Made by a program: the position numbers and the translations under genes. Shown here in pieces: positions 1 through 64,000 of a stretch of DNA of 64,000 nt; position 1 is the first letter of the stretch, and every line of letters begins with the position of its first letter. Under the pieces are notes generated by a model. That model worked only from the letters and a program-made list of their open reading frames with translations, was not told the origin of the DNA and did not search any database. This DNA comes from a virus. The DNA is taken from the IMG/VR virus record IMGVR_UViG_3300045988_114239. The stretch is one strand, 5' to 3'.

Positions 1-7897: not shown

Positions 7898-8959
7898 ATG
7901 AACAATTCAATGGTCGCTCACTTGTGGGCTCATGAACAAGAAGAATCAGCATTAGGGAGCAATTTCTTCTTTGAAGGTACAAGTATTTATTCTTATGGGC
8001 ATCACTTTGAAGTCGGAAGAATAGTAAAAAACAAACAAGGGAAGAAAGCATACCTGATAAATGAAGATTATTATTCTGTTACCACGAGCAAACATCAATG
8101 CTATGTTCGTAATGCGATACCAACTTGGGCAATGGTTTTCAGTGTAGGGGATAATATATCGGATACTGGTAATATGAGGTTCGTTGCCAGCAAACTGGAA
8201 TCAATTAAGAAGTCTATTGAAAAATACAAAAGAGCTAAAACAGAATTATCTTATACAGATATTTGGGGCGCTTTTGGGAATATGATGGATTACATTCAGT
8301 TCTTTAACATGGGAACTGCTAAGAGTATCCTTAAAAAGAGTGCTAATGATTGGCTTGGAACCAATCATGAATTATCCAAGAGCGAAGATAGTATCAAGCG
8401 TAAGCACGTACATGAATTAAAACGCATCTTTCAAATTTTATTGGATCATCAAGGATTAAAAGTGTTAGGGACCGTAAATGTGATTGTTGATGAAGTTTGC
8501 GGGGAAGGTACATGGATTAAGTATTCAGAAAGATCTGAAAGATGGAGAAAGGGTGAGGAAGAAAGAGAAAGAATAAAATTAGAGAGATTAAGAAAGGAAG
8601 AAGAAGCCCGTTACAAGGATTTTGATGAAAAACTGGAAGAGTGGAAGTCAGGAGAAATCAATTTCTTGAATACACCTTTCTATATTCCTGGTGAAAAACC
8701 TAACGCCTGGATCCGTATAAAAGGAAATATTATTGAGACAAGTAAACAGATAAAGATTGGAGTAGCAGAAGCCAGAAAACTGTGGCGGGCTGTGTCGGCA
8801 ATGCACCGGGGCGCCGAGTTTCGGCACGGTCTGGTGGAGGACATCACCGGTCACCAGTGGAGTCTAAATCGGTACGAAAACGATTTGCTAACCGCTGGAT
8901 GTCATAGGATAGCATATAACGAAATGGAGAGAATAGCAAAACAACTGGGATGGGTTTAA
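7898..8959 (+). CDS. hypothetical protein
   Basis: 353-aa ORF. It contains the GC-rich island ~8785-8870. Confidence 0.65.
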   Translation: MNNSMVAHLWAHEQEESALGSNFFFEGTSIYSYGHHFEVGRIVKNKQGKKAYLINEDYYSVTTSKHQCYVRNAIPTWAMVFSVGDNISDTGNMRFVASKLESIKKSIEKYKRAKTELSYTDIWGAFGNMMDYIQFFNMGTAKSILKKSANDWLGTNHELSKSEDSIKRKHVHELKRIFQILLDHQGLKVLGTVNVIVDEVCGEGTWIKYSERSERWRKGEEERERIKLERLRKEEEARYKDFDEKLEEWKSGEINFLNTPFYIPGEKPNAWIRIKGNIIETSKQIKIGVAEARKLWRAVSAMHRGAEFRHGLVEDITGHQWSLNRYENDLLTAGCHRIAYNEMERIAKQLGWV

Positions 8960-9000
8960 GTAACCCATCTTATTTTATAACAACTAAAAACAAGAAAAAT

Positions 9001-9741
9001 ATGGAAAATCCAATTATTGTTCCGTTTGATTTAAATACGGCGAGAAAAATTAAAAGTGGAGAAATAGAAGGTTCGGTATTAATTAATAATATTGAAATAG
9101 AATTTGTATATGAGTCGAAAGACTGCGTAGGTCCTTATAATTTACTTTTTGTAAGAAAGGATGGATATGGAATAAGTGCTATATATGCTAACACAGAAGG
9201 TTGTACTCTTGGTGACACCACTCTGGAATTGGAAGTAGAGGCTGGAGCGTATTTTAAGAAAGGAGATGTATTAACAAGCACTAAAGGATGTCAATTTATA
9301 TATGATGGACTTATTACCAAAGGGGTAATGGGAAGTATATGTGGAATGGTAACATCTGGAGATATTAAGTTTGATCATAGCGGATTATGGACTGATGTGT
9401 ATGATGAAGATAAAAAACGGCATGTAAGAAAGGCTATAGAAGAAGAGAAGAAATTTTTAGCAGAAAAGATTATAAAAGCCGAAGACAGTAGAAAAATAGA
9501 TATAATAAAACGATATTTAAGTGAATATGAGTATCTATTAGATGAGATGCCGAAACGTGACTTCAAACCATTTGAACGAGTGCTGGTGAGAAGAACTAAC
9601 CAAGAGAGGTGGAAATTGCATCTATTTTCCAGAGAATCAGTAGGAGATAATAAATACGAATGCTTAGGAGGGGTAGGATTTAGTCAGTGTATCCCATACG
9701 AAGGGAACGAACATCTTTTAGGAACCAATAAAAACAAATAA
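9001..9741 (+). CDS. hypothetical protein, tandem paralog A (FKPFERVL...YECLGG..CIPYEGNEHLLGT)
   Basis: The ORF was trimmed to the Met (MENPIIVPFDL) that aligns with the paralog start. It shares N- and C-terminal motifs with 9746-10480. Confidence 0.6.
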   Translation: MENPIIVPFDLNTARKIKSGEIEGSVLINNIEIEFVYESKDCVGPYNLLFVRKDGYGISAIYANTEGCTLGDTTLELEVEAGAYFKKGDVLTSTKGCQFIYDGLITKGVMGSICGMVTSGDIKFDHSGLWTDVYDEDKKRHVRKAIEEEKKFLAEKIIKAEDSRKIDIIKRYLSEYEYLLDEMPKRDFKPFERVLVRRTNQERWKLHLFSRESVGDNKYECLGGVGFSQCIPYEGNEHLLGTNKNK

Positions 9742-9745
9742 GATT

Positions 9746-10480
9746 ATGGAATATAAAATGGTAACAATCCCGTTTGATTTAGAAACGGCGAAAAAAATAA
9801 ACATAGGGGAAAGAGTAGGTCAGATTGTGACAGAGAAAGGACGAAATAGAGCAGAAATAGTATATGAAGACAATTCGTCAATTTGTCCGTTATTGGTTGT
9901 AATTCATTCTATTTCTGTATCGGCAGATTGGTTTTCTGCTACAGGAAAAGCATTTAGCAGCGAAAATCGCCTCCTTCTTGAAGTCCCGGAATATACTACA
10001 TTTAAAGATGGAGATGTGTTAAGCAGCAAAGATGGAAGTTATATTTTTATTTTAAATACGCATGGGAAATATTTAACATCTTTTTATGCGAGTCTTGCAG
10101 CGGGAAAAAGTCTTAATATATCGGATAATTTGGCTGCACACGAAAACCACATAGAATGTTATAGACTTGCAACAGATTCGGAAAAACAGAAGATGATTAA
10201 AGCGTTAAAGAAAAGCAAAAATCCTAAAGCAAAAGAATATCTAAAACGCTTCTTCGGAATTGAAGAAAGGACGAAATATGAGTTTAAGCCGTTTGACAAA
10301 GTGTTAGCAAAATATTATGAGGACGATAATTGGGAGGCCAGTTTATTCATAAGAACAATTACAGACGATCAGGATGGGGAGATTAAATATGAATGCTTGA
10401 ATGGAACAGTGTATGTTTATTGCATTCCTTTTGAGGGCAATGAATATCTTTTAGGAACTGCTGAAAATCCAGAAAAATGA
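9746..10480 (+). CDS. hypothetical protein, tandem paralog B
   Basis: 244 aa. MVTIPFDLETAKKI... and ...FKPFDKVL...YECLNG..CIPFEGNEYLLGT. Confidence 0.6.
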   Translation: MEYKMVTIPFDLETAKKINIGERVGQIVTEKGRNRAEIVYEDNSSICPLLVVIHSISVSADWFSATGKAFSSENRLLLEVPEYTTFKDGDVLSSKDGSYIFILNTHGKYLTSFYASLAAGKSLNISDNLAAHENHIECYRLATDSEKQKMIKALKKSKNPKAKEYLKRFFGIEERTKYEFKPFDKVLAKYYEDDNWEASLFIRTITDDQDGEIKYECLNGTVYVYCIPFEGNEYLLGTAENPEK

Positions 10481-10671
10481 AAACGGTAAAATTATCTGAT
10501 TTTTCTCCTTATGACAGAAACAAAGGAGGAATACAAGAATTGCATCATAAAATTGAGCCTAAAACACTTCAGTATTGGGGCGAAGATAGTGGTATTCTGA
10601 TCGGCATCACTCCGATATATAAGAGACATTTGTGGAGCGAAGAAGTAAATGTTATAAATGATAAACAATAA
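10477..10671 (+). CDS. hypothetical protein
   Basis: 64-aa ORF with an ATGA overlap. Confidence 0.45.
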   Translation: MKTVKLSDFSPYDRNKGGIQELHHKIEPKTLQYWGEDSGILIGITPIYKRHLWSEEVNVINDKQ

Positions 10672-10673
10672 AT

Positions 10674-10973
10674 ATGAAAACAAGAACATACGAAGGGGTG
10701 CAGCATGGAGACTGGGTGAGATGTACTCAATGTGGAGTACAAATGCTTCTTCCACGTGGAGCTGACCAATGTCCAGAATGTTATGGATACGACACGTTGG
10801 TGTGGGTAGATGAAGATAGGCAAGAAATGGACACTAAGCATCTGGATTGCCTTGCTCCAATGCGCAAATTGGAGCTACAAGAATATTTGTCTCAAGATGT
10901 TTTGGCGATAGAGCATAGCGAATATTATAAACAATTGATAGGGGAGGATGAATGGTGTGAAGAAGAAATATAA
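10674..10973 (+). CDS. Zn-ribbon protein (CTQCG...CPEC)
   Basis: 99-aa ORF. Confidence 0.5.
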   Translation: MKTRTYEGVQHGDWVRCTQCGVQMLLPRGADQCPECYGYDTLVWVDEDRQEMDTKHLDCLAPMRKLELQEYLSQDVLAIEHSEYYKQLIGEDEWCEEEI

Positions 10974-11046
10974 TAAAGAGTATCATTATTAAAACAATAG
11001 AGAAATTATGAACGAGGATATTTTAAGCAATATGTTTGGGTGTGAT

Positions 11047-11061
11047 ACATATTGCATATGT
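11047..11061. promoter_or_regulatory. Inverted repeat ACATAT-TGC-ATATGT upstream of the 11139-12455 gene pair (candidate operator)
   Basis: Perfect 6-bp inverted repeat with a 3-nt spacer in a 165-bp intergenic region. Confidence 0.3.
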
Positions 11062-11138
11062 GACAGTTCTTCAAAATTGTAAGTCCCAAAAATGAAAGAT
11101 GCGTATGTGAAAATAGAGTACCATCAAGAAAAGATGGT

Positions 11139-11645
11139 TTGTATCTAATCTACGGAAACGGACACGCTGAGCCGTTTACTGGAGAGAATATTAAAGAGAA
11201 TGTGCGTTATATCGGATTAAAACACAAAGACGTATCGTTTGCTATCTCGCTGGAGGAGCATGATAGTGTACGGTTGCTTGACAATGATAGCCGTAAAGAA
11301 TCCGGAAGTGAGACATATTACGAACGTGAATGTGATGCGCTGTTTGATATTGACGGACGCGGCAATACGGAACGCCTTGTAGCCAGAAATCCAAAATTGA
11401 GAAATCTGCTGGAAGATGACGAGTATATACCATCTCTTGGTCAATTAAATTTAATGGCCCATCATATGGACGAACTAAACAAAGCATTCGCTTATGTTTC
11501 GGCATCTCCCCTCTCCTCGGCGCGGTATTGGTCCAGTACCGAGTACAGCAAGGTCAGCGCATGGTTCGTGAGCTTCTCCATTGGCGGCACGCACAGCAAC
11601 ATTGAGTACAATAGTTACAGGGTTCGGGCGGTAATTGATTTTTAA
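11139..11645 (+). CDS. hypothetical protein, upstream partner of ABC ATPase
   Basis: 168-aa ORF. It contains the GC-rich island 11500-11640. Confidence 0.55.
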   Translation: MYLIYGNGHAEPFTGENIKENVRYIGLKHKDVSFAISLEEHDSVRLLDNDSRKESGSETYYERECDALFDIDGRGNTERLVARNPKLRNLLEDDEYIPSLGQLNLMAHHMDELNKAFAYVSASPLSSARYWSSTEYSKVSAWFVSFSIGGTHSNIEYNSYRVRAVIDF

Positions 11646-11657
11646 AAAGGATTACAT

Positions 11658-12455
11658 ATGATAACATCGGTAAAAATAAAAGACAATACAAAAACTCCAT
11701 TTGAATACGTTTCTAATATAGAAGCATTTGAAAATGGCAGAGAATTTATTTTCAAGCCAGGAGTGAATGTAATTATAGGTAAAAACGGTAGTGGAAAATC
11801 AACCTTGCTTAACATCATATCAATGTATGCGTTATGTGAGAAATCCATGTGTTCTGAAATACCGATCGAGGCACTGGATTTTCCACCTATATTTGATGAT
11901 GATGACAAGGTTCTTGATGGGATTGACATATCATCCGATTATGCAGGGAAAGTATTCCGTTTATTGCCATCGGCGGAGATGAATCGAGATAGCGTATTGA
12001 AAAACATCAGCAACTTAGATTTGTATGTGAATAATATTCGAAGATCTTATGGAGAGAAAGTGGTGTTGTCATTGGAATCACTTTTCAATTTAATGTTCGG
12101 TCAAAAGGATTATACATTTCCAATACAAGATCTTGTAGAATACAAGAAAAAATCAAATGCGTTTTGGATTAAAAGAATTGATAACCTGTTGAAGTATTAT
12201 GAAAGAAACCGCATAACATTAACAGAAAGCAGTTTTGAATACACGGTTCTCATGGATGAGCCAGACAGGAATCTTGACATTGACAACATAATGCAAATTT
12301 ATAATGTATTGTCATTCCATAAACCACAAACACAAATTATAGCCATAGTACACAATCCGGCATTGATTTACAAGTTAAGCAAATTAGATTGTGTGAATTT
12401 CATAGAGATGACAGAAGGGTATCTTAATAAAACTTGTACATTTGTGTCCAATTGA
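11658..12455 (+). CDS. Stand-alone ABC-type ATPase (Walker A GKNGSGKST, signature-like SYGEK, Walker B/D-loop LMDEPDRNLD, H-loop VHN)
   Basis: All four ABC/AAA_15-21-type nucleotide-binding motifs are present in a 265-aa protein. Confidence 0.8.
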   Translation: MITSVKIKDNTKTPFEYVSNIEAFENGREFIFKPGVNVIIGKNGSGKSTLLNIISMYALCEKSMCSEIPIEALDFPPIFDDDDKVLDGIDISSDYAGKVFRLLPSAEMNRDSVLKNISNLDLYVNNIRRSYGEKVVLSLESLFNLMFGQKDYTFPIQDLVEYKKKSNAFWIKRIDNLLKYYERNRITLTESSFEYTVLMDEPDRNLDIDNIMQIYNVLSFHKPQTQIIAIVHNPALIYKLSKLDCVNFIEMTEGYLNKTCTFVSN

Positions 12456-13020
12456 TCAAGGCATTTATATGTCATTTTAACACATTTTTTATAAATCAAT
12501 TAATTATTCATTTTTAAGTTACAGTCATGAAAACATTAAAAGAAAAAGACAAACAATCTTTTTTAGCAAGAAAAGAAGAAGTTTATTCCTTAATAATGGA
12601 AATGGGATCATTATTGGCAGATTATGATCATCAATGGTCTAATGAACTAAGAAGAAAATTTGAAAGAGCTACTTCTTTTCTTTCCTCAGGCAATTAACAG
12701 GTATAACAATCGAAGGTGCATTCAATGGCTGTTCTGCTTGTGTTGAAATAATGGCCGATGATGACAACGGTGTTTCAATGATGCACTATATTGATTACGA
12801 AGATATTATAGGAGTTGAATTAATTAAAAATTAAAAATAATTGAGTGAACAGTTTGCAAAAATCAGTACGAATGCGTTGTTAGGATTATCAACATCCGCC
12901 ACATAAGAACCATCTAATCCCGTAAATATCGTGATGCGTTGGTAGTATGTGTACAGATAGCAAGCAGGCGTTGGGATAAAGCATTTGGCAAACATTCACT
13001 CTAAATAAGAAATAGTAGAT

Positions 13021-13476
13021 ATGAATACAAAATTTGAAAACATGGCTTTGCTGAATATAGAAGACTACAATGAGCTTAAAGCTAAAGCCGAAGCAACAGA
13101 TGAGCAGATAAAGAAACAAGCCGAAGAAATGGCTAAGCCTGAAGTTGTCACATTGAAAGTGTGCTTTGATACATACGGATTATTATACAGGCCAAATACT
13201 TGTGTTGATGTTGAAATACCATTCTATGATGATGAAAAAATCAGAGATATGCTTAACAAAGCAAGTGTTGATATAATGAAATGGTGCGACAAAAATATGG
13301 TAAAATACAACAAAGAACTCAAAGAATCCAGATCTACAAAAAAACATTGCGAAGGACTAAGAAAGCATATCGCAAATCTCGAAAGGCGCCTCTTAAAGCA
13401 TGCATTGGCAAACGTTATTTTATCTATTATATCAGTTGCGGCTATAATTGCTCTTTTCACATTAATTCAAAACTAA
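13021..13476 (+). CDS. hypothetical coiled-coil protein with C-terminal TM anchor
   Basis: 151-aa ORF. The terminal residues VILSIISVAAIIALFTLI are hydrophobic. Confidence 0.55.
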   Translation: MNTKFENMALLNIEDYNELKAKAEATDEQIKKQAEEMAKPEVVTLKVCFDTYGLLYRPNTCVDVEIPFYDDEKIRDMLNKASVDIMKWCDKNMVKYNKELKESRSTKKHCEGLRKHIANLERRLLKHALANVILSIISVAAIIALFTLIQN

Positions 13477-13482
13477 ATAGAC

Positions 13483-13743
13483 ATGGAACAAGAATATGCT
13501 ATTCCTCTTTTTAAAGCTGGTGCAGAGTGGCGCATTAACATCGTGTGGCATTCTATAACAGTAATTCCAGATTGCCACCGTTTTATTGTGTTTCTCCCCA
13601 AGAAATCAACAATAGGATCAAAGAGTCCAATTATGGGTATATTGGAAGAGAACAAAACTTTTATATCCAGCCGTCCAGGATGTATTTTATACAGATTAGA
13701 TGAAATGGAATCATGGGCTTATTTAGATGATCTATTACCTTAA
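13483..13743 (+). CDS. hypothetical protein
   Basis: 86-aa ORF. Confidence 0.4.
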   Translation: MEQEYAIPLFKAGAEWRINIVWHSITVIPDCHRFIVFLPKKSTIGSKSPIMGILEENKTFISSRPGCILYRLDEMESWAYLDDLLP

Positions 13744-14170
13744 AAACAGCATAAGCAATATGGAAAGCGAAAAGAAGAAAATATGTCCCAAATGCGGCTG
13801 CGAAGATGGGTCGGGGCAAAATAATATACATAGCATGAATCCAGAACATTTTTGTAAATGTCCTATACGGTCTATTATGGAACGAGATGGAGTTTGCTAT
13901 TCTTGTGCGTTTTGGATCAGACTATATGAAGAGAATAAGAATAATCCCAATTGGTTGATTATAGATGGAGAATCATGGATAGCTAATCCGTTTGTTCCCA
14001 ATACAAACAACAAAACACGAAGATTCATGGGTATGGGAGGAAGAATGATGGAGGCTATTTCAAATGATGGGAGAAAAATCATTTCCAATGATTGGTGGCA
14101 TCAAGGGAAAATCCCAGAAGAATTTAAGGATTTAATACCTGATAATGCCAAATGGGTAAAAATGAGTTAA
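13727..14170 (+). CDS. CPKCG Zn-ribbon family protein, paralog of 32876-33364
   Basis: 147 aa. CPKCG...C..C...W...IDG.SWI...and a C-terminal DLIPDNAKW motif are shared with ORF 32876-33364. Confidence 0.6.
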   Translation: MIYYLKNSISNMESEKKKICPKCGCEDGSGQNNIHSMNPEHFCKCPIRSIMERDGVCYSCAFWIRLYEENKNNPNWLIIDGESWIANPFVPNTNNKTRRFMGMGGRMMEAISNDGRKIISNDWWHQGKIPEEFKDLIPDNAKWVKMS

Positions 14171-14189
14171 GAAGAAAATATGAAAGGTT

Positions 14190-14393
14190 ATGACCGACAG
14201 AGAACTTCTTGAAGAAAACAATAAGATGTTAAAGGAAATTCTAAGTTTTGTGAGAAAAGTTGATTCTGCTGAATACAGGGATCATCAAGACTTTATGGAA
14301 TTTATTAGAAATGTGGCAGCCGATATATGGGTGGAATATACGGAGCCTGAACAAAGAGGTAGATTGTTTAATTTAATAAATAAAAAGAAATGA
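14190..14393 (+). CDS. hypothetical protein
   Basis: 67-aa ORF. Confidence 0.45.
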   Translation: MTDRELLEENNKMLKEILSFVRKVDSAEYRDHQDFMEFIRNVAADIWVEYTEPEQRGRLFNLINKKK

Positions 14394-15058
14394 AAACAGT
14401 TTTTGATTTAAGCAGGGATGAGATTGTGTCATTGACATGCAAAGAGATATATCTGTATATAGACAAAGAGCTTGCTGGTAAAGGTATTCCAATTGAAGCT
14501 AAAAACTGGAATATAAAGAACGAAAAAGAAGTCGTGTATCCAAGAACAGGAGTTCCAGTATTTATGTTAAAAGATATCGGCATCGGTTTTAGAACCATAG
14601 AAGGTGCAACAGAGGTGGCTAATTTGCTTGTTAAATATAATGCATTTAAAACAGAATCAAGGTTTCTGACAGGCTCGTATGAACAATTTCGGATCATAGG
14701 GGAAAGTGTTTGCCCGGCTATTAAAGAGGAGGCGGGGTATAGCAAGGAAGAGTTTGATAAGGTAAACAAGGAAAACGAAGATCCAGAATTGAAAAGTATA
14801 AAATCCTTCAATGATACTGTGAAAAAAGCCAATGAAATCAAAGACAGGGTGTTAAAATACGTGTACAACATAAAACAAGAGCGTTCATATAACAATGACC
14901 TGGTTGGTATCTTTGAAAGGTATAAAGATATAGCAGACGGCGACCTGGAAGTAGCTATGAAATTTATCAAGGAGGCCTATCCGTTTAATGAAGAAACAGA
15001 GTCGTTTATCAGAAAAAAGTTTGACATGCCTATACCGGAAGAATCAAAAGAGCAGTAA
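14390..15058 (+). CDS. hypothetical protein
   Basis: 222-aa ORF with an ATGA overlap. Confidence 0.6.
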   Translation: MKTVFDLSRDEIVSLTCKEIYLYIDKELAGKGIPIEAKNWNIKNEKEVVYPRTGVPVFMLKDIGIGFRTIEGATEVANLLVKYNAFKTESRFLTGSYEQFRIIGESVCPAIKEEAGYSKEEFDKVNKENEDPELKSIKSFNDTVKKANEIKDRVLKYVYNIKQERSYNNDLVGIFERYKDIADGDLEVAMKFIKEAYPFNEETESFIRKKFDMPIPEESKEQ

Positions 15059-15130
15059 TTAAGCTAAATTAAATCATTTTGAATCTTTTTTATTATCAAA
15101 AGACATATCTTTGTCCAAAAAACAAACAGG

Positions 15131-15385
15131 ATGGAAGAAAAAGAGATAAAAGAAGCTATGATTGAAGCCCTAACGCACTTAGAGGGGTGTAAGTATTTCG
15201 TGGCTACGATAGTAAATGAAGAGGAAAGAAGATTTGATATGAGTCAAAGAATGTCACAACATCAATTGGCGTTAGTTATAAAAGGTATCTTATCTAATAA
15301 TGAGATGATGATGATGGATGTTTTGCAGTGGTGTTCTGAAAGATTTAAAAACAGTATAGAAAAAGGAAAGAAATCAACTAATTAA
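15131..15385 (+). CDS. hypothetical protein
   Basis: 84-aa ORF. Confidence 0.5.
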   Translation: MEEKEIKEAMIEALTHLEGCKYFVATIVNEEERRFDMSQRMSQHQLALVIKGILSNNEMMMMDVLQWCSERFKNSIEKGKKSTN

Positions 15386-15396
15386 ATATTAATACA

Positions 15397-15867
15397 ATGA
15401 ATCGCTGGTTTGAAATTACGGTAAAAGCCGAGATTGATAATATCGAGAACGGCAAAAAAAAGAAAGTAACTGAAAAGTATTTAGTGGATGCCTTGTCTTA
15501 CACAGAGGCAGAATCAAGATCGTTGGAGATCTTCAAGGATTTATTTAACGAGTTCGATATTGTTAAAATAAATCCTATTAAAGTGTCGGAAATCTTCTTC
15601 AACGGAGAAGCTGAGTACTGGTTTAAGTGTAAGGTAAATTACATTACACTGGATGAAAAGAAAGGTAAAGAAAAGAAAACTCCATGCTATATGTATGTCC
15701 AGGCCGGCAATCCTAAGGATGCCGAAGCTGTGTTGACTAAAGGCATGCAGGGTACGTTGGGCGACTGGAATTGCGAAGCTATTGCTGAAACGAAGATCAT
15801 TGACGTATTCAAATACGATCTTCAGAAGGGAGCTGAAAAATTAGGCGAGAAGAAGAGTGAAAAGTAA
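15397..15867 (+). CDS. hypothetical protein
   Basis: 156-aa ORF. Confidence 0.55.
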   Translation: MNRWFEITVKAEIDNIENGKKKKVTEKYLVDALSYTEAESRSLEIFKDLFNEFDIVKINPIKVSEIFFNGEAEYWFKCKVNYITLDEKKGKEKKTPCYMYVQAGNPKDAEAVLTKGMQGTLGDWNCEAIAETKIIDVFKYDLQKGAEKLGEKKSEK

Positions 15868-16096
15868 GGCTGATGTAGTTTCCAACATAGCGCTTGTTGT
15901 GGCGATAATATCATTGCTTTCAGCAGGCGCTTTCCTTCTGATAGTGATTAAGACAGACGAGGTATCTAAATTATTAATGAACGTACCTTATCTACTGGCT
16001 TCAGCGGGATTGTTCTTTTCAATAATATCATTATTATTCGAATGGAAAGCAAGGAAAAGAAGCTATACGTCTGCGAACGATGCGGACGAAAAGTGA
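15857..16096 (+). CDS. small membrane protein (two predicted TM helices)
   Basis: 79 aa with two long hydrophobic stretches. Confidence 0.5.
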   Translation: MKSKADVVSNIALVVAIISLLSAGAFLLIVIKTDEVSKLLMNVPYLLASAGLFFSIISLLFEWKARKRSYTSANDADEK

Positions 16097-16569
16097 TAAT
16101 AAGAAGTCATGGCTTATGCCAGGCTTGCAGGAGCAAAGAGTTGACTCCGAAGAAAAAAAACAGAATTACATCCATTAAAAACAGCAGCAAGAAGAAAAAG
16201 TTAGAGAACCCGGATTTATCCGGGTTTTTTCGTCTTATGTTGGAGGAGTTGGGTAGCATTCGAATGTCTATGACTGGTAAGGCTATTCATTTTCCTACAG
16301 TATGTAACGTCTGTCACATACTTCCGAAAAGGATATATAAGTCAGTTGCTACTTGCAGGGATAATATAGTTTTCCTTCATGAATCGGAGCATACGGTATT
16401 CGACATGTATCTTGACCGGATGGAATTTGATAAACTTGAAACAGAATTTCCTTTTGTGTGGAAGTATGCGGTAAAGAAGGTACTGGATATGGAAAGCAGA
16501 GGAATGATCAAGGAAAGAGGTAGGTTGATTATTGAAATAATTGATAGGTATGATAGAAGAAAAGATTAA
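16042..16569 (+). CDS. HNH endonuclease candidate (N-terminal CxxC...CxxC zinc ribbon; CNVCHILPK...DNIVFLHESEH)
   Basis: The pattern C-x2-C-H-h-h-P ... DN ... LH..EH matches the HNH motif. Confidence 0.5.
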   Translation: MESKEKKLYVCERCGRKVIIRSHGLCQACRSKELTPKKKNRITSIKNSSKKKKLENPDLSGFFRLMLEELGSIRMSMTGKAIHFPTVCNVCHILPKRIYKSVATCRDNIVFLHESEHTVFDMYLDRMEFDKLETEFPFVWKYAVKKVLDMESRGMIKERGRLIIEIIDRYDRRKD

Positions 16570-17869
16570 AATATTAATAGATTTAGGGTTTGTACCTATG
16601 GTGAAAGGAGAGGGAAATACGTTGTTTAGAATGAACGATGTTGTGATGTCGGTGTCAGATCCTAACCAAACACCAGAGCAGTTGAAGAAGGAGGTTATGT
16701 CTTTAATAAAGAACAGAGACATAGCAGAAAGAGGCGGACAGGTTCCAGTAGTTAAAGAGCCGGCGCCTGAGACAGAGCAGGCCCAGAAGGAGGAACCGGA
16801 AGCTCCGGCAGAGGAAGCAGATCCTAACCCTGGAGAGGAAGATTCGAATCCGTTTACAGAAAATCAAGAAACGTTAGAGCCGTTTTATATCTGCGATGAG
16901 TTGAAGAAGATTGAGACTCCCAAATTCGTAAGATTGACATTAGACGATAATCGTTTTTATGTAAGGAAGATGGATGATGGAACGGCCAAGATATATGCTT
17001 CGGTAACAACTTTAATCAAAGATGGGTATGTAGATGATAAGACCGCACTTCAGGAATGGAAGCAAGAGATGAAGATGCTTGGTCGCAATCCGGAAGAGGT
17101 GGCACAGTATGAAGCCGACAGGGGAACGATCATGCACTATCTGTACGGATTGTACCTAACAGGTAGAGATATAGTCTTAAATCGAAGCTTTATCATCAAA
17201 ACAGTACAAGAAGGCAAGCTGAAGATATCGAAAAAGAATCTTGACAAATTCTTTGGTAGCATAGATGATCTTGATGATATGATTGTCAGAGTTATGAAGT
17301 TTGCTAAGTTTTGTTCGGAGTATAAGGTTAAGCCGATGATGATTGAAAGAATATTGTCATTAGAAGATTATTTGGTAGCTACGCCGATAGATGCGATGGT
17401 TAAAATGACATTCAAATACAAAGAAGAAGGTTATTTTGGAGCCGTGTATCAAAGGGCTACAGGGCAGTTTAAAAAAGGCGATCCGAAGAAGGAGGTAAGA
17501 GAAGTGGAGAAGGAAGAAGTGGTTATTCTCGACTTTAAATCAGGGGGAATATGGGAATCATACGCATTTCAATTAGAAGCTGAAAGAAGAATGGTTAAAG
17601 CATGGTATGGGATTGATGCACGTATTATGAACTTTTCTCCAAAAAGCACGAGCAGTAAAGGATATACGCTGAAAGAATGGACAGAAGACAGTGTAGCACT
17701 TGAAAAGGCGGACTGTGTGTTCCAACAAGGTATGTTGAATCACCTTAGAAAAGATAAGAAATTCAAAGTGAGAAAAGGAGTGTTGAATATCAATAAACCA
17801 TACAATGAAGAGGATCATACGGTTGTATATGATATTGCAGAGGAAATATCTAAAAGGTTCATGATATAA
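16541..17869 (+). CDS. PD-(D/E)xK nuclease-like protein with acidic low-complexity linker (motif ILDFKSGG)
   Basis: 442-aa ORF. The hhhDhKSG motif is typical of RecB/Cas4-family motif III. There is an acidic P/E-rich region at ~aa 60-110. Confidence 0.5.
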   Translation: MIGMIEEKIKILIDLGFVPMVKGEGNTLFRMNDVVMSVSDPNQTPEQLKKEVMSLIKNRDIAERGGQVPVVKEPAPETEQAQKEEPEAPAEEADPNPGEEDSNPFTENQETLEPFYICDELKKIETPKFVRLTLDDNRFYVRKMDDGTAKIYASVTTLIKDGYVDDKTALQEWKQEMKMLGRNPEEVAQYEADRGTIMHYLYGLYLTGRDIVLNRSFIIKTVQEGKLKISKKNLDKFFGSIDDLDDMIVRVMKFAKFCSEYKVKPMMIERILSLEDYLVATPIDAMVKMTFKYKEEGYFGAVYQRATGQFKKGDPKKEVREVEKEEVVILDFKSGGIWESYAFQLEAERRMVKAWYGIDARIMNFSPKSTSSKGYTLKEWTEDSVALEKADCVFQQGMLNHLRKDKKFKVRKGVLNINKPYNEEDHTVVYDIAEEISKRFMI

Positions 17870-17891
17870 AAAGCAATGAGAGGAGCTAAGG

Positions 17892-18905
17892 ATGCTTGAT
17901 TTTAGAAAATACGAAAACGTACCTCGGTTTCAACTTGACCGCAGGCCTGGCAGGAGCCGACTGAAGCTAACCTGCCCGGCTTGCGGGAAAAGCCGGTGCC
18001 TTACCCCTTATATTGATGTGGCGACCGGTCAGGTCGTTGGCAATGAGTTTGGAAGATGCGATCATGAACGAACTTGCGGTTATGATAAACGACCTACCGG
18101 CAAGGATGTAGGTGACAAAGATCTTTGGATTTCGGGAAATAAGTGCATAAGAGCTTATCGTCCTCCTGTAAATCCTGACGTTGTAAATTACATACCTTTT
18201 AGCGAGTTTGAGAGGACTGTAGTTCCAGACGATAGAAACACCGTATTTAGATTTTTATCGTCTCTATGGGGAAAAGAAAGGGTATCTGACGTATTTAGAA
18301 GGTATCATGTTGGAACAATGGACTTATGGGGATGGAAAGGGTGTTGTATATTCTGGCAGATAGATAAGGACTTTGTATGCAGAACCGGCAAGATTATGGA
18401 TTTTTATATAAAGACCGACAGCCAGGGGAATGAGATTGATGTAAAAAGAGTGAAGGAAAAAGACGGTGACAATGAGCGACCTCATGTCATGTTTTATCAC
18501 TCGTTGCATGCAAGAGACTTCTTGTTTAGACAATGCCTGTTTGGAGAACATCTTCTAAGCCAGTATCCAGATAAGGTAGTTAATTTGGTGGAGTCAGAAA
18601 AGACGGCTATTATATGCGCCGTGAATAAACCAGATGAGTTGTTTGTAGCTACCGGTGGGTTGCAGAACTTAAGACCGGAAGTGATAGATGTTTTAAAAGA
18701 TAGAAAGACTGTAGCTTTTCCGGACAAAGGACAAGCATTTGACACATGGAGTAAAAAGATAGATGGGATGATGATGAAGTCAAGGATAAAAGTATCGGAC
18801 TATCTTCAGAGTGTTGAGAATGTAGGGGACGGAGATGATGTGGCAGATTTGATAATTAATAACAAAGTAAAAGAGAAATATTATGAGCCTGGACGTTTAT
18901 ATTAA
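17892..18905 (+). CDS. DNA primase candidate (N-terminal CPACG...C..H...C zinc finger; TOPRIM-like ESEKTAII ... AFPDKG)
   Basis: Zinc finger plus an acidic TOPRIM-like segment, positioned upstream of the helicase as in phage replication modules. The DxD motif is not canonical. Confidence 0.5.
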   Translation: MLDFRKYENVPRFQLDRRPGRSRLKLTCPACGKSRCLTPYIDVATGQVVGNEFGRCDHERTCGYDKRPTGKDVGDKDLWISGNKCIRAYRPPVNPDVVNYIPFSEFERTVVPDDRNTVFRFLSSLWGKERVSDVFRRYHVGTMDLWGWKGCCIFWQIDKDFVCRTGKIMDFYIKTDSQGNEIDVKRVKEKDGDNERPHVMFYHSLHARDFLFRQCLFGEHLLSQYPDKVVNLVESEKTAIICAVNKPDELFVATGGLQNLRPEVIDVLKDRKTVAFPDKGQAFDTWSKKIDGMMMKSRIKVSDYLQSVENVGDGDDVADLIINNKVKEKYYEPGRLY

Positions 18906-19236
18906 GAGCAAGAAGAAAGAAGAGGATCGTAAATGGGTTGCAAACATCACCCACAACATGAACAAGATGGCACAAAAAATATTCGTATCAGAAAACAAAG
19001 AAACACTATACGATTATGTTTGGAGACCGGAAGAATTGGGCAGGGAAATAGATACTAAGGAGATGGTGAAGATACTCACAAAAGGTATATATATTATGAT
19101 CTCCAAGAGAAAGAGTCTTTTGAGATACGAACCAGAAAACGGATGGGGGTCTTATGATTCATTTCTTAAGTTTCTTATCAAATACAAAGAGGCGTGTGAA
19201 GATCATCCGGGTTATATAATTGAAGCAAGCAGATAA
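18883..19236 (+). CDS. hypothetical protein
   Basis: 117-aa ORF. Confidence 0.5.
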   Translation: MSLDVYIKSKKKEEDRKWVANITHNMNKMAQKIFVSENKETLYDYVWRPEELGREIDTKEMVKILTKGIYIMISKRKSLLRYEPENGWGSYDSFLKFLIKYKEACEDHPGYIIEASR

Positions 19237-19495
19237 TATGGAAAATTATAAAAATACTTTAAATGAGGTAGTGGTGATCGAATCGTCACCAGAAACGTAT
19301 TTTGTTTACGCTATTCGTAATGCTATTCGTATCTCTAAATGTGCGTATCCGACAGCCAAGAAAGTAATTTTCAAAAGAGAGGACGTAGAGGTAGAGATCT
19401 CAGAAATGGAAACTGAAAGCAGTTTGTATGAAAAGTTTAAAGAAAAACAAAAGAATAGGGTATGGAACTTAATGAGCGCCAACAACGGGTTTTAA
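19220..19495 (+). CDS. hypothetical protein
   Basis: 91-aa ORF. Confidence 0.45.
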   Translation: MKQADNMENYKNTLNEVVVIESSPETYFVYAIRNAIRISKCAYPTAKKVIFKREDVEVEISEMETESSLYEKFKEKQKNRVWNLMSANNGF

Positions 19496-20028
19496 GAGGC
19501 GAAATTTGTCCTTATTGCGGAAGAGAAACTGAGCTGGTAAATGCCGATAAAATATATAGCAGAAAAGGCTTAGGGATGGTTATGATGTGCAAACCATGCA
19601 ACGCTTATGTCGGTGTTCATGAATCAGGGCCGAATAAGGGAAAAGCTAAAGGCCGGCTTGCGGGGCCATCACTGAGGTCTCTTAAGATAAGAGTCCATGC
19701 CGAACTTGACAGATTATGGTCTACGCCGGAGGAACGGGAAAGGATGTATAAAGATTTATCTGAATTTCTATCTATACCGGAAGAGTACACACATATAGGT
19801 ATGTTTGGCGAGAAGACGATGGGAAAAGTCTTTCAGTTCTGTCATGTAAACAAAGAACGATCAGGTTCGAGAATAGAATGGCATAAGCCTGGAGATAAGT
19901 GCCCTAATAAGAACAATCAAATAGTGTCAGGAAGTAGCGCATGTAGAGGATGTCCTGAGTATCTCCATGATGAGAAAGATGGGTATGTCTGGTGTGATCC
20001 TGATATGAGCTACGGCAGGTTGAAATAG
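19462..20028 (+). CDS. zinc-finger protein (CPYCG...CKPC; C-terminal CRGCPEY)
   Basis: 188-aa ORF. Confidence 0.55.
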   Translation: MELNERQQRVLRGEICPYCGRETELVNADKIYSRKGLGMVMMCKPCNAYVGVHESGPNKGKAKGRLAGPSLRSLKIRVHAELDRLWSTPEERERMYKDLSEFLSIPEEYTHIGMFGEKTMGKVFQFCHVNKERSGSRIEWHKPGDKCPNKNNQIVSGSSACRGCPEYLHDEKDGYVWCDPDMSYGRLK

Positions 20029-20080
20029 GGCGCGAATTGCCTATCTTTGTGCTATTATTAATCAAAAAAAATATAAGCAC

Positions 20081-20359
20081 ATGGGCAGATCAACAGAGTA
20101 CTACAGGACTCATCCAGAAGCCAGGAAGAAAAAGGCTAAAAAGGACAAGGAGATAAATGCCAGACCGGAACAGAAAGCCAAACGCCGGGAGCTTGGTCGT
20201 AAAAACTACGAAACGGACAAGAAGAAGGGCAAGGGCTGGAGGAAAGGCAAGGATTGTTCTCATACCAAGAACGGTCTTAGGTATAAATCAGTAAAAGCTA
20301 ATAGGGGATCCAAGTCGGATACGAAAGGTGACAAAAATGCAAGAGGAGATAGCAAATAG
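20081..20359 (+). CDS. lysine/arginine-rich basic protein (possible nucleic-acid binding)
   Basis: 92 aa, >35% K/R. Confidence 0.5.
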   Translation: MGRSTEYYRTHPEARKKKAKKDKEINARPEQKAKRRELGRKNYETDKKKGKGWRKGKDCSHTKNGLRYKSVKANRGSKSDTKGDKNARGDSK

Positions 20360-21461
20360 GATAGATATAAGAAGGATATTCAAGACCTCTAAACAAGTTA
20401 TGGAAGAGGCGTATGAGAATATCTTGAAATACAGGCGGGGAGAGCTTATCCCCGCTAAAACCGGATACGATTATATTGATGAGGCTTTGCTTGGAGGTAT
20501 TTTCCCTCAGCATGCTATTGCCATAGGAGCCCGGCCATCTGTAGGTAAATCGTATGTGGCCCAAAAGATATTGGAAAATGTGATGAATCCGATGATCAAC
20601 CCGCAAGCAGAAGATTATTTTCTTGTTAATTGCGAGTTCGAAATGAATCCTCAAGATCTTCTTCTTCGCAGAATGAGCCAGGATATGAAAAAGCGGGCTC
20701 CTGAAATATTAAGAAGGCAAGATTCTAATACAGTAGAAGAGATGAGGATGTTTGAAATCCTTCAAGGTGAAATCAGAAATAATATAATATACATCGATGC
20801 TCCGTGTACGGTAAAAGAGTTTGAGGCGGCTGTGTATCATATAGCTACCAAACATAAAGACAAACGTCTTATAATATTTAAAGTCGATCATATTGCTTTG
20901 ATAAAAAGAATGGGATTAGATCCTAAGTCGGCTATAGATGATTTGGTGGCGGTTATGAACGAAGCTAAATTAGTATATAAAAACATATTTTTCCTCATCA
21001 TATCCCAATTCAACAGAGAAATAGAAGGAAGGATAAAAAGCCCACAAGAGCAGCCTCCGCGTCTTTCTGATTTTTACCAGTCTGATACGCTGGGTCAGTT
21101 ATGTACGTTAATGATAGGCTTGCACAATCCTCGTAGGTACGGGCTGGATAAGTATATGATATTTGGGAAAGATTGGTATCAGACTCTTGATAGGTTTAAA
21201 ACTGAAAACAAAACATCATTCAGGACAGCCGGACTGGTGTTTCATCATATACTGAAGGTAAGGCAAGTTAGTATGGAAGAGCTTACTAATACAATCCACC
21301 CAGAGATACTGCCGGGACATGGATGGATGTACGGGGAGGGCGGGACGAAGTTCGTGAACCCCAACCAGCCGCCGACGCCGCCCAAGCTCTATACTGTGGA
21401 AGACGTTACGAACAATCAAGATCAAGAACAAGAGACAAAGGAAGAACAGTCATTGTATTAA
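20328..21461 (+). CDS. DnaB-like replicative helicase, C-terminal RecA-fold domain only (GARPSVGKS Walker A; IFKVDH Walker B; ISQFNREIEGR...PRLSDFYQSDTLGQ)
   Basis: The motif order matches DnaB H1, H2 and the arginine-finger region. There is no N-terminal DnaB domain. Confidence 0.85.
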   Translation: MTKMQEEIANRIDIRRIFKTSKQVMEEAYENILKYRRGELIPAKTGYDYIDEALLGGIFPQHAIAIGARPSVGKSYVAQKILENVMNPMINPQAEDYFLVNCEFEMNPQDLLLRRMSQDMKKRAPEILRRQDSNTVEEMRMFEILQGEIRNNIIYIDAPCTVKEFEAAVYHIATKHKDKRLIIFKVDHIALIKRMGLDPKSAIDDLVAVMNEAKLVYKNIFFLIISQFNREIEGRIKSPQEQPPRLSDFYQSDTLGQLCTLMIGLHNPRRYGLDKYMIFGKDWYQTLDRFKTENKTSFRTAGLVFHHILKVRQVSMEELTNTIHPEILPGHGWMYGEGGTKFVNPNQPPTPPKLYTVEDVTNNQDQEQETKEEQSLY

Positions 21462-21476
21462 AAAAAAATAAGAACC

Positions 21477-22079
21477 ATGAGACTAACAGTAGAAGAAAAC
21501 GAATACCTGATAAGTAAGTTCCTTTTGGTTCTTACTGAGTTTGCAGGGGATGAAAGAGAGATGTTTTTAATCAACTCCATACATGATAAGGCGGTGGCGG
21601 ATATGAATTATCGTCTTCCGTCTTTAATAAGCAGAGAACGTAAAAGACGAGTCATTGAACTCCTTAAAGAAGGAACCAGAATAATCAAGGACTTTTCCGG
21701 CTATGCAGGTGATATGGGTATGATTAACGAATACGATCGTCTAAAGAAAGAAATAGGAACCGTCCAAGACCAGCTTGGTGACGTAGAAGGTCAACTTCGG
21801 GCAGCAGGAGAAGTTATTAAAAAAGAACTTGATATGATTGCTGACCGAATCAAAGAAGACCTCCTCGACCGGGAGCTGGCTAAAAGTAATGCCGAGGCTG
21901 AAAGAAAAGCCAAAGTAGATCCGAGATACGAAGTAGCTTTAGGTGATTACAAGGAGATGCTGGAAGTGATTTTTACAACCAGAAACAAGTATTCTACGGT
22001 AGATTCTGTACATGACGATCTTCGCCAGTCGGTATCTACCGGTAGAAATTCGATTATTAAAGAAGGGTACAACAGTTAA
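21477..22079 (+). CDS. hypothetical coiled-coil protein (possible helicase-associated)
   Basis: 200-aa ORF immediately after the helicase. Confidence 0.55.
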   Translation: MRLTVEENEYLISKFLLVLTEFAGDEREMFLINSIHDKAVADMNYRLPSLISRERKRRVIELLKEGTRIIKDFSGYAGDMGMINEYDRLKKEIGTVQDQLGDVEGQLRAAGEVIKKELDMIADRIKEDLLDRELAKSNAEAERKAKVDPRYEVALGDYKEMLEVIFTTRNKYSTVDSVHDDLRQSVSTGRNSIIKEGYNS

Positions 22080-22094
22080 AAACAAGGAGGGAAT

Positions 22095-22301
22095 ATGGAA
22101 AAGAAGGAATTTAAAGTAGGAGAAGTATTTACTGCCGGACTTGTAAGATTAAAATGTGTGGAAGCTACGGCACCGGATTCAGGATGTGAAGGATGTATAT
22201 TTGATTACTTCACATGCGGAGCAGTGGGTATGGTTGCAGGTCCGTGTAATTACGCGGAGAGGGAGGATAACAAGGATGTTATTTTCATTAAAGCTGATTA
22301 A
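22095..22301 (+). CDS. hypothetical small Cys-containing protein
   Basis: 68-aa ORF with a CAAGGAGG Shine-Dalgarno. Confidence 0.5.
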   Translation: MEKKEFKVGEVFTAGLVRLKCVEATAPDSGCEGCIFDYFTCGAVGMVAGPCNYAEREDNKDVIFIKAD

Positions 22302-22303
22302 GA

Positions 22304-23017
22304 ATGTACATCAATTTCAGACAACTTGCAGCATCAGACATGACTCCTAATGATCTTGCTAATCTTCTTGCCATAAGACAGAAGGATTCGGTTATGATCG
22401 AAGCCATGCCGGAAGAAGATGCTGGTAGATATATAGAGCTTGGCCTGGTTGAGAAATTAAAATCAGGCGTGATGAGATTGACCAACAAAGGAACGTCTTT
22501 TGTGAATTATATAGAGACACCAGAGATGACAGACGAGGTTCTGGAAACGTTGAAGATTATGATAGGAATGTACGAATCATATTCAAAAGACATAGGTGTC
22601 AGTAGAAAAGAAGCGGAATCCAGATTATGTTGGTTTATGGGTAACACCTCATTCAAGAAAGAGGTCATACTTCAGGTAACGGAATCTTATATAGCAGAGT
22701 CAGGAGATTATACAATGAGCTTATGTAACTTCATATGGAAACCGCCTTCTCAGGCTTTTTCAGTCCATATGAACCTTAAAAATTCAAAGCTCTTTGACTT
22801 AATAGCTGAAAAATTTAAGATCGCTACCGAGCCTTATTTGGAGCCTAAGAAGAATAAGGAAATGGATTGGTTGTTTGCCGTATCTAAATTGCCTACGCCG
22901 CCGGCTAAAGGCAATCCGGATTATTTATTTACCGGAAGTTCTGAAACAGACAAAGAGAGATTGAAAAACATAAAAACATACTTATTTAACAAAATTAGAA
23001 AGCAATGGAAAAAGTAA
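22304..23017 (+). CDS. hypothetical protein, first gene of ACP/NfeD/flotillin operon
   Basis: 237-aa ORF. Its stop overlaps the ACP-like start. Confidence 0.6.
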   Translation: MYINFRQLAASDMTPNDLANLLAIRQKDSVMIEAMPEEDAGRYIELGLVEKLKSGVMRLTNKGTSFVNYIETPEMTDEVLETLKIMIGMYESYSKDIGVSRKEAESRLCWFMGNTSFKKEVILQVTESYIAESGDYTMSLCNFIWKPPSQAFSVHMNLKNSKLFDLIAEKFKIATEPYLEPKKNKEMDWLFAVSKLPTPPAKGNPDYLFTGSSETDKERLKNIKTYLFNKIRKQWKK

Positions 23018-23256
23018 GAATCAGAAAGATAATAGAGGATATAATTATTACTCAGTTTCTTAATTCGGAAATAGATATAGTTCATGAAGAGGATGTGACG
23101 TTTAAAGAACTTGGATTAGATTCTGTTGATCGAATTGAGCTTGATGTGATGGTGGAACAAAAATTCAATATTGTTATTATTGATTATGATATGGAGACCA
23201 TCAAAGATATGACTGATCTTGTTTACAAAATAATAACAGAAGGGTATGGGAAGTGA
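23005..23256 (+). CDS. Acyl-carrier-protein-like protein (LGLDSVDRIELDVMVEQKF)
   Basis: The ACP helix-II signature DSLD-x-VEL-VM with a phosphopantetheine-site Ser is reproduced as GLDSVDRIELDVMVE. Confidence 0.6.
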   Translation: MEKVRIRKIIEDIIITQFLNSEIDIVHEEDVTFKELGLDSVDRIELDVMVEQKFNIVIIDYDMETIKDMTDLVYKIITEGYGK

Positions 23257-23740
23257 CATAATTTTATGCATGGCTTTAATAGCGTCATTTGCTTTTGTTA
23301 TACAGTTTTTGTTGTCGATATTAGGATCTGATCTGGATACGGATATTGACATTGACAGTGCTTCTGATTTAAGCATGTCTTTGTCGGACATCATATCATT
23401 CAAGGGCATAACACATTTTATTCTTGGATATAGCTGGACTACCTACTTTTCGGGTTCCCATTTAGTAGGGGTTGTGATAGGGTCGTTTTTCTTTATCGTT
23501 TTGTTTTACGTATATAAGTTACTTCTTAAGTTAAAGCAAGAAATGGTGTACGAATGTCCGGAAGATTTAAATGGCAGAGAGGTGGAGATAGTGTTTAGAT
23601 CAGGGAAGAATCATTATATGGTAAATATTTCGAAAAATGGAAGACAGGAGCAAATGAGAGTAAGATGCTTGTCTGGAAAAACTTACAAAAACGGTGACAA
23701 GGTGAATATAAAATACGAAGAAGGAGAATTAAGCATCTAA
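23246..23740 (+). CDS. NfeD-like (YuaF-type) membrane protein: three TM helices plus C-terminal OB-fold beta domain
   Basis: Hydrophobic N-terminus, C-terminal GREVEIV...G..V.I...G pattern, and a position immediately upstream of an SPFH gene as in yuaF-floT. Confidence 0.6.
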   Translation: MGSDIILCMALIASFAFVIQFLLSILGSDLDTDIDIDSASDLSMSLSDIISFKGITHFILGYSWTTYFSGSHLVGVVIGSFFFIVLFYVYKLLLKLKQEMVYECPEDLNGREVEIVFRSGKNHYMVNISKNGRQEQMRVRCLSGKTYKNGDKVNIKYEEGELSI

Positions 23741-23772
23741 TTTTTTTTATCAACAATTAAATTTTAAAAGTT

Positions 23773-25473
23773 ATGACAACAATCATGTACGTGTCAGCTA
23801 TTTTAGCTGTAGTGATTATTTTGACAATCATCGGAGTCTTATCAAGGTATCGTAGATGTAAGCCTAACCAAGTCTTGGTCGTTTATGGTAAGACAGGTGG
23901 AGAGAAGAAATCGGCGAAATTATATCATGGTGGAGCAGCATTCGTGTTGCCTATTATCCAAAGCTATGATATTTTATCTATGGAGCCTATGCAAATAGAT
24001 TGTAGGCTTACCGGTGCTTTGTCATCTCAGAATATTAGAGTAGATGTGCCTACAACTATTACAGTAGCTATCAGTACAAATCCTGAAATTATGCAGAATG
24101 CAGCAGAAAGACTTTTGGGGATGGATACCGAATCTACTGAAAATCTTATTACAGACATCGTTTACGGTCAGATGCGTTTGATTATTGCCGAAATGACGAT
24201 TGAAAAACTTAATTCTGACAGGGATGAGTTTTTGGATAAGGCAAGAAAAAACATTGATAACGAACTTAATAAGTTAGGCCTTTACCTCCTAAATATCAAC
24301 ATCAGTGACATCAGAGATGAAGCCGGCTACATCATGAATCTTGGTAAAGAGGCTGAAAGCAAGGCTCTGAACGAAGCACAGGCTAATATCGAAGAACAGG
24401 AAAAGCTGGGTGCTATTAAGATTGCTGTACAACAGAAGGAAAAAGAAACGGCTGTAGCTAATACCCAAAAAGAGCAAGAGATTCAAATTGCCTATACTGA
24501 AAAAGAAAAAGAAACGGTAGTAGCTGAAACAAAGAAAGAAAAAGAAGTAGCTTTGGCTTTAACCGATAAAGAAAAACAGATCGGTGTAGCTCAAGCCGAT
24601 AGAGATAGGGCTGCGGCTATAGCAAAGACTTTGGCTGACAAGGAATCAGCGATTGCAAGATCTAAGGCAGAACTTGAGGTAAACAAAGCTGAAGCTGAAA
24701 GAATGGAAGAAGTCGGAAAGAATAAGGCTGAGGCTGATAAACAAGCAGCTATAGCAATCCAAGATTCCGAAGCTCAGATCAAGAAAGCTGAAGCTGAGAA
24801 AAACGCATCTGTGGGTTATAACAATGCCCAGAAAGAGGTTGCTATATCAGAATCAGAATTACAGGTTATCAAAGCTCAATCAGAAAAGAAGGCTGGAGAA
24901 GAGAGGGTTAAGTCGGAAGCGGCTGTAAAAACGGCAAAAGAGCTTGCTGATAAAGAAGTGGAAGAAGCTAAAGCTAAGAAGGTTCAAGCTGCGCTTAAAG
25001 CTGAAAAGATTGTGCCGGCTGAAATTCAGAAGCAGGAGGCTATGTTGCAAGCTGATGCTGAAGCTGAGAAGATCAAACGCCGGGCTGATGCCGAAGCAGC
25101 AGCACATTTGGCAAAAGCAGAAGCGGAGGCAAAAGCTATTCAGATGAAGCTGGAGGCAGAAGCCGAAGGTAAGAAAAAGTCGTTAATGGCAGAAGCCGAC
25201 GGATTTAAGGCTATGGTGGAAGCAGCAGAATCCAATCCTCAGATCGCCATCCAGTACAAGATGGTTAATCAGTGGAAAGAAATTGCTGGAGAACAGGTTA
25301 AAGCATTTGAGCACATTAATCTCGGAAATATCACGGTATTTGACGGCGGTCAGAACAGTACCGGTAATTTCCTTAACAATGTTGTCAAGACCGTCGCTCC
25401 GGCATTGGGAGTCATTGATCAGCTTCCGATTGCAGATACTTTAAAGAAATTAAAAGGAGATGACAAAAAATAA
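23773..25473 (+). CDS. SPFH/Band-7 flotillin-like protein (FloT/YqiK type) with long Ala/Glu/Lys coiled-coil
   Basis: N-terminal TM, SPFH core (QVLVVYGK...), and an extended EA-rich flotillin repeat region. 566 aa. Confidence 0.85.
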   Translation: MTTIMYVSAILAVVIILTIIGVLSRYRRCKPNQVLVVYGKTGGEKKSAKLYHGGAAFVLPIIQSYDILSMEPMQIDCRLTGALSSQNIRVDVPTTITVAISTNPEIMQNAAERLLGMDTESTENLITDIVYGQMRLIIAEMTIEKLNSDRDEFLDKARKNIDNELNKLGLYLLNINISDIRDEAGYIMNLGKEAESKALNEAQANIEEQEKLGAIKIAVQQKEKETAVANTQKEQEIQIAYTEKEKETVVAETKKEKEVALALTDKEKQIGVAQADRDRAAAIAKTLADKESAIARSKAELEVNKAEAERMEEVGKNKAEADKQAAIAIQDSEAQIKKAEAEKNASVGYNNAQKEVAISESELQVIKAQSEKKAGEERVKSEAAVKTAKELADKEVEEAKAKKVQAALKAEKIVPAEIQKQEAMLQADAEAEKIKRRADAEAAAHLAKAEAEAKAIQMKLEAEAEGKKKSLMAEADGFKAMVEAAESNPQIAIQYKMVNQWKEIAGEQVKAFEHINLGNITVFDGGQNSTGNFLNNVVKTVAPALGVIDQLPIADTLKKLKGDDKK

Positions 25474-25636
25474 ATACAATGGCCCAAGGTTACACTTGGG
25501 CCTAATTGAAGAAATAAAAGCAGCATTCATAGATTTCCTGCCTGCTGGAACAGTGATTTTAAGTGCTTTACTAATTACGATATTTTTAACATGGATTTTG
25601 GACAAGATTTAGAACCAGAAGAACTGACCAAGCATT

Positions 25637-25996
25637 ATGATCAGTGTTATGGAATTGATTTTGAAACAGAAGAAGAGGAGGATGAAGAGTATGACTGATG
25701 AGGAATTTGCATTAGATAATAAGAAAAAGGTTGTTGTAAGAAAAAGAATATCTTATTTAAACAAAGGAGATAAAGTATGGATTGTGTCTTCCGACGGGTA
25801 TCTGCTGCACACGGACGTAGTTAGAGCCGAACGCGGACGGTCTTATGTGGATATAGACGGGATTCTGTATTGGAAGCGAGGATTAGATGGTAAGCATCGT
25901 AATCGTAATAACTACATGCAGTTTGCCATGACACCAGAAGACGGTAAGAAGTATGTCGTATATTACCCGGAAGGATTTAAAGACAATGACTTATGA
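25637..25996 (+). CDS. hypothetical protein
   Basis: 119-aa ORF. Confidence 0.5.
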   Translation: MISVMELILKQKKRRMKSMTDEEFALDNKKKVVVRKRISYLNKGDKVWIVSSDGYLLHTDVVRAERGRSYVDIDGILYWKRGLDGKHRNRNNYMQFAMTPEDGKKYVVYYPEGFKDNDL

Positions 25997-27012
25997 TGGT
26001 CCCGGAAACACATTTGCTATATAAGGAGTTTAATGGTGTGAAACGTCTTGCCATATCTTATTCCCAGATAGATACGTTTCTTACTTGTCCAATGAAATGG
26101 TATAAGACTTACGTAGAGGGTAAAAGGTCTACAGAAAAACAAGAAGCTACATCTTATGGTACGGTTATCCATAAAACACTGGAATACTTCTTTAAGAACG
26201 GAAGACAGCCTTCTGGTAAAGACCTTGGAGAAGCGATAAGTTACTATTCCTATCAAGAAGACATACCTTGGCAATCACCAGAAAATATGATGATAGCCAT
26301 GAAACAATCTGGGGAGCTTCTTGCTTGGATTGTGGATCTGTTCAAAAAAGACGGCAATAGGTTTATGATAGCTGATAGTGATCTTAATCCCTGTGAGAAA
26401 CTTATCAGACACGGTGCTATAGTTGGAGTAGAAGAAGATTTTGTGCTGCCGTATCGTCTTCCTAAGCCTGTTGATATAAATGGTGACGTTCATACACATG
26501 TGTACATAGTAGGATCAGTAGACCTTCATCTGGCTATAAAGAGCAAAGGGGTGATCCATCATTATGTCATAGATTGGAAATCAGGTAATAAAATTTTTGA
26601 TTCTAAAAAGCTGGAAACAAATTTACAGCATCCTATATATTCGTTTTACATCTATAGAAGATATGGTGGGGTTCTACCAGATATGAACATCTATTTCTTT
26701 ACCAGGACCAGGCAGTACCAAAAGGTTAAGGTGGATGAGGAACGTAAAACAAAATCTATAGAAATGCTAAATGACACTTTATCTAAAATGTATGATTTTG
26801 AAGATAATAGTGTAAAATCATTTCAAGCGTACATCCAGGGAGCAGAAGGAGCCAGGTATAGCAAGCGGCGTGCCACCCTAAGCCAGCCTGTTTCGCAAAA
26901 CAAGCTACCCTGCCCGTCAGCACTGTGTTATTATTGCGACTTTGGATTACATAACAAAAACGAATGCCCTTTCTCTTCGGATTGGGATCCGTCTAAAAAG
27001 ATAAAACGATGA
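25993..27012 (+). CDS. Cas4/RecB-like PD-(D/E)xK exonuclease with Fe-S cluster cysteines (CPMKW N-terminal; VIDWKSGN; C-terminal CPSALCYYC...C)
   Basis: One N-terminal and three C-terminal Cys plus a hhDWKSG motif give a Cas4-type architecture. Confidence 0.65.
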   Translation: MMVPETHLLYKEFNGVKRLAISYSQIDTFLTCPMKWYKTYVEGKRSTEKQEATSYGTVIHKTLEYFFKNGRQPSGKDLGEAISYYSYQEDIPWQSPENMMIAMKQSGELLAWIVDLFKKDGNRFMIADSDLNPCEKLIRHGAIVGVEEDFVLPYRLPKPVDINGDVHTHVYIVGSVDLHLAIKSKGVIHHYVIDWKSGNKIFDSKKLETNLQHPIYSFYIYRRYGGVLPDMNIYFFTRTRQYQKVKVDEERKTKSIEMLNDTLSKMYDFEDNSVKSFQAYIQGAEGARYSKRRATLSQPVSQNKLPCPSALCYYCDFGLHNKNECPFSSDWDPSKKIKR

Positions 27013-27151
27013 AATACGATGATGTTCAAAAGTTAAGAACAAAATACCGGCAAGATCCGGAAGTTATAAACTTGACATACATGAGAGACGTTGCTGTACG
27101 ATGCGGGAATTTCAAGAAAGCGTTTGAGCTTCAGGAGAAGCTGGAGGATAT

Positions 27152-27502
27152 ATGGTTCAACTATTTAAAAGGAGTGTAATGAAAGAAGATCTAATATGTG
27201 GAGTAGCGATCCTTTTGTATTTAGTTTTATTATACTTACTCACGACAGCTTTCATAAAAACAGGTAGAGCAGTAGAGCGTTATAAGATGAAGAAGAAAAC
27301 TGACAAAATCAAAGTAGGTCAAAGATACGAACATAAGAGCTACTTTGAGGATCCATTTGAAAGAGGCAAGCATGTGATTAAGATATTAGACATAAAAGAA
27401 GGGTACGCTCTATATGAGTACGAAGAAAAACTATATATACGTTCTTCTGTGAGTCTTGAAGATATTGTTAAAAGATATGTTTTAATTACTGATATAAAAT
27501 AA
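27152..27502 (+). CDS. hypothetical protein with N-terminal TM helix
   Basis: 116-aa ORF. Confidence 0.5.
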   Translation: MVQLFKRSVMKEDLICGVAILLYLVLLYLLTTAFIKTGRAVERYKMKKKTDKIKVGQRYEHKSYFEDPFERGKHVIKILDIKEGYALYEYEEKLYIRSSVSLEDIVKRYVLITDIK

Positions 27503-27508
27503 GGGGTT

Positions 27509-27895
27509 ATGGAAAAGAAAGTCACAATCAAAGAAGGAATGGGTATTTTTTACAAAAATGCAGGGAAAGATATATGGGTCTATATTGGACTTTTTGGAAA
27601 CAAAGTGCTATCCATTTTAAAAAACAAAGGTGTTATTGCATGCGAAAACGATGCTGAATATTGCGTGTTGATGGATGGAGAAGATCATTTTATAAGTATA
27701 GCAAAAGACATGAGTCACGACTATTGTTGTGAGTACGTTGTAGAAAGAGCAGAAGCCTACAGAGACTACCCCTCCAAAGGTGCTACATGCAGTGTATGCC
27801 TGTTTGAAGATAATGAGAATAAGGCAAGGGAGATGTTGAAAGAGGCGATAATAGAACTTTCAAAAAACAGTAAAATAGATTGCGATGGGCTTTGA
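27509..27895 (+). CDS. hypothetical protein
   Basis: 128-aa ORF. Confidence 0.5.
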   Translation: MEKKVTIKEGMGIFYKNAGKDIWVYIGLFGNKVLSILKNKGVIACENDAEYCVLMDGEDHFISIAKDMSHDYCCEYVVERAEAYRDYPSKGATCSVCLFEDNENKAREMLKEAIIELSKNSKIDCDGL

Positions 27896-29306
27896 ACTTA
27901 GACCTTACCAAAAAGAAGCAGTAGATGCCGGGCTTAAGTTTCTTACAGGAAGATCTAAGAAGCCTGGCATAATCGTAGCCCCATGCGGATGTGGAAAGAG
28001 CCTTCTGATATCCAAGATAGCACATGAAATAAATAGACCGACATTAGTATTACAGCCCTCAAAAGAGATTCTGGAGCAGAATTATGCAAAGGCCGTATCA
28101 TTCGGTTCTAAACCTACTATATATTCTGCTTCATGTGGTATAAAGGAGCTGTCGGCTATGACTTATGCAACATTAAAGAGCATAAAGAAAGATGTAGCGA
28201 GGTTGAAGGATATAGGGATAGATACCTTATTGATAGACGAATGTCATTCAGGATATTCTCCTGAAGAAGGTTCTGAATTTATGGAGTTTATGAACAGGTT
28301 CCCAGAGGCGAAGGTGCTGGGCTTCACCGCCACTCCCTGCCGCCTCCGAACCTACAGTTCCATGCTGGAAGGAAACTACAGCAAGCTCAATATGCTGACG
28401 AAAGACGAGCATAATTTCTTCAAGAAAATAGTTCATGTGACTCAAATACAAGAATTAACTTCTCAAGGGTTTTGGTGTCCACTTAAGTACGAACGATGGT
28501 CTTTTGATGAATCGGCTCTGATGTTGAACAGCACCGGAGCTGAATACACCAACGAATCTATTAAAGAAAGTATTGTACGAAATGGCTTAAACAACTCTAT
28601 CTACAAGCGCCTTCTTCAACTTATGAACGAACGTAAAGCCATTTTGGTTTGCATGGATTCTATTGAATCATGTAATAGAATATCAGAGTTCATGAATGCC
28701 AAGATGGGAGCCATAACCGGTGTCGTAACATCGCTAACAACCAAAAAGAAAAGAGAGCAAATTATATCCGATTTCAAAGAAGGAAAGTTGAAGGTGGTTT
28801 TTAATTATTCAACGCTTGCTACCGGATTTGATTTTCCTGAACTTGATTGTGTGATGTTTGGTCGCCCAACATTCTCATATTCAACATATTACCAAATATT
28901 AGGCCGCGCCGTCCGCATCCATCCTGACAAGAAAGAGGCGCTGATAGTTGATTGCTGCGACAACATGAGGCGTTTCGGTCGGATAGAAGACTTGACAATC
29001 GAACAATTCCCTTCTAAGGGCTGGTGTATGTTTGCCGGAGATCAACTTCTGTCCAATATAAGGATGGGTGATATTATTACCAAAGACGAGATCCTTCGCC
29101 GGGCAGCCTCGCTTAAATCTGTGAATGGAGATGGTAGGAGAGAAGACGATCTTGACAGTATAATAATGTGGTTTGGAAAATATGAAGGAATTAGATTCAA
29201 GGACATACCGGTGTCGTATTTTAGGTTCTTGGCTGAGAATATGGCAGTAAAACCAGGAGATAGAAAAGAAAAGATTATCGAATATTATAATAGGATAAAG
29301 GCATGA
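27885..29306 (+). CDS. Superfamily-2 helicase (motif I APCGCGKS, II DECH, III TATP, VI QILGRAVR)
   Basis: The full SF2 motif set is present in order. 473 aa. Confidence 0.85.
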   Translation: MGFELRPYQKEAVDAGLKFLTGRSKKPGIIVAPCGCGKSLLISKIAHEINRPTLVLQPSKEILEQNYAKAVSFGSKPTIYSASCGIKELSAMTYATLKSIKKDVARLKDIGIDTLLIDECHSGYSPEEGSEFMEFMNRFPEAKVLGFTATPCRLRTYSSMLEGNYSKLNMLTKDEHNFFKKIVHVTQIQELTSQGFWCPLKYERWSFDESALMLNSTGAEYTNESIKESIVRNGLNNSIYKRLLQLMNERKAILVCMDSIESCNRISEFMNAKMGAITGVVTSLTTKKKREQIISDFKEGKLKVVFNYSTLATGFDFPELDCVMFGRPTFSYSTYYQILGRAVRIHPDKKEALIVDCCDNMRRFGRIEDLTIEQFPSKGWCMFAGDQLLSNIRMGDIITKDEILRRAASLKSVNGDGRREDDLDSIIMWFGKYEGIRFKDIPVSYFRFLAENMAVKPGDRKEKIIEYYNRIKA

Positions 29307-29659
29307 ACAACAAGAGAAGAAAAAAAATATCGGATGTTATTAACAATGTAAATAAGTATAAAACGGATTTTGAATACATCAAATCAAAGTTGTCAGAGTT
29401 GAAGCACAACATAAATTCAGCCAAAGATGATGTTGATATGATTTTAGACGAAGAGACTGAGGCGAGAGATAATATACCTGAATCGTTACAAGACTCAGAA
29501 AGATATTGGGAATCAGATCAGGCTGTAACTTATATGGAGGAGGTGGTTGATGACATGGAAGGTATTATAAATTATTTAGATGATGTGATTTCAACCATAG
29601 ATGGGAGCATTAAAACTATAAATGGTTCTATTAAAGTAAATTTGGAAGGAATAATATAA
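29303..29659 (+). CDS. hypothetical protein
   Basis: 118-aa ORF with an ATGA overlap. Confidence 0.5.
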   Translation: MNNKRRKKISDVINNVNKYKTDFEYIKSKLSELKHNINSAKDDVDMILDEETEARDNIPESLQDSERYWESDQAVTYMEEVVDDMEGIINYLDDVISTIDGSIKTINGSIKVNLEGII

Positions 29660-29947
29660 ATGGAAACAAATGAATTAAGGGAAATACTTAAATTGTATGG
29701 TCTTCAACATGATGTTGTTATCAACAAGAGTTCAAGAAGGTATTCTATTATCTTAGATAATAACATAATAGGAACCAATCACGACAAAGAGAGGGTGGTT
29801 GTGTTCCGTCCTATACCGGAAGGGAAAAACACATTCTGCATGGAACGAGATAGGTTCTATACGGAGTTTGAAGAGGCTTTTGATGATGATAAGGCTATAG
29901 AAGCCGTAAGACAATATTTTGAAAACAACAAAAATGGAAGGTTATGA
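29660..29947 (+). CDS. hypothetical protein
   Basis: 95-aa ORF. Confidence 0.5.
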   Translation: METNELREILKLYGLQHDVVINKSSRRYSIILDNNIIGTNHDKERVVVFRPIPEGKNTFCMERDRFYTEFEEAFDDDKAIEAVRQYFENNKNGRL

Positions 29948-30291
29948 ACGAAAACGAAATATTTAGGTTAAAGGGCAGAATCGCTATATCTAACCTATCA
30001 CGTGAGGACAAGGATATGATAAATAGCATCCTTGATGGTGTCAACAAAAAGGATGAAGAGGAAAAAGGATATGTCTATACCGTGAGAGCAAAACTAAACA
30101 ACGAAAAGATTGTACATGCTACTTTATTTTTTAAAAGCAAGACAGGTCCCACATTTGAAGAATTAAAGAAGGAGCTTGATGATATGGGAGTTAAAAGTGG
30201 TGATTATAGCAATAACGGCATAATTATCATTAACCGCATTGTTATGAGCGGAGAAGAATTTGATCGCTTTATAGGCGAAGAAGAAAAATAA
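29944..30291 (+). CDS. hypothetical protein
   Basis: 115-aa ORF with an ATGA overlap. Confidence 0.5.
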   Translation: MNENEIFRLKGRIAISNLSREDKDMINSILDGVNKKDEEEKGYVYTVRAKLNNEKIVHATLFFKSKTGPTFEELKKELDDMGVKSGDYSNNGIIIINRIVMSGEEFDRFIGEEEK

Positions 30292-30335
30292 TGGACTATA
30301 TCATTATACTAATTGATTAAAACAACGATAAAACG

Positions 30336-30902
30336 ATGGAAAAAATGGACAATAATACTAAAAACATCCTTTATCCAAAAGGATCTATTTTTCAAACACT
30401 GAAAGATGATAAGATAGATAAAAACACTATAATATACAAAGGATCTTTAGTGACTTCAGCAACAAACATAAAAGAAAATGACAAGTTTGCTGAAGTTTAT
30501 TACAATGGAGACGCAATTATTATAGAAACAGACATTATGGAACTTATTCGTGTAGGAGATCCAGAAAAAAGTACTTCAATAAAATCAGTGAAAAATGACA
30601 TCATTGACGACAAACTACGATGGGATTTGCTTCCGATGGAAGAGATTGAAGACATTGTAAGAGTCTATCATGCCGGAGCCAAGAAATATGGGTCTAATAA
30701 TTGGCAGAATCTTGACGACGGATTTGAACGGTATCGAGCTGCAATGTTTAGACACCTAATGGAATACATGAAAGGGGAAAGAGTGGATTCCGATACAGGA
30801 TGTTTTCATCTTGCACAATGTGCATGGAACTGTATAGCTATGCTGTGGTATGACAAGCACGGAAAAGGGTTAATGCCTTTAAGTAAGGAGGAAAAGAAAT
30901 GA
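30336..30902 (+). CDS. possible phage nucleotide pyrophosphohydrolase-like protein (DUF5664-like; WDLLP...YHAGAKKYG..NW)
   Basis: Recognition of this motif is from memory and could not be verified. 188 aa. Confidence 0.3.
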   Translation: MEKMDNNTKNILYPKGSIFQTLKDDKIDKNTIIYKGSLVTSATNIKENDKFAEVYYNGDAIIIETDIMELIRVGDPEKSTSIKSVKNDIIDDKLRWDLLPMEEIEDIVRVYHAGAKKYGSNNWQNLDDGFERYRAAMFRHLMEYMKGERVDSDTGCFHLAQCAWNCIAMLWYDKHGKGLMPLSKEEKK

Positions 30903-31207
30903 CAAAAGAACAGCTAAATTATTTATGGGAAAAAGAGCTTCGTGCTATAAGAAATCATAAAGACAATATTGATAGAATCAAAAAAGAGTATTTCGATTCT
31001 GTTTATGGGTTAAAGAAGGGAGATAAAGTGAGCGTTTTTTACAAACGTTCGAAAGAGCCTCTTGTTGGTTTTTTTAAGAGCGTGCAAATCATGAGTCCTG
31101 GAACAGTTATATTTACAATCCAGGAAGTTAATAAAGAAGGAAGACCGGGAAGAGGATCTTATTTGGTGCATGAAGACGATTTAAGCGAAATCAAAAAAGT
31201 AGAATAA
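30899..31207 (+). CDS. hypothetical protein
   Basis: 102-aa ORF with a TAAGGAGG Shine-Dalgarno. Confidence 0.5.
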   Translation: MTKEQLNYLWEKELRAIRNHKDNIDRIKKEYFDSVYGLKKGDKVSVFYKRSKEPLVGFFKSVQIMSPGTVIFTIQEVNKEGRPGRGSYLVHEDDLSEIKKVE

Positions 31208-31208
31208 C

Positions 31209-31739
31209 ATGATTAAAGCAAGATTTTACATTAGAAAGGATGACTGTAACAATGATTACCGTCCAGTCAAATGGCCTATAAAATATCCATATTGGTGTAG
31301 TGCAGAATCCAGTAATTCATTTGTATTGGTAGCATATGCTGAAGACGAGAACAGTATAAAAGAGCTGTGGCCGGAGGCGTATGATATTAATGTCTTAGAA
31401 AAAGATACCGAGATTAGATTTACATTAAGATTTCCTAAACCAGAATGGTATGAATTGTACGAAAGGGAATTAGAAGAATGTGATAGGTTTATATGGATTA
31501 CAGATGCGTGCATGAGAGACGGTATAATAAGAAAAGTAAAAGCTAAAATAGAAGAGTATGGTGGTCTTTTGTTAGCCGACATTCCTGATAGGATCACTCC
31601 TTATGAAATAGGAAGGGATGCTTTTGAGAGCAAAGAAGAAGCTTTAAAACATGCAGAGGAACGGAGAACGTACCTGATCGAATTGACTAAGAAACAATTG
31701 AATGAACTTGAAAATCTAAAATTCGAATGTGATGATTAA
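31209..31739 (+). CDS. hypothetical protein
   Basis: 176-aa ORF. Confidence 0.55.
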   Translation: MIKARFYIRKDDCNNDYRPVKWPIKYPYWCSAESSNSFVLVAYAEDENSIKELWPEAYDINVLEKDTEIRFTLRFPKPEWYELYERELEECDRFIWITDACMRDGIIRKVKAKIEEYGGLLLADIPDRITPYEIGRDAFESKEEALKHAEERRTYLIELTKKQLNELENLKFECDD

Positions 31740-32445
31740 CTACGCAGCAAAAGCCAGAAGAGCTTATTTGATAAACAATTTCGATAAGATTCTTAACAGT
31801 CTTAACACACTTCATTCAACGGTTGAGACCATGACGTTGTTCGTAAACGACCAGGCTTATAATTACATTATTAAACTGAAGGAGGTAATTAAAGGCAGTC
31901 CTATGTATAAGCACAACATCAAGCGCTTTTTAAATGATATGGATAAGGAGATAAAGAGGTATAATGCTTCTATCTATTACATAAATAAAGAGCGTAGTGA
32001 GGTTATAGCTGATATAACACAAGTTATGGAAGACTGCCTCATGCCATACATAGACAACCTGGCTGGCGCTATAAGGGCAGCCGTGTGGTCGAAGGGTGTG
32101 TCTGAGGAGCGGACGGAAGCGGCGGTCCTGGCCCTTATCGTGTCTTCCTTGGCTCTGACATCCAGCAGACTTATCTCAGGTGGATATCAGATCATGAAAG
32201 AAATGGGTGGGGGTCAAGGTGGTAATCCATTTACGTTTATGAGCATTGATAAGATAAGACACTTATCTACATCATTATCTGATGCTATTACCGGTGGAGA
32301 AATAGCTCTTGAGGAAAAAGAAGCCAATGACATAACTAAGGCGATGGATGTCTTTATTGAAAAAATGTCGGATTCGGATATTGTTGACAAGGTAATCAGC
32401 ATACTCGAAGAGGCAGAATCTAAAAACAAGGAGGAGCGATCGTGA
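31729..32445 (+). CDS. hypothetical protein
   Basis: 238-aa ORF. Confidence 0.55.
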   Translation: MMINYAAKARRAYLINNFDKILNSLNTLHSTVETMTLFVNDQAYNYIIKLKEVIKGSPMYKHNIKRFLNDMDKEIKRYNASIYYINKERSEVIADITQVMEDCLMPYIDNLAGAIRAAVWSKGVSEERTEAAVLALIVSSLALTSSRLISGGYQIMKEMGGGQGGNPFTFMSIDKIRHLSTSLSDAITGGEIALEEKEANDITKAMDVFIEKMSDSDIVDKVISILEEAESKNKEERS

Positions 32446-32633
32446 ATTATTTGGATGGATATGTAGAAGAAGTTCTTTCCGAGACGTACTATGATGATTA
32501 CGGCTCTGGGATTTTTAGGTGGTGGGTAAAAGTATCTTACGTTTGTGAAGGCATAAGAGCTGTCACTACCTTAATGTTTGATACGAGAGAAGAAGCGGAA
32601 GCAGTAAAAACAGGTTATAAATTTTTATGCTGA
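32442..32633 (+). CDS. hypothetical protein (GTG start, AAGGAGG Shine-Dalgarno)
   Basis: 63-aa ORF. Confidence 0.4.
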   Translation: MNYLDGYVEEVLSETYYDDYGSGIFRWWVKVSYVCEGIRAVTTLMFDTREEAEAVKTGYKFLC

Positions 32634-32640
32634 AAATAAT

Positions 32641-32874
32641 ATGAGATATTTTGTTTTATTGATGATATTTATATTATCATCATGTTCAAATAATCATCAG
32701 GTTAATGACGGATGGGTTATATATGATCTACGCCCTTTACAGGGTGGACGTGTGATGTATTATGCTGAAGACGAAAGAATTTCAATATTTAAACATAATA
32801 GAATCATAAAATTCGTTAGACGCCAAGGGGAATACAATATCGGAGATTCTGTTAAAATAGTAAAAATAGAATGA
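32641..32874 (+). CDS. putative small lipoprotein (signal peptide plus LSSC lipobox)
   Basis: N-terminus MRYFVLLMIFILSSCSNN. Confidence 0.55.
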   Translation: MRYFVLLMIFILSSCSNNHQVNDGWVIYDLRPLQGGRVMYYAEDERISIFKHNRIIKFVRRQGEYNIGDSVKIVKIE

Positions 32875-32875
32875 T

Positions 32876-33364
32876 ATGGAAAAGAATTTAAAACTTGTAT
32901 GTCCTAAGTGTGGTGCCAAGCACAACCCCAACTCTACACATTCGATGGATGCCTCGGATTTCATAGAAGGGGACATTAGGACCATTATGGAAGAACGTGG
33001 GTGGTGCTTTCAGTGTGCCTGCTGGCAGAATATATACAACGTACACAAAGACGATCCAGGATGGGTTAGAATAGATGGCGTAAGCTGGATTATCAAACCT
33101 ACGGCAGCGATCGTGCCAAGTGGATGGAATGCTCTTGGATGTGGAGGGAGAAAGATGTATATCAACATCGAAGGAAAGGGTATTGTTGTATCTAATAATA
33201 CTTGGTGCCAGGGCGATGTTCCAAAAGTCTTTAAGGAACTGATGCCTGATAATGCCACTTGGGCTACGAAGGAGGAATTTGACAAAGCTCCTGTAGTAGG
33301 ATACGTTATAGAAGGTGCTGGTTTAGTTTTCACAGATAGGATAGGTCATGAAGTTAATGCTTAG
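32876..33364 (+). CDS. CPKCG Zn-ribbon family protein, paralog of 13727-14170; last gene of plus block
   Basis: 162 aa, alignable along its whole length with 13727-14170. Confidence 0.6.
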   Translation: MEKNLKLVCPKCGAKHNPNSTHSMDASDFIEGDIRTIMEERGWCFQCACWQNIYNVHKDDPGWVRIDGVSWIIKPTAAIVPSGWNALGCGGRKMYINIEGKGIVVSNNTWCQGDVPKVFKELMPDNATWATKEEFDKAPVVGYVIEGAGLVFTDRIGHEVNA

Positions 33365-33408
33365 AAATTTATTTCATGTTCTGCTTATACAAGAAAAGAT
33401 GGTAACTG

Positions 33409-33453
33409 CAACAATTCCCAACCATACAATAGGCGTACGGTTGGGAATTGTTG
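33409..33453. terminator. Bidirectional intrinsic terminator: perfect 15-bp stem CAACAATTCCCAACC / GGTTGGGAATTGTTG, 15-nt loop
   Basis: Found by exact reverse-complement reading. It sits exactly at the convergence of the plus and minus gene blocks and is flanked by T-rich tracts on both strands. Confidence 0.7.
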
Positions 33454-34190
33454 TCATATCGTAAAATTAAGTGTTTTTTCTAATATCAGATATTCAGTAT
33501 GAACTTTACTTCCGCCATCATCTATCAAGTCCAAATTAATATAAGCTGTATATGATACATGATGATCACCAGGAGTGAGACTCTTCATTTCTGGTAAGAA
33601 CATAGAATTTAAACCTTGGCCGGACCATGATTCTGGATATGGCAAAGGTGTAAAGTCGGCATCTGTACATCTTACAACCCAAGTAAGATTAGGGTCTGCC
33701 CTAACTATTCTATCATGAGGTCCATCAATTACAAGATCTGGCTTCTTATATTGTTGACTCTCATAATTAAGAACAATAGAATAACCAAAGTTTACACCAT
33801 ATATACGAGAAGGTGGAGTAAAGCTTGTTATTAAAAATGTTCTATTAATCCTATTGGTTGTCCTTAGCGTAAACTTATTAGGTGCTACCACACCTACTAT
33901 AAACCCGTAAGAAGGAGAGGTTGTTAAACCAATAGTAAGAATCACAGAATCCTGCTCAAGCACTTGCTTTGTCGTATCAACCCGACTGTCGATCTCTTGT
34001 CTATCTTCAGTTGGCACACCTCCTTGAATATACACAGAATCCAACCGCTTTTTAGGAGATTGGTATATAAACTCACCACTATCGGGGACGGTGCCTATCA
34101 GCTCATAATCTACATAAATCCCCCCCCTATGCAGTTACTAACTATCTTATACTCATATAGTTTAGCATTATTTTCAAATCTTCGTCTCAT
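33454..34190 (-). CDS. MRRRF-initiated protein, paralog 1, interrupted by a G8 homopolymer (C8 on plus strand, 34120-34127); intact ~245 aa only with 9 G
   Basis: An ATG at 34190 (MRRRFENNAKLYEYKIVSNCIGG) runs into a stop right after G8. The long ORF 33454-34044 is open upstream to the tract in the +1 frame. Confidence 0.55.
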
Positions 34191-34194
34191 AATT

Positions 34195-34813
34195 TTATAA
34201 AATTAATTCAGTAAAAGGACGGACATAATGTGAACTACCCCTTGAACCTGTATCCAAATGATCTCCTTGGATGTTTATATCATAATACCACGAATAGGAA
34301 AATTTTTCATTTCGAGTGGATGTCCACATTCTATTACTCATTATCGTACCTCCTACCATTAAAAGGCATTCGTTTATTTCATTAGCATACAATGATATCA
34401 AAAAAAAACTCTCCGGCGCCACCTACATATCCATTTTGACCATTTTTAAATAAATAGCTATTAGCTTTATTAAAAGCGTAATCTGTATTACTGGTATCAT
34501 ATTCAAGATACGCATTCTGATTTTCACGCCCCCAATAATCCTTTTTAATAGTTCCCATATGAGAACTATCTTGTGCAAATATATTGTCTATTTCTCCATC
34601 CTTACCCCAACGAAATGTGCCAATATATTCGGTGGCTATAACAAAACACACTTTATCTACAAGAGCTATTCCATTGCATAGATCATTGGAATATCCTTTA
34701 TTAGACCAATTTTCTTTTGTATATAATCCTCCATCTACATGTTGGATGTATATGCCTTTATTGATTATAAGCGAGGGATTTACCCCCATCCCTATTTGAA
34801 ATCTTCGTCTCAT
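34195..34813 (-). CDS. MRRRF-initiated protein, paralog 2, interrupted by a T9 homopolymer (A9 on plus strand, 34400-34408); conserved C-terminal domain lies in the shifted frame
   Basis: An ATG at 34813 runs to a stop at 34382. The shifted frame after T9 encodes SYSWYYDINIQGDHLDTGSRGSSH, which aligns with the paralog-1 C-terminus SYTAYINLDLIDDGGSKVH. Confidence 0.55.
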
Positions 34814-34866
34814 GATTTTTGTTTGCAAGATAGCAATAATTGACAACATAAAAGAAACCGGTTCCC

Positions 34867-34900
34867 TATCATCTCTGACTGAGAACCGGTAAGAAAACAA
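34867..34900 (-). terminator. Rho-independent terminator candidate after the 2140-aa gene (8-bp stem ACCGGTTC/GAACCGGT followed by TTCTTTT on minus strand)
   Basis: Direct reading of the hairpin and T tract. Confidence 0.5.
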
Positions 34901-35026
34901 TTTCAGAAAAAATTAAACCTACATAATCTTTCAAGTAAGAACAAAAAACGTACAATCTACTCTTTGACGATGCTAATATAACATATTGGAATCATACAAA
35001 AACAATGCAAGTCCGATATTCTTCGT

Positions 35027-38000
35027 CTACTTGTAGCTAACATCATCGTCCCCTTCCGAATCAGGAGTAGCGCCGATGAAGAACATCATTGACTTGTTGT
35101 TCGTCTGCTGCCACCAATTATAGGCGCGCGCTACGTCTTCCGGCGTCTTGATATTATACCATTGTTTGATAAACGTCTGTTTGGCGAGTTGCCTAAATAA
35201 CTTAGACTCTCCCTTGTATGTACCGGATGTTACTTTATCAAGTGAATAATTCCTAAGATCGGTAAGATCCTTCAGTTTTCGCCCCATAACAAACGGATCG
35301 TTAATGATATCTACCACGTTAAGCTCCATAATAAACGGCATCTGTGAAGCTATTTCGTTTATGGTTCTGAATCCGACATAGGATCCAAATTGAGTAAGCC
35401 AACTTTCTTCGTTTTCATCATCATCACGCCATCCGGCAAGAAGCATAGATACGGCCTGCATGATAAGGAACGTGCCGGCATAGACACTGAGACGTTTGAG
35501 ATTGGTTTTCTCTACCTCATTCATATTGTCTTTATTTTCGTTCCAGGCATCTATGATGTTTTTCATACCAGACTCGGAAGCTAAGCTAAATGTTTTGGCT
35601 ATCATATTCTTTAACGTAATTGACAACCCTTCCTCTTCTTGCATTGTCTGGAAATTGAAGCCACGTCTTTTCCACAGACGTTGAGCCGCCAGCACCAACC
35701 ATCCTCGGTGGGCGGTCATGAACCTGGCTATCCAGTTGCGCGATGCGGCAGTTCGGTTTTCTTCATTCAAAGATCCGTTGCATATCTGCGACAAGCTACG
35801 AACTTGATTTCTGGTTATAGCCATCTGGGTTTCAACTTCCTCAACAGTAACACCCGATCCTGGCTTTACAACCACCTTCCCATCCACGACGTCTACCATA
35901 CTCCATAAAGTACGATCTTTTAATGCGTTCCATTCTCTTTTTATGGTACTCTGTTCTTTATTGCGTTCTTTTTCCATCTTGAAATCTTGGAACGTGTAGA
36001 ACCGGCCTTTGTAATAACGAACATTGTCCATAGTAGCAATCATAACCTGCGGATCAAGAGGGTAGTTCAGGATTTCCATAAAAGCATACATAGGCGAACG
36101 CATTAAGGTCCTGGCCGCTCTATTGTATCCGGCACCATACATACGATTTCGGATATTGAATATCCCCATTCTCTCACCTATGACATATAATTTGCTTTTC
36201 CTATCTATGTCTCCGGTTTCTGCTATACAAGATGGCGCAAGACGTGAAAACTCAGCCGATGCGTATTTAAGGGAGTCTTTGCTTATATACTGTCCTACGG
36301 CAGATTCCATGATGAGGTTGATATGACCTGTCAGGGCGCCGGTAGCTGCCACAAACGGAGACAGTGCCAAGTTCATAACCGACATAAATCTTCCAACAGC
36401 CATCATAATTCTTGTAAGGTCTACCGTATATCCTCCGATGTTCACCGTAAGTTTTTTGGTGTTCATCCTAATGCCATAATAATGATCGTTGAAGAAGTCC
36501 CTAAACATCTGATATGCTTGGGTTGCTTCAGCCTTCTTACCGCCCTCAAATTGTTTGTTCAGCAACATCTGCTCCAGTCCTTGGGCAAGCTCTATAGACT
36601 TCTGCTTTTCGTTGTATAACGATGACTGCATCATAAGCATCGAATAAGAGTAGCCAAAATCGTGAGATACATCATCTTGGTTCTCCAATTCATATATGTA
36701 GTATTTAGGTATAGACCTAAGTCTGTCTTCCGGGTCATATACTTCCCCTTGCCTGGTCTTACCATATAGAGAATCGTCTACTCTGTCCAGGCACAGATCT
36801 GATACAAAATTACGAACCGTATTTTTGAAGTTAATACCCAATCCTTCCATACGTTCTATGTCTTGTTTTGATATCTGTGGAATAGCATACAAATTGGGAC
36901 TCTGCTCTTTGTATAGATCAAGGGATTGTCTTTTTATTTCCTTGAGTTTTTGAATCATATTCCACTGCTCTACGTTTTTAGTAGCAACTTCATTACCGTC
37001 AGCATCATACTTGATACCAAAGTCATTGAAATACGATTCATCACGATACAGGCTTTTCTTAGGCATGCGATGACCATACCCATGATCTTTTACATAATCA
37101 GGATTACGGCCGCTATTTTCGGCTTCAGATTCAGCCACCCATGCCCTTGCAGGATCGAAAGACAGGTACGATATGTCCATGCCATAATCTTGGGTGGATG
37201 TACCGTTTTGTACGTCCTTAACCATCTGCGCCACATCTATCTCACCTCGACCTATTTTGTCGATCATGGCCGCATATCCGGTAGGCGCCATGCGTTTATA
37301 GTACGAAAAGACCTGGCTCCTGGCAAATTCATTAACAATAGCATTGGTCTCTTCTATGCCCTCTTCTCTTGTGTTATTTAAAAATAAGCTGGCCATCTTA
37401 GCATTAACAGCATTCCTGAAATCTCTACCGTCTAATTCTTTGCTTATACCAAGCTTTTCTGACAGGTAGTTGGTTTCAGATACGGTAAACAGATATCGGT
37501 TATCAGCAGCCTTAAACAGCTTATCCCTTAAAGCCTGAATCCTTTTTGCTTTCTTCGCCGTAGTATGACGTTGTACGAACTTCCATTCCACTTCCTTGGA
37601 GTCAGCAAGAGCATTTAAATAAGACTGATTTACTTCGTTTTCGGCCTTACTGCTTTTAGTAAGGTACTTATCAATATCTTCAAGACCCACCATCTTAGCA
37701 TAATCTATTAAGATAGCGTAATCAGCTTCAATAGCTTCAGATGCGGCCCTAAAAGCATCTCTTTCAGATGAGGTAAATGTCGCTTCGTTAATTTCTCCGA
37801 TATCAGCCACATCTCGGTTGTTTCCGATTATTTCCTTGATAATGGCCTTATTTTTTTCTATATCTTTCACAATCGAATCCACGTCAGTCGCATCTCTATC
37901 ACTTGTCGTAGAACTAATGATATCATGCGCCATTTTAAGATACGAAGCCTTGTTATTTGATTCGGTACGCGCCGACTGTTCCGATTCTACTTCATTCCAA

Positions 38001-41000
38001 AACCGATCATTGAACGACAGGTGACCTCCCAACATAAGTGTCTTCAGCGCAGCTTCTCCTCCCGACTCGCTCTGAATCGTTCTTAATTTTTGCAAAAACG
38101 ATTCTGATACGGCATTGGTAACATTATTTGATTCCTTTCTCCAAACTTCATTTATAGCTTGTATTTCTTTAGCCATCTTAAGTTGGTCGCCGGTTTTTTC
38201 CACTCTCCTGGTTCCTACATATATGTATTCTGAAGCTGCTTCTTTACGTTGTTTACGAAGCAGTCCTTCTTCTTCGTAATTGCTGCTTTTAAAATAGGCA
38301 ACTTCATCAAAATTACCACCGCTATCAATAAAAGGCTGCCTCAATATCCGTTTTTGCCGGGATAGGGCATTAAGGTATTCTTTGGTTGTTTGAGAAACCG
38401 GATACCCTAATTCTTCTTCAGCCTTTTTGTATATGGATTCCATTCTTGTGGCATAACTTTCGCTAAATTCCAGTTCCGAATTTTCAGCATCCCACTTTTC
38501 CATCTGTTCTGTATAAATCTTTTCCTGCTCGATGGTAAAAATATCGGTATTAACTCTATCAGACGATGGTTTGAATTTAGCGTTTTCAGTAACCGTATTT
38601 CCGTCCTTGTCAACTACTTCTCTTTTAAATACGTAATTACGATTATTGTCAACCACATCATTGATTTCTTCTTCTGATATTTCTATGTTCATGGCAGCCG
38701 CAAACGCACGCATCTGTGCCAGTTTCTTATTACGATCGTATTTAGCCATATCAAGAGCACTACGAAGGTAATTAGAAGTTTTGCCGTCTACTTTCTGAAG
38801 CAGTTTTTCAAATTCAGATTTGTTAAAACCATGCTTTTTAGCATATGCCAGGAAGTCGGATATGGCGGGCTGGGCATTCACCATCGCATTGTAATTGTCT
38901 TTTGCAATCATAGCTCCAAGAACGTTATTGAACGGACTGGAAGAATGCTCTAATATACCGAACCACCTACTTATCCAAGAAACATCGTGTTGAACCTTGT
39001 CAAAAAATTCTTTTACTCTCTTTACCTTATCTGCCGGCACATGAAGTTCGTTCATTAACTTATCAAGCAACGTACTTTCATCAAGGTCTTGTACTGATTT
39101 AATATCAGACTGAATACCATTGATGTCGGCAATGACGGTATTGATCCTATTTGTATAATCCTGCTTTTCACGTTCATCAAATTCGGTACTTCTGTTACGG
39201 ATATATCCTCGAAGATCGTTCATGATCGGAAGAACCTGATTGTTGATAATATCTACGTTCTTTCGATCATTGGTATTGAAGTGAAGCTTACCGTCTTTGG
39301 TATCACCATGAAGGATGGTGTTTACCACATTACTTAAGTATCTGACCTGAGCTTCGGCTGTGGAGATCATGCTGTTCATGGCAGCCGCCATCTCATTCTT
39401 GTCTATTTCGGTCTCTACCTTATTTATCTTATCTTCTATGGTCTTAAGCTGAGCAAGAGTCATAGACGTAGTTACAGCCCTATCAGAGCTTATCTGACGT
39501 AAGTCTCTTAAGGTTTTTCTTAGTGATCTGATCTTAGACTCAAGAAACTTGTTCTTGTTCATAGAAGAAAGAGAGTATAATGTAAAATCATTATCCTTTA
39601 ACAGAGAGGTGTCAAATCCTTTATCTATGTCGGTAATAGCAAGATCACGAATGTTTTTAATAACGTTATTCAAATCTTGTCTTTGGGTTGATAAAGCTGA
39701 TTTAAGCCAGCTTACGATTCCAGAGAAAAGCTGCCGGACGCGCCCCAGGAAGGAGGTGGGCTCTACCGGCGCCTGTGCTGTGCCGGTCTGCATCTCCCTG
39801 GCGAGGATCTTTCCAAGAATTTCTCTCCTAACAGCATTATCAAGTTCAGAGCCTTCATATACCTTACCGTATGTATTATAATACTGACCTGCATACTGAT
39901 TCCATTCTTCAGTGCCTTCTACATCTTGCAGAACAGCCTCAACAGCATTCTGATCTCTGTACGCCTCTACGAGAAAGTGTGCTGTTTCTTCTACTAAGTC
40001 AGACAAAGTAGCATCTTCACCAACTGCTATTACGTTATTAGCAATATCCGCCAATGCCTTAGCAGAAGGTTCGTGCCCGTATTTGGTTTGGTACTTCTCT
40101 ATATAGTCGGTCATACCTATGACACTAACGCCAAGCGTTTTCAGTATCTCGACAATAGAATTTCGTTGGTCACGTTCCTGCCTGCTATAATCTGATACGA
40201 TCTTAGCTTTAGTATCAGCATAAAGATCGTTATCTTCTAATATGAATGAAACTACAAGCGCATCAAAATGATCGTACTTGGCGTCCAATTCATTGTATCT
40301 TCCTGACTTAAGATCGTTCTTTATCTGTTCCCTACTAACCCTTTCCGTTCCTCCGGTGGCGAGTCTCATAGTTACCTTACTGTTATCCAACGAGCTTATG
40401 GTTATCATACCTTGGTCGTTCATGGAAACATCGGAACCAAAATGATTACGGAGCTCGGTGTATGATAAGGCTGAATTGAAAAGTCTAATTTGTCCTGTAT
40501 AACCTTCTCCTGTAAGATAATAGCTTCTTGTTTCAGAATCGAATATCTTAGATCCTGACAAAAGACCTTTCTTTATAAGGTAGTTAATTATCCCGCCTTT
40601 TGTTGATAAAGAAGTAGAAGCAGAAGCGGTCATGACCGGTATAAAAGACTTGGGATTATTAAGAACATACTTTCCAGCTTTGTAAGTAATGTCTGCCACG
40701 CCATCCACGGTAGATTCTTGAACGGTTCCTGATAAGAATCCTATTCTAATATCATTCCCGCCAGAGCGAAGAGCTTCTCCGTAATCTTCAAATAATTGAC
40801 TACGATCGTTCATGAAAAACAAACGAGGCTCTCCAGTCTGATACGTTACACCCACAGGATTAGAATCTGTTTCTGGTAGCTCTTCTGGGCTAAATATCTT
40901 AAGACCGTCTTTTATAACCATATAATTAACACCCTTATCCTGTACCATAGATACGGGGGTGAAGTCCGAAGATATAGTATCTTGTAGATACTGACCGGCG

Positions 41001-41449
41001 TCTATTCCAGGTCCTTCCGGTACGGAAATACTTGACGGAACCATAGCATCCACCAACATAATATTATCACCCAGATCTTGGCTGTAGAATCCAAAGCCCG
41101 ATTCTCGGATTTCATAAGGTGCATCTGATTTTGACACAAGAACAGGATTACTCATCTTAGAAGCCTTATCCAGCACCCTTTCTCTATAGGCTTCCGGAAT
41201 AAGGCCGATGTTGGATTTTACCTTATTATAAGCCTGTTTATTAACAGGTACCCTCCTTCTCCAGTCGCCAAAAGCCTTTAAGAACTTATTAGAAAATACG
41301 GTTTTAAAAACAGTAGTAGCCCGTTCCCTGTTTTCCATAAGAGGAATAGATGCTATTTTATCAAACAACATAGACCTGTCCCCTGATCTGGTAGAGACAG
41401 AAACAACTTTCTTTTTATTATCTCTTTTAATAATACACGTTGATACCAT
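35027..41449 (-). CDS. Giant 2140-aa protein (candidate virion/ejected protein; candidate virion RNAP-like)
   Basis: Uninterrupted 6.4-kb ORF. Function was not determinable by eye. A DxDGN-like motif YDADGNE occurs at ~aa 1500. Confidence 0.9.
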   Translation of the reverse strand: MVSTCIIKRDNKKKVVSVSTRSGDRSMLFDKIASIPLMENRERATTVFKTVFSNKFLKAFGDWRRRVPVNKQAYNKVKSNIGLIPEAYRERVLDKASKMSNPVLVSKSDAPYEIRESGFGFYSQDLGDNIMLVDAMVPSSISVPEGPGIDAGQYLQDTISSDFTPVSMVQDKGVNYMVIKDGLKIFSPEELPETDSNPVGVTYQTGEPRLFFMNDRSQLFEDYGEALRSGGNDIRIGFLSGTVQESTVDGVADITYKAGKYVLNNPKSFIPVMTASASTSLSTKGGIINYLIKKGLLSGSKIFDSETRSYYLTGEGYTGQIRLFNSALSYTELRNHFGSDVSMNDQGMITISSLDNSKVTMRLATGGTERVSREQIKNDLKSGRYNELDAKYDHFDALVVSFILEDNDLYADTKAKIVSDYSRQERDQRNSIVEILKTLGVSVIGMTDYIEKYQTKYGHEPSAKALADIANNVIAVGEDATLSDLVEETAHFLVEAYRDQNAVEAVLQDVEGTEEWNQYAGQYYNTYGKVYEGSELDNAVRREILGKILAREMQTGTAQAPVEPTSFLGRVRQLFSGIVSWLKSALSTQRQDLNNVIKNIRDLAITDIDKGFDTSLLKDNDFTLYSLSSMNKNKFLESKIRSLRKTLRDLRQISSDRAVTTSMTLAQLKTIEDKINKVETEIDKNEMAAAMNSMISTAEAQVRYLSNVVNTILHGDTKDGKLHFNTNDRKNVDIINNQVLPIMNDLRGYIRNRSTEFDEREKQDYTNRINTVIADINGIQSDIKSVQDLDESTLLDKLMNELHVPADKVKRVKEFFDKVQHDVSWISRWFGILEHSSSPFNNVLGAMIAKDNYNAMVNAQPAISDFLAYAKKHGFNKSEFEKLLQKVDGKTSNYLRSALDMAKYDRNKKLAQMRAFAAAMNIEISEEEINDVVDNNRNYVFKREVVDKDGNTVTENAKFKPSSDRVNTDIFTIEQEKIYTEQMEKWDAENSELEFSESYATRMESIYKKAEEELGYPVSQTTKEYLNALSRQKRILRQPFIDSGGNFDEVAYFKSSNYEEEGLLRKQRKEAASEYIYVGTRRVEKTGDQLKMAKEIQAINEVWRKESNNVTNAVSESFLQKLRTIQSESGGEAALKTLMLGGHLSFNDRFWNEVESEQSARTESNNKASYLKMAHDIISSTTSDRDATDVDSIVKDIEKNKAIIKEIIGNNRDVADIGEINEATFTSSERDAFRAASEAIEADYAILIDYAKMVGLEDIDKYLTKSSKAENEVNQSYLNALADSKEVEWKFVQRHTTAKKAKRIQALRDKLFKAADNRYLFTVSETNYLSEKLGISKELDGRDFRNAVNAKMASLFLNNTREEGIEETNAIVNEFARSQVFSYYKRMAPTGYAAMIDKIGRGEIDVAQMVKDVQNGTSTQDYGMDISYLSFDPARAWVAESEAENSGRNPDYVKDHGYGHRMPKKSLYRDESYFNDFGIKYDADGNEVATKNVEQWNMIQKLKEIKRQSLDLYKEQSPNLYAIPQISKQDIERMEGLGINFKNTVRNFVSDLCLDRVDDSLYGKTRQGEVYDPEDRLRSIPKYYIYELENQDDVSHDFGYSYSMLMMQSSLYNEKQKSIELAQGLEQMLLNKQFEGGKKAEATQAYQMFRDFFNDHYYGIRMNTKKLTVNIGGYTVDLTRIMMAVGRFMSVMNLALSPFVAATGALTGHINLIMESAVGQYISKDSLKYASAEFSRLAPSCIAETGDIDRKSKLYVIGERMGIFNIRNRMYGAGYNRAARTLMRSPMYAFMEILNYPLDPQVMIATMDNVRYYKGRFYTFQDFKMEKERNKEQSTIKREWNALKDRTLWSMVDVVDGKVVVKPGSGVTVEEVETQMAITRNQVRSLSQICNGSLNEENRTAASRNWIARFMTAHRGWLVLAAQRLWKRRGFNFQTMQEEEGLSITLKNMIAKTFSLASESGMKNIIDAWNENKDNMNEVEKTNLKRLSVYAGTFLIMQAVSMLLAGWRDDDENEESWLTQFGSYVGFRTINEIASQMPFIMELNVVDIINDPFVMGRKLKDLTDLRNYSLDKVTSGTYKGESKLFRQLAKQTFIKQWYNIKTPEDVARAYNWWQQTNNKSMMFFIGATPDSEGDDDVSYK

Positions 41450-41588
41450 GATAAAACATTTTTGTTATGTGACAAAGGTAATTAAAAATCAGGCACATGT
41501 TAAAAACAAAGCCGTCTAACTTCCCAGTCTGACGGCTTAATATAAATACGAAAAAAAATATAATCTGACGTAAATCGTCAAGTTACGC

Positions 41589-41912
41589 TTATGCATTATA
41601 TTTGTACCCATTTCTATGAATAAACCTTCCTGATTCAAAGCGCTCAATATCTTCAGGGCAAATAGGACCCGAATCCTCTCTCCTGGCTTCAAACCAAAGC
41701 CCCGGCTTACGAAGTCGGCAAGTTATGATATAGTTAAAGCAATTGTGCGTAAAATGGAAAACAGATCCTACAGGGAAATACCTATCAGCTTGAAATACGA
41801 TTCTTTTTCGTTTAGTATCAAACGTGATATCTCCTACTATCTTAGCCACGTAATAGCTTCTGCCATTTAACGTTTCATCTGTTTGTGGTATCCAATAATA
41901 ACCTCTTGCCAT
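41589..41912 (-). CDS. hypothetical protein
   Basis: 107-aa ORF. Confidence 0.5.
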   Translation of the reverse strand: MARGYYWIPQTDETLNGRSYYVAKIVGDITFDTKRKRIVFQADRYFPVGSVFHFTHNCFNYIITCRLRKPGLWFEARREDSGPICPEDIERFESGRFIHRNGYKYNA

Positions 41913-41950
41913 GCCACAAATATATGAAAAAGTCGGATAACTTACGTACC

Positions 41951-42262
41951 CTACTCTATTATTTGTTTAAATAGTCCAATTTCATCTATTTTGACATGAC
42001 CGCTTTGCATACGACCATTATTAGGATTATGTAGAAAATTGAAACCACTTTCTTTTTCCTGTCTTTCAAAAGAGCTGATATCCTTTCCTCTACGGGCTCT
42101 TTCAAAAGCTTTATTGAACAACTTGCCTCTAAAGGTCTTGACGAGGATCTTGGTAGCGTTATTGCCGGCTCTTACCATTGCTTTCCTTGCCCGGTCCTCC
42201 GAGACAAAACTGCTTCGGAAAATATACGATGCTGCTGCTTGTATATCTTGTTTAGTAATCAT
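41951..42262 (-). CDS. hypothetical protein
   Basis: 103-aa ORF. Confidence 0.5.
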   Translation of the reverse strand: MITKQDIQAAASYIFRSSFVSEDRARKAMVRAGNNATKILVKTFRGKLFNKAFERARRGKDISSFERQEKESGFNFLHNPNNGRMQSGHVKIDEIGLFKQIIE

Positions 42263-42612
42263 ATGCCAAACATTCCTTTCAAGATACTATTTTTTATACT
42301 ATATATCAATTTCATCTCATCTCTATCATATACGCCAAAAAAGGATTCACTGGGGTCCTTTGGATTTACGCTCAGTTGAATTATACAATTGTAAAGATAG
42401 ACCTTAAGTTCATAATTATCAGAGTATCTATCCCGTATGGTTTCAAATGTCTTAATTAATTCTTCAACAAGTACTCTGCTAAATGAAAAAGGTTCTCTAC
42501 AATCACCTTTAAATATGATATGATTTAAATCATTGGTATTATCAAATTCGTACTCTACCCGACTGTCGTCCATCATATCATAAGTGATTGACTTTTTGAT
42601 TTTAAATCCCAT
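42259..42612 (-). CDS. hypothetical protein
   Basis: 117-aa ORF with a 4-nt overlap. Confidence 0.5.
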   Translation of the reverse strand: MGFKIKKSITYDMMDDSRVEYEFDNTNDLNHIIFKGDCREPFSFSRVLVEELIKTFETIRDRYSDNYELKVYLYNCIIQLSVNPKDPSESFFGVYDRDEMKLIYSIKNSILKGMFGI

Positions 42613-42630
42613 ATTATTTTGTTTTTTTAG

Positions 42631-42936
42631 TTAATATAGATCTTCTGAATACAATTGTTCTCTAATGGCACTCCTATCTACTACCATTTCCTGATTATTG
42701 CTCTTAACAAGTTCAGATGCCTCCTCTCTTGTTAGAAACCGGTTCTTGCTTGTCAAAAATCCTTGAACACTGCGGTTTTTATGAGCAATACCATAAGCTG
42801 CAAACTGAGAAATGATAGAACAATGTCTCAATCCACAGAACACGGCGCCGGATGGTATGTTGATGGGCTGATGGGGACGCTTCTTGCCGTCCTGCACCCA
42901 GATGGCGGCGCATATTACTATTTCTTTATTACACAT
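42631..42936 (-). CDS. hypothetical protein
   Basis: 101-aa ORF. Confidence 0.5.
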   Translation of the reverse strand: MCNKEIVICAAIWVQDGKKRPHQPINIPSGAVFCGLRHCSIISQFAAYGIAHKNRSVQGFLTSKNRFLTREEASELVKSNNQEMVVDRSAIREQLYSEDLY

Positions 42937-42938
42937 GA

Positions 42939-43214
42939 CTATAAATTTAATATTCCGTTTTTACCAATATGTTTCTTTTCTTCTTTAGTGGGCCATTCTT
43001 TCTTGAACTTACCGTGCCACGTTCCAGGAACTACCACCAGTTCGTCCTCCTTACTATATTCAATAGCGGCACATTCAGAACAAAGAGGCTTGCCTTCATA
43101 TCCTTTTAAAGATTCATCGTAAATACGATTCTTACAAGGTCTTATAAGAGCCCAGTAACATGATGTGGCTGTATTATCTATACAGCCACATTTTGAACAT
43201 ACAAACAAACTCAT
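42939..43214 (-). CDS. Zn-ribbon protein (CSKCGC...C...CSEC)
   Basis: 91-aa ORF. Confidence 0.5.
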   Translation of the reverse strand: MSLFVCSKCGCIDNTATSCYWALIRPCKNRIYDESLKGYEGKPLCSECAAIEYSKEDELVVVPGTWHGKFKKEWPTKEEKKHIGKNGILNL

Positions 43215-44074
43215 TCCGCCATCTCCCAGTCATTAGACATAATATCATGTTCGGTTGGATTCCAATTTGATGCTACTTTTTGACCTGTATCTACCATCAA
43301 TATATTTACGTCAAACATACAGATATACTTTTTACCCCAATCGATTCTTTTTATCTTACGACCTAATTTAAGCCGTTCTAAAGCCTGTTCGAATGTCATG
43401 CCACGACGAGGCAGTTTGAGATACTTTTTAAGTCTGTCGGCAGCTTCATTTGGTGTATGGCCATCGTATTCGAAAGCGGTTTCTCTTTCAGGAACATCAA
43501 ACAAATCCCAGTATTTGCTTTCATAGTGATTAGATACCTGACCGGTAGGTAGGATCGCCATCACAATAAACCAATCATCAGAACCGAAGCATTTTTCTCC
43601 GTCGCTGTGTCTCCTTGATTTGCAAACTTCAACCTGTCCATTTCTGGCTAATAGATTAAAGAAGGCAGCGTTATACAACATGCTATACCGATACAATTCA
43701 TTGAAAGTGTGGTATCCGTCAGAGACTTCTCCCACGTCTACAGGCTTCTTGTTTTGAATACTACCCAAAATCTTCTCTACATAGAGCTGTATTTTATACA
43801 GACCCATTTCGGTGTGGCCGTATTTGTTCAAGATATTATTGACATCGTATTGTATATTAAAATCTTTTTCAAATTCTACTTCAGGATGATTAGGATAGTA
43901 GTAATCTACTGATGCTTCTAACACAGACTTGATATGCTCTACTATCCTCGTGGCATCATCATGTTTTAAGAAATTCTTGAATCCCTCAACGAATTTAATA
44001 TCTTCTTCGATTGTTGATTCGAACTCTTCTTTTGTCATTACTCTAATCACATCTTTAAAATCTTTTAATTCCAT
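43211..44074 (-). CDS. Two-domain protein with C-terminal DUF2829/Tad2-like domain (MTFEQALERLKLGRKIKRIDWGKKYI...WNPTEHDIMSNDWEM)
   Basis: The C-terminal ~65 aa match the remembered DUF2829 signature M.F.EAL..LK.GKK..R.GW ... W.P...D..A.DWE. Confidence 0.5.
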   Translation of the reverse strand: MELKDFKDVIRVMTKEEFESTIEEDIKFVEGFKNFLKHDDATRIVEHIKSVLEASVDYYYPNHPEVEFEKDFNIQYDVNNILNKYGHTEMGLYKIQLYVEKILGSIQNKKPVDVGEVSDGYHTFNELYRYSMLYNAAFFNLLARNGQVEVCKSRRHSDGEKCFGSDDWFIVMAILPTGQVSNHYESKYWDLFDVPERETAFEYDGHTPNEAADRLKKYLKLPRRGMTFEQALERLKLGRKIKRIDWGKKYICMFDVNILMVDTGQKVASNWNPTEHDIMSNDWEMAE

Positions 44075-44097
44075 GATTTGTTTTAAATTAATTGTTA

Positions 44098-44733
44098 CTA
44101 TACTTTCTTTATCCTACAATACAAACCCCACAAAAACTCAGCGGAGAAACTATCCCATACATTATTCTTCTGCCAAAGTTCTACTTTGTTAACAAACCAA
44201 GACCATGTGGGACCCTCATATGAAGAATCAGATGATGATCCCAATCCGATTTTCTCCATTTCATTCGCCACATCAGAATAAGGATCTAAATCGACTCCCC
44301 TAATCATGTTAATAACATCATCCTTGTCTAACGTAAATTGAAACCGCTCCTTGTTAGTAGGCGGATCTTGATTCAATTTACCAGTCGCAAGCCATTCTCC
44401 ATCATGATACAATTCGGCAAGTTTCTTTACATTATTTTTAAGAAAAGAATACTCTTGTATGACTTCCATAAAATCAGCTTCGTTAGCTTTACCCTCTATG
44501 AAGATAACGGTTTTGCTTCCAGGTCTATGATCGTCTAAGCTTGCCGGGATTCCCAATATCGTCCATCCTTTAAACTCAGCTATCTTAAAACGCATGACAT
44601 CAAACACCTTATAGAAATCATCACAATCTACAGATTCTATTACCTTAATATCCTCTTCTGTGAATTTACCTCGTATTGGAATAACGTGATGACCGGGGCA
44701 GCCATCGGTTCCGAAATATGCGATTCTAACCAC
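44098..44733 (-). CDS. hypothetical protein
   Basis: 211-aa ORF. Confidence 0.55.
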   Translation of the reverse strand: MVRIAYFGTDGCPGHHVIPIRGKFTEEDIKVIESVDCDDFYKVFDVMRFKIAEFKGWTILGIPASLDDHRPGSKTVIFIEGKANEADFMEVIQEYSFLKNNVKKLAELYHDGEWLATGKLNQDPPTNKERFQFTLDKDDVINMIRGVDLDPYSDVANEMEKIGLGSSSDSSYEGPTWSWFVNKVELWQKNNVWDSFSAEFLWGLYCRIKKV

Positions 44734-44753
44734 GATATTTACAATATTTTAAT

Positions 44754-44969
44754 TTATTTTGCTAAAACATTCATATAACATGGTACATCTACCACATCTC
44801 TTCTACGAAGTCCCTTATCAAAATAGGAAACCATATAAGTATTTTTACCTTCGTGATCAGGTCTGGGATCAAAACATTCAAAAACGAATCTTGTTATACC
44901 TTCCAAATGACCAAGCATGAAAACAAATTCGCCACTGTATCTTTTATTAGCCAATTCTTCTACAGTCAT
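44754..44969 (-). CDS. hypothetical protein
   Basis: 71-aa ORF. Confidence 0.45.
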   Translation of the reverse strand: MTVEELANKRYSGEFVFMLGHLEGITRFVFECFDPRPDHEGKNTYMVSYFDKGLRRRDVVDVPCYMNVLAK

Positions 44970-45193
44970 AATCTGTCCCCTCCTAATCCTGAATTGATGC
45001 TAACGTACTTAACACGGACATCATTTCCACGTCCAAGCTGACCCCAGCCGGGCGATGGCGTTCCCTTGGCCGGAGCAGGGACAGCCCTAAGCCGAGACCA
45101 GTCCTGCTTTTGTCTCATGGCGTCAGCCTCTTTGTAATACCGGTTACACAGTTCTTGATCTTCGTAACCAACGTAATCTTCCTTATTTTCCAT
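44966..45193 (-). CDS. hypothetical protein (inside a GC-rich island)
   Basis: 75-aa ORF with a 4-nt overlap. Confidence 0.4.
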   Translation of the reverse strand: MENKEDYVGYEDQELCNRYYKEADAMRQKQDWSRLRAVPAPAKGTPSPGWGQLGRGNDVRVKYVSINSGLGGDRL

Positions 45194-45263
45194 ATAGAAT
45201 ACTTTTTCAACAAAAGTACGACATTCATGAATTAATTAGATTTAAAATAAAACAATATGAATT

Positions 45264-45298
45264 AAAATAAAAACCCGATACGTTAAAATCGCATCGGG
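45264..45298 (-). terminator. Hairpin CCCGATACG/CGCATCGGG followed on the minus strand by TTTTTATTTT; alternatively the left-end hairpin of the TnpB element
   Basis: Direct reading. It lies between the TnpB insertion and the small-gene cluster. Confidence 0.4.
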
Positions 45299-45299
45299 C

Positions 45300-46743
45300 C
45301 TGGTATTGAAAAAAATAGGTTCAGATCTTGGGTAAAGATTCGAGCCAATTTTTAACATCTTTAGGTAATTATATACAACTTTACACCACAAATACGCCAA
45401 TTTGTTTTCATATATAAATAATAATTTCTATATTTGTGTCATGAGATTAGTCGAACAACATACAATCAAGCCAAGTTCTGTTTATTACAATGAGCTTTAT
45501 GACTTATTGCATAAGTGTAAAAACTTATACAATAAAGGGTTATATGTTGTTAGACAGTATTATTTTCAATACAAGGATGATAATACTGTAAAGTATAAGT
45601 ACCTAAACTACTATTCTCTTGAAAAGAAGTTAAGAACAGAAAATGATGTTGACTATCGTGCTTTACCAGCACCGGTTGCTCAACAAGTGTTGATGATGGT
45701 TGATAGAAACTTTAAATCTTTCTTCAATCTCTTTAATAAAAAGAATAGAGGTGAGTATTCTGAGGAAGTAAGAATGCCAAGGTATCTCAACAAGGGTGGT
45801 TTGTTTCCTGCTGTTTTTGCAACAAATGCTTTTTCTCAAAAATGGATAAAACAAGGCATTGTTAAGTTACCAAAACAGTTTTCCTTTACAACAAGAACTA
45901 ACAAGCAAAATATTCAACAACTTAGATTCATTCCTAAGAATGGGTATATTGTTCTTGAAATAGTTTACAATAAGAAGGAAAAGAATCTTATGTCCGATAA
46001 TGGGAACTATCTTGGCATCGACATAGGATTGGATAATTTAGCATCTTGTGTTTCAAACACCGGTTCTTGTTTTATCATCAATGGTAGACCACTAAAGTCT
46101 ATTAACCAATATTATAACAAAAGGTTAGCATTCTTAAAATCTAAGTTAAAAGACAATAAACAGATTTCAAAACAAATAAGGTCATTAACCGACAAAAGGA
46201 ATAACAAGATCAAAGACTATCTGCATAAAGCAAGTAGAATATTGGTTAATCATGTAGTTTCCAATGGTATTAATACGATCATAATCGGTCATAACAAGTG
46301 CTGGAAACAAGAGATCAATATTGGAAAGCGTAATAATCAGAACTTTGTATCTATTCCTTTTAATTCGTTTATCAGTATGATATCGTATAAAGCTACATTA
46401 GAAGGTATTAATGTTAAGATCGTTGAAGAATCTTATACTTCAAAATGTAGCTTTTTAGATAATGAACGGATTTGCAAACATGAATCTTACAAAGGAAGAA
46501 GGATTAAACGAGGATTGTTTAAAACCTCTTCTGGTAAGACAATTAATGCTGATATCAATGGTGCTTTTAACATCATCCGTAAATCGGAAAAAGAATCCTT
46601 TGATGTAACGATGTTACCAGAAGGTAGAGGGTTTTGGTGTAACCCGGTACGAATTTCCGTATAAATGTGTATTACTTTACGCTTTTGGTGTAAAGTGGTA
46701 TATAATCACCCATTTAGGGTCTTTGTCTATTCTATCTCTCAGT
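45300..46743 (+). mobile_element. IS200/IS605-family TnpB-only (IS1341-like) element; boundaries approximate
   Basis: A lone plus-strand gene in a minus-strand block. It encodes TnpB and there is no TnpA nearby. Confidence 0.6.
45441..46664 (+). CDS. tnpB: TnpB (OrfB) RuvC-like RNA-guided endonuclease homolog: RuvC-I GIDIGLDNLA, RuvC-II IVEESYTSKCS, RuvC-III NADINGAFNI; zinc finger degenerate (only two Cys)
   Basis: All three RuvC motifs are in canonical order and spacing. The N-terminal region is typical of the OrfB_IS605 family. The start was trimmed to MRLVEQ. Confidence 0.85.
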   Translation: MRLVEQHTIKPSSVYYNELYDLLHKCKNLYNKGLYVVRQYYFQYKDDNTVKYKYLNYYSLEKKLRTENDVDYRALPAPVAQQVLMMVDRNFKSFFNLFNKKNRGEYSEEVRMPRYLNKGGLFPAVFATNAFSQKWIKQGIVKLPKQFSFTTRTNKQNIQQLRFIPKNGYIVLEIVYNKKEKNLMSDNGNYLGIDIGLDNLASCVSNTGSCFIINGRPLKSINQYYNKRLAFLKSKLKDNKQISKQIRSLTDKRNNKIKDYLHKASRILVNHVVSNGINTIIIGHNKCWKQEINIGKRNNQNFVSIPFNSFISMISYKATLEGINVKIVEESYTSKCSFLDNERICKHESYKGRRIKRGLFKTSSGKTINADINGAFNIIRKSEKESFDVTMLPEGRGFWCNPVRISV

Positions 46744-47112
46744 TCATGCAATGCTGAGTCCATAACCGTATTCGGTACGCCAATCAAATCTCTTAGCAGA
46801 CTCTAATTTTGAAGATAATATAAGAGAATATAAACCAGATTCATTAATTATTCTTATACTATCTATATATCTGGTTTTCAATATAGATCGTTTTACGCCC
46901 CATTGATTATCAGATACTTGCAAAAGCATAGAATCATCATCATCTACATGTCTTTTTACCGCATCTTTAGCATTTATATATCCAAGAGATTTAGCCACAT
47001 CTGACGCCACAAACCAAACATCTCCTTTTGGATCTACAATAATTCTAAGCTCTCCAAAATCCGAACTTTCAAAAACAGAAACTTTATCCATGATAAAAAA
47101 AAATAGGCCCAA
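46744..47112 (-). CDS. Bro-N domain protein (phage antirepressor/KilA-N-like DNA-binding protein)
   Basis: Bro-N pattern F.S..FGELRIIVDPKGDVWFVASDVAKSLGY.NAKDAV.RHVDDDD. Confidence 0.7.
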   Translation of the reverse strand: MGLFFFIMDKVSVFESSDFGELRIIVDPKGDVWFVASDVAKSLGYINAKDAVKRHVDDDDSMLLQVSDNQWGVKRSILKTRYIDSIRIINESGLYSLILSSKLESAKRFDWRTEYGYGLSIA

Positions 47113-47270
47113 AAGAGAATGTCAGATCCCACTATGACAAACCCTAATGAGCCAAAAATATCTTTCAACATCAAACAACCAGAGGTGGGATCTCGTTGTT
47201 CATTGTTTCTGGAACAAAAATAGGAACAGGATCTTAAATAGCAAATATTTTAATACTTTTTAAATCAAAC

Positions 47271-47306
47271 CAGGGCCCGCATCACTGCGAGCCCTGATCT
47301 CTAAAC
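47271..47306. terminator. GC-rich hairpin CAGGGC-N14-GCCCTG in a 680-bp low-coding region
   Basis: Direct reading. It is an isolated GC-rich structure in AT-rich DNA, downstream of the 752-aa gene and upstream of Bro-N. Confidence 0.35.
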
Positions 47307-47371
47307 TAATACCATGAAATACTCAAATCTAAAAACTAAAGAACACACAAATGTATGAAAATGTATGCTTT

Positions 47372-47569
47372 TCACAAAGAATCTGTATCCTGTTCTTTTG
47401 TGTGATTCAAGACATGGGATATAGTTCTGATACTTAATCCGGTTTGATTTTGTATCAGATTATAAATATAGGATTTTGAAACTACAGTTCTTAATTGACC
47501 TAAATCATTCATAATGTTTTTATACATAAGATGAATGCTGTTGTTACGTTTGATGGTACTGATTCTCAT
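47372..47569 (-). CDS. small ORF (65 aa), doubtful
   Basis: It is the only ORF in an otherwise non-coding region. Confidence 0.25.
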   Translation of the reverse strand: MRISTIKRNNSIHLMYKNIMNDLGQLRTVVSKSYIYNLIQNQTGLSIRTISHVLNHTKEQDTDSL

Positions 47570-47792
47570 TTCCTACTGTTATTAGTTACGTCCGGTTCTT
47601 ACTTTTTCCTATTTCTATAATCCCTTCCTGAAACTAATATTGCAAACTTAATAAAAATAATTCATAAACAATGAAAATCTAACTTTTCTTGTATGTTATT
47701 GATATACGTGCATATATGAGAAAAGTGAGACTTTCACAAGCCTCACTTCCCAAATTATAACTATGAAAAAACTATATATATGTACACAAAAA

Positions 47793-50051
47793 TTACCTAC
47801 ATTCCAATTTATTAAGATCATCCAATTCAGGCTTGCTTACGGTCATGTCTTGCGTCAAGCCAGATCTGTTTTGGTATGGAGCGTAATCGGTTTCTACCGT
47901 CTTAGCCTTCTGAGTAGAATCGTATTTCACCTCTGATTCGGTTCCTGTCAGATTTTGGTAGATAGAGCCGGAACTACTCTCGCTTACTTTAGACCATATC
48001 TTATTACCTACTCTTATAAAATTATCATAAATACCTTCTGCTGTTATAACACCATCTCGCTCTACGATATTAGGGCCCGATTTTTCTTTTAACAGATACG
48101 GGTGCCTGGTGTAAAAATAGTGTTCAAAATCATTCCCGGCATACGAAGAGTCATACTTCTCCAAATAAAACAATTCTGATAAAGAAGGGTCGGTACTGGT
48201 CATGCTATAATCAAACAACATCAACCTGTCTTTTCCAGATAAAGATAATTCTATTGATTTCAAAATATCAGGATCATCAGAAATAAGGCCCAAAGATGGA
48301 CCAGGTTTGAAGTCAAGATACTTATAGGCATTATCATATAATTTTGTTTTATGGAGTTTGTTGTCAAGGTAAGATTGGTATAAATCGAATAAGGATAATG
48401 GGTTTTCGCTATCTTGTTTTTTGTTCATGTATCGACTATACTCCCGATCCACATCCACGTAAGGAACGTCAAGTACCGCCGGGTGTCCAAACGCCATCCT
48501 GGTCATTATCATGTCCTCCGTGTTCTGAGAATCCATGAACGATCTGACGTATTTTTTAATGGAAGCCATGAGCGTATTATTATCTACGTTCCGTACTTTC
48601 TCTTTATCCAAAACGCCGTTCTTAAAACAAGATTCAGGATATATTTTAGTAGAAAAATGAGTTAGGTTGTGCTTGGCTAACACTGTTGATATTTGATACA
48701 TCTCGTTAATATCATCTTTGCTGATCCTTTGATATAGATTATCTCCTACCTTAAGCAATGAATGTTTCTCAAACGCTTCTACTGGGTCTATATTGGATTC
48801 AGAATAAACGATATTCAAATTATCCATATACTCCGGCAATAATTCAGAATAATAATCTGTGCTATCACCAAGAACATCATCTATAGAAGATGCCAGCGTT
48901 GGAGCATAATTTACATCATTATGCCTGGCCACATAAATATCAAGATCCAGCATCAAATTATCTATCTTATTCAAAGATTCTTCTGTGCCATCATAAGTTT
49001 CCGATGTCCCTATTATATCTATGCCAAACCACGTACAAGCCTCTTCTATATCCCATATCATGCTTCTTAAATCGGATTCGGTGTCGGCATTAGCCCTATG
49101 TAAATAAGCTGATATACGAGCTCTTAGGAACTCTATTTTGCCAGGATTGTAATAAGACAGATCTTGTAACTTAGACAAGGATCTTCTCTTGCCTTCTACC
49201 ACATCATCCCCTTCTATGTTTATTACCGGAATCTTATTCGTAGATGAGAACTCATCAAACATAGATTCGGCAAATTCTTTATCAGAAACGAATTTCTCAA
49301 CCAGTTCAGGATAGGAATTTCTCAACGATTCAAAAGCAGATGAAAATTCAGAAAAGTTTTTTATGCCGGCTACTGTTTTACGCATAGCATAATAAAGCTC
49401 AGAAGGATTATATGGTACCTTTTTACCAAATTGGTTAAACACTCCCTCCTTGTAAACAATAGGACCATACTGATAGTCAATAGACATAAAATAATTATCT
49501 TTTTCCCTATCATGTTCGTTAATAGAAGAATCTATTAACTTTCTCATGGAAGTCAAAACCTCGTTTAAAACAGAAGGATCGGATAAAATACGACTTATCT
49601 CTGTTTCATCATACAAACCGGATCTCCTTAATTTCTGCTCATTCAGTATCAAACTGCCATCTACATAAAAATCGAAGAGAATAGCATTAGACAATGAAGA
49701 CGCATTGAAAAAATAATGAGTAGACAAAAGGAAATCCCTTACATCCTTAATGTCCTGAGCCGTTAAAGGATCAGCAAAATAAGTCTGACGCTTCATATAC
49801 GACAGCACGTCTTCTAAAAGAGGTTCGCCATTGGGATCGGTATTAAATATCTCCCCTGGAGCCGGATTATTCCAATGACCGTAATACGACAAAAAACCAG
49901 GAGTGTAAGCCTTAGCCCATACCTGAAGAGCCCGCTCGCTGTTTCCTAATACTTTTAAAGCACTTTCGTAAAGAACGGAAGGCTCCCCGTTAGGAGCCTT
50001 AACCCGTTTTATTTCATTTTCCTTTTTTTCTATCTGACATTTGACACCCAT
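47793..50051 (-). CDS. 752-aa protein, probable virion structural/tail component
   Basis: Long ORF in a block of large co-oriented genes. No enzyme motifs were recognised. Confidence 0.8.
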   Translation of the reverse strand: MGVKCQIEKKENEIKRVKAPNGEPSVLYESALKVLGNSERALQVWAKAYTPGFLSYYGHWNNPAPGEIFNTDPNGEPLLEDVLSYMKRQTYFADPLTAQDIKDVRDFLLSTHYFFNASSLSNAILFDFYVDGSLILNEQKLRRSGLYDETEISRILSDPSVLNEVLTSMRKLIDSSINEHDREKDNYFMSIDYQYGPIVYKEGVFNQFGKKVPYNPSELYYAMRKTVAGIKNFSEFSSAFESLRNSYPELVEKFVSDKEFAESMFDEFSSTNKIPVINIEGDDVVEGKRRSLSKLQDLSYYNPGKIEFLRARISAYLHRANADTESDLRSMIWDIEEACTWFGIDIIGTSETYDGTEESLNKIDNLMLDLDIYVARHNDVNYAPTLASSIDDVLGDSTDYYSELLPEYMDNLNIVYSESNIDPVEAFEKHSLLKVGDNLYQRISKDDINEMYQISTVLAKHNLTHFSTKIYPESCFKNGVLDKEKVRNVDNNTLMASIKKYVRSFMDSQNTEDMIMTRMAFGHPAVLDVPYVDVDREYSRYMNKKQDSENPLSLFDLYQSYLDNKLHKTKLYDNAYKYLDFKPGPSLGLISDDPDILKSIELSLSGKDRLMLFDYSMTSTDPSLSELFYLEKYDSSYAGNDFEHYFYTRHPYLLKEKSGPNIVERDGVITAEGIYDNFIRVGNKIWSKVSESSSGSIYQNLTGTESEVKYDSTQKAKTVETDYAPYQNRSGLTQDMTVSKPELDDLNKLECR

Positions 50052-50077
50052 TGTAATTAACTTTTTTGCAAAGTTAA

Positions 50078-50617
50078 TTATAAAACCGACTTATACAATG
50101 ACGGATCCCAAATTCCTTCTATATAAATCTCCGGAAAACTCAAACTGCCATCACGAAGAGTGGTGACTTCCAAGCTGGGAATGTTGAAAACAGTACTGGT
50201 ATCACCAAACTCACCATTCAACTTGATAGCATTTCCGCTGTTATTAGCCTCATAATAAAAATAACAATAATTTTCATTAATGCTTGGATCATATTCGTAC
50301 CAATATGTTAGATCTTGTATATGATCTTCTATGTTACCAATTTTGTTTTCACCTAATATAAAAATACCATTATTGCTATGATTATAAACCATAGATTCAT
50401 AACCACCATAATTCCAATTACTATTAAACATTATGTAACTAACATCAGAATCATGATCTTTTAATACAGGTCCTATATGTATATGAATTTTATTAAACTG
50501 ACATACATAAGGTCTTTTTCCTCCAAGCCTTTTTATATCTTCATTGGATAACTTATTATAACATCCTCCCACAAAATTATCCGCAGCATTAAAAAATCTC
50601 CTTCTCATACTTAACAC
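50078..50617 (-). CDS. hypothetical 179-aa protein
   Basis: Its start overlaps the stop of the 2238-aa gene by 7 nt. Confidence 0.6.
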   Translation of the reverse strand: MLSMRRRFFNAADNFVGGCYNKLSNEDIKRLGGKRPYVCQFNKIHIHIGPVLKDHDSDVSYIMFNSNWNYGGYESMVYNHSNNGIFILGENKIGNIEDHIQDLTYWYEYDPSINENYCYFYYEANNSGNAIKLNGEFGDTSTVFNIPSLEVTTLRDGSLSFPEIYIEGIWDPSLYKSVL

Positions 50618-53600
50618 TCCTTATTTAACTCATTTATCGAATCCGAATTATCAGAACCTTCTACAAGATTCTTATTCCTATCTATCTCTTCCTGGCTCAT
50701 ATTACTAATCATATTTTGTATTTTCCTACCAGATTGAGATAAAGAACGGATGAATGCGCTGGAACTTATCTTAACTCCAAGATCCGGTTTTGCCCTAAAC
50801 GCTTCACCGGTACTGATATTATACAAATCATACACACCTGAGTTCATATAGAATTTATATATCCAGTTTCCACCAGCTTTTTTGTACCCTAATTTGGTTA
50901 ACTCGACTACACTCATACCAAATTTAATGCCATTACGACCCATTATCTTCTCCGGTATAGGTTCTACTTTAGCCGGAACAGATGTATATGCTTCATCGCC
51001 GCCGTACAGGAAATAAGGGGTTGTCACCCTTGATATGTGAGTAAGCGACTCTTCGGATATACGAGGTTCGTCTTTCGCAGCCTTAGATCCTTTCCTTAGA
51101 TTGGATATTCTAATAAAAGGATCGTATGTCAAAAAGGTTAAGCCGTATTCTACTTTATAACCTGATACGCCGTTAAGGTCCCTTATAGCCTTAGTCGTAT
51201 GCGAGTGATTGATGGTGTCTATACCATACCTTGATTCCATATCGGTCATAATACTATTAACCTCATCTCCCTCTACATAAACCTCTTCTCCTTCCGGGAT
51301 AGAGGTTATGCCGGCAGCCCTTCTAAGTAGCCATAAAGTAACTTCAGCAATGTCAGAGAACTTATCTCCGTTCTTCCTATAGTTATCTACTCTTCCTTCT
51401 TCAGATCCAGGTAATTCGACATTTCTTTCAACTTCGACATTTGTTCTGGATTGTCCTTTGCCTTCTCCATCTCCCTTTTTATCGCCATCTTCCTCAGTGC
51501 GTACTGCACCGCCTTCTGCACTTCCTTCTTTTCCATCATTTAAAATATTATCTGATTCTGACTCTATAGACTCCACGACAGCATCATACTCTGGTATGCC
51601 GCTAAGGAAATCTGCTACGTTATTCAAAAACTCTATTTTTTCCTCGTTTGTCATATCAAGGCTTTCCACGGGCTCCCATATGGCAGGCAAGTTGTTTGAT
51701 TTTATTGCAGTAGAAACATCTTCTACAGTTTTATTATCCACCGTAGGCAAAACTTTAGAAACCAAACTATTGATATCAGATTCCATTTTTTCTACTTCCT
51801 CTTTTGTGCCATATTCTTTTAGGGTATCCATGCCATTGACTCTAAGAGAATAATTCAAAGCCTTGCTTGGAACAAAATTAATATATTTCAAAAAGTTTTT
51901 CAACTCTGATATAATTTGTTCGTCAGATCTTGGCCCAACATAATCAACCACCACCTGATCTGTTTGAGAACGAAGCCAAGAAACGTATTCTTCTAAGGTC
52001 TTACCACCTTTACTGGAAGGAGTGGATATTTTATCACCTACTGTTCCTTTAGGTTCTAATCCCATTTCTTCCTTAAGGCTTTTAGGATTACCTCTCTCAC
52101 GAAGAAACCTCAAATCACCTCCTACAATCTTCCTTGCTATAAAATCAAAAATATTAGCATAAGACGGCAATCCTTCTTTTTCTATATGAGATTCTATTTC
52201 GTTTAACATAAGAGAGAAGTTTTTCCTGAAGGTACGCTTCTTGCCAGGTAAAGACCGCGCAGCTTGTGCCGCAGGAGTCGGCTGAGCTAATGGCGCCGGC
52301 TGAGTCTCCCGGACAGCCCCTTCCTCTGGCATTTCCTCTTCATAAACATCCACGTCTTCTTTAGAAGTAACGGTCTTACCCTCATCAGAGAAAGGAAGAT
52401 CATCCTCTATAAGTGATTTAGGTCTGGAAGATGATTTACCAAACTGAATCCTGATCTTAGGAGCAACAAACATCTCACCTTCGAAATCTATTCCAGATTC
52501 TACTTCAGACGTCACAATGTCTTTCACACTCCTACTTCCATCTTCTACCCACTTAACAACATCAGGAACTGTAGATAATTCTTCTATAGCCTCACGAGCT
52601 TTTCTAAGACCTGAAATAGGATTCAAATACGATACTTGATACGAAGCCGGATCAAGACCTAACTTGGTTAGATACGCATTAAGATCTTGTATATCATCTT
52701 GACCCATCTGTAGCAATTCAGAATCACCGGATTCAAGCAGCATATCTATAAAAGACATCCATTTCCGCCCTTCCTCTGATTCCACAGAACGCAGGCTAAC
52801 TGGGAAAAGATAATTAAGACCGTTTTTACCTTTGATGACAACTACCGGAACTCTTACATTTTTGTAATTATTCCCCTTGTCATTTAATATAGAATAAGCA
52901 AATGGGAAGCCTGTGTATTTAGATCCGTTCTTAAGCACGACTTTGCCATTTAATACATATCCGACATCAGATACTTTTTCAGCACCTTTTTCGGTAATAG
53001 GGAGATTTTCTACCTGGCCATATCCTTGACCGTTCACCTTCATGTTAAACACCGGTCTTCCGGGAAGGGTCTGGGCAACAACATGCGTGCCGACGCCGAT
53101 GGTAGCCGACCGGCCGGCGTCCTTCTTCCACTTGTTAAAAGCCGTTCTTCTTATCTTACTTATACCATCTATGCCTCCTGTGTCAGCTTTTACAACAGAA
53201 ACGAATCTGTTTCCACTCATGACCTTGATAACCATATTGGACACCAGTTTATTCTCAGCAGATTCTATTCTTTTTTTATCGCCGGACTGAACAGCATCAT
53301 TGTATTCGGCAAAAAGAGACTGATTATAGGTATCATTTACATCTATTTCGAGATTAACCTTATCTCCTTTTTTCAAAGAAGATAATGCTTCCTGATCTAT
53401 TTTATCTACCTCATTATCTCCGAATCCGACACCCGTTCTGTACGGAACCAACTCATCTGAATCAAGACGCTTATAAACCAAAGAATAGGAATTACCCACG
53501 TCCTGAATAGACACATCTGTGTAGCGATTAAGAACACGAGCCGATTCTTTGTCTATAGACCATCTCGCATGATAAGGAAGTTCAATTATAGTAGCCGTTT

Positions 53601-56600
53601 CCCCACCTATGTTAAGAGAATACCTTTTAGTGCCATTAGCGTTCGTTTCAGAGCTTATTTGAATAGGAACCAATGATTTTATAGAAGATATAAATTTATC
53701 GGCTCTAAGACCGGCAATTTCATACCTTTCATTGCCGTCGTTGGAGATTCTTCTTACCATCAACGTCTCTGGATTCTGGGCGCTATCTATATTGGCTCCC
53801 GGCGTATTATCAGATTCGTCTAATTCATTTACAAGAGAATCTATATTAGCATCATCCTCCCCAAAATTACTTAACGTAGATTCGGAAATACGACCTTTAT
53901 CAATAATCCTGTTCTGTTCGATATAAGGAAGGAGATCCGTGATGTTTCCAACCTGGCCAAGATCTTCTATGGTAAATACCGAATCGGCAAGCTTATCTTC
54001 GTCAACTTTCTCCCCTTTATCTCGTCTGTTCATTATATCAACATACAAAGAAATAGCATCATCAAGTTCCTTCCTTTGATCTGGTTCCAAATTGGATTTA
54101 GCCATATCAGTAATAGCTTTATTATCCTCATACACAGATCGAGGCTCAGTAAGTCTCCTAACTTTATCTGATAAATCTTTTATCATCTTAGCCGGACTGT
54201 CTCCAAGAAATGATATGTAATCATCAATATCCTGCTTGTATTTATCATATATCTCCTTCTCTCTTGGAGATAAAAGATCTTGATCACCTGTATATATCTT
54301 GTCTACTATACGTTCTCTAACCTCTATAGGTGCAGACAAAAGATCTTCCATAGCCAACTCATAATCAAAATCAGACAATATATCCTCTTTCGGTTTCTGA
54401 GTTATACCATCATTTAAATGACCAAATACTTTCATTGTAAATGCCTCATCTGAATCTATTTCACCATTGTTCAGGAGTTCATTTATTTTTTCATCCAAAC
54501 TGACATTATTACCCTCTGTCTGATAAAAACGATCACTTTCTATAGATTCAGTATTAGAAGATACCATATCATTTAAGAACTTAGAGAATAAAGAAAAATC
54601 GTGTCTCATAAATTTCTTATCCTGCATGGAGTTCATGAATGACCGTAGAACCTTATATTGGGTAATAGCTTGCTGGTATTTTACCACCATCTTTCTTAAA
54701 TCCTCTGCTTCTTTCTTCCCCTTATTGTTCTCGATATAAGTGCTTAAAGAAGCAACAGAATCATAAGCTTTTAATATATCTTCAGCAGTTATCGTTTCGG
54801 ATTTAAACAACTCAAGAGCTGATACTCCAGGATCAAAAGAATAAAATACTTCTTTATAACTACTAAGAAGATCTTCTGACAACCTTCTATATTCCTTATT
54901 AAGATTATCGTATTTAATAGTTTTTTGTTTTATAGCCTCTGCTTCGGTATCATTACCGTCCTCTACTCTTCTCGGAGTTGTAGCCAACCTCTCTATTTCA
55001 GCATTCAGATCATTGATCTCATTACGCAATTCCCTTAACTGATTAGCTGTATCAAAAGCTTGACTTGATAATGAATAAAACGTATTTATATCATCAAACA
55101 AATTATTGTCATTTACATAATCAGCAATATCATTTGATGCTTCCATTGCTATATCCTCTGCATCCAACCCCTTAAACACAGCATTAGCAACATTAGATCG
55201 ATAAAGATCGGATGAAGTCTCAGCAGTAATAGCCTCAGCAAAAGAAGAAGCTTTTTTATAATTGGCTAACTTCTTATCAAAATCTTTTATAATATCTTCC
55301 TTGTATTTTTTAACAGTTTCTTCATCTACTTTCATTTCAGAAGCCAACTCACTTTCGTCAAGGCTTTTAACCATTGACCTGAAATTGTTAGCCGTATCCT
55401 CTAACATTCCCATTCTGTCAGATAATTCAAATTTAGAATAATAATCTGATTCAGGATCATTCATTTGAGCATTAAATTCGGCTAAATTTCGCATAGAGTC
55501 TTTTACAGATTGAGAAGTAAAAGCATTATTACTATTAAATTTCTCAACATCAGTATTAATAGTACGCTCTTTATTTCTCCTTTCATATAAACCAAAAGCA
55601 CCATTTCTGGCTCCAAATAAACCACCAATCAGGGCTCCTATGCCAATCTCTTTCAATCCTTCTTTGGTTGTAAATTGTTCAGCTATGGCCTTAGAAAAAG
55701 AATCAACTATAGAAGACGTAGCATCAAGATACGTCTTATCATATCTTGATCTAATAAAATCTTCCCCCATGCGCTGAGCAACACCTTGCATGCCTTCCTC
55801 CCATACGCCTTCAGATATGGGCCTTTTAGACACATTCCAGACAGTAGCTAAGGATTTCTGGAATAAATTTGCTTTTATCGTCTGTAACCTTCCAGCATCA
55901 CCCGCTACCTTCTTAGTTCCTAATCCAAACAAATAACGATCTATAAAACTCTTTGATCCTCCATATGTATCTGATACACCCTTTAATCCAGGTATGTATT
56001 TAGAAGCAAAACCAGTGTCTACTCCAAGATATTTTCCCAGAAGGAGATAATTGGATAATCCAACTATACCCATATTGGCTAAAAATATGCTGTTTGCTGT
56101 ATCGGAAATAGAACTCTTAAATTCAGCCATCTCGGACTGATTAGGATTCCGACCATACATATTTTTAAAATATTCTTTGTATTTACTTTCAGAGTCTTTC
56201 ATGAAGGACTGAGCTTCCACAGCAGACTCCCAGCCGGCTCCCACGAACGTATTTACTCCTACCTTGGCCATATTGCCGATAGCTCTGCCGTACATCGCTC
56301 CTGCTCTATACGCTCCAAAAGCGGATTTTACAGCACTTGCTGCAATCTTAGATGCTGCCATCTTGCCGGCCACTTTCATCCCTACTTTAGCGCCAACAGC
56401 TCCAAGACTTGACACGCCCATCCCACCTGTAAGGTAGGCAGACAGAATAGCTCCTGTCGTAAACGATAGACCATTTCCAATAACATCATTAAAAATAAAA
56501 TTTGCAGTTCCAAGACTCTGCAAAAATCCCATATCACGCTCTTCTCTTGTATAATAATGAGGAAGAGAGTGGTTTATTCTTTCATCTATATCATTTATGG

Positions 56601-64000: not shown

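Follow-up and report, generated by a model that had tools for sequence, protein, structure and literature searches.

Flotillins, like their NfeD partners, occur widely in bacteria but are poorly understood in function, and the role of the cellular SPFH-NfeD systems themselves is loosely defined. SPFH2 and NfeD2 genes, in the classification of Hinderhofer et al. 2009, lie in common operons and are transferred jointly, and NfeD2 proteins are minimally conserved in sequence (PMC2636767). In the closest known pairs, B. subtilis yuaF-floT (yuaG) and E. coli yqiJ-yqiK, a short NfeD gene is followed by the flotillin gene 20–30 nt downstream (PMC2636767). A structural template for an NfeD protein seated with an SPFH ring is E. 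coli QmcA-YbbJ (PDB 8z5g), a cage of 26 heterodimers in which NfeD was proposed to promote SPFH oligomerization (PMC13086221). In S. aureus, FloA-NfeD stabilizes unfolded proteins under stress (PMC13086221). Flotillins also contribute to membrane protection and fluidity under sigma-W regulation, and phage infection is one of the stresses that trigger the sigma-W regulon (PMC8581546). Overproduced flotillin stabilizes FtsH and perturbs cell division (PMC3892786).

We analyzed a viral window, the entire 64,000-nt stretch of IMG/VR record IMGVR_UViG_3300045988_114239, which derives from an epsilon crAss-like phage of the human gut with 95% identity to csAssE-Sib. The phage is uncultured, and its predicted hosts are Bacteroidales. 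An acyl carrier protein (ACP) and a flotillin are already labeled in the GenBank record of csAssE-Sib (OR575929); the paper describing that genome does not mention these genes. When INPHARED was searched with the flanking exonuclease and the upstream neighbor orf237, csAssE-Sib was the sole match, and the best 80 loci listed in the IMG/VR scans all belonged to the lineage of the window.

The genes of interest lie in the co-directional replication-gene block of the phage. Three open reading frames span 23005-25473 on the + strand, and their coordinates and lengths were as given in the initial annotation. ORF1 (23005..23256, 83 aa) encodes an acidic ACP, ORF2 (23246..23740, 164 aa) a short NfeD-like membrane protein, and ORF3 (23773..25473, 566 aa) a FloT/YqiK-like flotillin of the SPFH2 type. 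All three genes had been described as translationally coupled. Only ACP and NfeD overlap, by 11 nt; NfeD and flotillin are separated by a gap of 32 nt (usually 20–26 nt in bacterial pairs). The proposal of a discrete three-gene operon was not borne out. The overlaps continue on both sides: 13 nt are shared between the stop of orf237 (22304..23017, + strand, included for context) and the ACP start, and 14 nt between the flotillin stop and orf50 (25460..25612, + strand). A promoter and terminator scan revealed no signal above shuffle expectation that would delimit three genes. No match to orf237 was found in Pfam, PHROG, or NCBIfam, and its single-sequence AF2 model reached a pLDDT of only 35; it shows 76% identity between phage lineages and a within-species pN/pS of 0.03. 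On the basis of its ORF call and hydropathy, orf50 is predicted to encode a small membrane protein, and it is poorly conserved (34% identity between phage lineages, dN/dS ~0.9).

Domain searches agreed with the flotillin assignment of ORF3. An SPFH domain was detected at residues ~30-211 (Band_7, PF01145; E 2.5e-25, 90 bits vs cutoff 23.6), and residues 450-559 matched the C-terminal Flot domain (PF15975; E 1.5e-9, 38.4 bits vs cutoff 27). Between them lies an E/A/K-rich coiled coil, with repeats that can be seen both in the protein sequence and, as GCTGAAGC-type repeats, in the DNA, and aa 4-22 form an N-terminal hydrophobic anchor (Kyte-Doolittle 19-residue window, 2.83). The score against the FloT equivalog model NF058507 of NCBIfam (1e-42, 146.9 bits) fell short of its cutoff of 700. 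Judged by these profiles, ORF3 is a flotillin-family protein and not a FloT equivalog. Carriage by a phage is unusual, as had been supposed: flotillin-like genes were present in 9 of 50,697 phage records, only 2 of them full-length, and PHROG holds no family for either flotillin or NfeD.

The YuaF-type NfeD assignment of ORF2 was supported by fold and gene context but not by a Pfam match. Scans of Pfam (including PF01957), PHROG, NCBIfam, and PADLOC returned no match for ORF2, and only 3 of 62 members of its family matched PF01957 (best E 6e-5). A profile of the family gave only a weak match to YuaF among PDB sequences (2k14, E 0.81). The architecture was more informative: three N-terminal helices are followed by a conserved acidic DxDxDxD loop, an SFKGxxHF motif, and a C-terminal OB-fold beta-domain, so that transmembrane helices and an OB-fold are arranged as in NfeD proteins with solved domains. 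In a Foldseek search with the full-length model, YbbJ (PDB 8z5g) was the best, although weak, match (E 0.014, TM ~0.3). Fold, architecture, and gene position therefore support ORF2 as a putative YuaF/YqiJ-type short NfeD. Its family was previously uncatalogued, comprises ~419 representative clusters, lacks a Pfam model, and accompanies flotillin in virtually every sampled Bacteroidales genome. Two distant members, P0170 and P0045, sit on short contigs.

Comparison with bacterial chromosomes pointed to the origin of the pair. At 80 loci of Bacteroides, Parabacteroides, Phocaeicola, and Prevotella, flotillins were 62–67% identical to the phage copy, and of 82 bacterial loci, 81 had an NfeD-family gene directly upstream of flotillin, in keeping with the earlier view of NfeD-SPFH as a conserved cellular module. 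The bacterial NfeD proteins share 40–42% identity with the phage NfeD. The cellular partner is annotated merely as a hypothetical or transmembrane protein in Bacteroidales. These cellular orthologues are core genes, with PGI, LysRS, and chorismate synthase genes around them. The flotillins of the phages fall into a single clade with ~68% identity to all host genera, which are 83–97% identical to each other, and the ACP-NfeD-flotillin gene order recurs in a second phage lineage. These comparisons indicate that the phage carries a copy of the SPFH2-NfeD2 operon, the two-gene module that belongs to the chromosomal core of Bacteroidales, and that the ancestor of two epsilon crAss-like lineages took up the pair in a single, ancient event.

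Between the two phage lineages, flotillin is 83% identical and conserved like DnaB and the exonuclease, with saturated synonymous sites; NfeD is 63% identical. Within the species, pN/pS was 0.046 for flotillin and 0.074 for NfeD, compared with 0.055 for the exonuclease. These values indicate purifying selection on the NfeD-flotillin pair as strong as that on replication genes.

We further examined the locus in a census of 76 anchor-selected IMG/VR genomes. One precise deletion of flotillin and orf50 was present in 20 of them (26%), and other deletions occurred in 4. The common deletion spans ~23744-25584. Its left breakpoint (23738..23750) lies at the NfeD stop codon TAA and the following T-run, its right breakpoint (25576..25590) in the last codons of orf50 (GATATTTTTAACATGG), and alignment of three deleted loci (L243, L247, and L212) to the window revealed ATTTTT microhomology at the junction. 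At least 24 more distinct NfeD-to-flotillin deletion junctions, all clean, were found in other assemblies, and truncated and frameshifted alleles were also present. The control genes were intact (orf200 in 75 of 75 genomes, the exonuclease in 76 of 76). Assembly collapse was considered and rejected as the source of the deletions, since the junctions lack shared repeats and recur in several datasets on long syntenic contigs. Presence and absence of flotillin are spread over scattered genomic backgrounds. The genes are real and constrained, but flotillin is deleted or broken in about one third of wild genomes, and the module is therefore an optional accessory. This presence/absence polymorphism, with its many independent loss alleles, demonstrates that the NfeD-flotillin module is non-essential. 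The frequent loss alleles could instead mean that the gene is costly or that it is sensed by a host defense.

Frequent deletions, truncations, and frameshifts would also be expected if the pair were neutral passenger DNA of host origin that is now decaying. We consider this extremely improbable, and the selection data largely refute it: the pair was kept in two lineages that have diverged to saturation at synonymous sites, flotillin remained as conserved as the replication genes, and within-species pN/pS stayed at 0.05–0.07.

A scattered presence/absence pattern with repeated loss alleles is typical of conflict genes. The polymorphism might accordingly reflect an arms race in which the module excludes superinfecting phages, counteracts a host defense acting at the membrane, or is itself sensed by such a defense. 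A protein with a Tad2-like anti-defense domain is encoded in the same window, and the phage group may be temperate or pseudolysogenic (PMC11054128), both of which would suit such a role. Several observations argue against it. PADLOC models matched none of ACP, NfeD, and flotillin, so that the SPFH-based exclusion system suggested in the initial annotation found no backing; the cellular orthologues are core housekeeping genes and do not lie in defense islands; and the low pN/pS of flotillin and NfeD gave no sign of diversifying selection. Our search of the literature on phage-encoded flotillin or SPFH proteins and on SPFH defense systems found nothing relevant, including no SPFH-based defense of this type. 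One paper (PMC13245101) was set aside because it concerns prophage integration into host floA. We regard an arms-race role as a real but minor possibility.

In the flotillin-deleted genomes, NfeD was intact in 20 of 20 and still constrained (pN/pS 0.10). A simple cognate-pair picture does not account for intact NfeD without flotillin, unless NfeD can also pair with flotillin of the host. The phage proteins may co-assemble with or titrate host flotillin and NfeD, giving mixed or poisoned cages, with the phage NfeD alone partly sufficient. The distribution of divergence along flotillin is in line with this: the SPFH and C-terminal oligomerization regions are 79–83% identical between phage and host, whereas the coiled coil is just 47–55% identical. 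On the other hand, recombination with genomes carrying the full module could preserve NfeD without selection in the flotillin-less background, and the capture and retention of both partners suggest a self-sufficient complex. Hijacking of the host proteins therefore appears unlikely to us.

The identification of ORF1 as an ACP was sound. It scored 26.4 bits against Pfam PP-binding (cutoff 20.8), its counterpart in the second lineage scored 32.7 bits, and it matched phrog_5934 'acyl carrier protein' at 2e-8; all NCBIfam ACP equivalogs scored below their own cutoffs for the phage ACP. It carries the GLDSVDRIELDVMVE motif (GLDS40VD), and in its matches to 55 solved ACPs the Ser falls at the canonical position. 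The conservation of this carrier Ser, the 4'-phosphopantetheine site of the DSxD motif, was confirmed in both deep phage lineages, and its codon was TCT in 155 of 155 IMG/VR loci. Variants nevertheless circulate: F, P, or Y replaced Ser40 in 13 of 113 distinct ACP variants, and Ser40 (S40F/P/Y), a statistical hot spot, and the helix-II residue Glu45 (E45K/V/T) are sites of recurrent substitution. Identical Ser40 alleles occurred on 18–20 contigs from different studies, and sequencing error was therefore rejected as their cause. The recurrent substitution of the carrier Ser is an odd observation about phage ACPs. The annotation of the 151-kb reference genome, in which many genes are hypothetical, contains no PPTase, acyltransferase, or FAS gene. 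Modification of the phage ACP would have to come from host AcpS. Since ~60% of the phage genes are hypothetical, an ACP-using enzyme could hide among them.

The initial annotation had fused the three genes into one functional triad, and an integrated machine may be imagined in which the flotillin/NfeD microdomain, or a lipid organized there, receives an acyl or lipid group from the ACP. The overlap of the ACP and NfeD genes and the adjacency of all three in both phage lineages may reflect co-translation and some functional link, and the membrane is a theme common to both functions. Adjacency in two syntenic relatives is, however, weak evidence, and the other results speak against a shared machine. 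No ACP gene was found within 4 kb of NfeD-flotillin in the 82 bacterial loci (Bacteroidales), none appeared by annotation or Pfam in the flanks of the flotillin of Vibrio phage KIT04, and the ACP-NfeD-SPFH triad was found only in the two syntenic epsilon crAss-like lineages. The ACP also follows a different evolutionary regime, with 38% identity between phage lineages (83% for flotillin) and a pN/pS of 0.47 (0.05 for flotillin), a constraint about ten times weaker than in its neighbors. It was intact in 20 of 20 flotillin-deleted genomes; conversely, Ser40 knock-out alleles co-occurred with intact flotillin, and among the Ser-less genomes, a small sample (n=10), Ser loss had no evident association with flotillin loss. 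An enzyme for acyl loading or transfer is missing from the annotation. A three-gene machine is thus very unlikely, and the ACP is probably a phage-specific orphan neighbor outside the flotillin functional unit.

Both kinds of recurrent change would be brought together if the locus were a conflict hot spot, in which NfeD and flotillin remodel host cages, the apo/holo state of the ACP acts on a host target, and a host factor selects the losses. Such a factor, sensing the phage proteins or blocked by them, would impose recurrent selection for precise flotillin loss and for knock-out of the carrier Ser and the recognition-helix Glu of the ACP. We assign this scheme a low probability. If true, the locus would amount to a natural, population-scale genetic screen for a membrane-linked phage-host interaction in Bacteroidales.

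The reading that we prefer, with moderate confidence and by analogy with the cellular systems, is that the host-derived, dispensable NfeD-flotillin pair forms a membrane cage that re-tunes the host flotillin system, the ACP being separate. During infection, phage NfeD and flotillin would be inserted in the host inner membrane, where flotillin would form a cytoplasm-facing cage with NfeD as its partner, like cellular SPFH-NfeD complexes. The phage cage may add to or re-tune the host's own flotillin system, which may act in membrane fluidity and protection and may scaffold membrane proteins, FtsH among them, or control their quality. The outcome would be a conditional fitness benefit that depends on the host strain. 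A diverged host pair under strong constraint suggests that the module matters when the phage infects Bacteroidales, a dominant group of gut bacteria. With one precise deletion carried by roughly a quarter of genomes and dozens of independent loss alleles, the population offers natural comparisons that are close to isogenic.

Among known systems, the SPFH2-NfeD2 operons resemble the phage pair in an NfeD with N-terminal transmembrane helices and a C-terminal OB-fold that is barely recognizable by sequence, in a flotillin composed of anchor, SPFH domain, EA-rich coiled coil, and Flot domain, and in lateral transfer as a unit. They differ in that the phage pair forms a clade of its own in the replication-gene block of a virulent-type crAss-like phage, has as neighbors an ACP and a small transmembrane ORF that are absent from cellular loci, and is polymorphic for presence in the population. 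The Bacteroidales chromosomal pair (e.g., locus L103 of B. thetaiotaomicron) is the direct homologue and shares gene order and spacing with the phage, but is nearly invariant across genera and has no ACP neighbor. QmcA, the partner of YbbJ, is a stomatin-type SPFH1 protein, unlike ORF3. Vibrio phage KIT04 (LC487410, Demerecviridae) carries the sole other full-length flotillin among the 50,697 deposited phage genomes, with no recognizable NfeD or ACP adjoining it; at just 28–31% identity to the phage copy, it points to an independent acquisition. The phage ACPs of PHROG 5934, classed with morons and auxiliary genes, are small acidic PP-binding proteins with a DSxD motif like ORF1, which differs from them in having no accompanying acyl enzymes and in the recurrent mutation of its carrier Ser and helix-II Glu. 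The locus is a known type of system in an unusual carrier rather than a new type of system.

The three genes of the module were located where the initial annotation had placed them, all on the + strand: an acyl carrier protein (ACP) gene (ORF1, 23005-23256, 83 aa), an NfeD-like gene (ORF2, 23246-23740, 164 aa), and a flotillin gene (ORF3, 23773-25473, 566 aa). Translational coupling of all three had also been proposed. This applies to ACP and ORF2, whose genes overlap by 11 nt, but not to ORF2 and the flotillin, which are separated by an AT-rich gap of 32 nt without overlap. Overlaps were also observed between orf237 (22304-23017) and the ACP gene upstream, and between the flotillin gene and a 50-aa ORF (orf50, 25460-25612) downstream. 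The region forms part of a long block of replication genes in one orientation (DnaB-like helicase, PD-(D/E)XK exonuclease, and SF2 helicase), and a scan of it found promoter-like and terminator-like sites at a frequency not above that of shuffled sequence. Because the overlaps continue on both sides within this block and no such sites are in excess, no sequence feature bounds a three-gene operon. Domain and family scans (Pfam, PHROG, and NCBIfam) and a structure model did not characterize orf237.

The window shares 95% identity with GenBank OR575929, "phage csAssE-Sib", a 151-kb epsilon crAss-like phage of the human gut, in which the products are named "acyl carrier protein", "transmembrane protein", and "flotillin family protein". 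The genome paper does not mention the three products, and the predicted hosts of the phage group are Bacteroides, Parabacteroides, and Porphyromonas (PMC11054128). Our literature search retrieved no paper connecting flotillin with crAss-like phages. Elsewhere in the window, both GC skew and AT skew reverse sign at ~34000, where replication genes on the + strand give way to giant structural/virion genes on the - strand (ORFs of 2140 and 2238 aa). A 287-aa protein encoded at 43211-44074 (-) carries a WDGH domain (E 4e-35) followed by a domain similar to Tad2 (Thoeris anti-defence 2; E 2e-10), making it a candidate anti-defence gene. A TnpB-type gene with OrfB_IS605 and Cas12f1-like TNB domains lies at 45402-46664 (+) within the - strand block, against its neighbours' orientation; in a second phage lineage, TnpB is found elsewhere, adjoining a NAMPT/NAPRTase gene (locus L166, 14180-15034). 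The protein encoded at 30336-30902 (+) has a dATP/dGTP diphosphohydrolase N-terminal domain (E 3e-26), and phages in which a canonical base is replaced use enzymes of this type.

The description of ORF3 as a 566-aa FloT/YqiK-like flotillin with an EA-repeat coiled coil was confirmed by matches to Band_7/SPFH (E 2.5e-25) and the Flot C-terminal domain (E 1.5e-9), together with an N-terminal hydrophobic anchor and an E/A/K-rich coiled coil. Its match to NCBIfam FloT (E 1e-42) was under the equivalog cutoff. ORF2 had been called a YuaF-type NfeD, and no match to it was found in Pfam, PHROGs, NCBIfam, or PADLOC. Profile search defined a family of ~419 representative clusters of 160-180 aa; Pfam NfeD touched only 3 of 62 family members, and the family profile reached YuaF with an E of only 0.81. 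The AlphaFold model of ORF2 (pLDDT 73; ~85 in the C-terminal part) predicts three N-terminal helices and a six-stranded beta-domain, and its best PDB match by Foldseek was the NfeD subunit YbbJ from the QmcA-YbbJ cage (8z5g). In BFVD, a viral protein 34% identical to ORF2 bears the UniProt name NfeD-like, and the exact phage protein is labelled "DUF1449" in public sources, which we take to be the YqiJ family. The YuaF-type call was thus supported by fold and gene position, but not by Pfam or the family profile. Because the fold matches, the viral relative, the labels, and the gene position point the same way, we class ORF2 as a YuaF/YqiJ-type (NfeD2) short NfeD. The NfeD2 class has minimal sequence conservation and an NfeD-like structure (Hinderhofer et al., PMC2636767). 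The Bacteroidales/phage NfeD-like family (23246-23740 in the window; alignment A2) is without a Pfam model and is annotated in RefSeq Bacteroides only as hypothetical or transmembrane protein. Near-invariant in it are an acidic DxDxDxD loop that follows helix 1 and an S-F-K-G-x-x-H-F motif that precedes helix 2.

Flotillins 50-62% identical to the phage protein (BLAST local identity) were found on bacterial contigs among housekeeping genes, each directly preceded by an unannotated 165-aa gene 40-42% identical to ORF2. One genome per species was also scanned, and the 80 loci recovered (Bacteroides, Parabacteroides, Phocaeicola, Prevotella, and relatives) encode flotillins at 62-67% identity. 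When every fetched locus was tallied, an ORF2-family gene lay immediately upstream of the flotillin in 81 of 82 bacterial loci, the sole exception having only 50 bp of upstream sequence. Most bacterial loci have 20-26 nt between the two genes, against 32 nt in the phage. Between genera, the bacterial flotillins share 83-97% identity, whereas those of the phage group together in a single clade of their own with ~68% identity to every genus. This disfavours recent capture from a host, which we rejected, and indicates a single old acquisition or fast subsequent evolution. The divergence lies mostly in the coiled coil (47-55% identity), with 79-83% identity to the host proteins in the SPFH domain and C-terminal region. 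In the NfeD-flotillin pair, the phage carries a diverged SPFH2-NfeD2 operon of host origin. A role of the pair in conflict, through exclusion, counter-defence, or sensing of the pair by a defence, is a live rival reading, although no defence model matched the proteins and the cellular orthologues are housekeeping genes.

Phage carriage was found to be unusual, as had been suggested. A tblastn search of 50,697 deposited phage genomes, with the flotillin as query, returned 9 records, and only csAssE-Sib and Vibrio phage KIT04 had full-length copies. The KIT04 flotillin is only 28-31% identical and so was acquired independently, and no recognisable NfeD or ACP lies beside it. No PHROG family matched the flotillin or NfeD. 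Within this phage species, the module genes occur on hundreds of contigs. Gene order is the same in the second phage lineage (L166/L167): orf237, ACP, NfeD, flotillin, and small ORF. Synonymous sites between the two lineages are saturated, and amino acid identities are 83% for flotillin, 63% for NfeD, 76% for orf237, 79% for DnaB, 78% for the exonuclease, and 38% for ACP. Within the window's lineage, pN/pS was 0.046 for flotillin, 0.074 for NfeD, 0.055 for the exonuclease, 0.031 for orf237, 0.47 for ACP, and 0.40 for orf50. Thus, the pair is constrained like core genes, whereas ACP is not.

The pair is under purifying selection in the phage yet can be lost. Among IMG/VR genomes chosen by an upstream anchor gene rather than by the flotillin, 76 loci reached the exonuclease. 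Among the matches listed, 52 of the 76 carried the full module, 20 a single precise deletion that removed the flotillin and most of orf50 (window ~23744-25584; e.g., L243, L247, L181, and L212), and 4 other deletions. At the common junction, the NfeD stop codon meets the last orf50 codons through ATTTTT microhomology (breakpoints ~23741 and ~25585). Since genomes without the flotillin are dispersed across the tree of flanking genes, this allele recombines or recurs. Metagenome assemblies also contained ORF2 homologues with at least 24 distinct deletion fusions, covering all frames, of an N-terminal NfeD piece to the flotillin 3' end (23330-23680 joined to 25050-25360; protein clusters P0007-P0049; loci L175-L177), as well as one ACP-NfeD fusion and one internal NfeD deletion. 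The right endpoints of 24 of 25 fusions fell in the last ~140 flotillin codons, the exception being P0178 at 24760. Three fusions examined in DNA lay on otherwise syntenic contigs of 12-69 kb; collapse of a de Bruijn graph was rejected as their cause because the junction sides share no repeat. Premature stops occurred in 4 of 49 same-length IMG/VR flotillin copies versus 0 of 76 exonuclease and 0 of 75 copies of the neighbouring gene orf200, so the loss is specific to the flotillin locus within the region examined. Length alleles included in-frame coiled-coil contractions (24400-25100; P0122-P0168; 408-562 aa) and common C-terminal truncations (P0162, 425 aa, 348 members; P0141, 507 aa, 172 members). 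In human SPFH complexes, coiled-coil length correlates with subunit number (PMC12624060). Two metagenomic bacterial flotillins of 659 and 622 aa (L082, 6001-7980; L083, 6001-7869) showed an internal duplication of the SPFH-domain end and coiled-coil start, which could be real or an assembly artefact.

NfeD and ACP were intact in all 20 flotillin-less genomes, with an NfeD pN/pS of 0.10. A second alternative, in which the phage proteins hijack host flotillin, would account for this retention of NfeD alone and for the high similarity of the oligomerisation regions to those of the host. This population-genetic pattern and the ACP hot spots are, in our view, the most interesting parts of the analysis.

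The ACP call for ORF1 was upheld by Pfam PP-binding (26.4 bits; gathering score 20.8), PHROG 5934 "acyl carrier protein", and matches to 55 solved ACPs, in which Ser40 aligned with the canonical attachment serine. All NCBIfam ACP equivalog scores were far under cutoff, so the protein is a divergent ACP. The serine of the LDS motif, whose conservation in homologs had been named as a check on this call, was largely conserved: GLDSxD is present in both phage lineages and codon 40 (23122-23124) is TCT in 155 of 155 IMG/VR loci, but 13 of 113 distinct 83-aa variants in a large protein collection carry Phe, Pro, or Tyr. Glu45 (23137-23139), which we take to be E. coli ACP E41, an acidic recognition-helix residue, gives way to Lys, Val, or Thr in 13 of the 113. 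These two sites are hot spots of rare substitution (13 observations each versus a mean of 1.6 per site; Poisson P ~1.5e-8, Bonferroni 1.3e-6), with variants on at least 10 backgrounds. S40F was found on 18 contigs and S40P on 20, from different studies and some of them 140 kb long, and the E45K cluster has 486 members; on such long contigs and in many samples, the variants are real circulating alleles. In ten genomes lacking the serine, the flotillin was intact in 5, split in 4, and deleted in 1, not clearly unlike the background disruption rate. A markedly different ACP allele of 86 aa (ELELDSLD motif, Ser retained) in two IMG/VR loci of the window's lineage (L049, 4217-4477; L052, 4221-4481) suggests that the ACP gene has undergone allelic replacement or recombination. 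The reference genome annotation lists no PPTase, acyltransferase, acyl-ACP synthetase, or FAS/PKS/NRPS gene. The initial annotation had joined ACP, NfeD, and flotillin in one operon; that the three work as one integrated machine is the least supported of the readings: an ACP-like ORF was found within 4 kb in 0 of 82 bacterial loci (queries: phage ACP and E. coli AcpP), and ACP is a phage-specific neighbour under a different evolutionary regime that persists without the flotillin.

By analogy with cellular systems, the phage NfeD-flotillin pair may assemble a membrane-attached cage that, during infection, would modulate the state of the host membrane or the quality control of membrane proteins. 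A conditional benefit that depends on the host would be consistent with the presence/absence polymorphism. In QmcA-YbbJ, 26 heterodimers make up a cage, NfeD is a proposed promoter of SPFH oligomerisation, and S. aureus FloA-NfeD is a holdase (PMC13086221). Flotillins contribute to protecting the membrane and to its fluidity, and they are part of a stress regulon that phage infection triggers (PMC8581546); excess flotillin stabilises FtsH and disturbs division (PMC3892786). Annotated in GenBank yet undiscussed in the literature searched, the locus is an SPFH2-NfeD2 operon of a known type in an unusual carrier.

Follow-up and report, generated by a model that had tools for sequence, protein, structure and literature searches.

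The second of two minus-strand genes sharing a short leader in a stretch of viral DNA (IMG/VR record IMGVR_UViG_3300045988_114239; the whole stretch of 64,000 nucleotides is called the window) is probably a contingency (phase-variable) gene, with the T run that breaks its neighbour as an incidental hotspot. The poly-G tract of this gene, referred to as gene 1, is located 64 nt into the coding sequence and would gain or lose G residues by slipped-strand mispairing during phage DNA replication, a polymerase slippage that would be reversible within one lineage. Progeny would then carry gene 1 either ON (a 245-aa protein with two predicted Ig-like domains) or OFF (a 26-aa stub), and the copy in the window, with a G8 tract, would be an OFF allele. 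The neighbouring gene 2 has the leader in common and an interrupted copy of the G tract, and is further knocked out in the window by a +1 change from T8 to T9. Three of the features that characterize a contingency locus are found in gene 1, namely a 5′ coding repeat that is overrepresented relative to composition, fast length polymorphism, and toggling of the frame with an intact ORF.

Both genes open with an identical 15-mer (ATGAGACGAAGATTT, encoding MRRRF), which has exactly two copies in the window, where 0.26 matches would be expected at up to two mismatches (Table 1). The preliminary description of this DNA had reported that homopolymer tracts break both genes, and the T9 and G8 runs are indeed found on the minus strand. 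Frame A of gene 2, which begins at the ATG at 34813, is broken by the T9 run and reaches a stop at 34382, five codons past the run, with a product of 143 aa (not 144 aa, as first given, although the break itself stands); with one T fewer, a frame that opens five codons ahead of the run extends as far as the stop at 34195, and the protein is then 205 aa long. The G8 run of gene 1 (ATG at 34190) begins at codon 22 and covers codons 22–24, and the short ORF of 26 aa is ended by a TAG at 34110–34112; with one G more, the open frame starts at 34134, two codons ahead of the tract, and ends with the stop at 33454, and the G9 form is a 245-aa protein. The window is consequently OFF/OFF, with gene 2 and gene 1 both out of frame. 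The poly-G of gene 1 is a clear compositional outlier: its plus-strand C8 is the sole G/C run longer than 5 in the 64-kb window (37.7% G+C), where 11 G/C runs have a length of 5 and lengths of 6 and 7 are absent. A/T runs of 8–9 are not rare (12 in the window). One of them, a T9 at 47095–47103, was considered as a third broken gene and set aside, as it is noncoding, with the likely ATG of a Bro-N gene just downstream.

Table 1. Features of the gene 2/gene 1 locus and its flanks (positions in the window)
Feature	Position	Strand	Basis or remark
Gene 2 start and shared leader ATGAGACGAAGATTT (MRRRF)	34799..34813	-	Exact 15-mer, twice in window
Gene 2 N-terminal interrupted G tract GGGATGGGGG (codes IGMGV), in frame in window	34783..34792	-	Length variants in relatives
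Gene 2 frame A, cut-short 143-aa ORF	34382..34813	-	ORF reading; same truncation in P0128
Gene 2 T9 run (plus-strand A9); in-frame length T8	34400..34408	-	T7/T8/T9 in relatives
Gene 2 frame B, C-terminal 60-plus codons with conserved WTST...VRPFTELIL core	34195..34399	-	Lost in T9 allele
Gene 1 start and shared leader ATGAGACGAAGATTT (MRRRF)	34176..34190	-	Exact 15-mer
Gene 1 frame A, 26-aa ORF: leader, poly-G, TAG	34110..34190	-	ORF reading
Gene 1 G8 run (plus-strand C8), hypermutable poly-G; in-frame length G9 in window's subfamily	34120..34127	-	G8–G11 in 71 copies
Gene 1 frame B, body of 245-aa protein, two predicted Ig-like beta-sandwich domains	33454..34134	-	Frame and model
Terminator-like hairpin and U-rich tail, between 2140-aa virion protein gene (stop 35027) and gene 2	34857..34890	-	-21.3 kcal/mol, z -2.9
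Long perfect hairpin right after gene 1 stop, junction of convergent gene blocks	33407..33456	.	-31.9 kcal/mol, z -8.05

Both reconstructed full-length proteins are real, as had been supposed, and intact versions of each occur elsewhere. The closest GenBank phage, csAssE-Sib (OR575929.1; 151 kb, human gut, 97% identity across aligned parts), has an annotated and intact gene 2 homolog of 205 aa with T8, and the protein database contains a 245-aa protein (P0001) that matches gene 1, reconstructed with G9, at 99% identity. The contig of P0001 (L160) belongs to the same subfamily as the window, and at the tract its only difference from the window is one extra G. A third contig of this subfamily (L241) has G10, so that the three members carry G8 (window), G9 (L160), and G10 (L241). 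The latter two come from samples SAMN07491245 and SAMN28062090, respectively. The carrier belongs to a very common ~150-kb human-gut phage lineage related to csAssE-Sib, which is recorded as hundreds of contigs of 80–158 kb and as protein clusters with thousands of members.

The population evidence is drawn from ~150 related contigs in all. For gene 1, a sample of 78 loci from IMG/VR provided 71 analysable copies, the window counted in, and the in-frame tract length was worked out separately for each subfamily before scoring as ON or OFF. The poly-G is found at nt 64 in all loci, across three subfamilies, downstream of a nearly invariant leader. The length of the uninterrupted run (73 contigs) is G8 in 15, G9 in 28, G10 in 23, and G11 in 1, with shorter or interrupted tracts in 7. 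Relatives therefore show the length variation that the preliminary description had anticipated from slipped strands (G8–G11 in gene 1, T7–T9 in gene 2), and the comparison with related phages that it had proposed finds in-frame versions of both genes (31/71 copies of gene 1; T8 in 54/69 for gene 2). The remaining 40/71 copies of gene 1 are out of frame, an OFF fraction of 56%, where free drift of tract length would give 67%. The ORF downstream of the tract is intact (219–222 codons) in 70/71 copies, with a second frameshift in only 1/71, and the gene 1 body contains 0 real stop codons among its 263 distinct nucleotide variants, against 10.3 expected when variant positions are randomised. OFF alleles show damage no greater than that of ON alleles, and hence are either young or regularly reverting. 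Interrupted 10-nt tracts (GGGGGTGGGG and similar) are in frame in 4/4 cases. A recoded, GGAGGTGGC-type tract would give a locked-ON form.

Changes in tract length are fast relative to the divergence of the sequences around them. For example, six loci with identical 660-nt gene 1 bodies carry G10, G8, G8, G9, G8, and G9. On a neighbour-joining tree of 47 loci with a total length of 0.476 substitutions per site, at least 20 changes of tract state are required, a rate at least 42 times that of the average site, and the ON/OFF state is almost randomised on the same tree (11 changes vs. 13.5 in permutations). A pure G run of at least 8 is nevertheless retained in ~90% of copies, across subfamilies differing at a pS of 0.15–0.22, and the gene 1 poly-G, unlike the T run of gene 2, counts as conserved. 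In the gene 1 body, pN/pS is ~0.5 when subfamilies are compared with each other and 0.8 to >1 inside a subfamily, whereas the adjacent giant gene has 0.02, and synonymous variants are not enriched in the body (65 observed vs. 64 expected), which together indicate that the gene 1 protein is weakly constrained or under diversifying selection. A diversity-generating retroelement as the source of the high pN/pS is disfavoured, as the variation is scattered and not concentrated in one region.

Control runs place this variation in the context of the same assemblies. In the window, coding runs of this kind lie at 15454–15461 (A8) and 37851–37857 (A7). Coding runs of the giant gene are invariant in the same loci (A7 in 75/75 and A6 in 73/73), and coding A8 runs are likewise invariant (78/78 and 50/50) in a further control sample of 80 loci taken around an unrelated early gene. 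Intergenic A8, A9, and T8 runs, by contrast, are highly polymorphic, one of them being A7 in 17 loci, A8 in 32, and A9 in 11. Invariant coding runs together with variable intergenic runs indicate that the assemblies resolve runs of such length, and the contrast between the two further indicates that frameshifts are purged by selection only where the gene is needed. Instability is an intrinsic property of runs of at least 8 in this phage lineage. The alternative 149-aa cassette, which takes the gene 1 slot, lacks a long run, and 24/27 loci have it intact.

The tracts of gene 2 behave differently from the gene 1 poly-G. In loci chosen via gene 1, and thus unselected on gene 2, the T tract is T7 in 9, T8 in 54, and T9 in 6, with T8 as the in-frame length. 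When gene 2 loci were ranked and the ‘best 80’ taken, all 80 had T8 (79 matched by pattern and one read by eye), a count that was rejected as an artefact of ranking by intact match. The truncation seen in the window also occurs in P0128, a cluster of 91 members, and the protein database is rich in truncated gene 2 calls (144, 152, 140, and 136 aa), of which some have numerous members. Sister alleles of ~83% identity do not conserve the T8 run and read GEFSL, GEFLL, or GEFQL at this position, and its absence there points to an incidental hotspot in a dispensable gene; internal deletions and chimeras of gene 2 are frequent. The T tract thus looks more like a tolerated mutational hotspot in a dispensable gene than like a conserved switch. 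Gene 2 also has an N-terminal tract of the form GGGATG(G)n, with n = 4 in 2 loci, 5 in 56, 6 in 9, 8 in 3, and 9 in 2, and one locus has a pure G10 there. The position of this tract matches that of the gene 1 poly-G (MRRRFQ-IGMGV vs. MRRRFENNAKLYEYKIVSNC-IGGGV). Taken together in 69 genomes, gene 2 and gene 1 are ON/ON in 19, ON/OFF in 19, OFF/ON in 11, and OFF/OFF in 20, and independence of the two is not rejected (p = 0.33).

Although the two genes were initially described as paralogs with similar C-termini, no homology is detected between their bodies by BLASTP, which aligns MRRRF alone (E 0.25), or by hhalign profile–profile comparison (probability 1.3%). The gene 1 and gene 2 reconstructions and the 149-aa cassette have no PHROG family at E ≤ 0.1, and neither gene has a Pfam family above threshold, with only sub-threshold noise; together with the generic Ig-like and DUF1566-like folds, these searches lend no support to the tail-fibre or receptor-binding role put forward earlier. 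A scan of GTDB genomes yields no relative of gene 1, and therefore no prophage or host clue. The AF2 model of gene 1, based on an alignment headed by P0001, is confident and all-beta (pLDDT 85.7), with leader residues 9–18 forming a strand of the first domain, and predicts a beta-sandwich fold with two Ig-like domains (Ig-like/FN3-like class). The only match to this model in a BFVD search is its own family.

The window's gene 2 protein scores 11.3 bits (E 0.43) against Pfam PF07603 Lcl_C (DUF1566), for which the gathering threshold is 34.9 bits, and 20/48 relatives in the gene 2 family also match Lcl_C below threshold (best E 1.5e-4). P0195 and P0196 carry the gene 2 domain alongside true Lcl_C domains. 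When 1.84 billion representatives are searched with a profile, 714 relatives are recovered, in which the ~185-aa domain forms the C-terminus of 600–2400-aa proteins with BspA-type LRR, CotH, lectin, or Lcl_C domains, or occurs in standalone proteins of ~220 aa. Weak sequence matches in the PDB are 4eps_A and 8q4e_A, and the AF2 model, built from a shallow alignment, has a pLDDT of 30. On the basis of these sequence comparisons, gene 2 is likely to encode a distant DUF1566/Lcl_C-like domain protein, which in the T9 allele loses the conserved WTST...VRPF core. For both proteins, a role in binding or adhesion can reasonably be expected, and gene 1 may act in the virion or in adhesion.

The gene pair follows a 2140-aa ORF that matches the PHROG category ‘virion structural protein’. 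The terminator-like hairpin at 34857–34890 parts this giant gene from gene 2, and the pair is therefore downstream of the giant gene and on the same strand but may not share its operon, to which it had previously been assigned. The hairpin at 33407–33456 is likely a bidirectional terminator. The gene 2/gene 1 locus is recombinogenic. For instance, one locus (L031) joins the leader of gene 2 to the body of gene 1, two proteins (P0183 and P0184) are chimeric, and the slot after gene 2 has three alternative states. In about a third of relatives the slot is occupied by the 149-aa cassette in place of gene 1, and this cassette bears the MRRRF leader without the poly-G. Scaffolds in ENA end at the repeated leader. 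Between gene 1 subfamilies, identity is 93–95% in the leader, falls in the 90 nt directly past the tract to 52–56% in pairs that include the TAAT subfamily, the largest (the other two are 83% identical to each other there), and is 83–98% in the remainder of the gene.

The leader and poly-G may conceivably act together as a portable 5′ module, serving unrelated accessory proteins at the slot after the giant virion-protein gene both as an ON/OFF switch and as a handle for recombination or targeting. Such a module would let the phage population combine adhesins associated with the virion, or proteins that are ejected, in different ways, as bet-hedging against variable hosts (assumed to be of the Bacteroidales type) or mucus, although this extended reading is rather unlikely. 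The users of the slot under it would be the protein with two Ig-like domains, the DUF1566-like domain, and the 149-aa cassette.

Neutral decay provides a different account of the same variation, in which both genes are dispensable, the runs are the first landing places of loss-of-function mutations, and tract length varies without any role in switching. It draws on the high pN/pS found for gene 1, an OFF share close to what neutrality predicts, the 20/69 genomes in which both genes are off, the absence or replacement of gene 1 in ~35/80 loci, the common internal deletions and chimeras of gene 2, the equal variability of intergenic A/T runs of the same length, and the lack of conservation of T8 in sister alleles of gene 2. 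For the T tract of gene 2 taken alone, it is quite plausible. For the locus as a whole it seems unlikely, as decay would not leave gene 1 with 0 stops where 10.3 are expected and a second frameshift in only 1/71 copies, would not keep a pure G run of at least 8 in ~90% of copies in a genome that otherwise avoids G/C runs, and fits poorly with interrupted 10-nt tracts that are all in frame and with OFF alleles that are no more damaged than ON alleles. The window itself could also carry consensus errors at its G8 and T9, in which case the true genome would have G9 and T8 and both genes would be intact. Both lesions are one-base changes in runs of 8–9, the nearest intact versions are exactly one base away, and the break of ENA scaffolds at the repeated leader shows that the locus is hard to assemble. 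Such an error is nonetheless improbable, given that no other long ORF in the window is visibly broken at a run, that coding A7/A8 runs are called alike in 50–78 independent assemblies, and that both alleles turn up again in data sets of independent origin (G8 at 15 loci, T9 at 6, and the 91-member cluster P0128). Even a true error in the window would leave the population-level result as it is.

Programmed recoding, which had been offered earlier as an alternative to phase variation, would produce the full-length protein through ribosomal -1/+1 frameshifting or programmed transcriptional slippage on the run. The G8 allele does contain G_GGG_GGA, a formal X_XXY_YYZ heptamer, and frame B opens two codons before the tract while frame A closes three codons after it. 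However, in-frame, +1, and +2 lengths all co-occur in relatives and would need shifts in different directions, the interrupted ‘locked’ tracts are in frame, no shift is needed in 78% of gene 2 and 44% of gene 1 copies, and the only nearby hairpin (34093–34074) is ~25 nt past the tract, compared with the usual spacing of 5–9 nt, all of which makes programmed recoding very improbable. A/T runs of 9 or more cause RNA-polymerase slippage, so that some leaky rescue is plausible, and polymerase slippage of this kind on the runs may rescue OFF alleles. Recoding of TAG or TGA is known in some gut phages. Reassignment of either stop codon was rejected for gene 1, as frame A after the G tract meets TAG, TGA, and TAG within seven codons and in-frame alleles exist.

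A phase-variable gene 1 has consequences for how such loci are read. Gene callers split or truncate these genes (26-, 143-, 189-, 193-, 196-, and 221-aa calls), and the breaks at the tracts should neither be ‘corrected’ as errors nor annotated as pseudogenes. The natural record carries a recognizable signature, which consists of an anomalous poly-G, a phase that is randomised on the tree, an intact downstream frame, and stabilised in-frame variants. If reads confirm mixtures within samples, the locus would be a PCR-sized marker for bet-hedging in a gut phage, the adaptive role that switching of gene 1 may have.

Phase variation by repeat slippage is textbook knowledge for bacterial surface genes. 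The phase-variable surface genes with simple sequence repeats in Neisseria, Haemophilus, and Campylobacter (poly-G/C) resemble gene 1 in having the tract near the 5′ end of the gene in a genome otherwise without such runs, an ON/OFF state that is randomised on the phylogeny, and an intact downstream ORF. Unlike in these bacterial loci, the carrier of gene 1 is a virus, and switching would occur per burst and not per cell division. In phage T4, the internal-protein cassettes share an N-terminal capsid-targeting sequence; unrelated small proteins at a variable slot have this short leader and its DNA in common, and the cassettes are exchanged between relatives. The likeness of the MRRRF leader to the T4 capsid-targeting sequence is by analogy only. 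A literature search for ‘csAssE’ and for poly-G or contingency loci in gut phages returned nothing specific to this lineage.

In phages, phase variation has been argued only recently, from Campylobacter phages and T-even laboratory phages. The receptor-binding genes of Fletchervirus, which infect Campylobacter, contain poly-G tracts of 7–11 (Sorensen et al. 2021, Cell Rep 35:109214, as summarised in bioRxiv 10.1101/2025.10.21.683753). As far as that summary describes them, they are similar to gene 1 in having a G run inside a phage gene, where changes in length switch the frame and give rise to subpopulations, and in the location of the tract in a non-essential accessory gene adjoining virion genes. 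For gene 1, the evidence comes from metagenomic polymorphism and not from experiments. In addition, the present carrier is a gut phage of an unrelated lineage (a csAssE-Sib relative) with no sequence homology to Fletchervirus and no PHROG match, and here the MRRRF leader and G tract head two unrelated protein bodies. The contingency loci of T2/T4 are A-runs in agt and rIIA (Gomez, Barrick and Waters 2025; bioRxiv 10.1101/2025.10.21.683753), which undergo reversible ±1 frameshifts at rates far above those of base substitution, in dispensable genes and with a proposed role in bet-hedging (bioRxiv 10.1101/2025.10.21.683753). The T7/T8/T9 run of gene 2 fits this type. Gene 1 differs from it, as the T2/T4 loci consist of A residues in a genome rich in A+T and their reversion rates have been measured, while gene 1 has an anomalous poly-G that is conserved across diverged alleles and a rate derived from phylogeny. 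Phase variation by homopolymer is therefore already known in phages, and what is notable here is the signature in a natural population and a shared leader-plus-tract module on unrelated proteins.

Divergence within gene 1, the minus-strand ORF carrying the poly-G tract, is greatest in the first 90 nt 3′ of that tract, where TAAT, the largest of the three gene 1 subfamilies, shares 52–56% nucleotide identity with the other two subfamilies, which are 83% identical to each other over the same segment. Elsewhere in the gene, identity between subfamilies is 93–95% in the leader and 83–98% in the remainder. A recombination breakpoint located at the tract, or alternatively a locally raised mutation rate beside the G run, could account for the post-tract divergence.

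Chimeras and deletions at the locus also occur in nature (related contig L031, 4001–4693; database proteins P0183, P0184, P0126, and P0139). In one type of chimera, the gene 1 body is joined across the G tract to the leader of gene 2, the ORF that encodes a putative, distant DUF1566/Lcl_C-like domain and shares the MRRRF leader; in another, the gene 2 C-terminus is preceded by the N-terminus of a 149-aa cassette, and gene 2 with in-frame internal deletions is likewise found among these variants. The cassette itself, which is unbroken in 24 of 27 loci, is an unrelated ORF, beginning MRRRFENI[KN]TVAGVKIPVFACS..., that replaces gene 1 in the slot after gene 2 (loci L080–L159) in about one third of the relatives. 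At its N-terminus lies a signal-peptide-like sequence with a lipobox-like VFAC motif. Short-read assembly is broken by the duplicated ATGAGACGAAGATT leader. The N runs in two independent ENA scaffolds (L160, about 2900–3000; L241, 460–536) start exactly at this repeat, and gene 2 of L160 falls in the gap and is lost.

Strong length polymorphism among relatives is seen in three intergenic runs (A8, A9, and T8), all of which lie between early genes; for example, one of them has seven A's in 17 loci, eight in 32, and nine in 11. Some of these variable runs could serve to adjust the length of promoters or spacers. Two coding A8 runs are constant in length among relatives. Upstream of gene 2, between it and the giant gene encoding a 2140-aa virion protein, a further run, which may influence transcription of gene 2 and gene 1, varies between T6 (n = 53 relatives) and T7 (n = 21), with T7 present in csAssE-Sib, the closest GenBank phage (OR575929.1).

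Homopolymeric runs and domain-bearing ORFs in the window
Feature	Position	Strand	Description
Coding A8 run	15454–15461
Coding A8 run	16153–16160
Intergenic A8 run	20064–20071
Intergenic A9 run	21460–21468
Intergenic T8 run	23741–23748
Gene 1 post-tract segment	about 34030–34119	−	90 nt
T6 run	34943–34948	−
287-aa ORF	43211–44074	−	WDGH domain; Tad2-like (Thoeris anti-defence 2) domain
TnpB-like ORF	45402–46664	+	Pfam OrfB_IS605; Cas12f1-like TNB domain; PHROG transposase
Bro-N domain ORF	46744–47112	−	T9 run (plus-strand A9) at 47095–47103

The likely ATG of the Bro-N ORF (ttatcATGGAT) is immediately 3′ of its T9 run, which therefore belongs to the upstream region, outside the coding sequence. 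The 287-aa ORF is a candidate anti-defence gene. The TnpB-like ORF lies inside the minus-strand virion gene block on the opposite strand, an arrangement that suggests an IS200/IS605-type insertion into the phage genome.

Follow-up and report, generated by a model that had tools for sequence, protein, structure and literature searches.

The 1,347-bp segment at positions 45364-46710 of the 64,000-nucleotide stretch of viral DNA analysed here (the window) is probably a non-autonomous transposon of the cut-and-paste type, bounded by terminal inverted repeats (TIRs) of the IS1595 family, whose sole cargo is a TnpB gene, predicted to be functional, and the scaffold of a guide RNA (ωRNA). The element lies in a gut crAss-like (epsilon) phage and was delimited by comparison with the closest phage, crAssE-Sib, and with more than 100 gut-phage contigs (Table 1). 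Homology breakpoints against two crAssE-Sib loci, L001 and L002, set its boundaries exactly: window 44743-45363 corresponds to L001 1566-2186 and window 46712-46795 to L001 2188-2271, and the element itself matches a 91%-identical copy at another locus of that phage (L002 4922-6270). The site is unoccupied in crAssE-Sib (L001 2186-2188) and in L058, so that the search for an empty site in relatives recommended by a preliminary description of this DNA has defined both boundaries, placing at 46710 the right end that had been expected near 46760. Of the 25 positions of the left TIR, 23 agree with the reverse-complemented right end, and the element begins with GG and finishes with CC. The window contains exactly two occurrences of a 20-nt end motif, inverted to each other, for an expected number of 0.02; given these statistics, a pairing of the ends by chance is ruled out. 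No transposase gene adjoins tnpB, in agreement with the initial remark that TnpA is missing, and no IS1595 transposase was found anywhere in the 64-kb window; with its own DDE transposase gene absent, the element is called non-autonomous. The promoter-like box TATATTTG at 45429-45436, already noticed just upstream of the ATG, lies 4 nt from it, and this TAnnTTTG box, a putative promoter, is retained in most sub-families of the element.

Table 1. Features of the TnpB element and its surroundings (window coordinates).
Feature	Position	Strand	Remarks
Left flank with target motif	45353..45363	+	TAA at -11..-9 (45353-45355); TTA touching the left end (45361-45363)
Left terminal inverted repeat	45364..45388	+	GGTAATTATATACAACTTTACACCA; 25 bp
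Left-end non-coding region with candidate Bacteroidota-type promoter	45389..45440	+	TTTG 45401-45404, TAnnTTTG 45429-45436; read from sequence
tnpB	45441..46664	+	407 aa + stop, N-terminus MRLVEQ; D194, E330 (alternative position), D371 (NADxN motif); no C4 zinc finger
ωRNA-like scaffold	46586..46710	+	Last 125 nt of the element; overlaps the final 79 nt of tnpB including the stop codon; five helices
ωRNA helices	P1 outer + inner 46597-46624; P2 46629-46645; P3 46647-46662; terminal hairpin 46666-46704	+	Followed by the tail AUCACC
Right terminal inverted repeat	46686..46710	+	TGGTGTAAAGTGGTATATAATCACC; 3' arm of the terminal ωRNA hairpin
Right-flank nucleotide	46711	+	C here; T in 34/35 other insertion sites and in the empty allele
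Predicted ωRNA guide segment	46712..46731	+	ATTTAGGGTCTTTGTCTATT; predicted from position
Truncated Bro-N antirepressor ORF	46744..47112	-	Fused to the 3' remnant of a small DNA-binding-protein gene; neighbour, outside the element
Unoccupied target of a sister insertion	50548..50560	-	TATAA then TAAGTTAT; octamer at 50548-50555

The window copy has an unusual junction. Where relatives have the empty allele, CTTTA runs straight into T-ATTTAGGG. The window copy shows no target duplication (TSD) and has a C instead of T as its right-flank base; it may have undergone alteration, or recombination rather than transposition may have brought it here. Slippage between TTTA repeats was considered as the cause of the missing TSD and no scenario fitted cleanly. 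The crAssE-Sib insertion site (L002) was also sought in the window as a second empty site, but that region is not represented there. About 20 related contigs have the identical insertion and share its odd junction, the element being 98-100% identical among contigs whose flanks are 95-97% identical; at this shared site it appears to be younger than its flanks, and the insertion is counted as spread by recombination.

The mobility of the element is evident from its sister copies. The TIR pattern matches at least 119 viral stretches. Full-length copies of the TnpB element number 47 distinct ones, and no fewer than 26 different insertion sites were counted (different flanks amount to at least 26 on the left and 35 on the right); several copies may lie within single phage contigs, and MITE-like deletion derivatives occur as well. 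Perfect 8-bp TSDs surround the sister copies at no fewer than eight insertion sites (L025, L087, L034, L099, L017, L107, L069 and the L086 group). Empty sites for the L025 insertion, in which the octamer listed in Table 1 is duplicated around the element, were found in this window and at five other loci. These data bear on the two possibilities raised at the outset, a hitchhiking insertion sequence and a nuclease domesticated by the phage, and it is the former, a TnpB-only mobile insertion, that they uphold. A long-domesticated, immobile phage nuclease of transposon descent could account for the recurrence of one insertion and one odd junction in about 20 contigs, and for the purifying selection on the protein described below; it is contradicted by the empty site in crAssE-Sib and L058, the diversity of flanks, the multiple copies per contig, the fresh TSDs, the deletion derivatives and the copy at another crAssE-Sib site, and it can be given hardly any credence.

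Much the same can be said of the family assignment first proposed. An IS200/IS605-family (IS1341-type) TnpB-only element would be moved as ssDNA by a Y1 TnpA acting in trans, landing 3' of a short motif and duplicating no target sequence, which would be in keeping with tnpB as the sole gene, with the lack of a TSD at the window copy, whose left flank ends in TTTA and resembles IS605 targets, and with the hairpin close to the right end. This reading is extremely improbable in view of the 25-bp TIRs, the perfect 8-bp TSDs of many sister copies with their matching empty sites, ends common to IS1595 DDE transposase elements, and a left end devoid of any hairpin equivalent to that of the right end. 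Moreover, a serine recombinase rather than a Y1 TnpA stands beside the closest transposase-linked homologues: in the one examined (P0099, 57% identity) TnpB directly follows a serine recombinase gene carrying the Resolvase domain, as in the IS607 type, and no Y1 HUH TnpA is present. The nearest transposase-linked relatives of this TnpB are, by these gene neighbourhoods, IS607-type, and the evidence indicates that the observation of a TnpB insertion was real and its classification as IS200/IS605 wrong.

The ends of the element lead instead to IS1595. At L052 179-3331 the same TIRs enclose an IS1595 DDE transposase gene (Pfam 4e-42), with an 8-bp TSD and empty sites. Relatives of this transposase are encoded in 236 viral stretches, and the TIR pair encloses a transposase gene in 35 distinct elements, 14 of which have perfect 8-bp TSDs; the DDE_Tnp_IS1595 transposase of these sister elements has a zinc-ribbon N-terminus. 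In Parabacteroides, Alloprevotella and Mucilaginibacter genomes the same TIR adjoins transposases that are 43-86% identical, so that across phages and three bacterial genera the 24-nt TIR is found, identical or with 1-3 mismatches, beside IS1595 transposases spanning 43-100% protein identity. TnpB elements and transposase elements both make an 8-bp TSD, and the two kinds co-occur in several contigs. It could be argued that the resemblance of the TIRs is coincidental or secondarily acquired and that another transposase moves the TnpB element, since no transposase was found together with this TnpB within one TIR pair (the TnpB matches near transposase loci fall outside the TIR pairs) and many TnpB-bearing genomes have no transposase. 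Against the near-constancy of the TIR beside such divergent IS1595 transposases, the identical TSD length and the co-occurrence of both element kinds, this explanation is very unlikely. No IS1595 transposase was found in the GenBank relative crAssE-Sib either; as neither this phage nor the window encodes the enzyme, it is the shared ends that argue for mobilisation in trans, and the TnpB element is probably moved in this way by an IS1595-family transposase.

The cargo gene is intact. The reading frame extends over 45402-46664 (+), and its real start is the ATG at 45441, as in all homologues. The preliminary description regarded it as the only plus-strand gene between 33 and 64 kb, which holds in the sense that it is the only long plus-strand ORF of the 33.4-64 kb region not nested in a longer minus-strand ORF. 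The protein matches the Pfam profiles OrfB_IS605 (PF01385; 4e-22, 79 bits) and Cas12f1-like_TNB (PF07282; 1e-12, 48 bits) and the NCBIfam guided_TnpB model NF040570, with 184.9 bits for a cutoff of 100. A phmmer search of the protein against PDB gave no match, while a profile built from its homologues reached TnpB and Cas12f structures; its AF2 model (pLDDT 84.5) has a fold that matches ISDra2 TnpB, ISFba1 TnpB, Cas12f and Fanzor2. The three RuvC motifs recognised at first sight were borne out, with D194 (GIDIGLDN), E330 (IVEESYTSK) and D371 (NADINGAFNI) invariant in 17 homologues at 50-93% identity, although the RuvC-II glutamate proved to be in the rearranged Ealt (β5) position, the canonical position reading IIIGHNK. 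The zinc finger had been described as degenerate, with its second CxxC missing; the loss is real but was understated, as the protein contains no CxxC pair at all and its only cysteines are C336 and C345. Comparison with homologues, which had been advised, showed that C336 alone is invariant and that the C4 zinc finger is missing across the whole clade. Diversity among the TnpB copies is about 0.2-0.3 at codon position 3 vs about 0.04 at positions 1-2, a pattern which indicates purifying selection. Since the loss is common to a whole clade under purifying selection, it is best read as a feature of the lineage and not as decay of this copy. Zinc-finger loss has been documented in some large TnpB branches (PMC10691335).

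At its 3' end the gene runs into an ωRNA-like structure, as had been anticipated, which comprises five helices (Table 1). Fold z-scores of the region are -3.1 and -3.9, and the scaffold has 40 pairs, of which 9 show compensatory changes, these coming mostly from two diverged sub-lineages and thus representing few independent events; 97% of the cells are paired, vs 39-54% in slid controls. The 7-bp hairpin reported past the stop codon (ACTTTAC-N9-GTAAAGT) is present, 2 nt away from the coordinates first given (46674-46696, not 46676-46698), and forms the core of the longer, 17-pair terminal hairpin, which contains the right TIR. The covariance-model search for an ωRNA that had been called for gave a divided answer: a permissive scan of 44-48 kb with Rfam returned no ωRNA family, only sub-threshold chance matches, but R1, a model built for this scaffold, located the homologous 3' region of an IS607-type relative, with the same helix order, when run with filters off (with default filters it found nothing in IS607-type relatives). 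Conservation among copies ends exactly at 46710, 46 nt beyond the 3' end of tnpB. Since the scaffold stops at the transposon end, flanking DNA must supply the guide, as it does in homing systems; the predicted guide matches the empty allele of relatives from base 1 to at least base 16, where it follows TTTA-T. The guide was expected to point toward the 3' end of the Bro-N gene, and the remnant gene joined to the Bro-N ORF is indeed what it would read into. That fusion was made by a 3.7-kb deletion with its junction at 46786-46795, and in four relatives deletions start exactly at the right end of the element, joining it to A^T sites. For the annotation of epsilon crAss-like phages this means that 'transposases' here are signs of active mobile DNA, a cause of deletions next to it and of truncated genes.

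The insertions share an asymmetric motif, T-W-A^T: in the logo of 26 target sites A is found at -9 in 25, W at -10 in 25 and T at -11 in 17. We infer that the motif combines a TAM and the fixed right-flank base. Its asymmetry does not prove selection by TnpB; the same A^T preference is seen, more weakly, in transposase-carrying elements and also in the right-end adjacent deletions, hence it may be a property of the transposase, the TAM role being putative.

In the proposed mechanism, an IS1595-family transposase, supplied by a larger transposon (of this phage or of one infecting the same cell) or by the Parabacteroides/Bacteroidota host, would move the element in trans, with right-end strand transfer preferring 5'-T-W-A^T. 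Transcription through tnpB would produce an ωRNA with the right TIR in its last hairpin and a guide made of the flanking DNA past the conserved right-flank T, namely the duplicated target and the sequence beyond. TnpB-ωRNA would then recognise unoccupied alleles (TWA, T and a guide match) and cut them wherever sister or co-infecting phages have them, and recombinational repair would copy the element into the cut allele; occupied alleles would be protected because ...ATCACC replaces the TAM. Such homing, or gene drive, has already been proposed for the TnpBs of IS605 and IS607. It is possible, though we rate it at somewhat less than an even chance, that within crAss-like gut phages an IS1595-family DDE transposon took up a TnpB of IS607 origin along with its ωRNA, and that these were refitted to it, the right TIR becoming the terminal ωRNA hairpin, TWA^T doubling as TAM and fixed flank base, and the variable 8-bp TSD forming the first part of the guide, so that the nuclease drives the element into those alleles of co-infecting phages that are still empty.

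A less probable alternative, which we consider unlikely, retains the mobile IS1595-type element and assigns TnpB-ωRNA another role, as a means of attacking rival phages or host DNA, as a regulator, or as a selfish passenger retained for some other reason, with TWA^T reflecting the transposase's target preference only. The A^T tendency of transposase-carrying elements without TnpB and of the right-end deletions would fit this view, as would a second TnpB lineage within the same TIRs whose right-flank base is A, not T. In addition, the break left by DDE cut-and-paste excision is already repairable from a sister copy, which makes restorative homing less obviously needed (PMC13565253). On the other side, the intact catalytic residues argue against a TldR-like regulator, and the scaffold's stop at the transposon end, the match of the predicted guide to the empty allele and an element younger than its flanks all speak for homing.

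TnpB, from which Cas12 descends, serves as a compact genome editor, and its biology is understood almost wholly via IS605 and IS607, which excise scarlessly. To our knowledge, prokaryotic TnpBs inside DDE (TIR and TSD) transposons are known only at survey level. It is rare for a guided nuclease to be paired with a DDE transposon. The present family, with its more than 40 distinct full-length variants, empty sites, TSDs and conserved ωRNA, appears to show how the scaffold of a guide RNA can be remodelled on the end of a foreign transposon and how a TSD can become part of a guide; it makes directly testable the TAM, what the right-flank base does and whether the element homes between phages. A small nuclease (407 aa) without a zinc finger, with an Ealt glutamate and probably an A/T-rich TAM may also interest developers of genome editors.

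Among known systems, the IS1341 group of IS200/IS605 likewise has a lone tnpB, no transposase and a right-end ωRNA, but IS200/IS605 elements have sub-terminal hairpins and neither TIRs nor TSDs (PMC13565253), whereas the window element has TIRs and its sister copies have TSDs. With IS607-family TnpBs (e.g. ISXfa1; Yoon et al. 2023 NAR, PMC10711439) it has the ωRNA helix order in common; it differs in having no adjoining serine recombinase gene and no GG crossover ends, in its TIRs and the TSDs of its family, and in an inferred TAM that is A/T-rich (TWA) vs GGG for ISXfa1, so that only the ancestry of TnpB and ωRNA is IS607-like. IS1595-family insertion sequences and their cargo-carrying relatives have the same TIR sequence and, like the sister elements though not the window copy, an 8-bp TSD; the window element departs from them in lacking a transposase and in carrying an RNA-guided nuclease with its guide scaffold. 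Six DDE-associated TnpB branches were described by Altae-Tran et al. (2023, PNAS; PMC10691335), DDE-6 being linked to IS630, and a review lists ISL2, IS630 and IS1031 (PMC13565253); in the available parts of both texts IS1595 is not named as a partner. The survey reports such TnpBs with inverted ends as well as solo TnpBs whose mobilisation takes place in trans, and the likeness extends to a TnpB inside symmetrical inverted terminal repeats, a tnpB 3' end less than 250 bp from the transposon end (46 nt here) and solo-TnpB ends like those of transposase-bearing relatives, which imply mobilisation in trans. The present case differs from those branches in that the transposase and this TnpB were never found together in an element, in its host, a crAss-like (epsilon) phage of Bacteroidota, and in a variable 8-bp TSD that would start the guide. 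A literature search for TnpB together with IS1595 returned nothing relevant, and thus, as far as that search and the partly available sources go, DDE-associated TnpBs have been reported, but not with IS1595. A further parallel is eukaryotic: Fanzor1 and Fanzor2* sit in TIR transposons, including a non-autonomous Fanzor1 element of Spodoptera frugiperda ascovirus (PMC10711439). They too are IS607-derived TnpB-family nucleases with an alternative RuvC-II glutamate in cut-and-paste TIR transposons, with the TIR built into the guide-RNA scaffold, and the ascovirus element is likewise a non-autonomous, multi-copy element in a virus genome. The window element differs in being prokaryotic and phage-borne, in reading DIG and not DPG at RuvC-I, in the absence of the zinc finger and in its TSD, which is variable and therefore cannot be scaffold. 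If the capture and homing reading is true, it would represent a prokaryotic-virus counterpart of the eukaryotic Fanzor1 capture events, and a gene drive in one of the most abundant groups of human gut viruses.

GenBank contains a single close phage, crAssE-Sib (OR575929, 151 kb, epsilon crAss-like). Relatives with an empty site, which the preliminary description had suggested as a way to define the boundaries of the TnpB element, do exist: a syntenic region of crAssE-Sib (L001), alignable with window 44743-45363 and again from 46712, lacks the element and reads CATCTTTA-T-ATTTAGGG. crAssE-Sib carries a 91%-identical copy at a second place, with unrelated flanks, and comparison of the window copy with it set an element of 1,347 bp. 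The ends, GGTAATTATATACAACTTTACACCA and TGGTGTAAAGTGGTATATAATCACC, are 25-bp terminal inverted repeats (TIRs) matching at 23 of 25 positions, the 20-nt core of which occurs exactly twice in the window (0.02 expected). The TIR pattern matches IMG/VR viral contigs, mostly of 80-155 kb, in at least 119 stretches; among the matches listed, 47 full-length copies are distinct (82-100% identity), and several single contigs hold two or three copies of the element. MITE-like internally deleted derivatives also occur (L033 and L090, and further ones in L041, L075 and L011); several keep the ωRNA region without the tnpB gene, that of L090 consists of two left ends, and such derivatives might be guided or moved in trans. 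All that the crAssE-Sib paper notes on the subject is that some Epsilonunovirus genomes have "two TnpB transposases"; per that paper the two of crAssE-Sib share only 18% identity, and the second of these genes is not represented in the window.

Coordinates of the features discussed (window positions unless a locus is named)
Feature	Position	Detail
TnpB element	45364-46710	
Open reading frame of tnpB	45402-46664 (+)	ATG at 45441
Box upstream of tnpB	45429-45436	TATATTTG
Alignable right-end region of copies	46586-46710	
Terminal hairpin of predicted ωRNA	46666-46704	3' arm is the right TIR
Hairpin past the stop	46674-46696	
Predicted guide of window copy	46712 onward	ATTTAGGGTCTTTGTC...
Bro-N ORF (truncated antirepressor)	46744-47112 (-)	fusion junction 46786-46795
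FopS sRNA match	47259-47324 (-)	intergenic, upstream of Bro-N ORF
Empty target of the L025 insertion	50548-50560 (-)	TATAA then TAAGTTAT
Sister insertion	L025 11749-13095	TAAGTTAT duplicated
Second-place copy, crAssE-Sib	L002 4922-6270	
Second TnpB gene, crAssE-Sib	L002 1-936	OR575929 58986-60125
"DNA binding protein" gene, crAssE-Sib	L001 2144-2314	
Segment deleted in window	L001 2272-6000	
Transposase-carrying element	L052 179-3331	3,153 bp
Element with second TnpB lineage	L057 3059-4378	1,320 bp
MITE-like derivatives	L033 1853-2124; L090 171-272	272 bp; 102 bp
Diverged right-end copies	L061 8980-9100, 10289-10409; L087 7605-7726; L089 near 5546-5666	75-80% identical
RNA match at IS607-type homologue	L124 4107-4218	28.7 bits

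The element had been assigned to the IS200/IS605 family. Both IS200/IS605 and IS607 are described as having neither TIRs nor target-site duplications (TSDs) (PMC13565253, PMC6188088), whereas this element has TIRs, and many sister copies are flanked by perfect 8-bp direct duplications: TAAGTTAT in L025, TTTGCTTT in L087, TAATGAGA in L034 and L013, TCCTTTTT in L099, TTCTTTTA in L017, TTAACTAA in L107, TTGCTCTC in L069 and TTGATTTA in the L086 group. Both identities were therefore rejected. The unoccupied target of the L025 insertion, where the octamer occurs once, is found in five other loci and at window 50548-50555.

The ends are instead shared with IS1595 elements. In L052 the same TIRs bound an element with the 8-bp TSD ATTTTAGT, for which two loci have the empty site; it encodes a 307-aa DDE transposase of the IS1595 family (PF12762, 4e-42, and the zinc ribbon of IS1595). 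By a protein-based scan, relatives of this transposase are encoded in 236 viral stretches of gut phages; in 35 distinct elements among the loci examined, the TIR pair (up to 3 mismatches allowed) contains a transposase gene with variable cargo of 2-4 kb, and 14 of them have perfect 8-bp TSDs. A search of 185,579 species-representative genomes found the exact TIR in only four stretches, two of Parabacteroides sp. AM08-6 and one each of an Alloprevotella and a Mucilaginibacter MAG. Three of these have an IS1595 transposase gene (43-86% identical) within a few kilobases, and in the fourth (L131) a transposase was not detected. Since the TIR is shared with IS1595 transposase genes, it belongs to the IS1595-family lineage, of which the TnpB element is, by these sequence comparisons, a non-autonomous derivative. 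The absence of a TnpA was correctly noted earlier: no transposase gene adjoins tnpB, and the IS1595 transposase is missing from both the window and crAssE-Sib. A transposase and this TnpB were not found in one element among the 35 TIR-bounded transposase elements and the loci examined, and both kinds of element lie at separate places in several phage contigs. The transposase-carrying elements (L052, L132-L185) are IS1595-type "transporter" transposons, with cargo that includes small lipoprotein-like ORFs.

Within its reading frame, and behind the upstream box reported earlier, tnpB truly starts at an ATG giving 407 aa that begin MRLVEQ, as in all homologues. The protein matches the profiles Pfam OrfB_IS605, Pfam Cas12f1-like_TNB, PHROG 506 and NCBIfam guided_TnpB (184.9 bits, cutoff 100), and its AF2 model (pLDDT 84.5) matches Cas12f, ISDra2 TnpB, ISFba1 TnpB and mimivirus Fanzor2 in structure comparison. 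The RuvC triad of the preliminary description stands, D194, E330 and D371 being invariant among homologues down to 50% identity. RuvC-III reads NADxN and the canonical RuvC-II position IIIGHNK; the invariant E330 (with E329) precedes C336 by 5-6 residues and stands where the following β-strand of the model ends, and this glutamate is of the rearranged type that Yoon et al. 2023 (PMC10711439) and Altae-Tran et al. 2023 (PMC10691335) describe ("Ealt", or RuvC-II-rearranged). The zinc finger had been called degenerate; however, no homologue down to 50% identity has the C4 finger, the corresponding region of the clade aligns with CxxC...CxxC of Cas12f, and the absence is, as far as the alignments go, a feature of the whole clade and not degeneration. 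Zinc-finger losses are documented in large TnpB branches (Altae-Tran et al. 2023, PMC10691335). Diversity across the 47 copies is concentrated at third codon positions (~0.2-0.3, against ~0.04 at positions 1-2), and hence tnpB has been kept functional. Six loci have a Resolvase-domain gene with, directly downstream of it, the gene for a 57%-identical homologue (P0099); this is the gene order of IS607. A second TnpB lineage (403 aa, 42% identity to the window TnpB) sits inside the same TIRs in L057; it is likewise without zinc finger, and its right-flank base is A.

The similarity of the copies at the right end stops exactly at 46710. RNAalifold gives five helices with 40 pairs there, 9 of them with compensatory double changes; these come mostly from two diverged sub-lineages, the diverged ~122-nt copies supplying most, so that they represent few independent events. 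When pairs were counted, 97.2% of cells proved to be paired, compared with 39-54% after sliding the partners, and in 500 shuffles every measure stayed short of the observed one. Folding of the window sequence by itself gave z = -3.1 to -3.9. Third-position diversity falls over the last ~100 nt of the ORF, where it overlaps the RNA structure. The hairpin described past the stop is present, 2 nt away from where it had been placed, and a covarying, ωRNA-like structure lies at the end where the ωRNA had been anticipated; Rfam holds no family for it. A covariance model of the element copies, run without filters, matches the 3' end of an IS607-type homologue (L124), with the same helix order, the conserved UAGAGG motif and a different terminal hairpin. 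This fits an ωRNA from an IS607-type ancestor, the last stem of which would have been remodelled around an IS1595 end. The RNA alignment includes three diverged copies alike only over the last ~122 nt; copies of this kind, comprising ωRNA and right TIR, occur in L061, L087 and L089, and in L061 a recognisable tnpB of the window lineage was not found upstream of them.

The target motif, TWA^T (^, insertion point), was drawn from 26 distinct left and 35 distinct right flanks. Position -9, which immediately precedes the left TSD copy, is A (25/26), with A or T at -10 (25/26) and T at -11 (17/26); the first TSD base is T (21/26), as is the first base after the right end (34/35). Mirror positions carry little information, an A adjoining 34 of 35 right ends against 15 of 26 left ends (Fisher p = 1.6e-4). 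The transposase-carrying elements share the A|T preference in a weaker, more two-sided form, strongest at TIRs of the TnpB-right-end sequence variant (A adjacent in 19/22), and for this reason the motif is most simply the strand-transfer preference of the transposase. By analogy with IS605 and IS607, in which the transposase target equals the motif next to the TnpB target (TAM), TWA would be the TAM; the near-fixed right-flank T would be a scaffold or flank base, and the guide would consist of the TSD and the DNA downstream of it. In ISXfa1 a fixed right-flank base belongs to the scaffold (Yoon et al. 2023, PMC10711439). Unoccupied alleles would then carry TAM, T and guide match, and occupied alleles ATCACC in place of the TAM. 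In the empty allele of crAssE-Sib and L058, a match to the predicted guide of the window copy follows immediately on TTTA-T. Homing, cleavage and the identity of the TAM are inferred.

Contigs that share the window insertion site are 98-100% identical in the element and 95-97% in its flanks, with the same atypical junction in all, which points to spread of the same-site copies by recombination (homing or general phage recombination) and not by repeated transposition. The window copy and these relatives have no TSD; C, not T, follows their right end, and position 4 of their left end is A, not G. The missing TSD reflects either exact 8-nt deletion of one copy or insertion without a staggered cut. 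The element interrupts the 3' part of the small "DNA binding protein" gene of crAssE-Sib. Relative to that phage, the window lacks 3.7 kb beginning 85 bp right of the element. The deletion takes out ~8 genes, a spike-like one among them; the antirepressor loses its C-terminal two-thirds, and its Bro-N part (N-terminal) is fused to the DNA-binding-protein remnant. This deletion is unique to the window among ~15 relatives with the same TnpB insertion, L024 having a different one. Four relatives with the window's left junction (L113, L073, L050, L040) have ~3-4.5-kb deletions that start exactly at the right end and each join to a downstream site reading A^T in undeleted genomes, with loss of phage genes; these are read as the adjacent-deletion signature of transposase action. 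Nearby, similarity to the Bacteroidetes FopS sRNA is weak (27 bits, gathering score 56, E = 0.4) and probably due to chance.

The element is real and active, and was filed under the wrong family; its kind, a TnpB within a DDE TIR transposon, is already known but rare. Altae-Tran et al. 2023 (PMC10691335) describe inverted terminal repeats in six DDE-associated TnpB branches, as well as solo TnpBs with ends like those of transposase-bearing relatives, and a 2026 review (PMC13565253) gives ISL2, IS630 and IS1031 as DDE partners and such associations as rare in prokaryotes; IS1595 is not named as a TnpB partner in the text consulted. The comparative evidence for the anatomy of the element is unusually clear, and the outcome is a testable model of a guide RNA adapted to a new transposon. 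The right TIR within the predicted ωRNA has a parallel in Fanzor1, in which TIRs are likewise incorporated into reRNA scaffolds (PMC10711439).
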